A stretch of 64,000 nucleotides of DNA, taken from Salpingoeca rosetta (taxonomy: Eukaryota > Protista > Choanoflagellata). Each line of letters starts with the position of its first letter. The first letter of the stretch is position 1. The stretch covers positions 1,534,076-1,598,075 of the forward strand of contig JAWQFM010000002.1 of assembly GCA_033442325.1 (NCBI GenBank), given 5' to 3'. Shown here piece after piece: positions 1 through 64,000 of this stretch. The position numbers and the translations under genes are program-made. The notes beneath the pieces are model-generated. The model searched no databases. It had not been told where the DNA came from and worked only from the letters and a program-made list of their open reading frames with translations.

Positions 1-215
1 GATGTGCCGCAATGGGCATGCGTGTGAGGAGGGGGCGAACATGTGTGTGTGTGTGTGAGTGTGAATGCATACGCAGATTGACATGCACAGAACAAACAGG
101 TACAAATACACAACCATAGACGAAGGAAGACACACACGCACATAACACACACACACACACATAACACACACATAAAACACACATAACACACACACACACA
201 CACACACACACTGAC

Positions 216-749
216 CTGGGCGGTCTGTGCCGACGCGGTGGTTTGAGATGAAGTGTTGGATATCACCGCTGACGTCGCAGCGCTCAAGACTCTGGCGCAT
301 CGCCTCCAGACGCTGTTACGCACACGCATGTGGAGGTGAGGCAGCGTAGGGTTGGCGGTACGAAGCAGCGAGTAACAGGCTATGCCAAGCACACACAGAG
401 AAAGACAGACAGACAGACACAGGCACAGACACAGGCACAGACACGAAACCACAGGCACACAGGTCAACACACGACAGGGCAACAACACCAGCATGTAGCA
501 AGAACGCACATCGTCATCGGCGACGCATGTGCTGGCGACGAGGTTGGTGAGGATCCAGAGCTTTCGCCGGGTGAGGTCAATTCGCTCCTCCTCCATCTCC
601 TGGAAGTAGTTGCAGCAGGTCTCCTGCTCACGGTATTGGGGGGGGGGGGCGAGGGGAGTGAGCACCAGTTGGGAGCCGCCACAGCGGTGAGCAGAAACAT
701 GGACAGAGAGACCGGGAGCAAGCCAATCGAGCGACCGTCATTTGAACAC

Positions 750-788
<39 letters not shown>

Positions 789-1124
789 CACACACACACA
801 GACAGACAGACAGACACACACACACACGCAGACACACACACAGACACAAGCAGGTGCGATACAGGTGTGATCGCACCATTTTCCTTCTCCCAGATGACGC
901 GGGCGTTTGTCGAGGAGGCGAACTGCCTCGTGGTACGCCGTGTCTGCATTCGCCGCGGCAGCCTGGTGGTAATGGTGATGATGGTTAACTTGATGGATGC
1001 ATTTGATCGAGATTTTGATGTCATNNNNNNNNNNNNNNNNNNNNNNNNNNNNNNNNNNNNNNNNNNNNNNNNNNNNNNNNNNNNNNNNNNNNNNNNNNNN
1101 NNNNNNNNNNNNNNNNNNNNNNNN

Positions 1125-1213
<89 letters not shown>

Positions 1214-2950
1214 TTGCAGGACGGACCTTTGCCTTGCGGGCCTTTGCCTTGAGCTTGTCAATTTCCTTCTGGGGCAGGGCCGCGCTCTTGTTCGCCTCCT
1301 CCTCCGCCCTCTCCGCCTCCCGGCACTTGGACTCGTACAGCTTCTTCGCCTTTTCGTTGTCGTTGAACCGCTTCGCCTGCAGACAGCGTGTGCGCGTGTG
1401 CGTGTGTGTGAGCGTGTGTATGTGTGTGCGAGTGCGTGGATATGTACATATGCATGTGCGTAAGCAAGATAATACAATAAAAAAGGCAACAAGGCGTAGG
1501 TATGATGTGCGCATGATCAGCCAAACAGACAAAACCTTCTCCCTTTCTCCAAAACCACACGACACAATACGACACAACACGACCACAGCCAAACAGCACC
1601 TTGTCCTTCTGCGCCTTCTTCAGCGTCTCCTCAAGTTTCTTCCGCAGCAGCCGTTGCGCCTCGCTGGCGGGGGGGGGTGCAATGCAATACCACAGCACCA
1701 TGCAGGTGCGATCGTTTGTGTGGTGGAAGGGTGAGACAGTGAAGTTGATTAATGTGTGCGGTGGTGGAGGGGGGGGGGGGAGGAAGAATGTGGAGAGGAG
1801 GGGAGGAGTTGACGCATGTTGTAGGCAATGGTGTACGCAATGTTCCCTCAGTGTGAGTTCAGTCAGATATACGCGTGTGCATGACGGGCGGCTTGCACTC
1901 ACCGCAGGTCCTTGATGGGCTTTTCCACTTGAGACAGGATCTGTGCCGCCAAGTTTTGATGCTCCATGCCCATTGCCGTTGTCTCTGTGGTGTGCGGGGG
2001 CACGTAGTGTCCGCAGTCACGACAACAAGCACGCAGGCAAAAGAAACAAGCCTGTCAGCTTCACAGCCCAATCGTACGCAAAGAAGGAGAGACAGAGGCA
2101 CGCAGACAGGCAGGTGGACAGACAGAAGGATCGAGACATGCAAGCACAGACAGACAGACAGACACACATACACAGACAGGCAGACAGACAGACACACATA
2201 CACAGACAGGCAGACAGACAGACAGGCAGACAGACAGATAGACAGACAGACACACACACACACACACGCTATCACATAATCAAATACACACGCGCACCTT
2301 CTTTGACTTTGTCCCAGGTCGTACGGAGGGAGCTGTGGCGATGGGACGAAGGAGGACAAGTGCAACGTGAGGACAGAAGCGGATTGCCAGACCATGTTGT
2401 CGAAGCAGTGGGGACAGGCGCGAAGCAGCAGAAGCCAGACTCACCCGGTCTCGGAGCCGCCTGCCGCGTTCTTGGCGAGCTTGATCAGGTTGCGCGCATA
2501 TGTCTCCTCGATTGCCGCCCGCTCTCTGAGGAACTTGTTCACGTCATCTGTGAATGCCTTTGAGTCTTTCATGCGCTGGTGCAACACGTCGAAGCCCTCC
2601 GTGGACGTGAAGTCGCGCGTCTATCGTTTTGGTGCGCGACACACGAACACACACACAATGTGTGTCGGTGTGAGCACACGAGAAGCCCTTCTTTCATATC
2701 ACAGACAGACAAACAGACAGGCAGACAGACGGACGGACGGACGGGCGGACGGGCGGACGGACGGGTAGACACAGATACACACACAGGCACAGACAGACAT
2801 ACAGATACACACACAGAGATACACATGTACACACGTAGACATGTATACACACGAACACAGACACAGGCACAGGAGAACGGCTGTGGGACGAACAAAGCGC
2901 TGCATTGTCCTTACCCAGAACGAGTTGACAAACTTGGGTTGGGTTGCCAT
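216..2950 (-). CDS. F-BAR domain protein, PSTPIP1/2 / Cdc15-like (3' end runs off window start)
   Basis: Spliced exons give MATQPKFVNSFW|TRDFTSTEGFDVLHQRMKDSKAFTDDVNKFLRERAAIEETYARNLIKLAK...AKKLYESKCREAERAEE...ETCCNYFQEMEEERIDLTRRKLWILTN...RQSLERCDVSGDIQHFISNHRVGTDRP. This matches the FCH/F-BAR pattern of PSTPIP (F..FW..DF...G.dvL..R; ERAAIEE.Y). Exon 962-877 has two apparent 1-nt insertions. Confidence 0.85.
1025..1124. other. Assembly gap (100 N)
   Basis: Run of N within an F-BAR gene intron, next to a (CA)n tract. Confidence 1.
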
Positions 2951-3253
2951 GATTGCTGATAGCTGAAGTGTGTCAGGGTATCAGCCACAAGGACGCACGC
3001 GCGCGAGCGAGACGAGGATTAAATGCACGGGAGCTCGTTGGTTCGATTGCCTGGCTCTTGCCTTCGGTCAGTGTTTCCTTGTTCCAAACAAGACGTGCGA
3101 GTGTGTGCTTCCATGTCAGACAAGATTGCATCAACAAAGCAAGCACATGATGTACGGTATTCACAAAACAACCGGGAACGTCACGCACTTTGCAACCAAC
3201 CACCCTTCCCTCAACTCCTTGCCCTCTCAGGTTGTGTGGGGATGGATGCAAAG

Positions 3254-3291
<38 letters not shown>

Positions 3292-3441
3292 AACAGCAGA
3301 CGGGAGCGAGCGACTTCGCATTCACACACACATCACTGCGTCCACCACCACACCTTCACAAACAAACCAAACACACACCTCCTCTTTTGCAGACACAGGT
3401 TGGAAGTGCACATTTTATGCTGTCGTGCCCCGACACCCAAT

Positions 3442-4484
3442 ATGGATGCGTCTTCACCGCCACAAACTGCGACGGCGTCACGGGTGGTGGTGACGTATGA
3501 GGACGCGTCGCTGTTTGCGTCTGATGTGGCGCTGCTGGAACCCGGACAGTGGCTGAACGACGCCATTTTCACATTCGCGTTTGAGTACTTTCGACACGGG
3601 CATGCCGAGACCAGGGCAAGGAGCAAGAGCGGCGATGTCGTGTTCGTGGATCCCAGCTCCCTGCAGCTGCTCTTCGCCATGGACGCCGCCTCTGCACGTG
3701 TGGCGCTGCTGGAACCGATTGGGGCAGCCCAGGCCAAGGTCCTCGTCATCCCTGTCAACGATGCCGTCAGTGATGCGCGGCAACCAAACGCTGGCACGCA
3801 TTGGGCCCTGCTGGCAGTGGACACGGAGCAGAGCCGTGCCCTTTACCTCGATTCCATGCCTTCGGCCAGCATGCGCGACCAAGTGGTGACGCCACTCCTG
3901 ACCAGGCTGTCAGCGGCGCTCGGCACGCACAAACGCCTCACGCTGCTGCAGCCGCCATTCCCGAGACAGGCAAATAGCTTTGACTGCGGCATGTACGCAT
4001 TGGCAGCAGCCGAGCATGTTGCTGTCACTGGCCTCAATCCTGAACCTTCCTTCGATTTCTTATCACCAGCCTTCATCTCCGAGCTGCGGCAGCGATGGAA
4101 GGTGTGCATGCGTGTCGTGTGCGTGTGTGTACATGTGAGTGTAGTTGTGTATGTGAGTGAGTGAGTGAGTGTAGTTGTGTATGTGAGTGTGCGAGTGAGT
4201 GAGTGAGTGAGTGAGTGAGTGAGTGAGTGAGTGAGTGAGTGAGTGAGTGAGTGAGTGTAGTTGTGTGTGTGTGTAAGTGAGTGAGTGAGTGAGTGTGTGT
4301 GAGTGAGTGAGTGAGTGAGTGAGTGAGTGAGTGAGTGAGTGAGTGAGTGAGTGAGTGAGTGTGGTGTACATGTGAGTGCACGCACTCACACGTGTGTATG
4401 TGTGCGTTCGTTTCGACATCTTGCTTGTGTTGCCCCCAGGCAATCATCACGGAGACAGCTACGCCTGACAACGGACATAGCTGA
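3442..4484 (+). CDS. SENP8: NEDD8-specific protease SENP8/DEN1/NEDP1 (peptidase C48); exons 3442-4101 and 4440-4484
   Basis: VVVTYEDASLFASDVALLEPGQWLNDAIFTFAFEYF, PVND...AGTHWALL (catalytic His), YLDS, QANSFDCGMY (catalytic Cys). A GT-AG intron leads to a short terminal exon AIITETATPDNGHS*. Confidence 0.9.
4153..4360 (+). repeat. (TGAG)n tetranucleotide microsatellite in SENP8 intron
   Basis: Long, lightly interrupted gagtgagtga array. Confidence 0.95.
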
Positions 4485-5144
4485 TATTAGCTCGAATTGG
4501 CTCTGCCCCTTGCTATTGAGCTCCTTTCCTTGTAATGTAACTGACCCTTGCTTGACTGCCGACATGTGTGCATGTGGTGCGCCCACAGACTGCTCTTTTG
4601 CGCGCATGTTAGTGCCCGCTGCAATGTGCCGTGAGTTGCGCTGCAGCGTGCTGATTGATGTTGTGCATGTCATATGCCTTCGCTGGCGAAGAGAGTAGTT
4701 GTACAAACGCTGTCACTTGTGAGGCCGAGTCAAAATACAATACATTGTATGTGTATTTCGTCTGCAGCACTGCCGGACTTGGGCGGAGGTGCTGTGCAAG
4801 TACATCTTGCGATTGGCAACGGCCGAGGCAGGAGCCAAGAGAGAAAGGAGGGGCGAGCAGGAAGGGTCAATACATGCAAGGGGAGCAACAATTAAACGAA
4901 TGAAACTGCTCACACGGCACACAAAGTGCAGGCCAGAACAAGGTGTGGCACAACAAGAGGGGCAACAGGAGCAGAGGGATCAGCGACATACAGAGGGCTA
5001 GAGAGGCACAGAGGAACAGAGGGAACAAAGAGAGAGAGAGAGAGAGAGAACGCGCACTCAGAGACACACACACACACACAGATAGACAGACAGACACACA
5101 GACACATGCACGCACACGCAGACACAAACAGACACACACGCGCG

Positions 5145-5177
<33 letters not shown>

Positions 5178-5333
5178 GCACGCACACACACACATACAGA
5201 AACAGATACACACAGACACACGCACACACACACACAGACAGAAACAGATACACACACAGACACATGCACACACGCAGACACACACAGACACACACAGACA
5301 CACACAGACACACACAAACATGCACACGTGCAG

Positions 5334-5705
5334 TTATCTGTTGGAGCGCAGCATGGCCATGAGGGTGGTGACAAAGACGGCAATGGTCAATAGGTAGACG
5401 GGTGCGAGGATGGCGGTGGTTGGTCCTGAAATGTGGCCGTCCGCATGCAGCGGGAGCACCACGTCCACGGCGATCTTCGCTGCGAGCGCGACGATCCTTA
5501 CGAGCCCGTCCTTCCAGGGCGGTCGTGGCCGCTGGCGCACGTACAGCACGAACAGGATGGCCAGGGACAGGTCTTGGATGTACAAGGGCACGCACACGCC
5601 GATCCAGGAGCCAATCAATCCTTTCTGCGACGCCAACACCGCTGCAACCAGCACCAGCAGCAACTCCACCACCACTGTCGCCAACCCCACCCCTTTGCCC
5701 AGCAT
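5334..5705 (-). CDS. Small multi-pass membrane protein, TMEM203/TMEM60/TMEM185-like (123 aa, single exon)
   Basis: About four hydrophobic segments. [32 protein letters not shown]...[11 protein letters not shown]...ILAPVYLL resembles the SW..VF.P...D and K...E.LL...PL pattern of TMEM203 as recalled. Confidence 0.55.
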
Positions 5706-5954
5706 CTCTGCAAGTAGCTGGTTGTCCTTGCGAGCTTCACGATCCCCAGCAACAGCCGCGGCAAGAAAAAAGAGGCTGTGTGGTGTTGTCGGCGTTCAAG
5801 CGTCCCTCAGCCTTTGACACGCTCTCCAACTCCTCTGCCTTCCTTTCCTCTCCTTTCGTTCACTCTCCACACACAAAAATCCACACAAGCAGCAAAGCCA
5901 AGAGACACTGTGCGCGCAACACAGGAAAGACAAGAAGAAGAAGGTGGCGTCACG

Positions 5955-7028
5955 ATGACGGACTTGGCTGCAGCTTCCTCCTCCTCCTCTGCCTCTGCGC
6001 GAGGTGTGGTGGACGTTGGGGACGTGGCGTTACAGGAGCAGGTGCAGGCGACGTTTGTGGACACCCTCCAGGCCAGCATCGATCAAGACACAAACCTGTG
6101 AGCACTGTGGTCCATTTGCACTCGAAAGCTTGGTTGCTCGCTGCTTGTTTGCACCTCCACTCTTGTCCATGGGCTCAACTTGCAGCACACGCTTCGTCGC
6201 GCGTTCACCTCAGCCCCTCCCCTCCCCCTCTTCCTCCTCGTCTTTACATAGGGCACCGGTTGTGATCCAGTTTGAGGTGGGCGATAGGGTGTGGCACATT
6301 GACACGCGCAGCGAAAGTACACCACTGGTTTCCGCCACGCGTCATGCCGAGCCAGGTGTGCATGGCAACGCGACAGGATCATGTGTGCATGTGTGCATGT
6401 GTGCATGTGTGCGTGCGTGCGCGTGTGTATATGTGTATGGGCCGTGGTCTGCGTTGCCTGCTACGTGCCCCAAGCCTGTGTGTCACAGCTACATTTGCCA
6501 ACACACATACACACATGCACTTACACTCACTCACACACCCACACCCACAACCACACACACTCACACACTCGCGAACATCCACACGCACACAACAAATACA
6601 CATACGCACGCACACACATATGCATGCGTACACAGACGCCACGCTGCGATGCAACTTTGACACTCTCAAGGCCATCAGCCAAGGAAAGCTCAAGGTCCCT
6701 GTTGCCATCCTTCGCAACCGCATTCAACTCGAAGGCAGTCGCCAGGTGCGAGCACCATGGATGCCTGATGTCATGCACTTCATGGGATACCCTCTGCACT
6801 TTCCTTGCTCGCCCAGCGAGTCTGACAATGCTGCGCACTGCCCTTTGTTCCCCGTGAGGCGTGCTCGTGCACTACCGCTCGTCTCGTCCTCCCTCACATG
6901 ATTGTTGTGCCCCCCCCCCCGTATTGCTGCCACAACAGGTGGTGATGGGTTACGGTCGCCACGTGCGGCAGGCGTTCCAAGCATGCAAGCCCATCGTTAC
7001 TGGCCAAGTGCCGCTCGCTGCACAGCCA

Positions 7029-7059
<31 letters not shown>

Positions 7060-7904
7060 CACAGCAGCAGAGAGTGCGTGCAGGCAGCACGGCGTCACAG
7101 GCGCGCGCCATGCTGGGAATGGATCGCGGGTTTCGCATGGAGCAGTATCTCGCCAAGACTTGGGTATGTGCATCGTGCGATGTCCTCTGTGGTCCTCTGT
7201 GGTGATGTGTGGTCCTCTGTAGTCCTCTGTGGTCCTCTGTGGTGGTCTGTGGCGTGGAACACGAACAGCCGCTATGACACTGTGATGTGTTCAGCATCGA
7301 TCTGTACGCATGCATCTGCTTGTTACATCAAGAGTGCCTCAAGCCTCTGAATACATGCGATCACGTTTTCACACGCACACACACAGTGCCACATTCAAGC
7401 ACGCGTTTGACTCGCTGACGCTCACTTCCGTTCTGTCACTCCCTCCCTCTCCCTTCCATTCTGTCCCTGTCTCCTTGTCCCCCGGCCACATGCACACGCA
7501 GGTGCCCGACGATGAGCGGTCGACGTGCCTGGAGTGCAAGCAGTCGTTTTCGTTCTTCCGCCGCCGCCACCACTGCCGCGTGTGCGGTGAAGTTTTCTGT
7601 GGAGATTGCTCAAACTTTTACATCATGGACTACCGCGTGTGCGGGCCGTGCCAGCAGAAGGTGCTGGAGGCGCAGCGCACCTACCACTCGCTCATCACAG
7701 ACACGCCGTCCCACACGCCGCCACGCTCGCGCTCAACAACAACAACAACAGCACGGCAGCGGGGTTCCCGCCAGACCACCGCCAGCAACGTCACCCCACC
7801 ACGAGCAGCAGCGCCAGGGCAGCACGCGTCATCTGCTCCCCCGTCCTCATCGTCGCTTTCAGCCTCACTCTCTGCACGCCTGCAAGAGGCCCAATCACAG
7901 CAGC

Positions 7905-7935
<31 letters not shown>

Positions 7936-10900
7936 GCAACAACAGCAGCAGCAGCAACAACAGCAACAAGGGCAGCGGCGACGGGGAAGGGCACAGGGGC
8001 GAGCTGCTGGCACAGCTGAAGCGCGTGCACCAGCAGCAGCCACCATGACAGAAGAACAGCCACAGGCCACCTCGTCATCATCATCGTCGTCGTCGTCACA
8101 GCAAGAGGGGCAAGAGAGAAGTGGGCTTGGCCTGCTGGAAGGGAAGCTGTCTGCTCGCATTCGCAGCATGGAGGAGCGACCTGTCGATGCAAAGACGGCA
8201 GTGGAAACAGCGGCCGCAGTGGCCCGTGCACACCTGAATGAAGGCATTCATCGTGATGGTACCGGCAGTGCTGATACACCGTCTGCGTCCTCGTCGCTTC
8301 GCTCCTCACCAACGCCGTCATCATCGTCGTCGTCGTCATGGCTCTCGTGTTCCCTAGTCTCGTTCTTCGTCCTCTCGGTGGGTATCAGTGTATGAGTGTA
8401 TGGGTATGCGTGTGTGTACATGTGCGTGTGTGTGTGTGCATGTGTGCATGAGTGTATGTGTTTGTGCATGTGTTGTGTACTACATACGTTTGAGTGTCGC
8501 ATGCTGGTTGTGATGCTGTACGCGCATGTACACATTTGCAGTGGGGGTATGCGTGTCGCCTCCACCAGCCAACATGCTGACATCGTCCAACTCATGTCAA
8601 CCCAACTCTTCCTTCCGTTTCCGATGCCCCCCACTGTATCTTCCTTTCTTGCCTGCTTGTTAGGTTGGGGTGGTCGCTGGTGTTTTGTCTACCTACGCCA
8701 TCGACATGCCAGCACTTCCGTCCTCCCTGCCATCCCTGCCATCCCTTCCAACGCAGCAAGAAGCGCTGGACATGGCGTCCGAGACCGGACACGCTGTCCT
8801 CAATGCCGCGACCGCTTCTCGCGCATGGCAGTTCATGATGCAATATCCCTTGTACATTGCCGGCACCGCATGCGGGCTGGTGCTCCTGGGCGTGCTGAAC
8901 AGACGCCGCCTTGCTCTCCTTCGTCGCCAGGCCGTGGTCTACTATACATCCACCGTTGTCATCTCCCGCATCCTGCTGCTGAAATACTGGTCAAAGTACT
9001 TTCCAGTCTCCGAGGAAGTGGAGGAGGAGCAGTGGAACCGTCTCCACGAAGCAAACGCACGCCGCGTCCAGGTATGCTTGTGTGTTTGTGCGCGTGTGTT
9101 TGCGCGCGTGTGTTTGTGCGTTCTTGTGTTTGTGCATCAGCGTGTTTGCGTGTGTGTACATGCTCGTGCTGACGTGTTGTGATCCAACTGCGTGCGAATC
9201 CAAACACGTGCTTTCCAGTGGCTGCCTATCTTGCCGCTTTCTCACATCATCATGCTCTCCTCCTCCTCCTCCTCACCACCACCACCTCCTCCTCCTCCTC
9301 CTCACCACCACCACCACCACCACCACCACCACCACCATCAACCAGCTGCTGGCGCGGCGGCTGCGCGGGTTTTGGGTGAAGGTGGGGCAGTACCTGTCCT
9401 CACGCGGCGATGTGATGCCGGAGCCCTGGGTCCGCGAGCTTCGCTCCCTCCAGGTCTTGCAGATGCACACACGCGTGCATGCATGCATGCATGATGCTCG
9501 TGCGAGGTGGCAATGGAGGATTGATAGGTTTTTTTTTGAAGGGGGGGGGGAGGCGAGGGAGCGAGGGTGCAATTGTATGTATGCGTGTGTATGCGTGTGT
9601 ATGTGCATGCGGGTTCTTGATGTACCTGTCATGCGTGCGGATTCCACCTCCTCAACATTGGCTTCAACAGCACCTCGTTTGCATTTCGATCCTTTCATTC
9701 CCATCCGTCGTCACATCACCTCACACCCGTTTCCTTATCATGCCAACACCTCACCCTGCCTCCCCCCTATTCCTGTTTCAACCACCTTCCACCTCTCTTC
9801 CTCTCTTCGACTGCAGGACACGATGCCGTTCCAGCCGTTTGCGGACGTGAAAGCGATTGTGGAGGAGGATCTTGGCCACCCGCTCACAGAGCTCTTCTCC
9901 TCGTTTGAAGAACTCCCAATTGCATCAGCAAGTATCGCGCAGGTGCACATTGCCACACTCAAGCGCAGCAAGCACCAGGTGCGTGCATTTGCCTGCGTAT
10001 GCGTGCGCGTGTGTGTGCCATCGTTGAGGCTTGTGTAGCTGCAGGTGGCTCTGATGAAGGCATGTATCATGTGTTCCTGTCACTCTGTTTCGTTGATGTC
10101 GTGGAGGAGGGGGGGGGGTGTTCAACGCTCATCCACACGTCCACACATCCACACCTGTGTCCTGTCGTGCAGGTGGTGGTGAAAGTGCAGCACAAAAACA
10201 TTGACCGCATCATGAAGCAGGACCTCAAGAATCTCTTTGTCATCGTCTCATGGTGTGGTGCTGTGCGATACTGTGTGTGTCTAAGTGTGCGTATCTGTGT
10301 GTGTCTCTCTGTGTGTGTGTGTGTCCGTGTGTGTGTGTGTGTGTCTGTGTGTTTGTGCGTGTGTGTGTGTGATTACTTGTCACCCTTTTCGACTTGACCC
10401 TTCGGTCTCATCGACCTTCTTCCCCCTCCCCAACCCGAACAAACAGGGTGGCGTATCTTGAGCCGCAGTATGATTTTCGGCCTGTGCTGGAGGAGTGGGC
10501 CAAGGTCGCCATCAAGGAGCTCGACTTCAAACACGAGGCCGCAAACATGCAGCGTGTGCGCAACAATCTCCTCAAAACGCATTTAGATGTCATTGTGCCC
10601 AAACTGGAGGAGGGCCTCTTCTCCAACCGCGTGATTGTGATGGAGTACTGCGAGGGCTTCAAGGTGACGGACACGGATCTTCTTGACGCGCACGACATTG
10701 ACCGCGAATCGCTCATGCGTCGCATCTGCCAAGCATATGCGCACCAAGTGTATGTTGACGGCTTCTTCAACTGCGATCCGCATCCAGGTATGGTCGCCGG
10801 TGCTGTACTGCTGGTCCTGACGGAGGTGTCGTGTGGTATGCAGCGAACACGGCGCTCTTCTGCGTTTTGCACAACGTTGTTTCGTTCGTTGTGCTTGGTT

Positions 10901-13900
10901 GATTGCTGTCGTGCGTGCGCGCGTGCTCGGGTGTTTACACGCGTGTATCCTGTTGTCTATACCAGTTGGTCAGACCTCACTCCTTCATCTCACTCCTCAG
11001 TATCACTCCTTCACCTCACTCCTTCACCTTACTCCTCAACCTCATTCCTTCACCTCACTCCTTACATTCGTTCCCCCTCCCCCTACTTCCCTTAACACAT
11101 TCACCCCTACCATATCTCGTCGCCCACATTCAACGTGCTTGCAGGCAACATCCTGGTCCAGGTGCGCGACGGCAAGGCGTACCCGGTGCTGCTTGACTAC
11201 GGCATGTGCCGGCAGCTGCCCGAGGAGAAGAAGCGGGCCTTTGCCGCCATGATCTACGCAGCGACCACCATGGACTTTGGCACGCTGCTGTGGAGTTTTG
11301 ACGAGATGGGCCTGAAACTGAAGCGGGACGACCCGTTTGAGGACATGAAGAACATTCGCTTTGTGCTGCGTGACACAGCGCCTGGCGCAGAGATGCGCAG
11401 AGACTTCAAGAAGTTTCGCGAGGACGTGTGGCAGAAGCGCCAGCAGCTGCCGCGCAGCCAGCGAAACCCGGTCGAGGCGTGGCCGCCGGAGCTGCTGTTC
11501 TTCTTCCGCGTGACCCTGCTTCTGCGTGGCCTGTGCGCTGTGCTTGGCGTGCGCATGCGCTACTCGCTCGTGCTGGCCCCATACGCCCACCTCGCCCTCA
11601 TCCGATCCTACAACCGCTCCCTGCACGCCACGCACGCCGTCACCGCTGCGCCCATCCACACCGACACCAGTCAAGACACAACCGCCACGAACACCACCAC
11701 CGCAGGCGGTGTGCCACCATCATCGCCACCGCCGTCGGCGCCACTGTCGCGCGTGCGGCTGGTGCGCATGGCTGCCAGTCCGCAGCGAGCGGTGATGGAG
11801 GTGCTGCAGGAGCTGTACAGCGAGGGCCTCATCACAGGCATCCAGGTTGCCGCCTACCACCAAGGACAGTGCGTCGTGAACGCATGTGCGGGGACAATGG
11901 GAGCGGCGGACCCGCGGGCCGTCACGCCGAGCACGCTCTTCAACTGCTTCTCCGTGATGAAGGGCGTGACGGCGACGGCGCTGCACGTGCTCGCCGACCA
12001 GCGGCTTCTGCAGTACAGCGATCGCGTTGGTGCACACTGGCCCGAGTACGCGTGCAACGGCAAGGAGGAGACGACCATCTACAACGTGCTTACCCACTCT
12101 GCTGGGCTGCACCGCTTCCCCGGCCTCAAGCTGAACCTGAAGCAGGTGTGCGACTGGCACACGATGCAGAAGCACATACAGGAGGCGGCAGCAGAGACAC
12201 CACCAGGCACGCTCGCCCGCTACCACATCCTGTCGTTTGGGTGGATTGTTGCCGGCATCATTGAGCGGGTGACGCGCGGGCAGCCGTTCAGCGAATTCCT
12301 TCGTCAGCGCATCGCTGCTCCGCTCGGCATTGAGGTGTGTGGTGGTGGACAGGTGGAGAGAGAAGTTGGTCGGGGCTGCGAGTGTGTGGTTGCAATCGGC
12401 GTGTACGTGTGTGTGCATGACTGTGTTGCAACCACAGCGTGTGCTTGTTTTGGGTTGTCTGTATGTATTGCATTGGGTAAACCACGCGTGTGGCGGGAAG
12501 ATGTTGACACGTGTGTGTGTGTGTTTGATATCGCGCGTCTTGCACTCATCTGCGTGCCTGACCCTCATCTGCGTGTGCTGCTGTGCACTGGTGATGGTTG
12601 TGCCAGGACGAGTTTATGATTGGCGTCGACATGGATGATGAGCGCATCTGCGACCGACTCGCCACACTCTGCAACGGGTGCGACTGTTTTTGCTGTTATT
12701 TGCATGGGATACAGTCGTGTGTTGTGTTGCAGTCTTTGGGGATGGTGCACAGGTTTTGGTGTCGGGTTGCTGGTTCCCATTGCGGCTCCTCGTCTTTCCC
12801 ACGCCGTACCTAACAACATGTCTCGCACATCACCACCACCACCACCACGATCACGACGATCAACTGCCACGATCACCTCCACGACACCACGACACCACCT
12901 CCATGTTCACAACACCACGACTACCAACAACAGGTTCTTTGCGACGGAGGATGGCGAGCCACCGAGCGAGGAGGACGTGAAGCGGCTGCTGGCACAGCTG
13001 CGGCGCGCCGACCTGCCACAGCAGCGCCACGAGACGCCAGGGGCGGGCGATGTCGTGCTGGTGAACGGAACAACAAGGAGCGGGCGGCGTGTGCCCACCG
13101 TTGCGCACGTGAGTGGTGAAGACGCAGAAGACGCACAAGAGGTAGAGGAGGAGGGTGCTGGTGATGCTGAAGGCGCGGCAGGAGGGGAGAAGCATGAGGA
13201 CGAAGCAGAAGAACAGCGCGACGGCGATGAGGATGAGGATGAGGATGAGGATGAGGAGGAAGAGGATGAGGAGGAGGATGAGGAGGAAGAGGACACGAGT
13301 GCTGTTGCAGCATCGGTACCACGCCACCCAGATGCGTGGCCGCCTGTTCTCAACCAGCAGCCGCACCGCTACGACGCGCTTGTGGAGAAGACGCGTACGG
13401 AGGTGATGAAGGAAATGGACAGCACAACAGACGGATGGGGCCTTGTCAAGACGTCATCAGACGTTGAGATCTGGAAGAAAAAGGTGGGTTACAATGTGTG
13501 TGTGTGTGTGTGTGTGTGCGTGTGTGTGTGTGTGTGGCAATGTGTGTGTGGCAATGTGTGTGTGTGTGGGGGGGGGGGCAATGCGTGTGTGTGTGTGTCA
13601 ATGTGAATGTGTGTGCGAGTGAGTCTCATGGACACGGTTCATTGTCGACACTCGATCCCTCATTCTTCCCGCCCTCATCCTGCAATGTTCCCATTGTCAC
13701 ACCTGTCTTTAGATCCAGGACAGCCCGTTGGTGATGGTTCGGGGCGTGGGCGTGATTGAGCGCCACCCAGCCGTTCTCTTCAAGATTCTGACGCAGGTGG
13801 ACCAGAAGCCGCTGTGGAACAAGGACTTTGCCTGCCTGGACGAGGTTGAAGTGTTTGATGACTGCACAAAGGTTCGTGTTGCGTCTGCATACGTGTATTT

Positions 13901-14335
13901 TGCGTATGTGAGCTGGTGTGGAAGAATGTGTGTTTGTATATGAATCTGTGAATGTATTGTGGATGTGTTGTGCAGGTGTGCAGCATGCCTCTGCACGGGC
14001 TGACGCGAGACTGCGATGCGTGTGGTGTGCTTCAGGTGATCCGTGATGAGTACAAGCCCATCTGGCCGGTCTCTGGGCGCGACATGTGCTTCGTGCAGTC
14101 CCTTCGTCTCCTGGACAACGGCGGCTTCTTCATGGTCAGCAAGAGCGTCGAGCACCCAGACTGCCCGCCCAAATCGGGGTGAGTCGTGCGAGAGGCGGTG
14201 TGGTGTGGAACATATGTGGAACATGTGTGTTTTGGTGTGTGTGCGTGTGCCGTGCCGTTATGCACGCATGTGTGGTTGAGGAGAGGCTCGTCAACAATAT
14301 GTGGTGATCTTACCACTTTCCTTGCGCACTCCCCT

Positions 14336-14391
<56 letters not shown>

Positions 14392-15038
14392 CTCACACAC
14401 TCTCTCATGCGCGTGTGGAAACCCAACATGTCTGTCAGTGTTGTGCGAGCGGAGGGTTTGGGTGGCATGCGCGTTGTGCCCTTCCCCAACGATCCCAACA
14501 AGTGCACCGTCACATACCTCACTGCTGTCGACCCAAAGGTGTGTGTCGGGTGTGTGTGCATTGTACGTGTTTTCATGTTTTGTGTGTGTGTGTGTGTTTT
14601 GCTTAGTGTGTGTGTTTGTGCGTGTTTGTGCGTGTGCGTGTGTGTGTTTGTGCGTGTGTGTGTTTGTGCGTGTGTGTGTTTGTGCGTTGTGTTTGTTAGT
14701 TTGATTTCAAGTTGCATTTGGATTTTGATACTTTAATCACATCAGGCACCTATCTTCCTCACTTTCCCCCACAATACCATCCTTGTCCCTCCCACGCACA
14801 CATGCAAACACAACTTGGCAGGGCAATGTTCCGACGATGGTGGTCAACGTCGTTGCGACCAACCAGCCGCTGTGTGTGGCGGCGATTCGCAAGCTTGCCA
14901 TGTCGCGCCCACAGTACACGCCGCCGCCAGAGCCAACCCCGCCACCAACTCCACAGCAGAAGAAGAGAGCACCACGCAAGCAGGGAAGCAAGCAGGCACT
15001 GAAGAAGACGAAAGCCAGGAAGCAGCAGACGACGGGGA

Positions 15039-15069
<31 letters not shown>

Positions 15070-15402
15070 GAAGGCGCAGAAGAGAGGTGCCGTGAAAGAA
15101 GCTAGTAACCACGCAGCAGCAGCAGCAGCACGCACACGATCAGGGAATGAGCAAGCATCAGCTGTGCCTGCTGCCACTACACATCAACAGCAACAAGCAG
15201 AACAACCAGAAGACGAGGAATTGGACGCCAGCAAGATGATTCTGCTGGACCCGTGCATGTACAACACACGACAGGTGGGTTGGCGTTAGCGTTGGCGTTG
15301 GCGTTGGCGCACTGACACGCGAGACGCCTGCATCTGCATTACACTTGCTCATGCACGAAATGACACAATTGATCCGACCGCCATTGCAAGCTGCTTGATG
15401 TT

Positions 15403-15475
<73 letters not shown>

Positions 15476-15713
15476 CAGTTGCGGCAAGCGGTGATCCCCT
15501 CAGCCAACGGCCACTTCTCTGCGCGTGCGCTTGCCAAGTTCTACGCCGTGCTCGCCAACAACGGCCGACTTGGGTCGTTTCAACTGCTGCAGCCAGAGAC
15601 TGTTGCCACCATGTCAAAGGTTCGCTTGCTTATTGTGTGCATGGAACTCCTGCACGGTACAGAAATGGTGGCGTTGTTGTATCCACCACCCTGTCGGCCT
15701 TACACACGTGCTT

Positions 15714-15779
<66 letters not shown>

Positions 15780-16379
15780 CTGTAAATGAATGAGTGCGAA
15801 TGTGATCGGTGTGTGTGCGTGCGTGTGTGTGTGTGTGAAAATCAGAGTGTCTCACGACGCATTCCTGATGCTTTTTTTGTGTTTCGATTCCCTGAACAGA
15901 CGCAGCCCATTGAGACGCCGTTCATGCAAGGCATGCGCGTGCGCTGGGGTCTTGGCTACCAAAAGTACAGGTACGTGTATGTATATGTGTGTGTGTATGA
16001 TTGTACGTCTTTGGCTTTGTTACTGTTGCGTTTGTTTTGTTGCTGTGTTCATCCTGTGGTTGACCTGCTTCCTTCCTTTTGTTCCCCTTCCATTTGCGCT
16101 TGTCGCGACTTTATCTGCGCCACCTCACACCACCCCTCCTCCCTTCTCTACAACGCTGCAATCCCTCATCTTCTCCACAGGATGAAGCGGGACGGGCGTG
16201 TGTTGGACACGCCGTTTGGCCACGTCGGGCTTGGCGGCAGTGCAGCGTTTTGCGATCCACACACCAACACGTCCTTTGCCATTACCGTGAATCGTTTGCA
16301 GCTGGATAAGGAGGTTGCCGAGCGTGTCCTTGACGCCATCACGGATGCGTTGCAGATTGGCCAAGTCGACCTCATGTGA
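5955..16379 (+). CDS. Multidomain protein: SCP2 - FYVE - TM - ABC1/UbiB (ADCK/ABC1K) kinase - beta-lactamase-fold serine hydrolase split by a START domain; 20 exons, ~1,877 aa
   Basis: Exons: 5955-6097, 6252-6355, 6636-6745, 6939-7163, 7502-8377, 8664-9071, 9346-9453, 9817-9978, 10173-10252, 10447-10787, 11145-12334, 12607-12677, 12934-13483, 13713-13871, 14036-14178, 14439-14538, 14822-15274, 15479-15619, 15900-15970, 16181-16379. All introns are GT-AG with compatible phases and the total is 5,634 nt. Domain motifs are given in the sub-features. Confidence 0.85.
6030..6990 (+). other. SCP2 (sterol carrier protein 2)-like lipid-binding domain
   Basis: [14 protein letters not shown]...[37 protein letters not shown] fits the SCP2 consensus (W.iD...pD.ti......f..l..Gkl....A....klki.G). 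Confidence 0.75.
7155..7665 (+). other. FYVE zinc finger (PI3P-binding)
   Basis: W|VPD (WxxD), [26 protein letters not shown]. All three FYVE signature motifs and eight Cys are present. Confidence 0.95.
9030..11600 (+). other. ABC1/UbiB/ADCK atypical protein kinase-like domain
   Basis: KVGQ (KxGQ), LQD, A-rich loop [46 protein letters not shown]. Confidence 0.95.
11780..12677 (+). other. Beta-lactamase-related serine hydrolase (class C / family VIII esterase fold), N-terminal part
   Basis: [23 protein letters not shown] (SxxK at 11951-11962), [33 protein letters not shown] (catalytic Tyr ~12221), IAAPLGI. Lies in the same exon as the end of the kinase. Confidence 0.92.
13370..14900 (+). other. 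START (StAR-related lipid transfer) domain
   Basis: [88 protein letters not shown]: a complete START consensus. Confidence 0.93.
15240..16379 (+). other. Beta-lactamase-related serine hydrolase, C-terminal part
   Basis: [54 protein letters not shown]...FAITVN. Confidence 0.9.
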
Positions 16380-16931
16380 TGTGTGCGTATGTTGTGTGTA
16401 TGTCGTGTGTGTGTGTGTGTCGTGTGTGTGCATGTGAGTGTGGTGTGTGCATGTGTGTACGTGTGTGTTGTGCGTGGCATGTGTGTGTTGTGCGTGCACG
16501 TGAGTGTGCGTGGCATGAAGTGTGGGCGTGCACACCAACCTGTGTTCCTCATCTCTCATTCGTAGATTCGATGCACATTTAGAGCACCCGTTTTCAAAAG
16601 TTTGCTGTGTTGCATTGCCAATAAAACAACATCAAATTCATCTTGCCAATTTTTTATTTGCCAACGCGCACAGTCCGCGCTTTCTGACCACGCTGCCACA
16701 CAACCACACACAACAACTCGACGACGACCGCATGCACTGGCCGCTGCATCCCCCTCCACAACAAGCAGCACATTCGCTCACTCAACCGGTCTCTCGACGA
16801 GCCGGAGACAGCAACGGCTGCAACAGCTACAACAGCTGCAGTATCTGCAGCAACATCCTGAGCGGCAAAAGCGCCATTTCCCAAGGCGCAGACACAAGCC
16901 ACAAGCAAAACCTGTGACGGCCAAGGCATTC

Positions 16932-25815
<8,884 letters not shown>

Positions 25816-26296
25816 TGCGTCAATTCTTCTCATGGATTCTGTAATGTTTCCGTGTGACCTAGGTTCATGTGGCTGATACAAGTTGGTGTCTGTGACTCCT
25901 TTCCGTTTGCATTTCATTTGCCCGTGTTACACTTCCATAACCTGTTTCAATAGAGGCGTAGCTTGTTGTCTGTCTGTATTTTTGATCCTCGTTCACGTTT
26001 CGGTGGCCATAATATGCACAACAAACATGAGGCACTACAAACACGAAGCATTCCGTTCACGAACAACATCGAACCACCACTGCTGGCTGTACAAACCAAC
26101 CACCCACCCACCCACCACCACGCTTGGGAGCCTCCACAAAGCCATATCACCACATCACACGGTGCCACGCATCACCACGCACAAACAAGCCATGACATGC
26201 ATGATGCATCATGCCGCACCACATGACAGCACAGCACAGCACAGCACAGCACAGCACAGCACGTCACATCACACGTGACGGTACGGTGTGAAAATG

Positions 26297-28893
26297 TCAC
26301 GAGAAGATGGTGATGACTTCGCGACCGCCACCACGAATCATGATGATGCGTTGCAAGTTCTCCGTGAGCACATCCACATACTCCATGTAGCTCATGGCTG
26401 CGTCGTAGCTGTCTGCACACTCCTTGGGCGCCCCGGGGAGGTTGAGCAGTATCAAGCGCGCGTCATGCGAGTGCTGCTGGATGATGCGATTCAACTTGAC
26501 AGACGTGTTCATGCGCCGCACGTTGTCTGTGAGCGGCCTGTCTGCCCGCACGGCGCCGTGTGCTGCGTCTGCCCTGGAGCGATCGGCCACGGCCTCAGCA
26601 ACACGCGCGCGCTGCTTTGGCGAGAGATTCAGGTCTTCCATCAGCTGTGTCCTGCTCTCCATCTGTGCCGTTCGCTCGTACGTGTACGCGGAGATGTCCG
26701 AGTCGAGCATTTCGACAACCTTCACGTCGGCGTCGATGCGCAGGTGGTACAGGAACGACTGCAGATCCTGCTGCATCTGTACGCTGTTGTCGTCGTTCTC
26801 CGCAACGGTGAACACACGCAGGCGGCACTTGCGCCAGACCACATCCTGCTGAAGAAGGAAGGCGAGCAGCAGCAGCATACCGCCATCATGCACGATCCAC
26901 CACACGTCAATCGTGCCTGTCTCGGGGACGCCCGGGTCGGGGAACATGTGCAGGTTCTTGGGCACGATGATGGCGTGCTCGTTGGACGCCGCGTCCAGCA
27001 GCACGCGCATGAACACGGACACCTGGCGCAGGCTCGCCGCTGCCTCCTCCGCAGATTGGCCGGCAGCCTCCGCCTGCGCATGCTCCAGACGCTCGCGCCA
27101 CCCCTCGGGCCAGCCAAGCATGACTGTGTTGTGCTTGAGCGCGCCCAAGCCGGCGCTTTGCACGAGGAAGCTCATGCCCTGGGCGAGGGACGGGCACACG
27201 ACCACCTCGGCAAAGCCCTGGATGTCTGCCTTCTTCATGGCGGCCTTGATGGCCACCTGCCCCGTGGCGCGGTCGGAGCAGCGCTCAATCAAGTCGCCCT
27301 CCAGCACGCTGGCCACCATGTTCAGGCCCTTGCCGTTCTTGAGTGAGCCCGCGAGGTCCAGCAGGCGCGGCTCGCTCACGTCCAGCGTGGCGTCGTTCAG
27401 CTTGACAAACGTGAGAATCTGCGGGCGCCAGTTCTTGGTGTGCGGCTGGGCCTCCTCCAAGCGCAGCAGGCTGAAGCGCGCTGCCTGCATGCTCAGGCCG
27501 CGGATGCCGTCGCCCCACTCCTTTGCGGCGCCCTTGAACTCAATGTAGTAGTACACCACGGCGGCGAGCACAATGGCGGCGAGGGCGTAGAACCAGCTGG
27601 ACACGAACATGAGCAGCACGCACAGGACGAGCCCCAGGCTGGACAGGCTCCAGTGGTAGTACTTGAAGCGCGGGCGCCACGACGGCGCGCGCAGGAGCGA
27701 CTGGAGGGAGCAGGCAAGGTTCACAAACCCGTAGCACATGAGGAAAAACATGGTGATGATGGGCGCCACGGCATCCAGTGACGCAATCAACACGCCGCAT
27801 TCCGAAATGATGAGCGTGAGCACCAACGCGCGCGTGGGCTCGCCAGACGCAGAGGCCTTTCCAAAATAGGAAAGAAACGGCAGCAAATTGTCCTGGGCAA
27901 TGGCCTGGAGGAGGCGGGGCGCGCCCGTGAGGCTCTGGAGCCCGGCGCCGATGGTGGAGAGGAGAGCGCCAATGAGGATGACAATCGGATGCGGCCATGC
28001 CAGCTCGGCAATGACCAGGCCGCCGTTGATGCTGTCGCCAAACTTGTCGCGAAGCAGCGGGCCCTGCACAACGCCGCCGAGGAAGAGCACGGACGTGAAG
28101 TAGATGAGGGCGGTGGTGGCGATGGCGGCGATGGTGCCTGTTGGGATGGCACGCGATGCGTCCTTGAGGTCCCCGGAGCGGTTGGACCCCGCCATAATGC
28201 CCGTGCACGCGGGAAAGAAGATGGCCAGCAGCAGCGTGAAGGACGTGGTGATGTCCGCAACGACAACGTCGTCGTGGCCCTTTTGTCCGGGCGCGGACTC
28301 GCCGCCTTTGAGGTAGTGGGGCCCAACGTTGCTTTGGAACACGCCGCTGCCAAGGCCCGGGAACGCCTGTACGTAACCGGAGTACGACGAGTTGGCGTTC
28401 TGCCACGTCGGGTAGAGCGTGGCATCGGCAGCGGTGCAGTTGCCGTCGTAGGAGCTGCGCACTAGGGCCTCGTCAATGATGCACACGTCCGGCTGGCGGG
28501 AGGTCGGGGAGGCAAAGTAGCCGATGTAGATGCACAGGATGGACAGCAGCACCGTCGCCAGGCAGAAGCTGGCAAAGCGGTTGACGTATTTGACGCCAAC
28601 GAAGACGATGAACCCCATCAGGCACAGCAGCACGGTGCCGTAGAGCCGCATGTTGTTGAGGAGAGACGGCGTCCCAGGCTCAATCTCGCCAAAGGCAGAC
28701 ATCCCCGGCGCAATGTATGTCTGGGGTGTGGAGGGGGACAGGGGTTCACGTGACGGGTGATGGTGATGGTCGTGGTCGTGGCGGTGACGATGCGGTGACG
28801 TTGACAGAAGTGATGGGGAGAGCACGAACGGCCGATCCATGAGGTGGTGCACAATACAAAGCACAGCGTCACGCACACACACACGCATGCACG

Positions 28894-28945
<52 letters not shown>

Positions 28946-29423
28946 AACACGCACACACACACAGCACAGCACCACAGCACAACATCACATGACATGGCAT
29001 CGCAAGTGTGTGCGCACCAGCAAGAGCTCAATGGCACCGAGGGTGTACATGGCAGATGCAAATGCCGTTCCGAGATAGAACAGAATGCCCACGGCGCCGC
29101 CAAATTCCGGACCAAGAGCACGCGATATCATAAAGTACGCGCCGCCAGCTGGGGCAGTGGTGAAGGAGAAGGTGGTGGGGGTGTATGTGAGTGTGTGGAT
29201 GTGCATATGGTGTGCGTGTGGTGTGTATGTACGTGCATGGATGGCTTCAACCCAGATGCTATGAACATGAATGGTATGACTCTGCCTCCAACGTGTTGCT
29301 GCTGATAGACGGGTGGGAAGTTGTGTTGCCGGAACTGTTGCAAGCACGCAGAACACCACCGTTCCACACGTGTGTGCGTGTGTGTGTGTGCGTGTGTGTG
29401 TGTGTGTACGTGTGTGTGTGTGC

Positions 29424-29468
<45 letters not shown>

Positions 29469-29803
29469 TGTGTGTGTGTACCTGGGACGACGCCGTTTGT
29501 TGCGATGGCGCTCATGGAAATTGCTGTAAGCATTGTCGTTGTCGTGCAGATCAGCACAATCAGCAGCGACTGGCAAGCAAAGCAAACAGGAGACAGCGAA
29601 TCGCTTTGTGTGAGCGCACAGAAGCGTGTTGACGAACCATTGCAAAGCATATACCCGCGCACGCAAACACAAAGTCCGGGCATGTCAACACACACACATG
29701 TGCACATGCACAGACACACACACACAGACAGACAGACAGACAGACAGACACACACACACACACACAACACACACACACACACACACAGACACACACACAC
29801 ACA

Positions 29804-29854
<51 letters not shown>

Positions 29855-30649
29855 GTCCGACGCCGGCGATGCCGACAATCCAGGTGAGGCGAAGGAAGAG
29901 GATGACACCCAAGATGTTCTGGATGGTGGGCAGGTAGACGCCGACAAGCGTATTCATCTTGATGGGCTGCTTGCGCAGGAGAGCAAGCATGGATGACTCG
30001 GCGTTGAGCGGCGTGTCGTTGTTGCTGTTGAAGCGCACGAGATTGCTCAGGATCTGCGCCACGCGCGGGCGACGCTGCAACTCGGGCTAGTGGGCGATTG
30101 AGGGGCGACCAACAGCGAGTAGCCAATGCAGGTACAGCACAAAACATGTGTGAGGATACGTTGTGCGAGAATATGCATGCCAGCACCGCCTAACACCACA
30201 AGGGAATCAGCGTTCAAGGGGGAGAAGAGCAGCAGCGTGTGGACGTGTTTGCGAGCGTAGATGCAATGCAAACATACCTGGTACAGGGCAAGGTTCTCGG
30301 TTTCGGTTTCGTAAGTCTCTTCGTGCCGGGCAATGTCACGCAGGTTGTCGTATGGGTTCTTGCGCTGGGTTGATGAGGCTGCGGACGCGACACTGTCGCC
30401 GCCGTTGATCATGGCCTTGAATTTGTCGGAGATGGGCACCACAAACTCATCGTCATCGTCATCACTCGAGCCGCTATTCAGGTCAATGCTCTCCGCATCA
30501 TCGTGGCCTGTCGTGGAAGGGGGGTACGGAGGTAAGGGGGAGATAACACACAGATGCCATCGAATGTGAGGCGGAACACGATGACACGGGAAAGACAGTT
30601 TGGCGGGTATTCTCAAGACAGGAAGAGGGAGGGAGGCGGGGAGGATGAA

Positions 30650-30689
<40 letters not shown>

Positions 30690-30941
30690 AGGAAGAGAAG
30701 GAAGAAAAGGAGGGTAATGTGGCTCTATCAAACACACACAGACACACACACACACAGACACACACACACACACAGACACACGCACGCACGCACGCATGCA
30801 CGCACTCAAAGGCGCACCATTGAGGAGTGCTTGGTCTGGGGATGTGCTGGCGTGGTCCTCCATGACATCTGGCTCATCTGCGTTGAGGAGGCCGCGGTTG
30901 AGATGCGCACCTCCGTTCGGTCCATGACCGTTCATGGCCAT
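26297..30941 (-). CDS. SLC12 cation-chloride cotransporter, K-Cl cotransporter (KCC / SLC12A4-7) type
   Basis: [128 protein letters not shown]-terminal [12 protein letters not shown]. Confidence 0.95.
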
Positions 30942-31411
30942 GCTGCTGCCAACACGACGTTGTGGCTGTCGTTTTATCGATCGTACGACGCGCGTGCGCT
31001 CGCGCTCTCTGACAACAAAGCTCAAGTAATCTCAGCTGCAACACGGGATCAGGTGGTGCGATGGAAGCTGTGCAGGATGTAGAGGAGGGGGAAAATGTCA
31101 ATCGCAGCGCAGCTATCTCCGTGCAAGAGATCCGTCTGCGTGCGATCTCCCGTGCTCGTTCTCGTTCTCTCCCTGTGGCTTGGGGTCGGCTGCGACCAAC
31201 TCACAAGTCAAGGCAAGAAGAAGAAGTGAAGCAGCAGAGCGAGGGAAAGCGTTGTGTGGCGCCTTCGAGCTTGGCTTGTTGGTTTCTTGGCTTCTTCTGA
31301 TGTGAGTTTGGCGTTTGTTGCGAGTTTTTCTTTTCGTCAGCAGCAGGACAACGACTGCGGTTGCAAGCACGATTGTTGATGGATGGTGTTCACAAATTTT
31401 CTTGTTTGCCA

Positions 31412-31430
31412 CCGCCGCGAAAATTTCAAA
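31412..31430 (+). promoter_or_regulatory. Candidate CDE/E2F-CHR-like (DREAM) element just upstream of SKA1
   Basis: ccgccgcgaaaatttcaaa: an S-rich core followed by TTCAAA (reverse of TTTGAA), ending 17 nt before the ATG. Confidence 0.35.
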
Positions 31431-31446
31431 CGGAGAGGAGAAGACG

Positions 31447-32968
31447 ATGGAGGCGCTGTTGGAGGTGTTTGCTTGCCGCGTTCGCGAGCTCAAGCAGGGG
31501 CTGGTGTTCCTGCAGGAGGAGGAGGGGGAGGGGAAGGAAGGGGATGTGGACCTGCAGCAGGAAAGGAGTGGAGACAAGAAGACGAAGAAGGCCAGCAAGA
31601 GGCGCAAAGGCGAGCAGCTGCTCGGCGCCTTGTGGGAGCTGGACAAGTCCCTCACAGAACTGGAAGGCAGGGTGAGTTGCCGCTGAGGCTGCTGGTGCTG
31701 GTTGTTGTGAGCAAAGGAGGTGCGGAGGTTGACGTGCAAGGCGCTGATTGTGATGGTCATATGTCCACGCAGGATCGTGCTTGTGCGTATATTTGTGTGT
31801 GTGTGTGTGTATGCATCTGGTTGCATACATACAGGATTGTAGTATGAGTTGCTGCATCGTTGTTTGTTTCTGTACGTGTGTGTGTTGTGTAGATTGCAGC
31901 TGGATGTGTCTTGCCCCTGTGTGCGCCCTGCTTGGACGTGTGGGTGTGGGTGTGTGAGTGCGCGCGTGCAGCTGACATGATATGCTCTCGGGTGCTTGTG
32001 ATGCAATCGGTTTGCAGATGGATTTTGTCGAGTCCAAACTCGATGAGGAAGAGACGGAGATGGAGCAAGTGCGTGAGTACGTGACTGCACTGCAGTACCA
32101 GAACGAGCGCGCACACGATGCCCTCGAGAATCTTCCAAAAGGCGTGCCAAACCCTCCCAGCAAAACGAAGAGCAAGGAGAGCGCCAAGGTGAACAACGCG
32201 CGCGTGCTCCAGCCAACACATCAGAACCACAGCGCACAACAGAAGCAGCAGCAGCGCAAGCCCGCCAGCAGCAGACAGCCACTCGCGCCCATCACCAAGA
32301 CAGAGTTTGAAACACTCAACCCTGCCATCCGCAAGAGGTGTGTGTGTGTGCTTGTGTGTGTGTGTTTGTTCGTTTGTGGTTGTGTGTGATTGTGTGTGTG
32401 TGTGTTTGCACAACATTGCTACAGCACTTGTTTCACAAATCACACCAGGCAGTAGCACTCACTCACTCACATACTCACACATACACACACACACACACAT
32501 GTCCGTGTTGAAGACTGAGCCTCGACCGCATGAACGAAGTCGTGGAGGGCATCAAAGCTACCATGTCGGCCACTCACAAGGGAAAGAAGGTGAGCCGTTG
32601 CGGCCTTGTGGCTGGCGTCGTGCTGTGCTGTGTTGGCAGCTCTCTCTGCAAAATGCACAACTTGCACATCGAAGTGCACAAGACAAACACGCAGGCAGAC
32701 AGGCAGGCAGACACTCACGCACACACACGCACACACAGTGAACAGTGAACAGCACATTCACACAACACAACACATATTCACATGCATCTTCCTTGCGTGG
32801 TATTGACGGCAGTCCAACTACAAAGGGTTCACGCGCACGGATTTCGTCATGCATTCCGGTGTTGCCGCGCGCGACCTGGCACGATACATGGGCGCTCTCA
32901 AGTCTCTTGATCGCATCACAGAAACACACGCAAGCGGCAGCACAACATACCTACCAACATTTGCTTGA
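31447..32968 (+). CDS. SKA1: Spindle and kinetochore-associated protein 1 homolog (4 exons)
   Basis: N-terminal coiled coil, then ENLPKGVP, then ITKTEFETLNPAIRKR|LSLDRMNEVVEGIK (cf. SKA1 ITxxEFxxVPxYMKxRLTxxQINxVI), and C-terminal LKSLDRITETHASGSTTY. Confidence 0.75.
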
Positions 32969-33404
32969 AGCGCACGCACGCGTGTGTGTGCGTGTGTGTG
33001 CGTGTGTGTGCGTGTGTATGCATATGTGTATGTGAAGCTGTGATGTTGTCGTGTTGCCCGCCTCAGCGCTGAGTATCTTCTTGCCGCATGCGCACGTCTG
33101 CGCTCTTGTGCTGGTGTGCCGTGTGGCTGTGGTTGTAGTGGTGGTGTTGTTGTTGCTTGTGGTCGTCGTCGTCGTCGTCGTTGTCGTTGTCGTCGTCGTC
33201 GTTGCTGTTGCTTTCTTTGTTCTCGGGATGTACCCGCTGTAGTGATGGATGGGAACGGAGGGAGTGGATGTGAGCTTTTGTAAGTGAACCCCAGAAAATG
33301 GCCGTGCGTTGACCATCGGCGCTGCTGCTTGGCTGTCAGTACTCTGCATGTGTATGTATGTGTGTGCCAGTGCGCGTGTCCGTGTGCGTGTGTGTGTGTC
33401 AGTG

Positions 33405-33435
<31 letters not shown>

Positions 33436-33828
33436 TGCAGTGCTGCTGTCACGCCATGTACACGCGTCGCATTCACGTAACCCAATACAATGCGATCGAC
33501 TTTGTGCTTGGCGCCAGTGACGGTGCATCGAGCAAAGACTTTGGCGGAGCCAGTTATGTATTCATTCGTGCAGTTCACCACAGACGTGGATGTGAAACGC
33601 AATTGAGTTTAGGATAAGCAATTAGTTAGGCGGCTACACACGTTAAGGGGAGAGGGAAACAAACGAGTGCGGCGAAGAAAGGGCAGTTGAAAGCAAACAA
33701 CCAACCGCCGCACTGGCAAACAAAAAGGAAACCAACACAAAGCGCCGGCACACGCACTCACGTCGCAAAGCAAAAACCGGTCCAACCACCAGCCAAACAA
33801 GCGAAACAGTAGGAGGAGCACACATGAG

Positions 33829-33882
<54 letters not shown>

Positions 33883-33926
33883 CAAAACACAGCCAAATGG
33901 CAGTGCTGAGACTTGATTGCATCACG

Positions 33927-36127
33927 TCAGTCCTCATCTTGCATGGCCATTCGCAACTCCTGCAGCTCAGCGGGACTCAGCACGGGCTCCTCATCCTCTC
34001 CGCTCGTCTGCGTGCTCGTGCTTGTGGTCGTGTGCGGTGGAAGCTGGAGATCCGGCACACTTGCACGTGCACGCGCGCCTGTCGTGGATGGCGTGTCCAC
34101 GACAACCACACCGTCACTGTCATCGTGATCATTTTCATCAGCAACATCAGCATCGTCTCCATCAGCATCGCGAGCGTCTGCAACTGTTGGCGGCGCCTTC
34201 TTGCCGGCGTTCTTCTGCTCCGTCTTCTTGGCTTTGGCCTTTGCTGTTGTCTGCTTCTTTCCTTCTCCCTTGGCGGGACGCTTCTTGCTTGCCTGCCTGC
34301 CCTCTGCTCCCGTCTCCGCGCCGTCGACACCAGCGCCACCGCTGACAGCTGGCACCGCATTCTTGTCCTTGTGCGCACGCTTCTCACCCCCCTCTGCCTC
34401 TTTCTCATTGCCTTCCCCTTCCCCCTCCTCATCATCATTTCCTCCTTCATCGCCATCTCGGTCATCATCGTCGCTGCTGATGCCTGGTTCCCCCCTGCCC
34501 TGCTGCTGCTGCTGCTGCTGCTTCGTTGACGTTGAAGCTCTAGCAGCAGGCGTGACAGTTGCGGCTGTGTCCGGTTGTGCTGACTCAGCAGTTTGCTCCG
34601 CGTGCGCCTGTCGCTGGTGGGTTGGCGCGTCCTCTTGGTCGCGCTGTTGCTGTTGTCGTTGTTCTTTCTGGAGTAGGCGGCGTTGCTTGCGCTGCTCCTC
34701 ACGCTGCAGTTTCGCGCTTTCCTGGAGAATAAACGCCTGCACCTCCTCCAGTTGTCTGCACGCGGTGCGATGTTGTGATATGTCGATGAGGAAGTGAAAA
34801 ATAAAGAAGGAAAGGGAGGTGTGTGTGTGCACACGTGCATGTATGTGGATGCAACTATGCGCATGCATGTGTGTATGTGTATGTGTGTATGTGTGTGTGT
34901 GTATGTGTGTGTGTGTATGTGTGTGTATATGTGCGTGGTTGTCCCCATCAACTCGCTTCCTCCTCGTTCCTCTCCACAAAGAGAACATGCGAGTGGCACT
35001 GACGTGTACACGGGGACGTCGAGCGTCTCTGCTCCGGCTGGCGGCGGCTTCGTTGGCCCCGAAAACACACACACGGGCTTGTCGTACAGGGCGGAGAGAG
35101 CAAGCTCAGAGGCGGTGCCTTTGCTGCCGGGAAGACAGACGATGATGTCGCTGGTGAGGATGTTGATGTGGTTGCGGCTCTGAGGGCTGTTGTCCTTGCC
35201 TGCCAAGTGCGTGATGATGGGGATCTCAACATATGGGTTTGGGTACCCGGGCTGGTGTATGCGTGTATGTGTGTGCGTGTGTCATGGTGGGATGGCAGAT
35301 GAGATGGTGGTATCCAATGGTCGTGATATAGAACACCCACGCGAGCAAGCACACGTGACGATGTAACATGAGTCACACACATAAACGAACAAACGAACAA
35401 ACAAACGAACAAACAAACAAACAAACAAACGAACAAACAAACGAACAAACAAACAAACAAACAAACAAACAAACAAACAAACAAAACAAACAAACAAACA
35501 AACAAACAAACAAGTAAGATCGGCTGGACGTACGTATGGCGTGCGGTTGTCTTCGCTTGAGCGAACAACGCCGACGCATCGTCCGTGACGCTTTCGCACG
35601 GAGACAAACGCCTTGCTGGCTGCTTGCATCACGCCGCGCCCGCCACCCGTCAGCAGATTGTACCCGCGCTTGGCCAGCCACCTGATCCGTGTGTTGTGGT
35701 GTGGTGTGTGTATGGGGGAGTGTGTTGGATTGAGTGTCGTGGATGATTGTGTGCGTGTGTGTGTGCGTTTGTGTGTGTTTGTATGTGCATTGTGAGTGTA
35801 TTCGTGTGTGCAGTGTGAGTGCACGACGGTTGCGTGCGTGAAAGCAAGGGAATCGTTGGTGTAAGTGCGCAGGGTTGCTCATTATGTTTGTGAACAAGGG
35901 CGGGCGCTGGGTAAGAAGTGACGTACTGCGCAAGCGGACAGGCAAGCTCAGCGTGGGAGTCAGTGCCTACATCAGAGAGTGTGTGTGTGTGTTTGTGTGC
36001 GTGCGTGTGTGTGTATGTGTGTGTGCGTGTATGTGTATGTGTATGTGTGTGTGTGTGCAGTGTGTTAGAAAGGTTCAAACAAAGTCAGCGGTGCAGGCAT
36101 CCATGCACCAAAGTGCAAACCACACAG

Positions 36128-36184
<57 letters not shown>

Positions 36185-37087
36185 ATGCACCTGATCCCAT
36201 GATGCCGACGGTAAGGAGGCGGATGGGGCGCGGATCCAAGCGCTCCTCGATGCTCAGCTGCTCCATGCCAGACTGATGGTCACGTGCGTGTGCGCGTGTG
36301 TGAGGATGAAACGTGGGGTTGATGCAAGTCGGCGCTTTTGATGCATGCACGCATGCGAGAGCACATGCAACCCAAGACAATGCAGGACAACGCACGTCAA
36401 ACGCCTTGAGTGTTTCCCCGGCAGACTCAATCAGGCTGGTGCCGAAGCTTCGGGCCTGGCCAACGAAGCTCATGAAACCTGCAGCAATCTCATCAAGCTG
36501 ATTGGTCCAAACACAAGAAAGCAGCACCAACAGCGTGAACACCGCTCACGCTGTGTGTCCTTGTGCAAATGCGTGCATGTGCATGTGTATGTGTGTGTGC
36601 GAGTGCGTGCGCGCGTGTGCGTGTTTTCAAATACACAAGAAGCACACATACATCAAGGCAAGTGTGGGCGTACTTCGTGTTCGATATCCTCTGCCAGGGT
36701 GCGGTGCGGAGAGTGGGGTTGCTGTCCCGTAGCCAGGGCGGCACCTGTCCGCGTGGTTGCTTGAGCCGAGCGAGGCTTCTGGGGTTTATTTCTCCTTTGT
36801 GTCGTCTCCTGCTGCTCCTTCACCTGATCGTCTGTGTCATCCCGAGCAGCGCTCTTGCCGCCAACCCCGGTCGCGCGGCCATCACCACCCTCATCATCAC
36901 CCTCATCACCATCGCTAACCTCATCATTAAGGTCATTGTGTTGGGTGTCCTTCGCGCCCTGCGGGTCTTCTTGTTCTTCTTGTTCTTCTTCTTGTTGCCG
37001 TCGCACGGCTTCCTCGTGCCGCAAGCGCTCCATCCTCTCTTCTTCGTCTTCGCCAAGGAGCAACAGGTCCGTGAGCCAGCCGCTCAT
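33927..37087 (-). CDS. SLOG-superfamily (LOG / molybdenum cofactor carrier-like Rossmannoid) domain protein with long low-complexity N- and C-extensions
   Basis: Spliced core: LTVGIMGSG|TDSHAELACPLAQ|WLAKRGYNLLTGGGRGVMQAASKAF...CVGVV...PGYPNPYVEIPIITHL...SRNHINILTSDIIVCLPGSKGTASELALSALYDKPV. Contains the PGxxGTxxE LOG/SLOG motif; intron phases are consistent. Confidence 0.82.
35383..35512 (+). repeat. (CAAA/CGAA)n tetranucleotide microsatellite in intron
   Basis: aaacaaacgaacaaac array. Confidence 0.9.
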
Positions 37088-37411
37088 GGTCCACACGTTT
37101 CCGAACGCAAGCCACCACTACCACGAATATATGTGCGTGAGCGTGTGCGTGTGTGTGTGTGTGTGTGTGCGTGTACGTGAGACCTTGTGCGCGTGTGTTT
37201 GCCAGCTTGTGTGCGTGCCTGTGCAAGATGCACAGCAACGAAATGCACAAGAGACGCACAGGAAGTACAGCAACGCCCTCCCGCGATACAGATCACATGA
37301 ATACCAGCCAACCAGCCACACAACCAGTCAAACCAATCAGCAAAAGTACATAACCGTCGCCCCCACCACTAATCCCTGTGTTGTGTTGTGTTGTGAGAAC
37401 TCCACACACAC

Positions 37412-37480
<69 letters not shown>

Positions 37481-37701
37481 CACACACACATCGCACCTCG
37501 AAACACTCGCTTGCTGACTCGCTGTGCTGCTGATCGACAACCACCAACAGACAACAGTCGCACCCCCTTGCTGTTGCCTGCCTGGTTTGTTTGGAATTGC
37601 GGGCACTCCCGTTTTTGCTGACTGTGCAGAAATTGTTTCAGGAAATATTGCTGGAAACATGGCGAATCGCAGGAGCGCTGAAATTTATCAAAAATCAAGA
37701 G

Positions 37702-37714
37702 TTTTTGGCGGGAA
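37702..37714 (-). promoter_or_regulatory. Candidate E2F binding site upstream of MCM7
   Basis: tttttggcgggaa reads TTCCCGCCAAAAA on the minus strand, a close match to the E2F consensus, ~150 nt before the MCM7 ATG. Confidence 0.55.
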
Positions 37715-37859
37715 GACGCGACGAACCAGCAGAACAACAAGCAAGAAGCAAAAAGACGGCAGCCACTGCCAAACCACAACAACATCATCAGCTGACAGAG
37801 TGCGTGGCGGTCGAGCGGAGGACAACCAGCAACCAAGACTCACCAACCAACAGACAGCC

Positions 37860-43783
<5,924 letters not shown>

Positions 43784-44147
43784 TTCGCTGTGCTCGATGT
43801 CATGCCCTGTTGTGTATGTGTGTGTGTGTGTGCGTCATCTCCGTATCTTCCATGCATTCCCGCTTTGTGTACCCTTTGTCTTTAGCTTGCTCGATGTTTT
43901 GTTTGTCTGGACGTTCTGTGTTGCCGCGTTGCTATGCCGTTCGCTTGCTTGGTCCGGCATTACCCCTCTTGCTCGTTGACTGCACACAAACACACTTGCA
44001 CACATGCACACACGAGCACACATGCCATTCTTCCGCCCTTGCCATGTCTCTCGCTTACGTTTCTCTTTGAATGAACAAATGCAAATCAACGCAAAGCCAA
44101 GCCAACACACACACACACGTGCACACACGCACGCACACACAAATGTG

Positions 44148-45923
44148 TCAGGACAACACACACGATGATTGAAGAAACTCGCCCCAGCCTTGCGCCTGCT
44201 GCTGCTGCTGTTGCCGCCGCTGTTGCCTTTGTGGAAGCCGTATTCTCCCTGGCTCGTGATCTTGATCTTGATCTTGTTTGTGTTGCTGCTCTTGCTCGTG
44301 TCGCTTCTCATGCTCTTGCTTATGCCCCTGCGCAGCGGCTGCAGCCTGCTGAGCTGGCTGCTTGGCGCGTTTGGAGCTGTCGTCATATTCGCCCCCGCGT
44401 GCGTTCGCTGCGCGCTTGGCTTTGTTCCGCTTGCGTCGGGCTCGCGCATCCAGCGCTGCCTCTGCTGGGTCAATGACGGGATCGCCAGCGCGGCGATGGC
44501 GAACAACCACAGCTGTGCTCTCCGTATTGCCGAGTTTGAAGCGCTGCTGGCGGCATATGTGGAGCTCTTGCCCGTGCACAGCGGTGAGCAGCGTTGTAAG
44601 CTGCTTCTTGCTGGTGAGCAGAACGGCACGGCCGCTTGGACGCAGCACACGCGTACACTCACGCAGCACCGCAGGGTACAGGTCCCTGTTGTCTTTCGCT
44701 GAGCCAAACTTCTTGCCAAAGGGCAGATCGCACACAATGCGGTCGATGGACGCGCTCTCCAGCGGCAGCATGCGCGCGTCCCCCTTGAACAGGGCCGCCT
44801 GGTGCGACGAGCGCGTACCAATGGCGTTCTGCGCGGCCGCTCGCAGCTGAGCGTTCGACATGTCGGTGCCCACGAGCAGCGCAGCAGGGCAGAGCCGGTG
44901 TGCCTCGAATAGCAAGGCGCCTTTGCCGCACATGGGGTCGAGGATGACGTCGCCGGGCCGCGGTTCAGCCATCATGGCAAGCGCGTAAGCGGCGCTGCCT
45001 CTCAGCCCTTCCACAACAATGTCTTTGCGATCCGTCAGCCGCTGCTCGCTGAGGGAGATGCCCACGAAGACAAAGGTGTCCTCGACGCGAACATACACTT
45101 CCATGTCGTACGACTTGAGGTCCACGCGCCAGCCCAGCTTGTTTCGCATACTGATGCCCACATGTGCAGCAATGTCCGTTGAGCGGAGGTGCTTTGACCT
45201 TCCACCGATGCGCTTGCACGACACGCGAAAGGAGGGTTCAAAGCTGTTGCTGGTGTTCTGGGTGGCGTTTCGCCATGCGGCAAGCGCGGCGGCGGCTGCC
45301 TTGGGTGTGATGGCATCTGCGATTAGCTCCATGCACTCGGTTGCGTCGCGCTCCTTGAACGTCGCCATCACGCTGTCGTCCAAGCACGCCAGCCCCGCGA
45401 ATGCCCGTTCCACCGTCCTACGGAGCATGGTGCGAACGTGTGTGCGAATGTGTGTGCGAATGACAGGGAAAGAGAGAGAGTGTGTGTGTGCGTGTGTATG
45501 TGCGTATGTGTGTGCGAATGACAGGGAAAGGGAGAGAGTGTGTGTGTGCGTGTGTATGTGCGTATGTGTGTGCGAATGAGAGAGAGAGAGAAAGCGCGCG
45601 CGCGCGTGTGTGTAAAGTGACAGCGACTCACGGCAATGGGTAGCAATCGATGCAAGCATGAAGACACATCACGTCACACACATCACACATCGGATCGCAT
45701 CACATCACATCACACAACAGCAACACACAACAGCAACACACAACAGCAACACACACACACACATATACATATACCTGAGGTTGAGGAGATCACAAGCCTG
45801 GCATTCTGACGTGAATCTGACGAAGCTCTCAGTGGTGTTGACGTCCGATGCACCAAGGAAGCTCTCCACCTCCTGGGCGGCAAACCCTTCCAGCCCACTG
45901 TTGGTTGACAGCGCGTACAGCAT
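44148..45923 (-). CDS. THUMP-domain RNA m2G methyltransferase (THUMPD2/THUMPD3 family); 2 exons
   Basis: GLEGFAAQEV...|TVERAF, FRVSCKRIG, GWRVDLKSYDMEV, LRGSAAYALA, ILDPMCGKG (SAM motif I), CDLPFGKK, LYPAVLREC.RVL..GRAVLLT. Confidence 0.9.
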
Positions 45924-46222
45924 GCTGGCTCGCCACTGTTTGGTGTGCGCCAATGCGCGATTTGTGCTGATTCAGCAGATTTATGATGAACACACCCCAC
46001 ACACCTGCCCCTAATTTCCTCTACCAAGCAAGCAAGCAAGCAGGCAAGCAGTTTGAATTTTTTGTTTTCTTCTTCTTTCCACCCCTTCTCCTTGCTCCGT
46101 TTGTTTGTTTGTTGGTTGGGTGTGCACTCTCCTCCCGCCCCTCCGCCCCTATCTGCTAAGACAACAACACGCCTACACGCTTCGACCCTTTGAAACTGCG
46201 CAGCAGCCAACAACCCACAACC

Positions 46223-46408
46223 ATGGGACAGGATCAGAGCATGCCAAGCAGCACAAGTGCTGTGACTGCACAGGAGTTTGTCGAGGCCATGACAGGCCAG
46301 AAGCTTGCTGACGAGATGGGCTTTGCAGACTTTGACCCCATGGATTTGGTACATGCATGTGTTGTGTTGTTGTGTTGTTGTGTTGTGGTTTCGTGCACAG
46401 CACAAGCA

Positions 46409-46466
<58 letters not shown>

Positions 46467-47118
46467 GGGTGTGGCTGTGGGTGTGGCTGTGGGTGTGGCT
46501 GTGTGTGTGTGGGTGTGGGTGTGGGTGTGAGTTCGGGTTTGTTTACTGGGAGTTATCTCGCATTAGTTGGTGTGATGAGACTTGTGTCTCGCTGTGTCGA
46601 GCGTCTGCCAAGGCCAAACATAACGGTGTCAACCCACCTCTACCTTATGCGACAGATCCCAGGCGTGACAGAGTTTACACCAGATCAAGTCTCCAAGCTC
46701 GACACCTTCCTGAGTACGTTGCGTCTCCGGTATTGGGTGGCTCCAGCTGCGACACACGCGTGTCGACACCGTTCAATGCCCATGAAACACGATGCGTGCC
46801 ACTGATCTTCCATCTCCTTGCACTCATCCACATGTATACTTGTCTCCATTGCGTTTGACATGGACTGCTTGCGGTTGGACTACTGCAGCGGACGAGCTCA
46901 AGTCACTGCGTGGGGTCTTGCGGGAGCTGAGCAAGAACCGCAACAGCGGATTCCTCACGCAGTTCCAAAACATTAAGGCGGGCTTGAGTGAGTGTCACTG
47001 TTATGTGTCTTTGCAGAAGAATGTCGATGGCCAATGACGAGCCTCTGTGCACTGGTCTGAATGTGCACTGTGCGTTGCATTGTTTACCACACGGCTCACC
47101 ATGACATGCACATTCATC

Positions 47119-47206
<88 letters not shown>

Positions 47207-48632
47207 AGCCAACCCTGCGGATGCGTCTCGGGCACGTGGCAATGAACCCCTCAACCGATACGCCAACATTGTCGCCTACGATCACTCACGGGTCACCGTC
47301 TCTGGCAACCAGGTGCGCATATCCGGGTGTGTGTGTGTTTGTGGAAGTGTGCATGTATGTGTTTGTGTGTTTGTGGAAGTGTGTATGTATGTGTTTGTGT
47401 GTTTGTGTGTGCGTTTGTGTGCGTTTGTGCGTTTGTGTGCGTTTGTGTGTTTGTGTGTGTTCATGTTTCCTTGTGTGTGAGTGGGTACACGCAAGCGTGT
47501 GCAACAGCAAAGGACGAAAATGTTGATGTGCATTATGGCTTACACGTCGTGGTCTGCTGGCAACAACAGTACAACCTCAACAACGACTACGTCAACGCCA
47601 ACTGGATCCCTGGCAAGAGCGGTCCTCGCCACTACATCGCCTCGCAGGGACCCGTCCCCGACGCTTTTCCATCGTACGTGTATGGTTCCACATATTCTCA
47701 GCCGTTGTGGCAAACACACCTCACAACACACGAATGTGCGTGCGTACTGACACGTGCACTATTCACTTGGTCATATCAACGCATGCAGGTTCTGGCAGAT
47801 GGTGTGGGAGAACCAAGTCTCTGTGATTGTCATGGTCACCAACGAGGTATGCAACAAGCAAAGCACGGGAGGGCATACTCACGTATTCCCAAATGCAACA
47901 CAACACACACACACACACACACGCACACACACACACACACACAAACATGCACACACACACACACACACAAACATGCACACACACACACAAACATGCACAC
48001 ACACACACCAATCACACACACACAAACATGCACACACACACACACCAACATCACACACGCACACACACACACACACACAATTGCCGATACAGCACGCAGC
48101 CTCACGCTCACAGCAATCTCATGCTGTTGTTGTTGCAGGTGGAAAACGGCAAGCTCAAGTGCCACAGATACTGGCCCGAGCCCATGCAGGGCACATCCGC
48201 GGCGGTAAATAAACCATGCATTTGGACCCCGGGCACTGATTGCGCGCTCATTATCGGTCCCTGCCTCAAGCCCCACTGCCACTAACCAACCACCTCGATG
48301 GAACAGACATTCGCCCTTTCCAGTGCTCACTCACGTGTGCCACTCGCTTTGGCGTTCGATTCATGTCATGTGCTTCACAACAGATCCAGTGCGGTGGTTT
48401 TGAGGTCACATTTGTTGGCCAAGACGTGCTGCCAACGTTCGTGCTGCGCACGTTCTCTGTGAAGCAAGCCAGCAATGGCGAGGTATGCAGCACGCGTGGC
48501 GTGATGACTATGCGGGTTCTACCTTGGCTTTCTGCTTTCGGCAGTTTGTCGCTGAGCGATGATAGACGTGCCGCAATCCCCCCCCTTCACACACATACAC
48601 ACATACGCACGCACGCACGCATACGTACACGC

Positions 48633-48669
<37 letters not shown>

Positions 48670-51600
48670 AGACGCGTGAAGTCGTGCAGTTTGCATACAC
48701 GGGTTGGCCAGATCACGGCGTGCCTGCCACCACAAAAGAAATGATCAACTTCAGGTTGGAGTTGGTGGAAGTAATCGGGTGTTGTGGAGGATCGTCTGTC
48801 AACCACACCCAATCGTTTTGCGTGCAAGGAGATGGTCATTCTGCACGACTGCACATACACGGCGCGCGCTCGCGCGCTCTCCCACTCATATTCATCGCCT
48901 TGCGCGCTTTGGCAATATGTACTTGATTGGTTTGCAGGCGCCGTGTCAAGGAGGAGCACCTGAAGCGCAAGGGCCCATTGCTCACTCACTGCAGTGCCGG
49001 TGTTGGTCGCACCGGCACCTTCATTGGACTGGATCGCTACCTCGACGCATGCCTTTCCTGCCAGAAGCAGACCATCCTGGGCATCGTCGAGGATATGCGC
49101 CACCACCGCAACTTCATGGTGCAGTCGCCGGTAAGAGGAGGCCGTTTGTCACATGGACTGCACCTTGCCGCTGCTCCCTCAATTCCGTGCGTGAATCTTA
49201 CATTGCCGACATCTGCCTGTGTCTCTTTGATGGCTGATGCTGTTGTCATGCCCATGCACCCAGATCCAATTCGTGTTCCTGTACCTGGCGTGTCTCGACG
49301 GCCTGGAGCGCATGCAGAAGATCACAACCAAGGTAACCAACGCAGGGGCAAGGCGAAGGGATGCAGGTGCCTGCGGCACTTGCAGCATGTAAGATCCTGT
49401 GATGCCGGCCTGTGTTCATGGGGAAGGGGTCACTCATGTTGTTCTTGGTACATTTTCGTTTTATGCATCCTGACTGACGACGACAGGCGAAGCGCTATCT
49501 GACGTTGACGGCAGATGAGCGGCGCCAAGAAGAGCTCGCGGAAGTCACCGGTATGTATGTTGAGAGCGCCCCTTTGCAATGCGTGGTGCATCTGTGGTCA
49601 AATCAGAACTGCTGCCTCGCTCGTAGAAAGCCCATTACATTCACTCTCTCCGCTCACATGGTCTCGTGTGTGCCCTGAATGCAGCTGCTTTGGAGCAGGG
49701 CGAGAAAGCCCTCAACACGTGGAAGCTGCGTGAGAAGCGTCAGGTGAGATGGGGACGAGCGTCTGTTGTCAAGAGCATCTGCCTCTCTCCAGCGTGCGAG
49801 CTAGCATGTCTGTGGTTGCTTGCGGTGATGTCGTGTCGTTCTGTGTCTTGCAGACATTTGTCTGCTCACTCTGCCCAATCATCACCACGATTAATTAACC
49901 AGGTCCCAGCTGCTGGCGAGATCTTCAAGGTGGGCAGCTCAACGTCTGCACGCATGCATGGCCCTAATCGATCCCTCTTGATTTATCGACTTCTCCCTTG
50001 AAACGCTCCGGGTTGCTCACACGCGCACACTTCTCTTCACGAACACACGCGCAAACTGTACTCGTTTGATCTCTTTGTTTTGCACGCGCAGAACTCGGAT
50101 GACCCCTCAGGTTCGACAGCGCTTGTTCGCGAGACAGAAGGCTCCTTATCATTTGTTTGAAGAGGCACTGGTGCCCTGGTCCTGGTTGACAGACGGGCTT
50201 TACTGCGACTGATCAAAACCTCACGCCATCACACCCTACTTTCATCTACTGAAACTTACACGTGCTCGGAAACATGTGTCCTTAGGCAAGACTGGCTACT
50301 TTGACCCTGAAGCACCCACACTCAAGCGCCGCATGGAAGCTCTCAACCAATCGGTGTGTGTGTGTGTATGTGTGCGTGTGCGTGTGTGTGTATGTGTGCG
50401 TGTGCGTGTGTTTGAATGTGTGCGTGCGTGCGTGCGTGTGTGTGTGTTTGAATGTGTGTGCGTGTGTTTGAATGTGTGCGTGTATGAATGTGTTTGTGCG
50501 TGCGTGTATGAATGTGCGCGCGCGCGTGTGTGTATGAGCGTGTGCGCGTGCGTGCATGTTGTGAGGTTTTGCAGCCCACGCGTGTACATTTGGTTGCCCA
50601 GGGAGGGAGCTTGCCTGCACCTCATTTCTGTTCGAAATGCACATGTATCGTTTCTCACTGTCTTCTCATGTGCCACGCATACCAGCGAGTGACCTGGAAC
50701 AAAGAGCTGTCAGACGCACAGGCCCGCTGGCAGAAGGAGCGGGTAGGTGCAGAGTACATGGTCGATGACAACCTGCTCCGTGCACTTTCTCGGACTGCAT
50801 GATTCAATGCGCTGACGCATACGACCGCACCCTAACATGTAGTGTGGTGTGATGCTGTGATTCTAGGGCGAGAATGGCGAGGTGTACAACATTGAGGAGA
50901 CCATGGCACCAATGCAGTCACGCTTGGCGGCGCTGGCTGAGGCACAGGCAGCCTTCCAGCAACGTGCAACAGGGGACGCCCAGCTGGTTGAGCTGAAGGA
51001 CAACATTGCATCTGTGCAGAACCGTCTTGAGGTGGGTGTGGTTCGTGTGCGCTTGCGTGTGCGCGTGCGTGTGTTTGTTTGTTTGGTTGTGCCGACTTTG
51101 GATCTCACGTACTCTGATTGGGGGTTGCGTGTTTGACAGAGCTTGTGCGTGTTTGTGTATGGCGAGTCATGGAAGAAGCGCGGGCATGGCTTCCGTGGCA
51201 AGGGTTCGGACGCCCCTGTGCGGTCGCACACCACGGAAATGCTTGGAACACTCCAGAACCGCCTTGAAATGCTGGCTCGTGACACCACGTCATGGCTCGA
51301 CAGGTTTGCCATCAAGCTCCAGCTGTTGTGTTGATGTGTTGCGCTGTGCTGTGTTGCACGGTGCTGTGTTGTGTAGGATGAGTTTGTTGTTTATGTGTGC
51401 TGCTTGACATGCACATCTCCCTCTTATATATACACCCGCACACACACTCACTGACTCACTGACTCACTGACTCACTGACTCACCCACTCACCCACTCACC
51501 CACTCACTCGCTGACCCACTCACTCTCTCTCACACACACATGCATGGTACATGGGTGGGACAGGGAGTTCCATGCATATCAGCCATACACGGGCCCAGAC

Positions 51601-52175
51601 ACGTTTCAGCAAGAGGTGCAGGAGCAGCGCGCACTGCAGGAGAAGGTGATGAAGCAGCGCATGCAGGAGCAGCAAGAGCGCGAGCAGCGCGCGCAGCAGG
51701 CCCAACAAGACAAAGAGCGCATGGCAGCCGAGGCAAAGGCACGCGAGGAGGCCGAGCGCAAGGAGCGTGAGCAGCGCGAGCAGGTGAAGGAGATGTTTGC
51801 CAAGGTGCCCGACATCCCGCTTTCCGCAAACTACGACCCGGCCAAGGCGCGCGCGGAGAAGCAGCGCCTTGCTGAGCTGGAGCTGAAGAAGCAGCAGGAG
51901 CAAGAGGCCGCTGCCAAGGCTGCGGAGGAAGCCGAGCGCCTTAAGCTCGAGGAGAAGGAGGCCAAGAAGGAAAAGGCCAAGAAGAAGGCCTCCCGCTTCC
52001 TTGGGTCAGTGCGTGTGTGTGTTGTGTGTGTGTGTGTGTTGTGTGTGTGTGTGTGTTGTGTGCAAGCAAATGCAATGGGGCTTCTTGTATTCCTGCAGTC
52101 ATGCGACCCTCACTCACTTTTCCCCCTTTCCTTGCTGCGCAACACACACCCACTGGCAGGCGTCTGCGCAAGTAA
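46223..52175 (+). CDS. Classical non-receptor protein tyrosine phosphatase with N-terminal MGxxxS motif and a long helical/coiled-coil C-terminus
   Basis: [64 protein letters not shown]|IQF. No TM segment seen. Ends KKKASRFLG|RLRK*; the last exon is inferred. Confidence 0.9.
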
Positions 52176-52456
52176 GCAGCCACTACCATGCTGTCCCCAT
52201 TCCGGTACACACGTGCATTGCTGCATTGGAAGTGATTCTGATTGGATCTTGGAAGAGCCGTCCTTGAATGAAGACCTTGAAGTGTGATAGTGTTTTGCGT
52301 TTGCTTTCTGCTGATTGCTCGCTCTTGCTTTTGCTCTGAACAACAACAAACAACAATCGAGCAAGGAAGCAAAATCATAACAACCACACGCAATCATCGT
52401 CTCGCGGTTGGTGAGCAAAGGCAATGTCAGCTTCCTGTTCCTGATCATCATCTATC

Positions 52457-54193
52457 ATGGAGGACCCACCAACCTCGACAAGGTGTGCCGAAGACGGAGA
52501 AGCAAGTCACACCGTCAAGGGAGGTGAGGTAGCGATGCGCGTCGTCATGTATATGCGTGTCAATGGAGACGGTACTGAGGGCAACGAGGAAGCACCATTG
52601 GCACCAGAAGACGCAGCACGTGGCTTTGTGTTTCGAGGAAGGCCACTGGACATGCACTGGTCGCCACTTCACAGTGAGTACAAGAACAAGTTCGTGGGGG
52701 AAGAATACTCTGCGTTGCAACTCACCGTGCCTGATGGCCCATGGCTTTGAAACTATGTCCACCATCAGCATCCTGTTCTTACTCTTGTCTCGCTTGGTCC
52801 ATCGTCTGACTCCCTGACCTTCTTTGTTGACATGACACCCGCGCTCACACCGCTCACAACTCTTACACCCGAGTACACTGCTCCCACCGCCGACCGCACG
52901 AATCCTTGAGTCGTTCCGTATCTTCCAGGGAACAAGCCCTGCACTGTATGGCGCTACAACAAGACACCGCCGCCTGTATCTGCGGTGAAGGGAGATGCAT
53001 CTCTTCCAGACAGCGGCAAGTCAGTGTCCAGGATTGGCTCGACAGAAGCGCGCAAAGAGCAGCAGCGGCAGCAGCGACCGATGGACGCACAGGGTCATGA
53101 TGACGATGGTGGCGACGATGATGATGATGTCAGTGACAAGGGCGAGGCCAGAAGAGGTACTACTGTGGGGTCCCTGCAGCAGTCACGTGCAACGCCGTCG
53201 GCTTGGACGGTGGCCAAGCTGCGACACAAAACAAGAAAGCACCACCACCACCACCACCACCACCACCACCACCACCACCATCATAAGCGCAGCAAGTCTG
53301 CGGCATCTGAGGCAGCATCAGTGCTTCGGACAGCTGCATCCAGCTCACACAGGGCCAAGAGCAAGCACAGCATCGTGACGCGCAGCCCTCTGCTCAAACC
53401 GCTCAAGGATTTGGCAGGGTTGACCCCGCACCTGCGTGGCCGATGGTTGTGGCCTGCGAGCACAGAGAGCTTTCGCAGCCACAGCGACAAGCTACAGGCC
53501 TTGCACATCCTATCCAAGGCCTCCAACCATCTCCACTGCACAGCAAAGCTGCAGGTAACAGCCACGTGGCCTTTCTCATTTCCATACATGTTGGTACACA
53601 CGCCCCTGGTTGCTGTGCCAGTTCACGTTGGGTCCTGTCCATGAGCCATGTACGCGCTGACCACCCACAACTCCGATTGTGTTGTGATCCTGTGATCCAT
53701 ACACAAGCCCTCACCCCTTAAACCCCCTCCACGCGCACCATGACAGGAGACAGGCGAAGAGGCGCCGTGCGAGGGCTGCACGCCATCTGTGCTGCTCGCT
53801 CCAGCAGGTGTTGCCGCGCACCTGCCCTGCATGTGCAGTCGGGTCAACGGTATCCACGTTTATTGCGACTTGGAATTGGCGCTTCAGGTCGGTTCGCAGC
53901 ACAGGCGAGGTTGAGGAGGGGGCAACAGAAGCAGGGCAGCGACAGAGAGACAGCTTGCAACGGCCGCTTGTCGGGGGCACAGCATGAACAGCACTCCACT
54001 CCACCACACCGCACGCAGCAACCACCACGCGCATGCATGCTCAAAACACACATCTAATACGCGACACACACACACACACGCACACACGCGCGCGTGCGCA
54101 ACACATACACACACATACAGGTGCGACATCTGTTGCGCCACAGGCTCGGTGTCACAGAACCCTTGCTCTACTTCTCAACACGACAAGGGCACA

Positions 54194-54207
<14 letters not shown>
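52457..54207 (+). CDS. Hypothetical protein with poly-His tract (putative exons 52457-52673, 52929-53554, 53747-53887, 54121-54207)
   Basis: Four segments join in frame via GT-AG introns; 14-His run and a Cys/His-containing C-terminal region. No family recognised. Confidence 0.45.
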
Positions 54208-58050
<3,843 letters not shown>

Positions 58051-58220
58051 CTTCCTTGTTGCTTCTTGCTTTGTGTTTAGGGAAGTGCGCCGTTTTTTGT
58101 TGTTGGTTGTTGTTGTTGGAGAGGACGAAGACCACAACGCAGACACACACACAGACACACACACACACAGAACCCCCCCCCCCCCACACACACACACACA
58201 GGCCCAGACACACACAGAGG

Positions 58221-63882
<5,662 letters not shown>

Positions 63883-64000
63883 GGTGAGCTTGCTCTCCGC
63901 ACACACACACACATCCACACATAAGCACACACACGCACATACACACACACACACACATACACACATCAGCATACACACATAAGCACACACACGCATAAGC

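What the first reader, a model, noticed from the sequence alone, without database searches (positions are those of the whole stretch)
5955..16379. Single-chain lipid-processing machine: SCP2 + FYVE + TM + ABC1/UbiB kinase + serine hydrolase + START
Seen: 20 exons join with 19 canonical phase-compatible introns into ~1,877 aa. Critical junctions fall inside conserved elements: WxxD of the FYVE is split by an intron, a TM helix (SFFVLS|VGVVAG) spans exons 5-6, and the kinase end and hydrolase start share one exon. This argues for one gene rather than a run of neighbours. Established: UbiB/ABC1 kinases act in prenyl-lipid/quinone metabolism at membranes, and an ABC1K-beta-lactamase fusion is known in plants (ABC1K11 type). 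I know of no description of that core carrying three lipid-binding domains. Inference: a membrane-anchored, PI3P-targeted enzyme that extracts (kinase/ATPase), carries (SCP2, START) and hydrolyses (esterase) lipids, perhaps bacterial prey lipids in food vacuoles or bacterial lipid cues. The SCP2 + UbiB pairing echoes bacterial UbiJ (SCP2) + UbiB.
Basis: partly seen in the sequence, partly recalled or inferred. Interest (0 to 1): 0.92.

Follow-up and report, generated by a model that had tools for sequence, protein, structure and literature searches.

The report
Endosome-targeted UbiB kinase–esterase lipid enzyme
One 20-exon choanoflagellate gene really does encode a 1,877-residue membrane protein that joins a UbiB-type ATPase/kinase and an esterase to three lipid-binding modules; the family exists unnamed in several protists' sequence data, no searchable paper describes it, and it may show how cells move greasy lipids such as quinones at endosomes.

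Summary
I rebuilt the same model: 20 exons, 19 GT-AG introns, 1,877 codons, 5955-16379 (+). It is collinear end to end with single-transcript ORFs of two other choanoflagellates.

One correction. START is not C-terminal. It is inserted inside the esterase (beta-lactamase-fold) domain, at a loop that is 10-100 residues long in START-less relatives.

All catalytic and binding motifs are intact:
- UbiB: KxGQ, Ala-rich loop, K716, D849, D870.
- Esterase: S1122-x-x-K1125, Y1212.
- FYVE: WxxD, RRHHCR, RVC.

The protein is not unique. An SCP2-FYVE/PX-two-helix anchor-ABC1-esterase core occurs in other holozoans, a raphidophyte, a haptophyte and a prasinophyte. FYVE and PX, both PI3P binders, swap at the same position. 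The nested START appears only in choanoflagellates and a few unnamed environmental sequences. No searchable paper describes the architecture.

Function is inferred: a PI3P-targeted, cytosol-facing machine that extracts, carries and de-esterifies a hydrophobic lipid.

Verdict: a real gene and a new variant of the known ABC1-esterase fusions. Moderate to high interest.

The parts
5955..6097 (+). Exon 1: start codon and N-terminal helix of the SCP2 domain (aa 1-47)
   Evidence: First ATG of the open frame. Aligns with the N-terminus of P0001.
6252..6355 (+). Exon 2: SCP2 beta strands (VIQFEVG...)
   Evidence: A custom SCP2 HMM hits model aa 49-121.
6636..6745 (+). Exon 3: SCP2 (DATLRCNF...LEGSRQ)
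6939..7163 (+). Exon 4: end of SCP2, a Q-rich linker, and W194 of the FYVE WxxD motif as its last codon
7502..8377 (+). Exon 5: FYVE zinc finger (VPDD, RRHHCR, RVC, four CxxC), a poly-Q/S/T linker, and the first half of hydrophobic helix 1
   Evidence: Pfam FYVE E 1.2e-13. Motifs.
8664..9071 (+). Exon 6: second half of helix 1, a short loop, hydrophobic helix 2 (aa 546-565), and the N-terminal helices of the UbiB domain
   Evidence: Intron 5 (8378-8663) contains 8405-8463, which were not sent to any search tool.
9346..9453 (+). Exon 7: UbiB KxGQ motif (K634, Q637)
9817..9978 (+). Exon 8: ABC1 Ala-rich nucleotide loop (ASASIAQVH)
   Evidence: Pfam ABC1 E 8.5e-15.
10173..10252 (+). Exon 9: catalytic Lys K716 (VVKVQH)
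10447..10787 (+). Exon 10: ABC1 core with E769, the catalytic loop D849 and N854
   Evidence: Pfam ABC1 E 3.2e-27.
11145..12334 (+). Exon 11: end of the ABC1 domain (D870 in LLDYG), a linker, and the first half of the family VIII esterase with S1122-x-x-K1125 and Y1212
   Evidence: Pfam Beta-lactamase E 5e-39 and the ABC1 tail on one open frame. Best solved relatives are family VIII carboxylesterases.
12607..12677 (+). Exon 12: the last esterase element before the insertion (DEFMIGV...ATLCNG)
   Evidence: tblastn to P0001 1111-1135
12934..13483 (+). Exon 13: acidic disordered linker and the first helix and strand of START
   Evidence: The ortholog's linker is predicted disordered.
13713..13871 (+). 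Exon 14: START
   Evidence: Pfam START profile 43-85, weak when scanned alone. tblastn E 7e-8.
14036..14178 (+). Exon 15: START
   Evidence: Pfam START E 6e-5, 22.9 bits against a cut-off of 22, from this exon alone
14439..14538 (+). Exon 16: START
14822..15274 (+). Exon 17: C-terminal helix of START, a basic/Q-rich disordered linker, and re-entry into the esterase ([11 protein letters not shown])
15479..15619 (+). Exon 18: esterase second half ([17 protein letters not shown])
   Evidence: tblastn 75% identity to P0001
15900..15970 (+). Exon 19: esterase (RWGLGYQKY)
16181..16379 (+). Exon 20: esterase third motif (FGHVGLGGS), conserved C-terminus and stop codon
   Evidence: Pfam Beta-lactamase profile 280-319. 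The C-terminus aligns with the ends of P0001 and P0003.

Best explanation
**Shown.** This is one single-copy nuclear gene of a choanoflagellate, very probably Salpingoeca rosetta. It encodes 1,877 residues in this order:
- SCP2 lipid-carrier domain;
- a canonical PI3P-type FYVE finger;
- a long disordered linker;
- two hydrophobic helices;
- a UbiB/ABC1 atypical kinase/ATPase domain with every catalytic residue kept;
- a family VIII (class-C beta-lactamase-fold) serine esterase with its Ser-Lys-Tyr set kept;
- a START lipid-binding domain, placed inside the esterase and flanked by two long disordered linkers. It sits at a loop that is variable in the family.

The protein belongs to a protist-wide subfamily, SCP2 - FYVE or PX - anchor - ABC1 - esterase. 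Choanoflagellates added the START.

**Inferred.**
1. FYVE (PX in relatives) places the protein on PI3P-positive endosomal or phagosomal membranes.
2. The two-helix hairpin leaves both flanks in the cytosol.
3. The UbiB domain uses ATP to lift a very hydrophobic lipid out of the bilayer. By analogy with COQ8, Cqd1/2 and UbiB, this would be a prenylated quinone or a similar neutral lipid.
4. SCP2 and START shield or present that lipid, or sense it.
5. The esterase cleaves or transfers an acyl ester on it.

My confidence is about 0.93 for the gene and its architecture, about 0.6 for PI3P-membrane targeting, and about 0.35 for the extract-carry-hydrolyse scheme.
For: **Gene model and copy number**
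- Model built.
- It is collinear with single Trinity transcripts of S. infusionum and D. costata marked 'type:complete'.
- The same domain set is seen by Pfam in P0001: SCP2 34.6 bits, FYVE 53.3, ABC1 231, Beta-lactamase 191.8 in two stretches, START 72.5.
- Window ORFs themselves hit FYVE, ABC1, Beta-lactamase and START.
- It is single copy in a 55.4 Mb genome.
- Eight RNA-like runs from two studies hold 0.48-0.51 of the sampled words of 6380-16379. A fully spliced mRNA of this model would give 0.486, and DNA-like runs give about 0.95.

**Structure of the orthologue (AlphaFold2)**
- The two esterase halves form one fold like family VIII carboxylesterases 5gmx, 8j5v and 5gkv (TM by target 0.80-0.82).
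- START resembles STARD4 (0.90).
- Both flanking linkers are disordered.
- The UbiB domain resembles COQ8A (0.75) and SCP2 resembles human SCP2/SCP-2L (0.63-0.71).

**Conserved residues**
All invariant family residues are kept in the window protein.

**Insertion site**
The loop is 10-100 aa long in 63 START-less relatives and 339-693 aa in 5 START-bearing ones.

**PI3P targeting**
- FYVE has all three signature motifs.
- PX replaces FYVE at the same position in P0020, P0035 and P0142.
- Two hydrophobic segments between FYVE/PX and ABC1 are present in most relatives examined.

**UbiB function**
- COQ8 is an ATPase activated by membranes and by quinone-like phenols.
- Cqd1 and Cqd2 set the cellular distribution of CoQ.
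- Bacterial UbiB works alongside the SCP2 protein UbiJ.
Against:
- The species' own annotated protein was not found in any protein search.
- SCP2 in the window itself rests on a custom HMM (E 5e-5) and on the orthologue, because the exon pieces are too short for Pfam.
- The second hydrophobic helix is marginal (Kyte-Doolittle 1.49), so the topology is a prediction.
- No substrate, localisation or activity is known for any member of this subfamily.
- Some plant ABC1K proteins are reported to be true protein kinases (abstract of PMC8956952 as listed; the paper itself was not read), so lipid extraction is not the only possible output.
- Docking of START on the esterase could not be tested.
Confidence: 0.6

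Rival explanations
1. The locus is two or three separate genes wrongly joined: SCP2-FYVE, then ABC1-esterase, then START.
For: Retaining intron 5 gives a stop at 8393-8395. I have no junction reads for this species. No annotated full-length protein of this species was found.
Against: - Single transcripts in two other choanoflagellates carry the same order from the first to the last residue.
- SCP2-FYVE-ABC1-esterase is also one ORF in Chattonella and in several environmental contigs.
- The esterase fold is complete only if exons on both sides of START are joined.
- A hydrophobic helix and the WxxD motif are each split by an intron.
- RNA-like runs hold the word share expected from the whole spliced model.
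Confidence: 0.04
2. It is one gene, but the ABC1 domain is a regulatory protein kinase rather than a lipid-extracting ATPase. SCP2 and START act as lipid sensors that switch the kinase or the esterase on at endosomes, as the START domain of Them1/ACOT11 allosterically tunes its thioesterase.
For: - A plant ABC1K is reported as a Mn2+-dependent protein kinase (listed).
- Them1 has a START domain that allosterically regulates its hydrolase.
- ACOT11 START is among the structural matches of this START.
- START is tethered by long flexible linkers.
Against: COQ8 shows ATPase activity stimulated by lipids and quinone-like phenols. UbiB relatives affect lipid distribution. No protein substrate is known for this subfamily. 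The two readings are not mutually exclusive.
Confidence: 0.2
3. The beta-lactamase-fold domain is a peptidase (LACTB-like, or a DD-peptidase acting on prey peptidoglycan fragments) rather than a lipid esterase. On this view the lipid-binding domains serve only for membrane targeting.
For: The Pfam family PF00144 also contains DD-peptidases and D-amino-acid amidases. These appear as weaker matches, with E 1e-7 to 1e-4.
Against: The best sequence matches (E 2e-22 to 2e-12) and the best fold matches are all family VIII carboxylesterases. With a two-helix hairpin the domain would face the cytosol, not the phagosome lumen. A nested START suggests a lipid ligand.
Confidence: 0.08

Closest known systems
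COQ8A/ADCK3, yeast Coq8, Cqd1 and Cqd2, bacterial UbiB (UbiB/ABC1 atypical kinase family)
   Same: It has the same domain, with the KxGQ motif, Ala-rich loop, catalytic Lys/Glu/Asp/Asn/Asp and a predicted COQ8A-like fold. It is membrane-anchored just N-terminal of the domain.
   Different: The known members are mitochondrial or bacterial single-domain proteins. This one has no presequence. It carries a PI3P-binding FYVE finger and is fused to SCP2, an esterase and START.
   Same: They share the ABC1 domain followed by a PF00144 esterase in one chain. Examples are Calypogeia, Closterium, Chlorokybus, Mesostigma, Neospora and Hammondia.
   Different: - In the members I scanned with my own domain HMMs, no SCP2, FYVE/PX or START was found.
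- In the tree the streptophyte proteins lie in the other half of the family, though that split is weakly supported.
- I found no functional study, and the name ABC1K11 could not be verified.
Family VIII carboxylesterases (for example PDB 5gmx, 8j5v, 7y3z, EstA 3zyt/5gkv)
   Same: These are the best sequence and fold matches. The S-x-x-K and Tyr nucleophile set is kept, and the fold is complete once the two halves are joined.
   Different: They are free-standing bacterial enzymes of about 370-400 aa. Here the fold is interrupted by about 450 residues (linker, START, linker). By the alignment ranges to AmpC-type chains, the interruption lies roughly at the Omega-loop region; this mapping is approximate.
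Them1/ACOT11 (thioesterase plus START)
   Same: A lipid-metabolising hydrolase is joined to a START domain. In Them1 the START senses fatty acids and lysophosphatidylcholine and tunes the enzyme. ACOT11 START is a structural match of this START.
   Different: Them1 uses HotDog-fold thioesterase domains with START at the C-terminus. Here START is nested inside a beta-lactamase-fold esterase.
Bacterial UbiJ/UbiT (SCP2) with UbiB, and Coq10/RatA (START-like quinone binders)
   Same: The same three domain kinds, UbiB, SCP2 and a START-type pocket, cooperate as separate proteins in ubiquinone biosynthesis and shuttling.
   Different: Here they sit in one chain and are predicted to be at endosomes, with an esterase added. 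No link to quinones has been shown.

Membership tests
UbiB/ABC1 atypical kinase family (PF03109) | ABC1 domain match above the Pfam gathering score | tested here: met
   Window exon 8 scores 55 bits and exon 10 scores 95.7 bits, against a cut-off of 22.9. The orthologue P0001 scores 231 bits.
UbiB/ABC1 atypical kinase family (PF03109) | KxGQ motif, Ala-rich loop, and catalytic Lys, Glu, Asp, Asn and Mg-binding Asp | tested here: met
   K634, Q637, A696-S697, K716, E769, D849, N854 and D870 are all kept at columns that are invariant or at least 90% conserved in 48 relatives.
UbiB/ABC1 atypical kinase family (PF03109) | COQ8A-like fold | tested here: met
   The AlphaFold2 model of the orthologue P0001:1-863 matches COQ8A with TM by target 0.74-0.75. 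The window protein itself was not folded.
UbiB/ABC1 atypical kinase family (PF03109) | ATPase or kinase activity and a role in prenyl-quinone handling | not testable with these tools
   This needs biochemistry and lipidomics.
Family VIII carboxylesterase / PF00144 beta-lactamase fold | Domain match above the gathering score | tested here: met
   Exon 11 scores 134.8 bits against a cut-off of 27, over profile positions 6-186. Exon 20 covers profile 280-319.
Family VIII carboxylesterase / PF00144 beta-lactamase fold | S-x-x-K nucleophile motif and catalytic Tyr | tested here: met
   S1122-V-M-K1125 and Y1212 align with the STTK motif and the Tyr of 5gmx.
Family VIII carboxylesterase / PF00144 beta-lactamase fold | Third active-site motif (W/H/K-x-G) on the C-terminal beta strand | tested here: inconclusive
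   FGH-V-G-LGG is present, and the Gly columns are at least 90% conserved. I did not align it residue by residue to a solved esterase.
Family VIII carboxylesterase / PF00144 beta-lactamase fold | Complete fold and esterase activity | tested here: inconclusive
   The fold is complete in the orthologue model, with TM 0.80-0.82 to 5gmx, 8j5v and 5gkv across the insert. Activity is not testable here.
START domain (PF01852) | Domain match and helix-grip fold | tested here: met
   Exon 15 alone scores 22.9 bits against a cut-off of 22. The orthologue scores 72.5 bits. The model matches STARD4 with TM 0.90. The ligand is unknown.
FYVE zinc finger (PF01363), PI3P-binding type | Eight Zn-binding Cys plus the WxxD, R(R/K)HHCR and RVC motifs | tested here: met
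   Pfam 51.4 bits. W194-VPD, RRHHCR at 215-220, RVC at 239-241 and four CxxC pairs are present. PI3P binding itself is not testable here.
SCP2 sterol-carrier domain (PF02036) | Domain match and alpha/beta SCP2 fold | tested here: met
   - The window exons are too short for Pfam and gave no hit.
- An HMM built from Pfam-verified SCP2 segments of non-choanoflagellate relatives hits model aa 49-121 with E 5e-5.
- The orthologue scores 34.6 bits against a cut-off of 21.3.
- Its model matches human SCP2/SCP-2L with TM 0.63-0.71.
Plant-type ABC1K-beta-lactamase proteins ('ABC1K11 type') | Orthology with the streptophyte ABC1-esterase proteins | tested here: inconclusive
   In a 98-row tree all 19 proteins with N-terminal modules, the window among them, fall in one 62-row half. 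The streptophyte, chytrid and red-alga proteins fall in the other. The split has only 64% SH-aLRT support. No sequence named ABC1K11 was available.

The most novel reading that the evidence does not exclude
The chain is a 'Rosetta-stone' fusion. It would show that UbiB-type ATPases hand extracted isoprenoid quinones, or similar neutral lipids, directly to SCP2 (UbiJ-like) and START (Coq10-like) carrier domains. It would also show that many protists run such a machine outside mitochondria, on PI3P-marked endosomes or phagosomes. There an attached esterase would release the lipid from an acyl-ester storage or prey-derived form. That would give an experimental handle on the open question of how CoQ-type lipids reach and leave non-mitochondrial membranes.
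Probability: 0.15. Interest if true: 0.85.

Novelty: new variant of a known kind. Interest (0 to 1): 0.56.

Why it matters
UbiB/ABC1 proteins are ancient and linked to disease, yet their mechanism is still unclear. The leading idea, ATP-driven extraction of quinone-type lipids from membranes, remains hypothetical.

A natural fusion places a UbiB domain in one chain with two lipid-carrier folds, an esterase and a PI3P address. That predicts partners, substrates and a location that can be tested in a genetically tractable choanoflagellate.

The FYVE-for-PX swap across lineages is independent comparative evidence that endosomal targeting is part of the family's function. The START domain nested in a beta-lactamase fold is a structurally unusual arrangement that I did not find described.

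If the gene turns out to act on something else, it is still an uncharacterised, widely distributed protist enzyme family.

Tried and rejected
- **Read laying.** I sent window:7100-13099 with four runs. No junction reads were obtained. After that, no letters of 8405-8463 were sent to any search tool, and the Rfam scans were run beside them (5000-8404 and 8464-16700).
- **Complex prediction.** I submitted the esterase halves plus START of the orthologue. The job was not folded because of a tool rule, so there is no verdict.
- **The species' own annotated protein.** It was not found by the exhaustive representative search (best hit 61% identity) or by three word-indexed searches covering lengths 218-693, 440-1402 and 906-2884 aa. 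I cannot say how the public annotation models this locus.
- **Literature.** No paper combined ABC1/UbiB with FYVE, SCP2, START or a beta-lactamase domain in the relevant sense. The Toxoplasma paper that held three of the terms concerns unrelated proteins.
- **Earlier findings near this place or by domain words.** None.
- **Rfam.** No RNA family in or around the gene.
- **Pfam on short SCP2 exons and exon 6.** Nothing.
- **Rejected readings.** The downstream 1,752-codon ORF (SNF2-related) is not part of this gene, because the stop and C-terminus are conserved with the orthologues. Antisense ORFs inside exon 11 are a by-product of GC-rich coding sequence.
Full report
**Observation**

The plus strand between 5955 and 16379 is a mosaic of open segments separated by TG/CA-microsatellite-rich spacers. 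I enumerated frame-compatible GT-AG pairs and used tblastn of two relatives as a guide. This gave a model of 20 exons, 19 introns and 5,634 coding bases, or 1,877 codons. All introns are GT...YAG and 154-363 bases long.

- W194 of WxxD ends exon 4.
- The helix SFFVLS|VGVVAG spans intron 5 (8378-8663).
- Exon 11 carries both the ABC1 tail and the first half of the hydrolase on one uninterrupted frame.

Pfam scans of the window's own open frames gave FYVE (E 1.2e-13), ABC1 (8.5e-15 and 3.2e-27), Beta-lactamase (5e-39) and, from exon 15 alone, START (6e-5, just above the curated cut-off).

**One gene or several**

An exhaustive HMMER search with exon 11 found 13,435 relatives. The best is a 1,648-residue ORF from a Salpingoeca infusionum transcript marked 'type:complete'. 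Next among the long hits is a 1,559-residue ORF from a Didymoeca costata transcript.

Pfam finds SCP2, FYVE, ABC1, Beta-lactamase (in two stretches) and START in the first, and all but SCP2 in the second. My model aligns with both from the first block to the last residue, with 47% and 40% identity. Single mRNAs with this order therefore exist in two other choanoflagellates.

The gene is single copy in a 55.4 Mb, 68-contig genome. Earlier notes of this scan call that genome S. rosetta. Its size and its nearest relative fit, but I did not prove the identification.

For this species I have only indirect RNA evidence. Eight RNA-like runs from two studies hold 0.48-0.51 of the sampled 31-letter words of 6380-16379. 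DNA-like runs hold about 0.95, and a fully spliced transcript of my model would hold 0.486.

**Correction: START is nested**

Along the DNA, the beta-lactamase profile runs 6-186 in exon 11. It continues in exon 12, is interrupted, and resumes in exons 17-20 (profile 280-319 in exon 20). START occupies exons 13-17 in between.

An AlphaFold2 model of the orthologous region (P0001:915-1648, 68-row alignment) has mean pLDDT 81 and pTM 0.68. It gives a confident esterase built from both halves, a confident START, and two disordered linkers.

Foldseek aligns the whole esterase, across the insert, to family VIII carboxylesterases 5gmx, 8j5v and 5gkv (TM by target 0.80-0.82). It aligns START to STARD4 (0.90), STARD10, CERT and ACOT11.

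In 63 START-less relatives the same loop is 10-100 residues long. In the five START-bearing ones it is 339-693 residues. By the alignment ranges to AmpC-type chains the site lies roughly at the Omega-loop region next to the active site. That mapping is approximate.

**Are the parts intact**

Every column that is invariant or at least 90% conserved in 48 ABC1 relatives and 68 esterase relatives is kept in the window protein:
- UbiB: K634/Q637 (KxGQ), the Ala-rich loop, K716, E769, D849, N854, D870.
- Esterase: S1122, K1125, Y1212 and the glycines of FGHVGLGG.

FYVE has WxxD, RRHHCR, RVC and four CxxC pairs.

A model of P0001:1-863 (pLDDT 81) matches COQ8A (TM 0.75) and human SCP2/SCP-2L (0.63-0.71).

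SCP2 in the window itself is supported by an HMM built only from Pfam-verified, non-choanoflagellate segments (E 5e-5, aa 49-121).

Two hydrophobic segments lie between FYVE and ABC1, at aa 471-504 (Kyte-Doolittle 2.24) and 543-565 (1.49). Comparable segments are present in most relatives examined. A hairpin would keep both flanks in the cytosol. FYVE (PI3P) and the ATP-using UbiB domain both need that.

**Family context**

Of about 160 ABC1-esterase proteins fetched, 34 carry extra modules (identities):
- **SCP2+FYVE:** Chattonella and several environmental clusters.
- **SCP2+PX:** the Chrysochromulina cluster and P0035.
- **PX alone:** P0020.
- **FYVE alone:** Cymbomonas, Corallochytrium, Chromosphaera and others.
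- **PH:** P0136, which has ABC1 but no detected esterase, so it lies outside this tally.
- **START, always nested:** four choanoflagellates (the window, S. infusionum, D. costata, Choanoeca flexa) and four unnamed sequences, one of which has two STARTs.

FYVE and PX both bind PI3P (established knowledge). Their interchange at one position is comparative evidence for endosomal targeting.

In a 98-row tree of the ABC1-to-esterase region, all 19 proteins with N-terminal modules fall in one half. The streptophyte, chytrid and red-alga 'core-only' proteins fall in the other. The window groups with S. infusionum and Didymoeca (99%), near Corallochytrium and Chromosphaera. The deep split has only 64% support. 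Many 'core-only' rows in the first half are N-terminally truncated fragments.

**Mechanism (inference)**

COQ8 is an ATPase activated by membranes and by quinone-like phenols. Cqd1 and Cqd2 reciprocally set cellular CoQ distribution through their kinase/ATPase domains. Bacterial UbiB is proposed to extract prenylated intermediates and works alongside the SCP2 protein UbiJ. Coq10/RatA are START-type quinone binders. Them1 shows that a START domain can tune an attached hydrolase.

The most economical reading is a PI3P-addressed, cytosol-facing machine. UbiB lifts a hydrophobic lipid from the endosomal or phagosomal bilayer. SCP2 and START hold or sense it. The esterase removes or transfers an acyl group.

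Which lipid is involved is not known, and neither is whether prey or bacterial lipids play a part. Rival readings, in descending likelihood, are a regulatory protein kinase with lipid-sensor domains, a peptidase role for the beta-lactamase fold, and a mis-joined locus.

**Novelty**

ABC1-esterase fusions are already in databases, some under names such as 'ABC1 family beta-lactamase'. The SCP2-FYVE/PX version is present but unnamed in several protists. The architecture is therefore not unseen.

I found no paper describing it, the PI3P module, or a START nested in a beta-lactamase fold. The library covers open-access papers only. I rate it a new variant of a known kind.

**Surroundings**

Upstream there is a Ulp1-type C48 peptidase ORF at 3190-4164 (+). 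About 220 bases downstream there is a 1,752-codon ORF ending in an SNF2-related domain. Neither is related to this gene. No Rfam family lies in or beside the gene.

Noticed in passing
window 16602-21860 (+): A 1,752-codon uninterrupted ORF starts only about 220 bases after the stop of this gene. Its C-terminal end opens an SNF2-related helicase domain (aa 1584-1687), which presumably continues in later exons. It is a separate gene.
   Followed up: partly
window 3190-4164 (+): An upstream ORF has a Ulp1/SENP-type C48 peptidase domain (Pfam E 4e-13).
   Followed up: partly
window 6380-6620, 8396-8470, 9085-9160, 10285-10370, 13490-13600, 14330-14390, 14560-14700, 15400-15470, 15740-15830: Most introns of this gene carry long TG/CA dinucleotide microsatellites. 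One of them (8405-8463) tripped the reads tool's filter.
   Followed up: no
P0152 (1,324 aa, ENA contig) and P0225 (1,095 aa): These are environmental relatives. P0152 has two START domains in tandem inside the esterase loop, and both have PDZ domains listed at the N-terminus. They may be real variants or gene-calling artefacts.
   Followed up: no
P0020, P0035, P0142/P0182 (Chrysochromulina), P0136: In relatives the FYVE position is occupied by a PX domain (three clusters) or a PH domain (one). This looks like a recurrent swap of phosphoinositide-binding modules in front of the same ABC1 domain (ABC1-esterase core in the PX cases; no esterase was detected in the PH case, P0136).
   Followed up: partly
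P0076 (Homolaphlyctis polyrhiza, 1,814 aa): A chytrid ABC1-esterase protein carries about 900 N-terminal residues with HYDIN/CFAP65/Cep192-type Ig-like (ASH) domains. This is an unrelated N-terminal elaboration, or a fused gene model.
   Followed up: no
window 1025-1124 and 57726-57825: Two 100-base runs of N (assembly gaps).
   Followed up: no

What the first reader, a model, noticed from the sequence alone, without database searches (positions are those of the whole stretch)
6030..9000. UbiB-family kinase apparently retargeted from organelles to endosome/phagosome
Seen: in place of a transit peptide, the N-terminus has SCP2, a canonical FYVE (WxxD, RRHHCR, RVC) and two hydrophobic segments (about 8340-8700 and 8845-8900) before the KxGQ domain. 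Established: characterised eukaryotic ABC1K/ADCK proteins are mitochondrial or plastidial, and FYVE binds endosomal PI3P. Inference: an endomembrane or contact-site UbiB kinase would be a new setting for this family; TM + FYVE + START resembles a membrane-contact lipid-transfer tether.
Basis: partly seen in the sequence, partly recalled or inferred. Interest (0 to 1): 0.7.

Follow-up and report, generated by a model that had tools for sequence, protein, structure and literature searches.

The report
Phosphoinositide-targeted, membrane-anchored UbiB kinase-like protein
A choanoflagellate gene joins a UbiB/ABC1 kinase-like enzyme, a family otherwise known only from mitochondria and plastids, to a lipid-carrier domain, a canonical PI3P-binding FYVE finger and a two-helix membrane anchor. 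Relatives across eukaryotes carry FYVE, PX or PH at that same position, so this branch of the family probably works on endosome-type membranes, though nobody has looked.

Summary
Window 5955-16379 (+) reads as one 20-exon GT-AG gene of 1897 codons with consistent phases. In order it encodes an SCP2-like N-terminus, a canonical FYVE finger, a roughly 215-residue low-complexity linker, two hydrophobic helices, an intact UbiB/ABC1 domain, and an S12 (beta-lactamase-fold) hydrolase with a nested START domain.

Complete transcript-derived ORFs from three other choanoflagellates have the same order. The SCP2-FYVE-two-helix-ABC1-S12 form also occurs in Capsaspora, an ichthyosporean, stramenopiles, Chromera and the green alga Cymbomonas. 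The core is the ABC1-S12 fusion known in plants as ABC1K11.

The new point concerns the position after SCP2. Among 32 long N-termini of this clade it holds FYVE in 17, PX in 5 and PH in 1. This supports phosphoinositide-directed membrane targeting.

The N-termini are acidic and do not look like presequences.

Limits:
- Localisation is untested.
- The feature is ancient, not a choanoflagellate invention.
- SCP2 is shown here only indirectly.

I found no paper that describes a FYVE- or PX-UbiB protein. The scan has noted this same gene under two other headings, on this DNA only.

The parts
5955..6097 (+). Exon 1: start codon and the N-terminal helix region of the SCP2-like domain. The first 30 residues have net charge -3.
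   Evidence: Sequence reading. No in-frame ATG lies between the upstream stop at about 5778 and 5955. Charge.
6252..6355 (+). Exon 2: SCP2-like, [16 protein letters not shown]...
   Evidence: GT-AG splice sites with a consistent phase. Weak colinear match to the orthologue SCP2 profile, positions 28-53.
6636..6745 (+). Exon 3: SCP2-like C-terminal part, [36 protein letters not shown].
   Evidence: Best of 20 exon pieces against the orthologue SCP2 profile: 14.4 bits, positions 67-103.
6939..7163 (+). Exon 4: poly-Q linker. Its last codon is the W of the FYVE WxxD motif (7161-7163).
   Evidence: The orthologue P0001 has a contiguous VWVPDDD across this junction.
7502..7663 (+). FYVE zinc finger at the start of exon 5: VPD, eight Cys, an SFF membrane-insertion (turret) loop, RRRHHCR and RVC.
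   Evidence: Pfam FYVE E 1.1e-13. PDB matches to endofin at 7e-12, RUFY1, EEA1, Hrs and Vps27.
7664..8338 (+). Low-complexity Ser/Thr/Gln-rich linker within exon 5, about 225 residues, between FYVE and the first helix.
   Evidence: Continuous open frame.
8339..8377 (+). First half of hydrophobic helix 1, at the end of exon 5: [13 protein letters not shown].
   Evidence: Kyte-Doolittle 1.83 over 13 residues.
8664..8702 (+). Second half of hydrophobic helix 1, at the start of exon 6: [13 protein letters not shown].
   Evidence: Kyte-Doolittle 1.93. Phase-0 junction with exon 5.
8826..8897 (+). Hydrophobic helix 2: [24 protein letters not shown].
   Evidence: Kyte-Doolittle 2.09. The same pair of helices is found in the orthologues.
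8901..9071 (+). Basic cluster RRRLALLRR and the conserved UbiB N-terminal extension. The short plant form begins at the equivalent place.
   Evidence: plant N-termini read MGWGNTITRRLKVF... and similar.
9346..11650 (+). UbiB/ABC1 kinase-like domain, exons 7-11. It carries KVGQ (9379-9390), [31 protein letters not shown] (across intron 10) and LLDYG.
   Evidence: Pfam ABC1 in consecutive profile order. These are invariant columns of the clade. The clade profile hits solved UbiB-family structures and COQ8A/B.
11780..16379 (+). S12/beta-lactamase-fold hydrolase (SVMK) with the START domain nested in it, exons 11-20, with the stop at 16377-16379. It belongs to the same reading frame chain and is the subject of another finding.
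   Evidence: Pfam Beta-lactamase 5e-39. START pieces at profile 43-85 and 90-139. The exons abut one another on orthologue P0001.

Best explanation
**Shown.** This is one gene for one membrane protein of 1897 residues. It belongs to the ABC1-S12 (plant ABC1K11-type) clade of the UbiB family, in that clade's long form. Its N-terminus carries a lipid-carrier domain (SCP2-like) and a phosphoinositide reader (a canonical PI3P-type FYVE).

**Inferred: topology.**
- The FYVE and SCP2 domains lie in the cytosol.
- The two hydrophobic helices form a hairpin anchor. The basic RRRLALLRR flank after helix 2 also lies on the cytosolic side.
- The UbiB domain begins within about ten residues of the membrane and faces the cytosol.

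**Inferred: place.** The FYVE finger sits on a linker of about 215 residues. It holds the protein on PI3P-positive endosomal or food-vacuole membranes. Alternatively it bridges from the anchoring membrane, possibly the ER, to such membranes.

**Inferred by analogy: activity.** The analogy is with COQ8, Cqd1 and Cqd2. The catalytically intact UbiB domain would use ATP to handle a membrane isoprenoid lipid such as a quinone. SCP2 and START would act as carriers, and the S12 hydrolase would act as a lipid-ester-processing module.
For: **Gene model.** There are 20 exons, all GT-AG, with consistent phases and no stop. Successive exons abut on the transcript-derived orthologue P0001, for example at 516|517, 570|571 and 1111|1112.

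**Same order in other species.** Complete transcriptome ORFs of Salpingoeca infusionum, Savillea parva and Didymoeca costata have the same domain order. So do proteins of Capsaspora, Chromosphaera, Chattonella, Scytosiphon, Cymbomonas and Chromera.

**FYVE.** It is canonical.

**The position after SCP2.** It holds FYVE in 17, PX in 5 and PH in 1 of 32 long N-termini. The PX domains carry KRYSDF or KRFSDF, plus PPKR. FYVE-bearing and PX-bearing members are scattered over the quick tree.

**Helix pair.** It is conserved.

**N-termini.** They are acidic, with net charge -6 to +3 and mostly negative or near zero, against +4 to +7 in the short plant forms.

**Catalytic residues.** All residues invariant in the clade's UbiB domain are present.

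**Expression.** Eight runs from two studies hold 0.47-0.54 of the sampled words of 5700-11699. That equals the exon share of about 0.47-0.52. It would be about 0.25 if exons 1-5 were silent.

**Literature.** UbiB proteins as extractors and distributors of CoQ: PMC8346625. TM-anchored PI3P readers as tethers: PMC9692390.
Against: - There is no localisation data for any member of the clade. Plant ABC1K11 is called mitochondrial in the literature, apparently by clade assignment (PMC7288548, PMC11625579).
- Helix 2 with its basic flank resembles a mitochondrial signal-anchor.
- I have no direct splice evidence from this organism.
- In some orthologues the third FYVE motif is RAC, RMC or RSC instead of RVC.
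- The PX forms P0191 and P0201 have only weak hydrophobic segments.
- No FFAT-like motif points to an ER partner.
- The substrate is unknown.
Confidence: 0.55

Rival explanations
1. The hairpin sits in the mitochondrial outer membrane, with all domains facing the cytosol. The FYVE finger then ties mitochondria to PI3P-positive endosomes. The protein would be a mitochondrion-endosome contact enzyme that passes quinones or other lipids out of the organelle where they are made.
For: Helix 2 is moderately hydrophobic and is followed by RRRLALLRR, which is typical of signal-anchors. All characterised relatives work at mitochondria or plastids, and CoQ must leave mitochondria (PMC8346625). Cqd1 itself forms a contact site (PMC10214851). 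The long linker suits binding to a second membrane.
Against: There is no presequence. The helices lie more than 750 residues from the N-terminus, behind two folded domains. Nothing in the sequence singles out mitochondria over the ER or the endosome itself. The PX forms with weak hydrophobic segments suggest that the phosphoinositide reader alone can place the protein.
Confidence: 0.2
2. The protein is a conventional mitochondrial inner-membrane or intermembrane-space UbiB protein. Its FYVE and SCP2 domains serve something other than PI3P-membrane targeting.
For: The family precedent is mitochondrial: COQ8, Cqd1 and Cqd2 (PMC8346625). Plant ABC1K11 is grouped with the mitochondrial ABC1Ks (PMC7288548).
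Against: The N-terminus is acidic, with a folded SCP2-like domain and a zinc finger ahead of the helices. All PI3P-binding motifs are kept. FYVE is exchanged for PX or PH in relatives, and all three read cytosolic-leaflet phosphoinositides.
Confidence: 0.07
3. The model is an artefact. Exons 1-5 (SCP2 and FYVE) would be a separate upstream gene, and the kinase gene would start at or near exon 6.
For: There are no splice-spanning reads from this organism. The word search found no protein of this organism. Short forms starting just after helix 2 exist in plants.
Against: Helix 1 and the WxxD motif exist only after the predicted splices. There is no stop or start signal between the parts. Complete transcript ORFs of three other choanoflagellates join them. 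The share of words in the probable RNA assemblies fits all exons being expressed.
Confidence: 0.04

Closest known systems
Plant ABC1K11 (At5g24810) and other ABC1-S12 (beta-lactamase) fusion proteins
   Same: They have the same core: a UbiB/ABC1 domain followed by an S12 serine-hydrolase domain. They are 37-39% identical to the choanoflagellate orthologue P0001 over the core, residues 480-1110. The ABC1-S12 architecture of At5g24810 is described in PMC1560137, and the name ABC1K11 is given in PMC11368760.
   Different: The plant forms are about 930-1010 residues long and begin just before the UbiB N-terminal extension with a basic N-terminus. They have no SCP2, FYVE or hydrophobic helix pair, and Pfam records no START for them. 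They are uncharacterised apart from a salt/ROS phenotype (PMC7288548).
Mitochondrial UbiB proteins COQ8/ADCK3-4, Cqd1/ADCK2 and Cqd2 (Mcp2)/ADCK1-5
   Same: They share the UbiB fold and its invariant residues: KxGQ, the Ala-rich loop, Lys, Glu, DPHPGN and DxG. The clade profile hits COQ8A at E 5e-30. These proteins are membrane-apposed and are proposed to couple ATPase activity to lipid or quinone extraction (PMC8346625).
   Different: Those proteins lie inside mitochondria, on the matrix or intermembrane-space face of the inner membrane. They have no phosphoinositide reader, lipid-carrier domain or hydrolase domain. The genome has separate ABC1 loci, one with an HCDPHPGN motif.
TM-anchored phosphoinositide readers at contact sites: protrudin (FYVE) and SNX13/14/19/25, Mdm1 (PX)
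   Same: They have membrane-spanning helices plus a FYVE or PX domain that reaches PI3P-bearing endolysosomal membranes, and they are linked to lipid transfer (PMC9692390).
   Different: There is no homology outside the FYVE or PX domain. They carry no enzyme of the UbiB or S12 kind. Protrudin's FYVE is C-terminal and atypical. This is a resemblance in design, not membership.
Canonical endosomal FYVE domains (EEA1, Hrs/Vps27, endofin, RUFY1)
   Same: WxxD, R(R/K)HHCR, RVC and eight zinc-binding Cys are all present, with a hydrophobic membrane-insertion (turret) loop, SFF.
   Different: There is a deletion of five to six residues between the CS and RVC elements. There is no adjoining coiled coil, and binding has not been measured.

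Membership tests
UbiB / ABC1 / ADCK atypical kinase-like family | A Pfam ABC1 (PF03109) match over the curated cut-off. | tested here: met
   The exon pieces score 55.4 and 95.8 bits, plus two weaker pieces, in consecutive profile order 1-55, 56-85, 87-198 and 195-237. Orthologue P0001 scores 231 bits.
UbiB / ABC1 / ADCK atypical kinase-like family | The KxGQ motif, the Ala-rich loop, the catalytic Lys, the Glu, the DPHPGN loop and the DxG. | tested here: met
   [35 protein letters not shown] and LLDYG are read. Each is an invariant column in the clade alignment A1.
UbiB / ABC1 / ADCK atypical kinase-like family | Similarity to solved UbiB folds. | tested here: met
   The clade profile hits 5yjz at 1e-37, 7cy2 at 3e-36 and COQ8A (4ped) at 5e-30. 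Single exons of the window gave no hit.
ABC1-S12 fusion clade (plant ABC1K11 type) | ABC1 is followed in the same chain by a PF00144 domain with SxxK. | tested here: met
   ABC1 positions 195-237 and Beta-lactamase at 5e-39 lie in one uninterrupted exon, exon 11, with SVMK. Exon 11 groups within a choanoflagellate clade of this family in the quick tree, with SH-aLRT 97-99.
PI3P-binding FYVE domain | WxxD, R(R/K)HHCR, RVC and eight Cys. | tested here: met
   W|VPD across intron 4, RRRHHCR and RVC are present. Pfam gives 1.1e-13.
PI3P-binding FYVE domain | Binding of PI3P and recruitment to endosomes. | not testable with these tools
   This needs liposome or overlay assays and imaging with VPS34 inhibition.
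SCP2 sterol/lipid carrier domain | A Pfam SCP2 (PF02036) match. | tested here: inconclusive
   No match was found on exons 1-3 taken singly, and the joined sequence was not searched, by instruction. The orthologues match at 2.5e-8 to 1.3e-10. The orthologue profile picks exons 3 and 2 in colinear order.
Mitochondrial presequence-bearing ADCK | An N-terminal basic, acid-free amphipathic presequence. | tested here: not met
   The first 30 residues have net charge -3 with four acidic residues. Orthologues range from -6 to +3, and transcript-derived ORFs marked complete start at the SCP2 helix. This is a crude measure; TargetP and MitoFates were not available.
Integral membrane protein (helical hairpin) | Two hydrophobic stretches long enough to span a bilayer. 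| tested here: met
   The stretches are 26 and 24 residues long, with Kyte-Doolittle values of 1.8-2.1. The pair is conserved in the orthologues. Topology was not tested.

The most novel reading that the evidence does not exclude
The ABC1-S12 clade, plant ABC1K11 included, would be an ancient extramitochondrial arm of the UbiB family. Phosphoinositides (FYVE, PX or PH) would recruit it to endolysosomal or food-vacuole membranes or their contact sites. There, together with its built-in SCP2 and START carriers, it would extract and move isoprenoid quinones such as CoQ between membranes. That would make it a missing component of non-mitochondrial CoQ distribution or of CoQ salvage from ingested material.
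Probability: 0.2. Interest if true: 0.85.

Novelty: new variant of a known kind. Interest (0 to 1): 0.62.

Why it matters
How coenzyme Q and related lipids reach membranes outside mitochondria is an open question. The only UbiB proteins so far tied to it, Cqd1 and Cqd2, sit inside mitochondria (PMC8346625).

This clade differs in three ways. It is anchored in a membrane, it carries its own lipid-carrier domains, and it is addressed by interchangeable phosphoinositide readers. If the inference is right, it would put this enzyme family on the cytosolic face of endomembranes.

The idea can be tested in Salpingoeca rosetta, Capsaspora and, for the short form, Arabidopsis. The FYVE/PX/PH exchange at one position is also a clean comparative argument for the function of that position.

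Tried and rejected
- **Laying RNA reads.** There is therefore no direct splice evidence.
- **Word search with exon 5.** It found only two close relatives, 83% and 73% identical over the FYVE exon, and no protein of this organism.
- **Pfam on the short SCP2 exons.** Nothing was found.
- **phmmer of ABC1 exons against PDB.** Nothing was found; a clade profile was needed.
- **FFAT-like motif scan.** No motif was found.
- **Linker motif.** A short conserved motif in the linker, [18 protein letters not shown], is shared with the close relative P0273 but was not found in the wider clade.
- **Lundquist 2012 review.** It is not held in the library.
- **Tree.** The careful tree did not finish. Only the quick tree was used, so the scatter of FYVE and PX forms is indicative and not proof of independent gains.
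- **Literature.** Searches combining UbiB, ABC1 or aarF with FYVE, PX, SCP2 or START gave no relevant paper.
- **Phagosome-specific reading.** I set it aside as unsupported, because brown algae and Chromera carry the FYVE form.
- **Joined protein.** The spliced protein was not built, searched or folded.
Full report
**What is in the sequence**

Reading 5700-16700 on the + strand gives one chain of 20 exons. All have GT-AG borders and matching phases:

5955-6097, 6252-6355, 6636-6745, 6939-7163, 7502-8377, 8664-9071, 9346-9453, 9817-9978, 10173-10252, 10447-10787, 11145-12334, 12607-12677, 12934-13483, 13713-13871, 13976-14178, 14439-14538, 14822-15274, 15479-15619, 15900-15970 and 16181-16379.

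The exons sum to 5694 nt, or 1897 codons before the stop. The introns are full of (TG)n/(CA)n runs.

The flanking genes are both on the + strand and unrelated. Upstream lies a Ulp1/C48 peptidase at 3445-4110. Downstream lies a large acidic protein with an SNF2 domain. The gene borders are therefore plausible.

- **FYVE.** Pfam FYVE scores E 1.1e-13 at nt 7502-7663.
  - The W of WxxD is the last codon of exon 4, and VPD opens exon 5, so the motif needs the predicted splice.
  - RRRHHCR, RVC and eight Cys follow.
  - The closest solved chains are the PI3P-binding FYVE domains of endofin, RUFY1, EEA1, Hrs and Vps27, with a gap of five to six residues before RVC.
- **First hydrophobic segment.** It is split by intron 5: [13 protein letters not shown] at 8339-8377 and [13 protein letters not shown] at 8664-8702.
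- **Second hydrophobic segment.** It lies at 8826-8897 and is followed by RRRLALLRR.
- **KxGQ and the kinase-like domain.** KVGQ is at 9379-9390. The ABC1 profile is covered in order by exons 8-11.
- **Catalytic residues.** The clade's invariant residues are all present: KxGQ, ASIAQVH, the Lys of VVVKVQH, ELDF..E, DPHPGN and DxG. The clade profile finds solved UbiB folds, including COQ8A and COQ8B.
- **SCP2.** This is the one weak item.
  - Its three exons are too short for Pfam when taken singly.
  - A profile of the orthologues' SCP2 regions picks exon 3 (14.4 bits) and then exon 2 (weak), in colinear order, out of 20 exon pieces.

**Is it one gene?**

I could not lay reads. I sent nothing from those places to any search tool afterwards.

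The indirect evidence is good.

- Consecutive window exons abut without gaps on P0001, at 516|517, 570|571, 710|712 and 1111|1112.
- P0001 is a TransDecoder ORF marked complete, from the transcriptome of Salpingoeca infusionum.
- P0001, Savillea parva P0160 and Didymoeca costata P0003 are all transcriptome ORFs. All three carry FYVE, ABC1, START and beta-lactamase in this order, and the first two also hit Pfam SCP2.
- Eight sequencing runs from two studies hold 0.47-0.54 of the sampled words of 5700-11699.
  - That is the exon share of the stretch, about 0.47-0.52.
  - Exons 6-11 alone would give about 0.25.
  - The tool only guesses that these runs are RNA.

A 55.4-Mb assembly and S. infusionum as the nearest relative fit that.

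**What family it belongs to**

The core, ABC1 followed by an S12/beta-lactamase domain, is a widespread eukaryotic clade.

- Land plants and green algae have a short form of about 930-1010 residues. It is 37-39% identical to the choanoflagellate orthologue P0001 over the core.
- In Arabidopsis this is At5g24810. Its ABC1-S12 architecture was noted in PMC1560137, and it is named ABC1K11 (PMC11368760).
- ABC1K11 is listed among mitochondrial ABC1Ks without a localisation experiment that I could find (PMC7288548, PMC11625579).

The long form, with SCP2 (where detected), FYVE, the helix pair, ABC1 and S12, is not a choanoflagellate peculiarity. It occurs in:

- Capsaspora (P0162)
- the ichthyosporean Chromosphaera (P0007)
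- the raphidophyte Chattonella (P0010/P0151)
- the brown alga Scytosiphon (P0166)
- the prasinophyte Cymbomonas (P0136)
- Chromera velia (P0297)
- many environmental sequences

START is nested in the hydrolase only in the choanoflagellate group.

The genome has at least three other ABC1 loci. One of them carries an HCDPHPGN catalytic loop. This gene is therefore an extra paralogue, not the organism's only UbiB protein.

**The comparative argument for the function of the N-terminus**

I took 32 clade members whose KxGQ lies beyond residue 230 and scanned their N-termini.

| Domain | Members with it (of 32) |
|---|---|
| FYVE | 17 |
| SCP2 | 12 |
| PX | 5 |
| PH | 1 |

- Where SCP2 and PX or PH occur together (P0034, P0095, P0129), the PX or PH sits directly after SCP2, exactly where FYVE sits elsewhere.
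- The PX domains carry KRYSDF or KRFSDF, plus PPKR and ERK. This is the pattern I recall for PI3P-binding PX domains; that reading rests on memory and was not tested.
- In a quick tree of the exon-11 region, FYVE-bearing members are scattered over all major branches, and PX appears in at least two places. The support there is modest and the careful search did not finish.

One position filled by three unrelated phosphoinositide-reading folds is hard to explain unless reading a phosphoinositide is what that position is for.

- The helix pair between this position and the UbiB domain is likewise conserved. It is weak in two PX forms.
- The N-termini are acidic or near neutral, where the short plant forms are basic.

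**How it most likely works**

- **Shown:** the domain order, the intact motifs, and their conservation.
- **Inferred: topology.**
  - FYVE, PX and PH all read cytosolic leaflets, so the N-terminal part is cytosolic.
  - Two helices then return the chain to the cytosol, and the basic flank after helix 2 agrees with that.
  - The UbiB N-terminal extension starts right after helix 2, where the plant proteins begin. The active domain is therefore held at the membrane surface, facing the cytosol.
- **Inferred: place.** The linker of about 215 residues would let FYVE bind the same membrane or a neighbouring one. The design resembles ER-anchored PI3P readers such as protrudin and SNX13/14/19, which tether endolysosomes and act in lipid transfer (PMC9692390).
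- **By analogy only: activity.**
  - COQ8, Cqd1 and Cqd2 are thought to couple ATP use to extraction or deposition of CoQ-type lipids (PMC8346625). The UbiB domain here may do the same on an endomembrane.
  - SCP2 and START would be the carriers. The closest solved START domains are CERT and STARD10, matched through the orthologue.
  - The hydrolase would be a processing step.
- **Open:** which membrane holds the anchor.

**Rivals**

- An outer-mitochondrial-membrane anchor with FYVE bridging to endosomes is the serious rival (0.2).
- A classical intramitochondrial location is unlikely, given the N-terminus and the FYVE/PX/PH exchange (0.07).
- A two-gene artefact is unlikely (0.04).

**Novelty**

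The architecture is visible in public protein sets. Capsaspora's protein is named 'ABC1 family protein', and those of Cymbomonas and Chromera are named 'FYVE-type domain-containing protein'.

Five full-text searches found no paper that discusses a UbiB protein with FYVE, PX, SCP2 or START. I rate it a new variant of a known kind.

The design and the likely phosphoinositide targeting stand and are now better founded. 'Retargeted' should be read as an old, clade-wide feature. 'Phagosome' is not specifically supported. Localisation remains to be shown.

The scan has notes on this same gene under two other titles, both on this same DNA.

Noticed in passing
P0034, P0095, P0017, P0191, P0201 (PX); P0129 (PH): Relatives of this protein carry a PX or PH domain in the exact position where this gene has FYVE. 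In three of them it sits directly after an SCP2 domain. The organisms are unknown; the sequences come from metagenome or Logan contigs.
   Followed up: partly
P0078 (1814 aa, environmental): One ABC1-S12 relative has an N-terminus of ASH/Cep192/CFAP65-type Ig-like domains, which are typical of ciliary and centrosomal proteins, instead of SCP2-FYVE. Another, P0164, has a PDZ domain.
   Followed up: no
window 8132-8185: A short helix-like motif in the FYVE-to-helix linker, [18 protein letters not shown], is kept in the close relative P0273 (LLESRLLGRIRGM...). It was not found in more distant orthologues. It may be a lineage-specific binding or amphipathic element.
   Followed up: partly
G000:C1:3027586-3028754, G000:C35:457367-458902, G000:C15:1432016-1434394: There are three further ABC1/UbiB loci in the same genome. 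The C1 locus has IKLGQ and HCDPHPGN motifs; from memory I read it as ADCK1-like, and that was not tested.
   Followed up: partly
window 3445-4110 (+) and about 16950-21500 (+): The neighbours are a Ulp1/C48 peptidase gene upstream and a very acidic protein of more than 1700 residues with an SNF2-related domain downstream. Both lie on the same strand, and neither has an evident link to lipid metabolism.
   Followed up: partly
window introns, e.g. 10260-10370, 13490-13600, 14340-14390, 15400-15475, 15705-15780: Almost every intron of this gene holds long (TG)n/(CA)n microsatellites. One such stretch in intron 2 (6376-6436) made the reads tool refuse the region.
   Followed up: no
plant short forms P0181, P0260, P0187, P0193: The plant ABC1K11-type proteins start with a basic amphipathic stretch, for example MGWGNTITRRLKVF... 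It aligns with the segment just after helix 2 of this gene. Whether it acts as a presequence or as a membrane-binding helix is untested, and their assumed mitochondrial location deserves a check.
   Followed up: no

What the first reader, a model, noticed from the sequence alone, without database searches (positions are those of the whole stretch)
11780..16379. START domain inserted inside the beta-lactamase fold
Seen: the hydrolase SxxK and Tyr motifs lie before 12334 and the IPSANG..SARALA and FGHxGxGG motifs lie after 15479. Between them are ~470 aa containing a whole START domain. Established: this interval is a variable, omega-loop-like region near the active site in class C beta-lactamase/family VIII esterases. 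Inference: a nested insertion placing a lipid-binding pocket next to the catalytic serine, allowing substrate channelling or ligand gating. Split HMM hits would hide this in routine annotation.
Basis: partly seen in the sequence, partly recalled or inferred. Interest (0 to 1): 0.85.

Follow-up and report, generated by a model that had tools for sequence, protein, structure and literature searches.

The report
START domain nested inside serine hydrolase
A choanoflagellate gene really does encode a lipid-binding START domain spliced into an active-site loop of a beta-lactamase-fold esterase, on one expressed mRNA. The arrangement is shared by other choanoflagellates and appears undescribed, but what it does is untested.

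Summary
On the + strand, ten GT-AG exons (..12334 to 16379) encode the C-terminal part of an FYVE–ABC1/UbiB kinase–PF00144 hydrolase (SCP2 seen only in relatives). The SxxK and Tyr motifs lie before 12334. The IPSANG and FGHVGLGG motifs lie after 15479. In between is a 456-aa insert: a conserved helix, an acidic linker, a ~200-aa START domain and a basic/poly-Q linker.

Stranded RNA-seq reads or RNA contigs support every splice junction. No START-skipping joint was seen. Two single exons each carry both hydrolase and START sequence.

Five choanoflagellate relatives (S. infusionum, Choanoeca flexa, Didymoeca costata, Savillea parva, one metagenomic) form one clade with the window on an insert-free tree. 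Corallochytrium, Chromosphaera, algal and plant homologues have only a 40–120-aa loop there. A second metagenomic relative encodes N-half, PDZ, two STARTs and the start of the C-half in one uninterrupted ORF.

AlphaFold models of two orthologues reassemble the halves into a complete family VIII carboxylesterase fold (Z 45.8 to 7Y3Z). START sits on disordered linkers, and pTM is about 0.7.

The loop corresponds by position to the R1/Ω-like wall of the substrate site. Lipid presentation or gating is plausible but unproven.

This is a new variant of a known kind. Interest is moderate to high.

The parts
11780..12334 (+). Hydrolase (PF00144) N-terminal half, in the last part of a long exon that also encodes the end of the ABC1 kinase domain. 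Nucleophile motif S-V-M-K is at 11951-11962 and the catalytic Tyr at 12221-12223.
   Evidence: Pfam Beta-lactamase E 1.1e-38, profile positions 6-178. Motif coordinates. The donor at 12334 is joined to 12607 by 16+5 stranded reads and two contigs.
12607..12677 (+). Small exon ([23 protein letters not shown]) that ends the N-half of the hydrolase fold.
   Evidence: Collinear tblastn hit to P0001 residues 1111-1135. Both junctions have RNA-seq support. It aligns with the RIATL element present in all homologues.
12934..13363 (+). Conserved loop helix ([13 protein letters not shown], also present in START-less Corallochytrium) followed by a 143-aa acidic, low-complexity linker (net charge -39).
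   Evidence: Alignment and linker composition. The equivalent segment is predicted disordered in the orthologue models.
13364..14899 (+). START domain of about 200 aa. Coding pieces: 13364-13483, 13713-13871, 14036-14178, 14439-14538, 14822-14899.
   Evidence: Pfam START on exon 14036-14178. 42-45% identity over 200 aa to the START domains of P0001 and P0158 (Pfam E 4e-20 and 3e-20). All internal junctions are seen in reads or contigs.
14900..15238 (+). Basic, Pro- and poly-Q-rich linker of 113 aa (net charge +12), in the same exon as the START C-terminal helix and the restart of the hydrolase.
   Evidence: Open frame 14822-15274. Composition. RNA depth 13-50 across the exon.
15239..16379 (+). 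Hydrolase C-terminal half. Coding pieces: 15239-15274 ([12 protein letters not shown]), 15479-15619 (IPSANG at 15491-15508), 15900-15970, and 16181-16379 (FGHVGLGG at 16215-16238; stop codon at 16377-16379).
   Evidence: Pfam Beta-lactamase profile positions 280-319 in the last exon. tblastn to P0001 residues 1512-1645. RNA contigs X4 record 4 and X6 record 7 span exons 15083-15274 through 16391. Joint 15619/15900 has 15+12 reads.
7496..10795 (+). Upstream context of the same gene: FYVE finger (7496-7711) and ABC1/UbiB kinase exons (9811-9981, 10448-10795).
   Evidence: Pfam FYVE 57.1 bits; ABC1 58.8 and 96.8 bits. Collinear with P0001.

Best explanation
This is the 3' part of one expressed gene of a craspedid choanoflagellate. 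The encoded protein has a FYVE finger, an ABC1/UbiB atypical kinase and a C-terminal serine hydrolase. Orthologues also carry an N-terminal SCP2 domain.

The hydrolase belongs to the beta-lactamase/PBP fold and is closest to family VIII carboxylesterases. Its surface loop between the Tyr motif and the P-x-A-N-G element is 40-60 aa long in most START-less homologues. That loop corresponds by position to the R1 (omega-like) wall of the substrate site. In this gene it has received a complete START lipid-binding domain flanked by long disordered linkers.

Shown here:
- The insertion is real and is included in the RNA sampled, with no skipping joint seen.
- It arose once before the choanoflagellates sampled here diverged.
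- START is under purifying selection, while the linkers are not.
- The catalytic Ser, Lys, Tyr and H-x-G are kept.
- The two hydrolase halves are predicted to refold into one intact domain.

Inferred: the hydrolase is active, and START, anchored at the mouth of the active site, binds a membrane lipid. It then either presents that lipid (an ester or amide) to the catalytic serine, or opens and closes access to the site according to lipid occupancy. The site of action would be PI3P-positive endosomes or phagosomes, to which the FYVE finger would target the protein.
For: Gene model and expression:
- The spliced CDS is in frame.
- Every GT-AG junction is supported by stranded RNA-seq reads or RNA contigs, depth is similar over START and hydrolase exons, and no START-skipping joint was reported.
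- Exons 12934-13483 and 14822-15274 each carry both hydrolase-loop and START sequence.

Conservation:
- Orthologues have the same nested order: S. infusionum, D. costata, C. flexa, S. parva and two metagenomic proteins.
- In metagenomic locus L001, the N-half, PDZ, two STARTs and the start of the C-half lie in one uninterrupted reading frame.
- Five of these six orthologues (P0159 was left off the tree) and the window form one clade on an insert-free tree (SH-aLRT 91; one gain).
- Identity to the window is 28-45% in START against 4-33% in the linkers.
- S-x-x-K, Tyr and IPSANG are kept in all five orthologues checked. H-x-G is visible in the alignment in all complete ones.

Structure:
- AF2 gives pLDDT 82-86. 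The hydrolase halves score above 90 and START scores about 67-96 by 10-residue block.
- Model residues 1-715 align to carboxylesterase 7Y3Z at Z 45.8, rmsd 2.4 A, with 350 of 377 residues aligned.
- pTM of 0.71 and 0.69 is higher than my rough estimate of about 0.53 for a freely placed START. This hints at a predicted interface (my inference).
- R1 borders the S1 site and controls substrate access in family VIII esterases (PMC9795927).
Against: - No enzymatic or lipid-binding data exist.
- The linkers are 57-143 aa long, predicted disordered and unconserved. START therefore need not sit at the active site.
- I could not read model coordinates or PAE, so the START pocket-to-serine geometry is unknown. 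The pTM argument is indirect.
- AF2 was run on orthologues (52-61% and about 46% identical over the hydrolase), not on the window's own protein.
- The MSA has only six START-bearing rows.
- A related lineage has also put a PDZ and a second START into the same loop. That fits a merely permissive loop as well as it fits a functional one.
- Minor skipped isoforms below the reporting thresholds are not excluded.
Confidence: 0.5

Rival explanations
1. START is an independent passenger module. The R1-like loop is simply a permissive surface site. START works on its own, on flexible tethers, as a membrane-contact, lipid-sensing or lipid-transfer module of a multi-domain lipid protein (SCP2, FYVE, UbiB, hydrolase). 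It has no direct coupling to the catalytic centre.
For: - The flanking linkers are long, low-complexity, unconserved and predicted disordered.
- The same loop has also accepted a PDZ and a second START in a metagenomic lineage.
- Brown-algal homologues have 115-119-aa low-complexity expansions at the same place.
- The window's opposite-charge linkers are not conserved in relatives.
Against: - The nested position has been kept in all six relatives found, from both groups on the tree, rather than START moving to a terminus.
- pTM of about 0.7 in two orthologues suggests a predicted packing of the two domains (indirect).
- The loop lines the substrate site in solved relatives.
Confidence: 0.38
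2. The hydrolase domain is a non-catalytic scaffold (pseudoenzyme). The split fold serves only as a structural frame that displays START.
For: Nothing direct. The domain lacks the Y-x-N Asn and the K-T-G box of true class C beta-lactamases.
Against: - S-x-x-K, the Tyr and H-x-G are near-invariant across 87 homologues with and without START, and IPSANG is strongly conserved.
- H-x-G or W-x-G in place of K-T-G is normal for this branch (own knowledge; W-x-G is noted in PMC9795927).
- The best sequence and fold matches are active carboxylesterases.
Confidence: 0.07
3. The finding is an artefact. The START exons would be skipped, belong to a separate nested transcript, or reflect a wrong gene model or a misassembly.
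For: - One contig-only joint, 13164 to 14012 (TG..AC, side 20, run X4 only).
- RNA contigs break at the acidic and poly-Q repeats.
Against: - All canonical junctions are supported in two raw stranded RNA runs and two contig sets.
- Strand and depth are uniform across the exons.
- No reported joint (those seen in at least 3 reads or in a contig) skips from hydrolase to hydrolase.
- Two exons are chimeric for START and hydrolase sequence.
- Transcriptome-derived complete ORFs in four other species have the same domain order.
- Locus L001 encodes the arrangement in a single ORF.
Confidence: 0.03

Closest known systems
ABC1/UbiB kinase-beta-lactamase-fold fusion proteins without an insert (Corallochytrium Clim_evm12s47, Chromosphaera perkinsii Nk52_evm2s2367, Chattonella, brown algae, Riccia, Closterium)
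   Same: - They share the ABC1 + PF00144 backbone, often with FYVE and sometimes SCP2.
- They share the catalytic motifs and the flanking RIATL and LDP-x-FN...IP-x-ANG elements.
- They are 31-49% identical to the window over the hydrolase N-half.
   Different: Their loop at the insertion point is only 40-120 aa long and contains no domain. The window and its choanoflagellate relatives have 336-690 aa there, containing START.
Bacterial family VIII carboxylesterases (FEH 7Y3Z, 5GMX, EstZF172 8J5V, Caulobacter 5GKV, EstA 3ZYT, EH7 7PP3, EstB 1CI8)
   Same: - Same fold: Z 35-46, rmsd 2.2-3.0 A over about 340-350 residues.
- Best sequence matches in the PDB (E 3e-36 to 4e-24 for the first five listed; EstB 3e-8; EH7 not among the rows shown).
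- Ser-Lys-Tyr catalytic set.
- The R1 region borders the substrate site.
   Different: They are single-domain, soluble bacterial enzymes. The 33 residues 221-253 of 5GMX are replaced in the orthologue P0001 by 376 residues that include START. The window's substrate is unknown.
ACOT11/BFIT (STARD14) and ACOT12 (STARD15): thioesterase + START
   Same: A lipid-metabolising hydrolase is covalently joined to a START domain. The ACOT11 START domain is a weak PDB hit (3FO5, E 0.008). That START modulates the thioesterase in those proteins is my own knowledge and was not tested here.
   Different: Their hydrolase is a hotdog-fold thioesterase and START is appended in tandem at the C-terminus. It is not nested in an active-site loop.
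START domains of STARD10, CERT, PCTP and STARD5, and bacterial START 3QSZ
   Same: These are the best START sequence matches in the PDB (E 2e-8 to 1.5e-5) and the nearest ESM Atlas clusters (score 0.95). The predicted secondary-structure order matches the helix-grip topology.
   Different: The similarity is too low to assign a subfamily or a ligand. None of these domains is inserted inside another domain.

Membership tests
Beta-lactamase/PBP-fold serine hydrolases (Pfam PF00144), family VIII carboxylesterase-like branch | N-terminal S-x-x-K nucleophile motif | tested here: met
   S-V-M-K at 11951-11962. The Ser and Lys columns are at least 90% conserved in 87 homologues.
Beta-lactamase/PBP-fold serine hydrolases (Pfam PF00144), family VIII carboxylesterase-like branch | Catalytic Tyr (general base) in the helical subdomain | tested here: met
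   Tyr of YHILSFGW at 12221-12223. The column is near-invariant.
Beta-lactamase/PBP-fold serine hydrolases (Pfam PF00144), family VIII carboxylesterase-like branch | Third box on the edge beta-strand (K-T-G, H-x-G or W-x-G) | tested here: met
   H-V-G within FGHVGLGG at 16215-16238. The Gly columns are near-invariant.
Beta-lactamase/PBP-fold serine hydrolases (Pfam PF00144), family VIII carboxylesterase-like branch | Complete two-subdomain fold formed by the sequence | tested here: met
   Tested on orthologues, not on the window's own chain. The AF2 model of P0001:927-1648 aligns to 7Y3Z_A at Z 45.8, rmsd 2.4 A, 350/377 residues, spanning model residues 1-715. The C. flexa model shows the same secondary-structure elements.
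Beta-lactamase/PBP-fold serine hydrolases (Pfam PF00144), family VIII carboxylesterase-like branch | Esterase/amidase activity | not testable with these tools
   Needs expression and assay.
Class C (AmpC) beta-lactamase sensu stricto | Y-x-N and K-T-G motifs | tested here: not met
   The window has Y-H-I and H-V-G. AmpC chains match the orthologue's hydrolase-START region at only E 1e-7 to 6e-6, against 3e-36 for carboxylesterases. The AmpC motif definitions come from my own knowledge.
START domain (Pfam PF01852) | Significant match to the START profile | tested here: met
   Window exon 14036-14178 scores 23.6 bits (cut-off 22, E 3.9e-5). Orthologues score 60-149 bits. The window's START is 42-45% identical to those of P0001 and P0158 over 200 aa.
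START domain (Pfam PF01852) | Helix-grip fold (N-terminal helix, nine-stranded sheet, long C-terminal helix) | tested here: met
   Tested on orthologue models only. The DSSP order is H289-306, three strands, two helices, six strands, then H467-490, with pLDDT mostly 75-95. No separate fold search of the START part was run.
START domain (Pfam PF01852) | Binds a lipid in the internal cavity | not testable with these tools
   Needs lipid-binding assays.
ABC1/UbiB atypical kinase (Pfam PF03109) in the same protein | Match to the ABC1 profile upstream in the same gene | tested here: met
   Window exons 9811-9981 (58.8 bits) and 10448-10795 (96.8 bits). They are collinear with P0001.
ACOT11/12-type thioesterase-START proteins | Hotdog-fold thioesterase domains followed by a C-terminal START | tested here: not met
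   The hydrolase here is PF00144 and START is internal to it. The resemblance is one of logic only.

The most novel reading that the evidence does not exclude
START acts as a built-in lipid extractor and lid for the hydrolase. It pulls a specific ester or amide lipid out of a PI3P-positive endosomal or phagosomal membrane and hands it directly to the catalytic serine, or unblocks the site only when loaded. This would make a single-chain 'extract-and-hydrolyse' machine, created by grafting a lipid-transfer domain onto the substrate-gating loop of a family VIII esterase. Natural PDZ + 2xSTART variants of the same loop would then be further elaborations.
Probability: 0.3. Interest if true: 0.8.

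Novelty: new variant of a known kind. Interest (0 to 1): 0.6.

Why it matters
- Covalent hydrolase-START pairs are known only in tandem form (ACOT11/12, from my own knowledge). Here a lipid-transfer domain sits inside the loop that walls the substrate site of a serine hydrolase.
- Nature supplies the controls. Close START-less homologues exist (Corallochytrium, Chromosphaera), and one lineage carries PDZ plus two STARTs in the same loop.
- This makes a testable case for how domain insertion can create lipid-gated or lipid-fed catalysis.
- It also adds a lineage-specific lipid-handling protein to choanoflagellates, the closest living relatives of animals (own knowledge).
- It bears on the poorly understood UbiB-kinase/beta-lactamase-fold fusions found in algae, plants and protists.
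- If START proves to be an uncoupled passenger, the finding is only an architectural curiosity.

Tried and rejected
1. I tried to retrieve the window's own annotated protein for folding. Three word-index searches and the exhaustive search returned relatives only, so AF2 was run on orthologues.
2. A START-only search (P0001:1205-1425) found nothing. The START subfamily is therefore unresolved beyond weak PDB and Atlas neighbours.
3. I tested whether the window's acidic (-39) and basic (+12) linkers are a conserved electrostatic clasp. Relatives' linkers are all mildly acidic or neutral, so I rejected this.
4. I considered an alternative donor, GTGAGT at about 13108, that could skip START. No read supports it.
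5. The joint 13164 to 14012 (TG..AC, one contig, 20-nt side), the 'goes back 30' joint at 15279-15308 and the 14250/12510 joint are repeat or microsatellite artefacts.
6. Four literature searches for this architecture, covering ABC1/UbiB, beta-lactamase, START, FYVE, SCP2, ABC1K11, Salpingoeca and Monosiga, found nothing relevant. Two broader searches gave only the family VIII structure papers.
7. I could not map the insertion residue by residue onto AmpC or EH7, because no tool gave those pairwise alignments. The R1/omega assignment rests on the 5GMX alignment, on the ends of the AmpC alignment (query 192 ~ AmpC 188) and on offsets from the catalytic Tyr.

Full report
**What is in the sequence**

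The + strand from about 7500 to 16379 carries one multi-exon eukaryotic gene.
- Its introns are rich in (GT)n/(CA)n microsatellites.
- Landmark peptides and splice signals gave a ten-exon model for the 3' part: ..-12334, 12607-12677, 12934-13483, 13713-13871, 14036-14178, 14439-14538, 14822-15274, 15479-15619, 15900-15970, 16181-16379.
- All junctions are GT-AG. The joined CDS is in frame with a single terminal stop.
- Pfam places Beta-lactamase (PF00144) profile positions 6-178 in the exon ending at 12334 (E 1e-38) and positions 280-319 in the last exon. START profile positions 99-141 fall in exon 14036-14178.
- Upstream exons carry a FYVE finger and the ABC1/UbiB kinase domain.

- S-V-M-K (11951-11962) and the Tyr (12221) lie before 12334.
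- IPSANG (15491-15508) and FGHVGLGG (16215-16238) lie after 15479.

**Is it one transcript?**

Two raw, stranded RNA-seq runs and two sets of RNA contigs of the same organism were laid on 11700-16500.
- Every predicted junction is seen, with 5-20 reads per run for those listed in the joint table.
- Junctions 13483/13713, 15274/15479 and 15970/16181 lie next to repeats. They are seen as contiguous pieces of contigs (X6 records 6 and 7, X4 record 4).
- All exons are read from the same strand. Depth over the START exons is similar to that over the hydrolase exons, and introns are near zero.
- No joint links the hydrolase N-half directly to the C-half.
- Exon 12934-13483 encodes a loop helix of the hydrolase, a linker and the first START elements. 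Exon 14822-15274 encodes the START C-terminal helix, a linker and the restart of the hydrolase ([12 protein letters not shown]). Both ends of the insert are therefore fixed inside single exons.
- The few odd joints are at microsatellites or low-complexity repeats and have no canonical ends.

The skipped-exon or nested-transcript reading is thus largely refuted. Rare isoforms below the reporting thresholds cannot be excluded.

**Relatives**

An exhaustive HMMER search with the 400-aa exon product gave Salpingoeca infusionum P0001 as best hit (1648 aa, 61% identity). It is a complete ORF from a transcriptome.
- Pfam on P0001 gives SCP2, FYVE, ABC1, Beta-lactamase in two stretches, and START at 1224-1402. 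The alignment places START between the two hydrolase halves.
- tblastn shows the window is collinear with P0001 exon by exon.
- The same nested order occurs in Didymoeca costata, Choanoeca flexa, Savillea parva and two metagenomic proteins.
- Homologues from Corallochytrium, Chromosphaera, Chattonella, brown algae, Rhodosorus, Riccia and Closterium have the ABC1 + hydrolase backbone but no START.

In a MAFFT alignment, the segment between RIATL.. and ..LDP-x-FN is much longer in the START bearers.

| Group | Segment length |
|---|---|
| Most START-less proteins | 40-60 aa |
| JGI protein P0066 | 87 aa |
| Brown algae | 115-119 aa |
| Window | 456 aa |
| START-bearing relatives | 336-690 aa |

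A maximum-likelihood tree built with the inserts removed puts the window and five START-bearing relatives on one side of a branch (P0159 was left off; SH-aLRT 91; one gain). Corallochytrium plus one unnamed protein is the sister group, and the window is next to S. infusionum.

Across these species, identity to the window differs by region.

| Region | Identity to the window |
|---|---|
| Hydrolase halves | 43-56% |
| START | 28-45% |
| Linkers | 4-33% |

The catalytic Ser, Lys, Tyr and the IPSANG element are retained in all five orthologues checked. The H-x-G box is visible in the alignment in all complete ones.

**Independent genomic proof**

The metagenomic relative P0159 lies on a 20.8-kb contig.
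- A single uninterrupted frame (L001 2944-6912) encodes the end of ABC1, the hydrolase N-half, a PDZ domain, two START copies and the start of the hydrolase C-half.
- The last 47 aa follow in a separate exon.
- In that genome, nesting therefore does not depend on any splice model. The same loop has accepted further domains.

**Do the halves assemble?**

I could not hand in the window's own spliced protein, so AF2 was run on the hydrolase-START regions of two orthologues with an 87-row alignment.

| Orthologue region | Mean pLDDT | pTM | Disordered linker segments (pLDDT under 50) |
|---|---|---|---|
| S. infusionum P0001:927-1648 | 82.4 | 0.71 | 242-274, 501-564 |
| C. flexa P0158:230-922 | 86.0 | 0.69 | 253-274, 506-538 |

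- In the S. infusionum model the hydrolase halves score above 90. START scores about 67-96 by 10-residue block and shows helix-grip secondary-structure order.
- VIA-align places model residues 1-715 on carboxylesterase FEH (7Y3Z_A) with Z 45.8, rmsd 2.4 A and 350 of 377 residues aligned. 5GMX, 8J5V, 5GKV, 3ZYT, EH7 and EstB follow.
- The two halves therefore form one complete family VIII-type fold in silico.
- pTM is higher than my rough estimate of about 0.53 for a START placed at random relative to the hydrolase. This hints that AF2 predicts a defined packing. The estimate is indirect, and I could not read coordinates or PAE.

**Where is the insert in the fold?**

- By sequence, the orthologue's N-half aligns to 5GMX residues 24-220 and its C-half to residues 254-368. 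The insert therefore replaces 5GMX 221-253.
- AmpC chains align up to about residue 188, just before the omega loop (189-226 in AmpC numbering, from my own knowledge).
- In EH7 the R1 region (Phe230-Gly275, after Tyr192) forms one wall of the S1 substrate site. Its length governs access to that site (PMC9795927).
- Counting from the catalytic Tyr, the insertion falls in this R1-equivalent stretch.

**Mechanism**

Shown:
- The insertion is nested, expressed, conserved and selectively maintained.
- The catalytic set is intact.

Inferred:
- The hydrolase is active.
- START, anchored at the R1 wall, binds a lipid and presents it to the catalytic serine or gates the site.
- The FYVE finger (57 bits) suggests PI3P-positive endosomes or phagosomes as the place of action.
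- The SCP2 of orthologues and the UbiB domain fit a lipid-handling role. The known functions of these families are from my own knowledge.

The main rival is that START is an uncoupled passenger on long flexible tethers in a permissive loop.
- In favour of the rival: the linkers are disordered and unconserved, the same loop holds PDZ and two STARTs in one lineage, and it holds low-complexity expansions in brown algae.
- I put coupling at about 0.5 and the passenger model at about 0.38.

**Comparison with what is known, and novelty**

- The domain is not a class C beta-lactamase sensu stricto, because it has no Y-x-N Asn and no K-T-G. It belongs to the family VIII carboxylesterase-like branch of PF00144.
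- START is generic. Its nearest sequence neighbours are a bacterial START, STARD10, CERT and STARD5, all with weak scores. PCTP and STARD5 clusters are nearest in the ESM Atlas.
- The nearest functional analogy is ACOT11/12 (thioesterase + START). These use a different hydrolase fold and are tandem, not nested.
- Four literature searches for the architecture found no description of it. The orthologues are unnamed transcriptome ORFs.
- I rate it a new variant of a known kind. It is real and well supported as an architecture, and open as to mechanism.

An earlier scan note on the same stretch (s1-438634) listed the same domain set. I confirmed FYVE, ABC1, the hydrolase and START here. I saw SCP2 only in orthologues, and I did not test the transmembrane segment.

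Noticed in passing
L001:2944-7238 (metagenome contig ERZ1764460 k141_8407378): A choanoflagellate-like relative (closest to Didymoeca) carries a PDZ domain and two tandem START domains in the same hydrolase loop. All of this lies in one uninterrupted ORF. A second metagenomic protein (P0161) has PDZ + START there.
   Followed up: partly
window:15279-15308: An intronic GTTGGC-type minisatellite draws very high RNA depth (contig depth up to about 2500) with loose ends leading into unrelated sequence. It also shows an A>G difference at 15288. The reads probably come from other expressed loci that share the repeat.
   Followed up: no
window:13487-13600, 14330-14390, 14560-14700, 15400-15475, 15715-15840: Most of the introns read in this gene (at least five of the nine in the 3' part) hold a long (GT)n or (CA)n microsatellite. 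These caused read cross-mapping, for example the 14250/12510 joint with ATGTGTG between its two sides.
   Followed up: no
window:12934-13363 and 14900-15238: In the window alone, the linker before START is strongly acidic (net -39, with a D/E run) and the one after it is basic and poly-Q (net +12). Relatives lack this charge opposition.
   Followed up: yes
window:16602-21860: A downstream + strand ORF of more than 1750 aa is extremely D/E-, K- and S-rich. It ends in an SNF2-type helicase start (..[22 protein letters not shown]) before an intron. It is probably an ATRX/RAD54-like remodeller.
   Followed up: no
window:13189-13192: G>C differences appear in about a quarter to a half of RNA reads inside the GAG/GAT-rich acidic repeat. 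They may be allelic or repeat mis-mapping.
   Followed up: no
SCP2 is supported only in the orthologues P0001, P0160 and P0011.
   Followed up: partly
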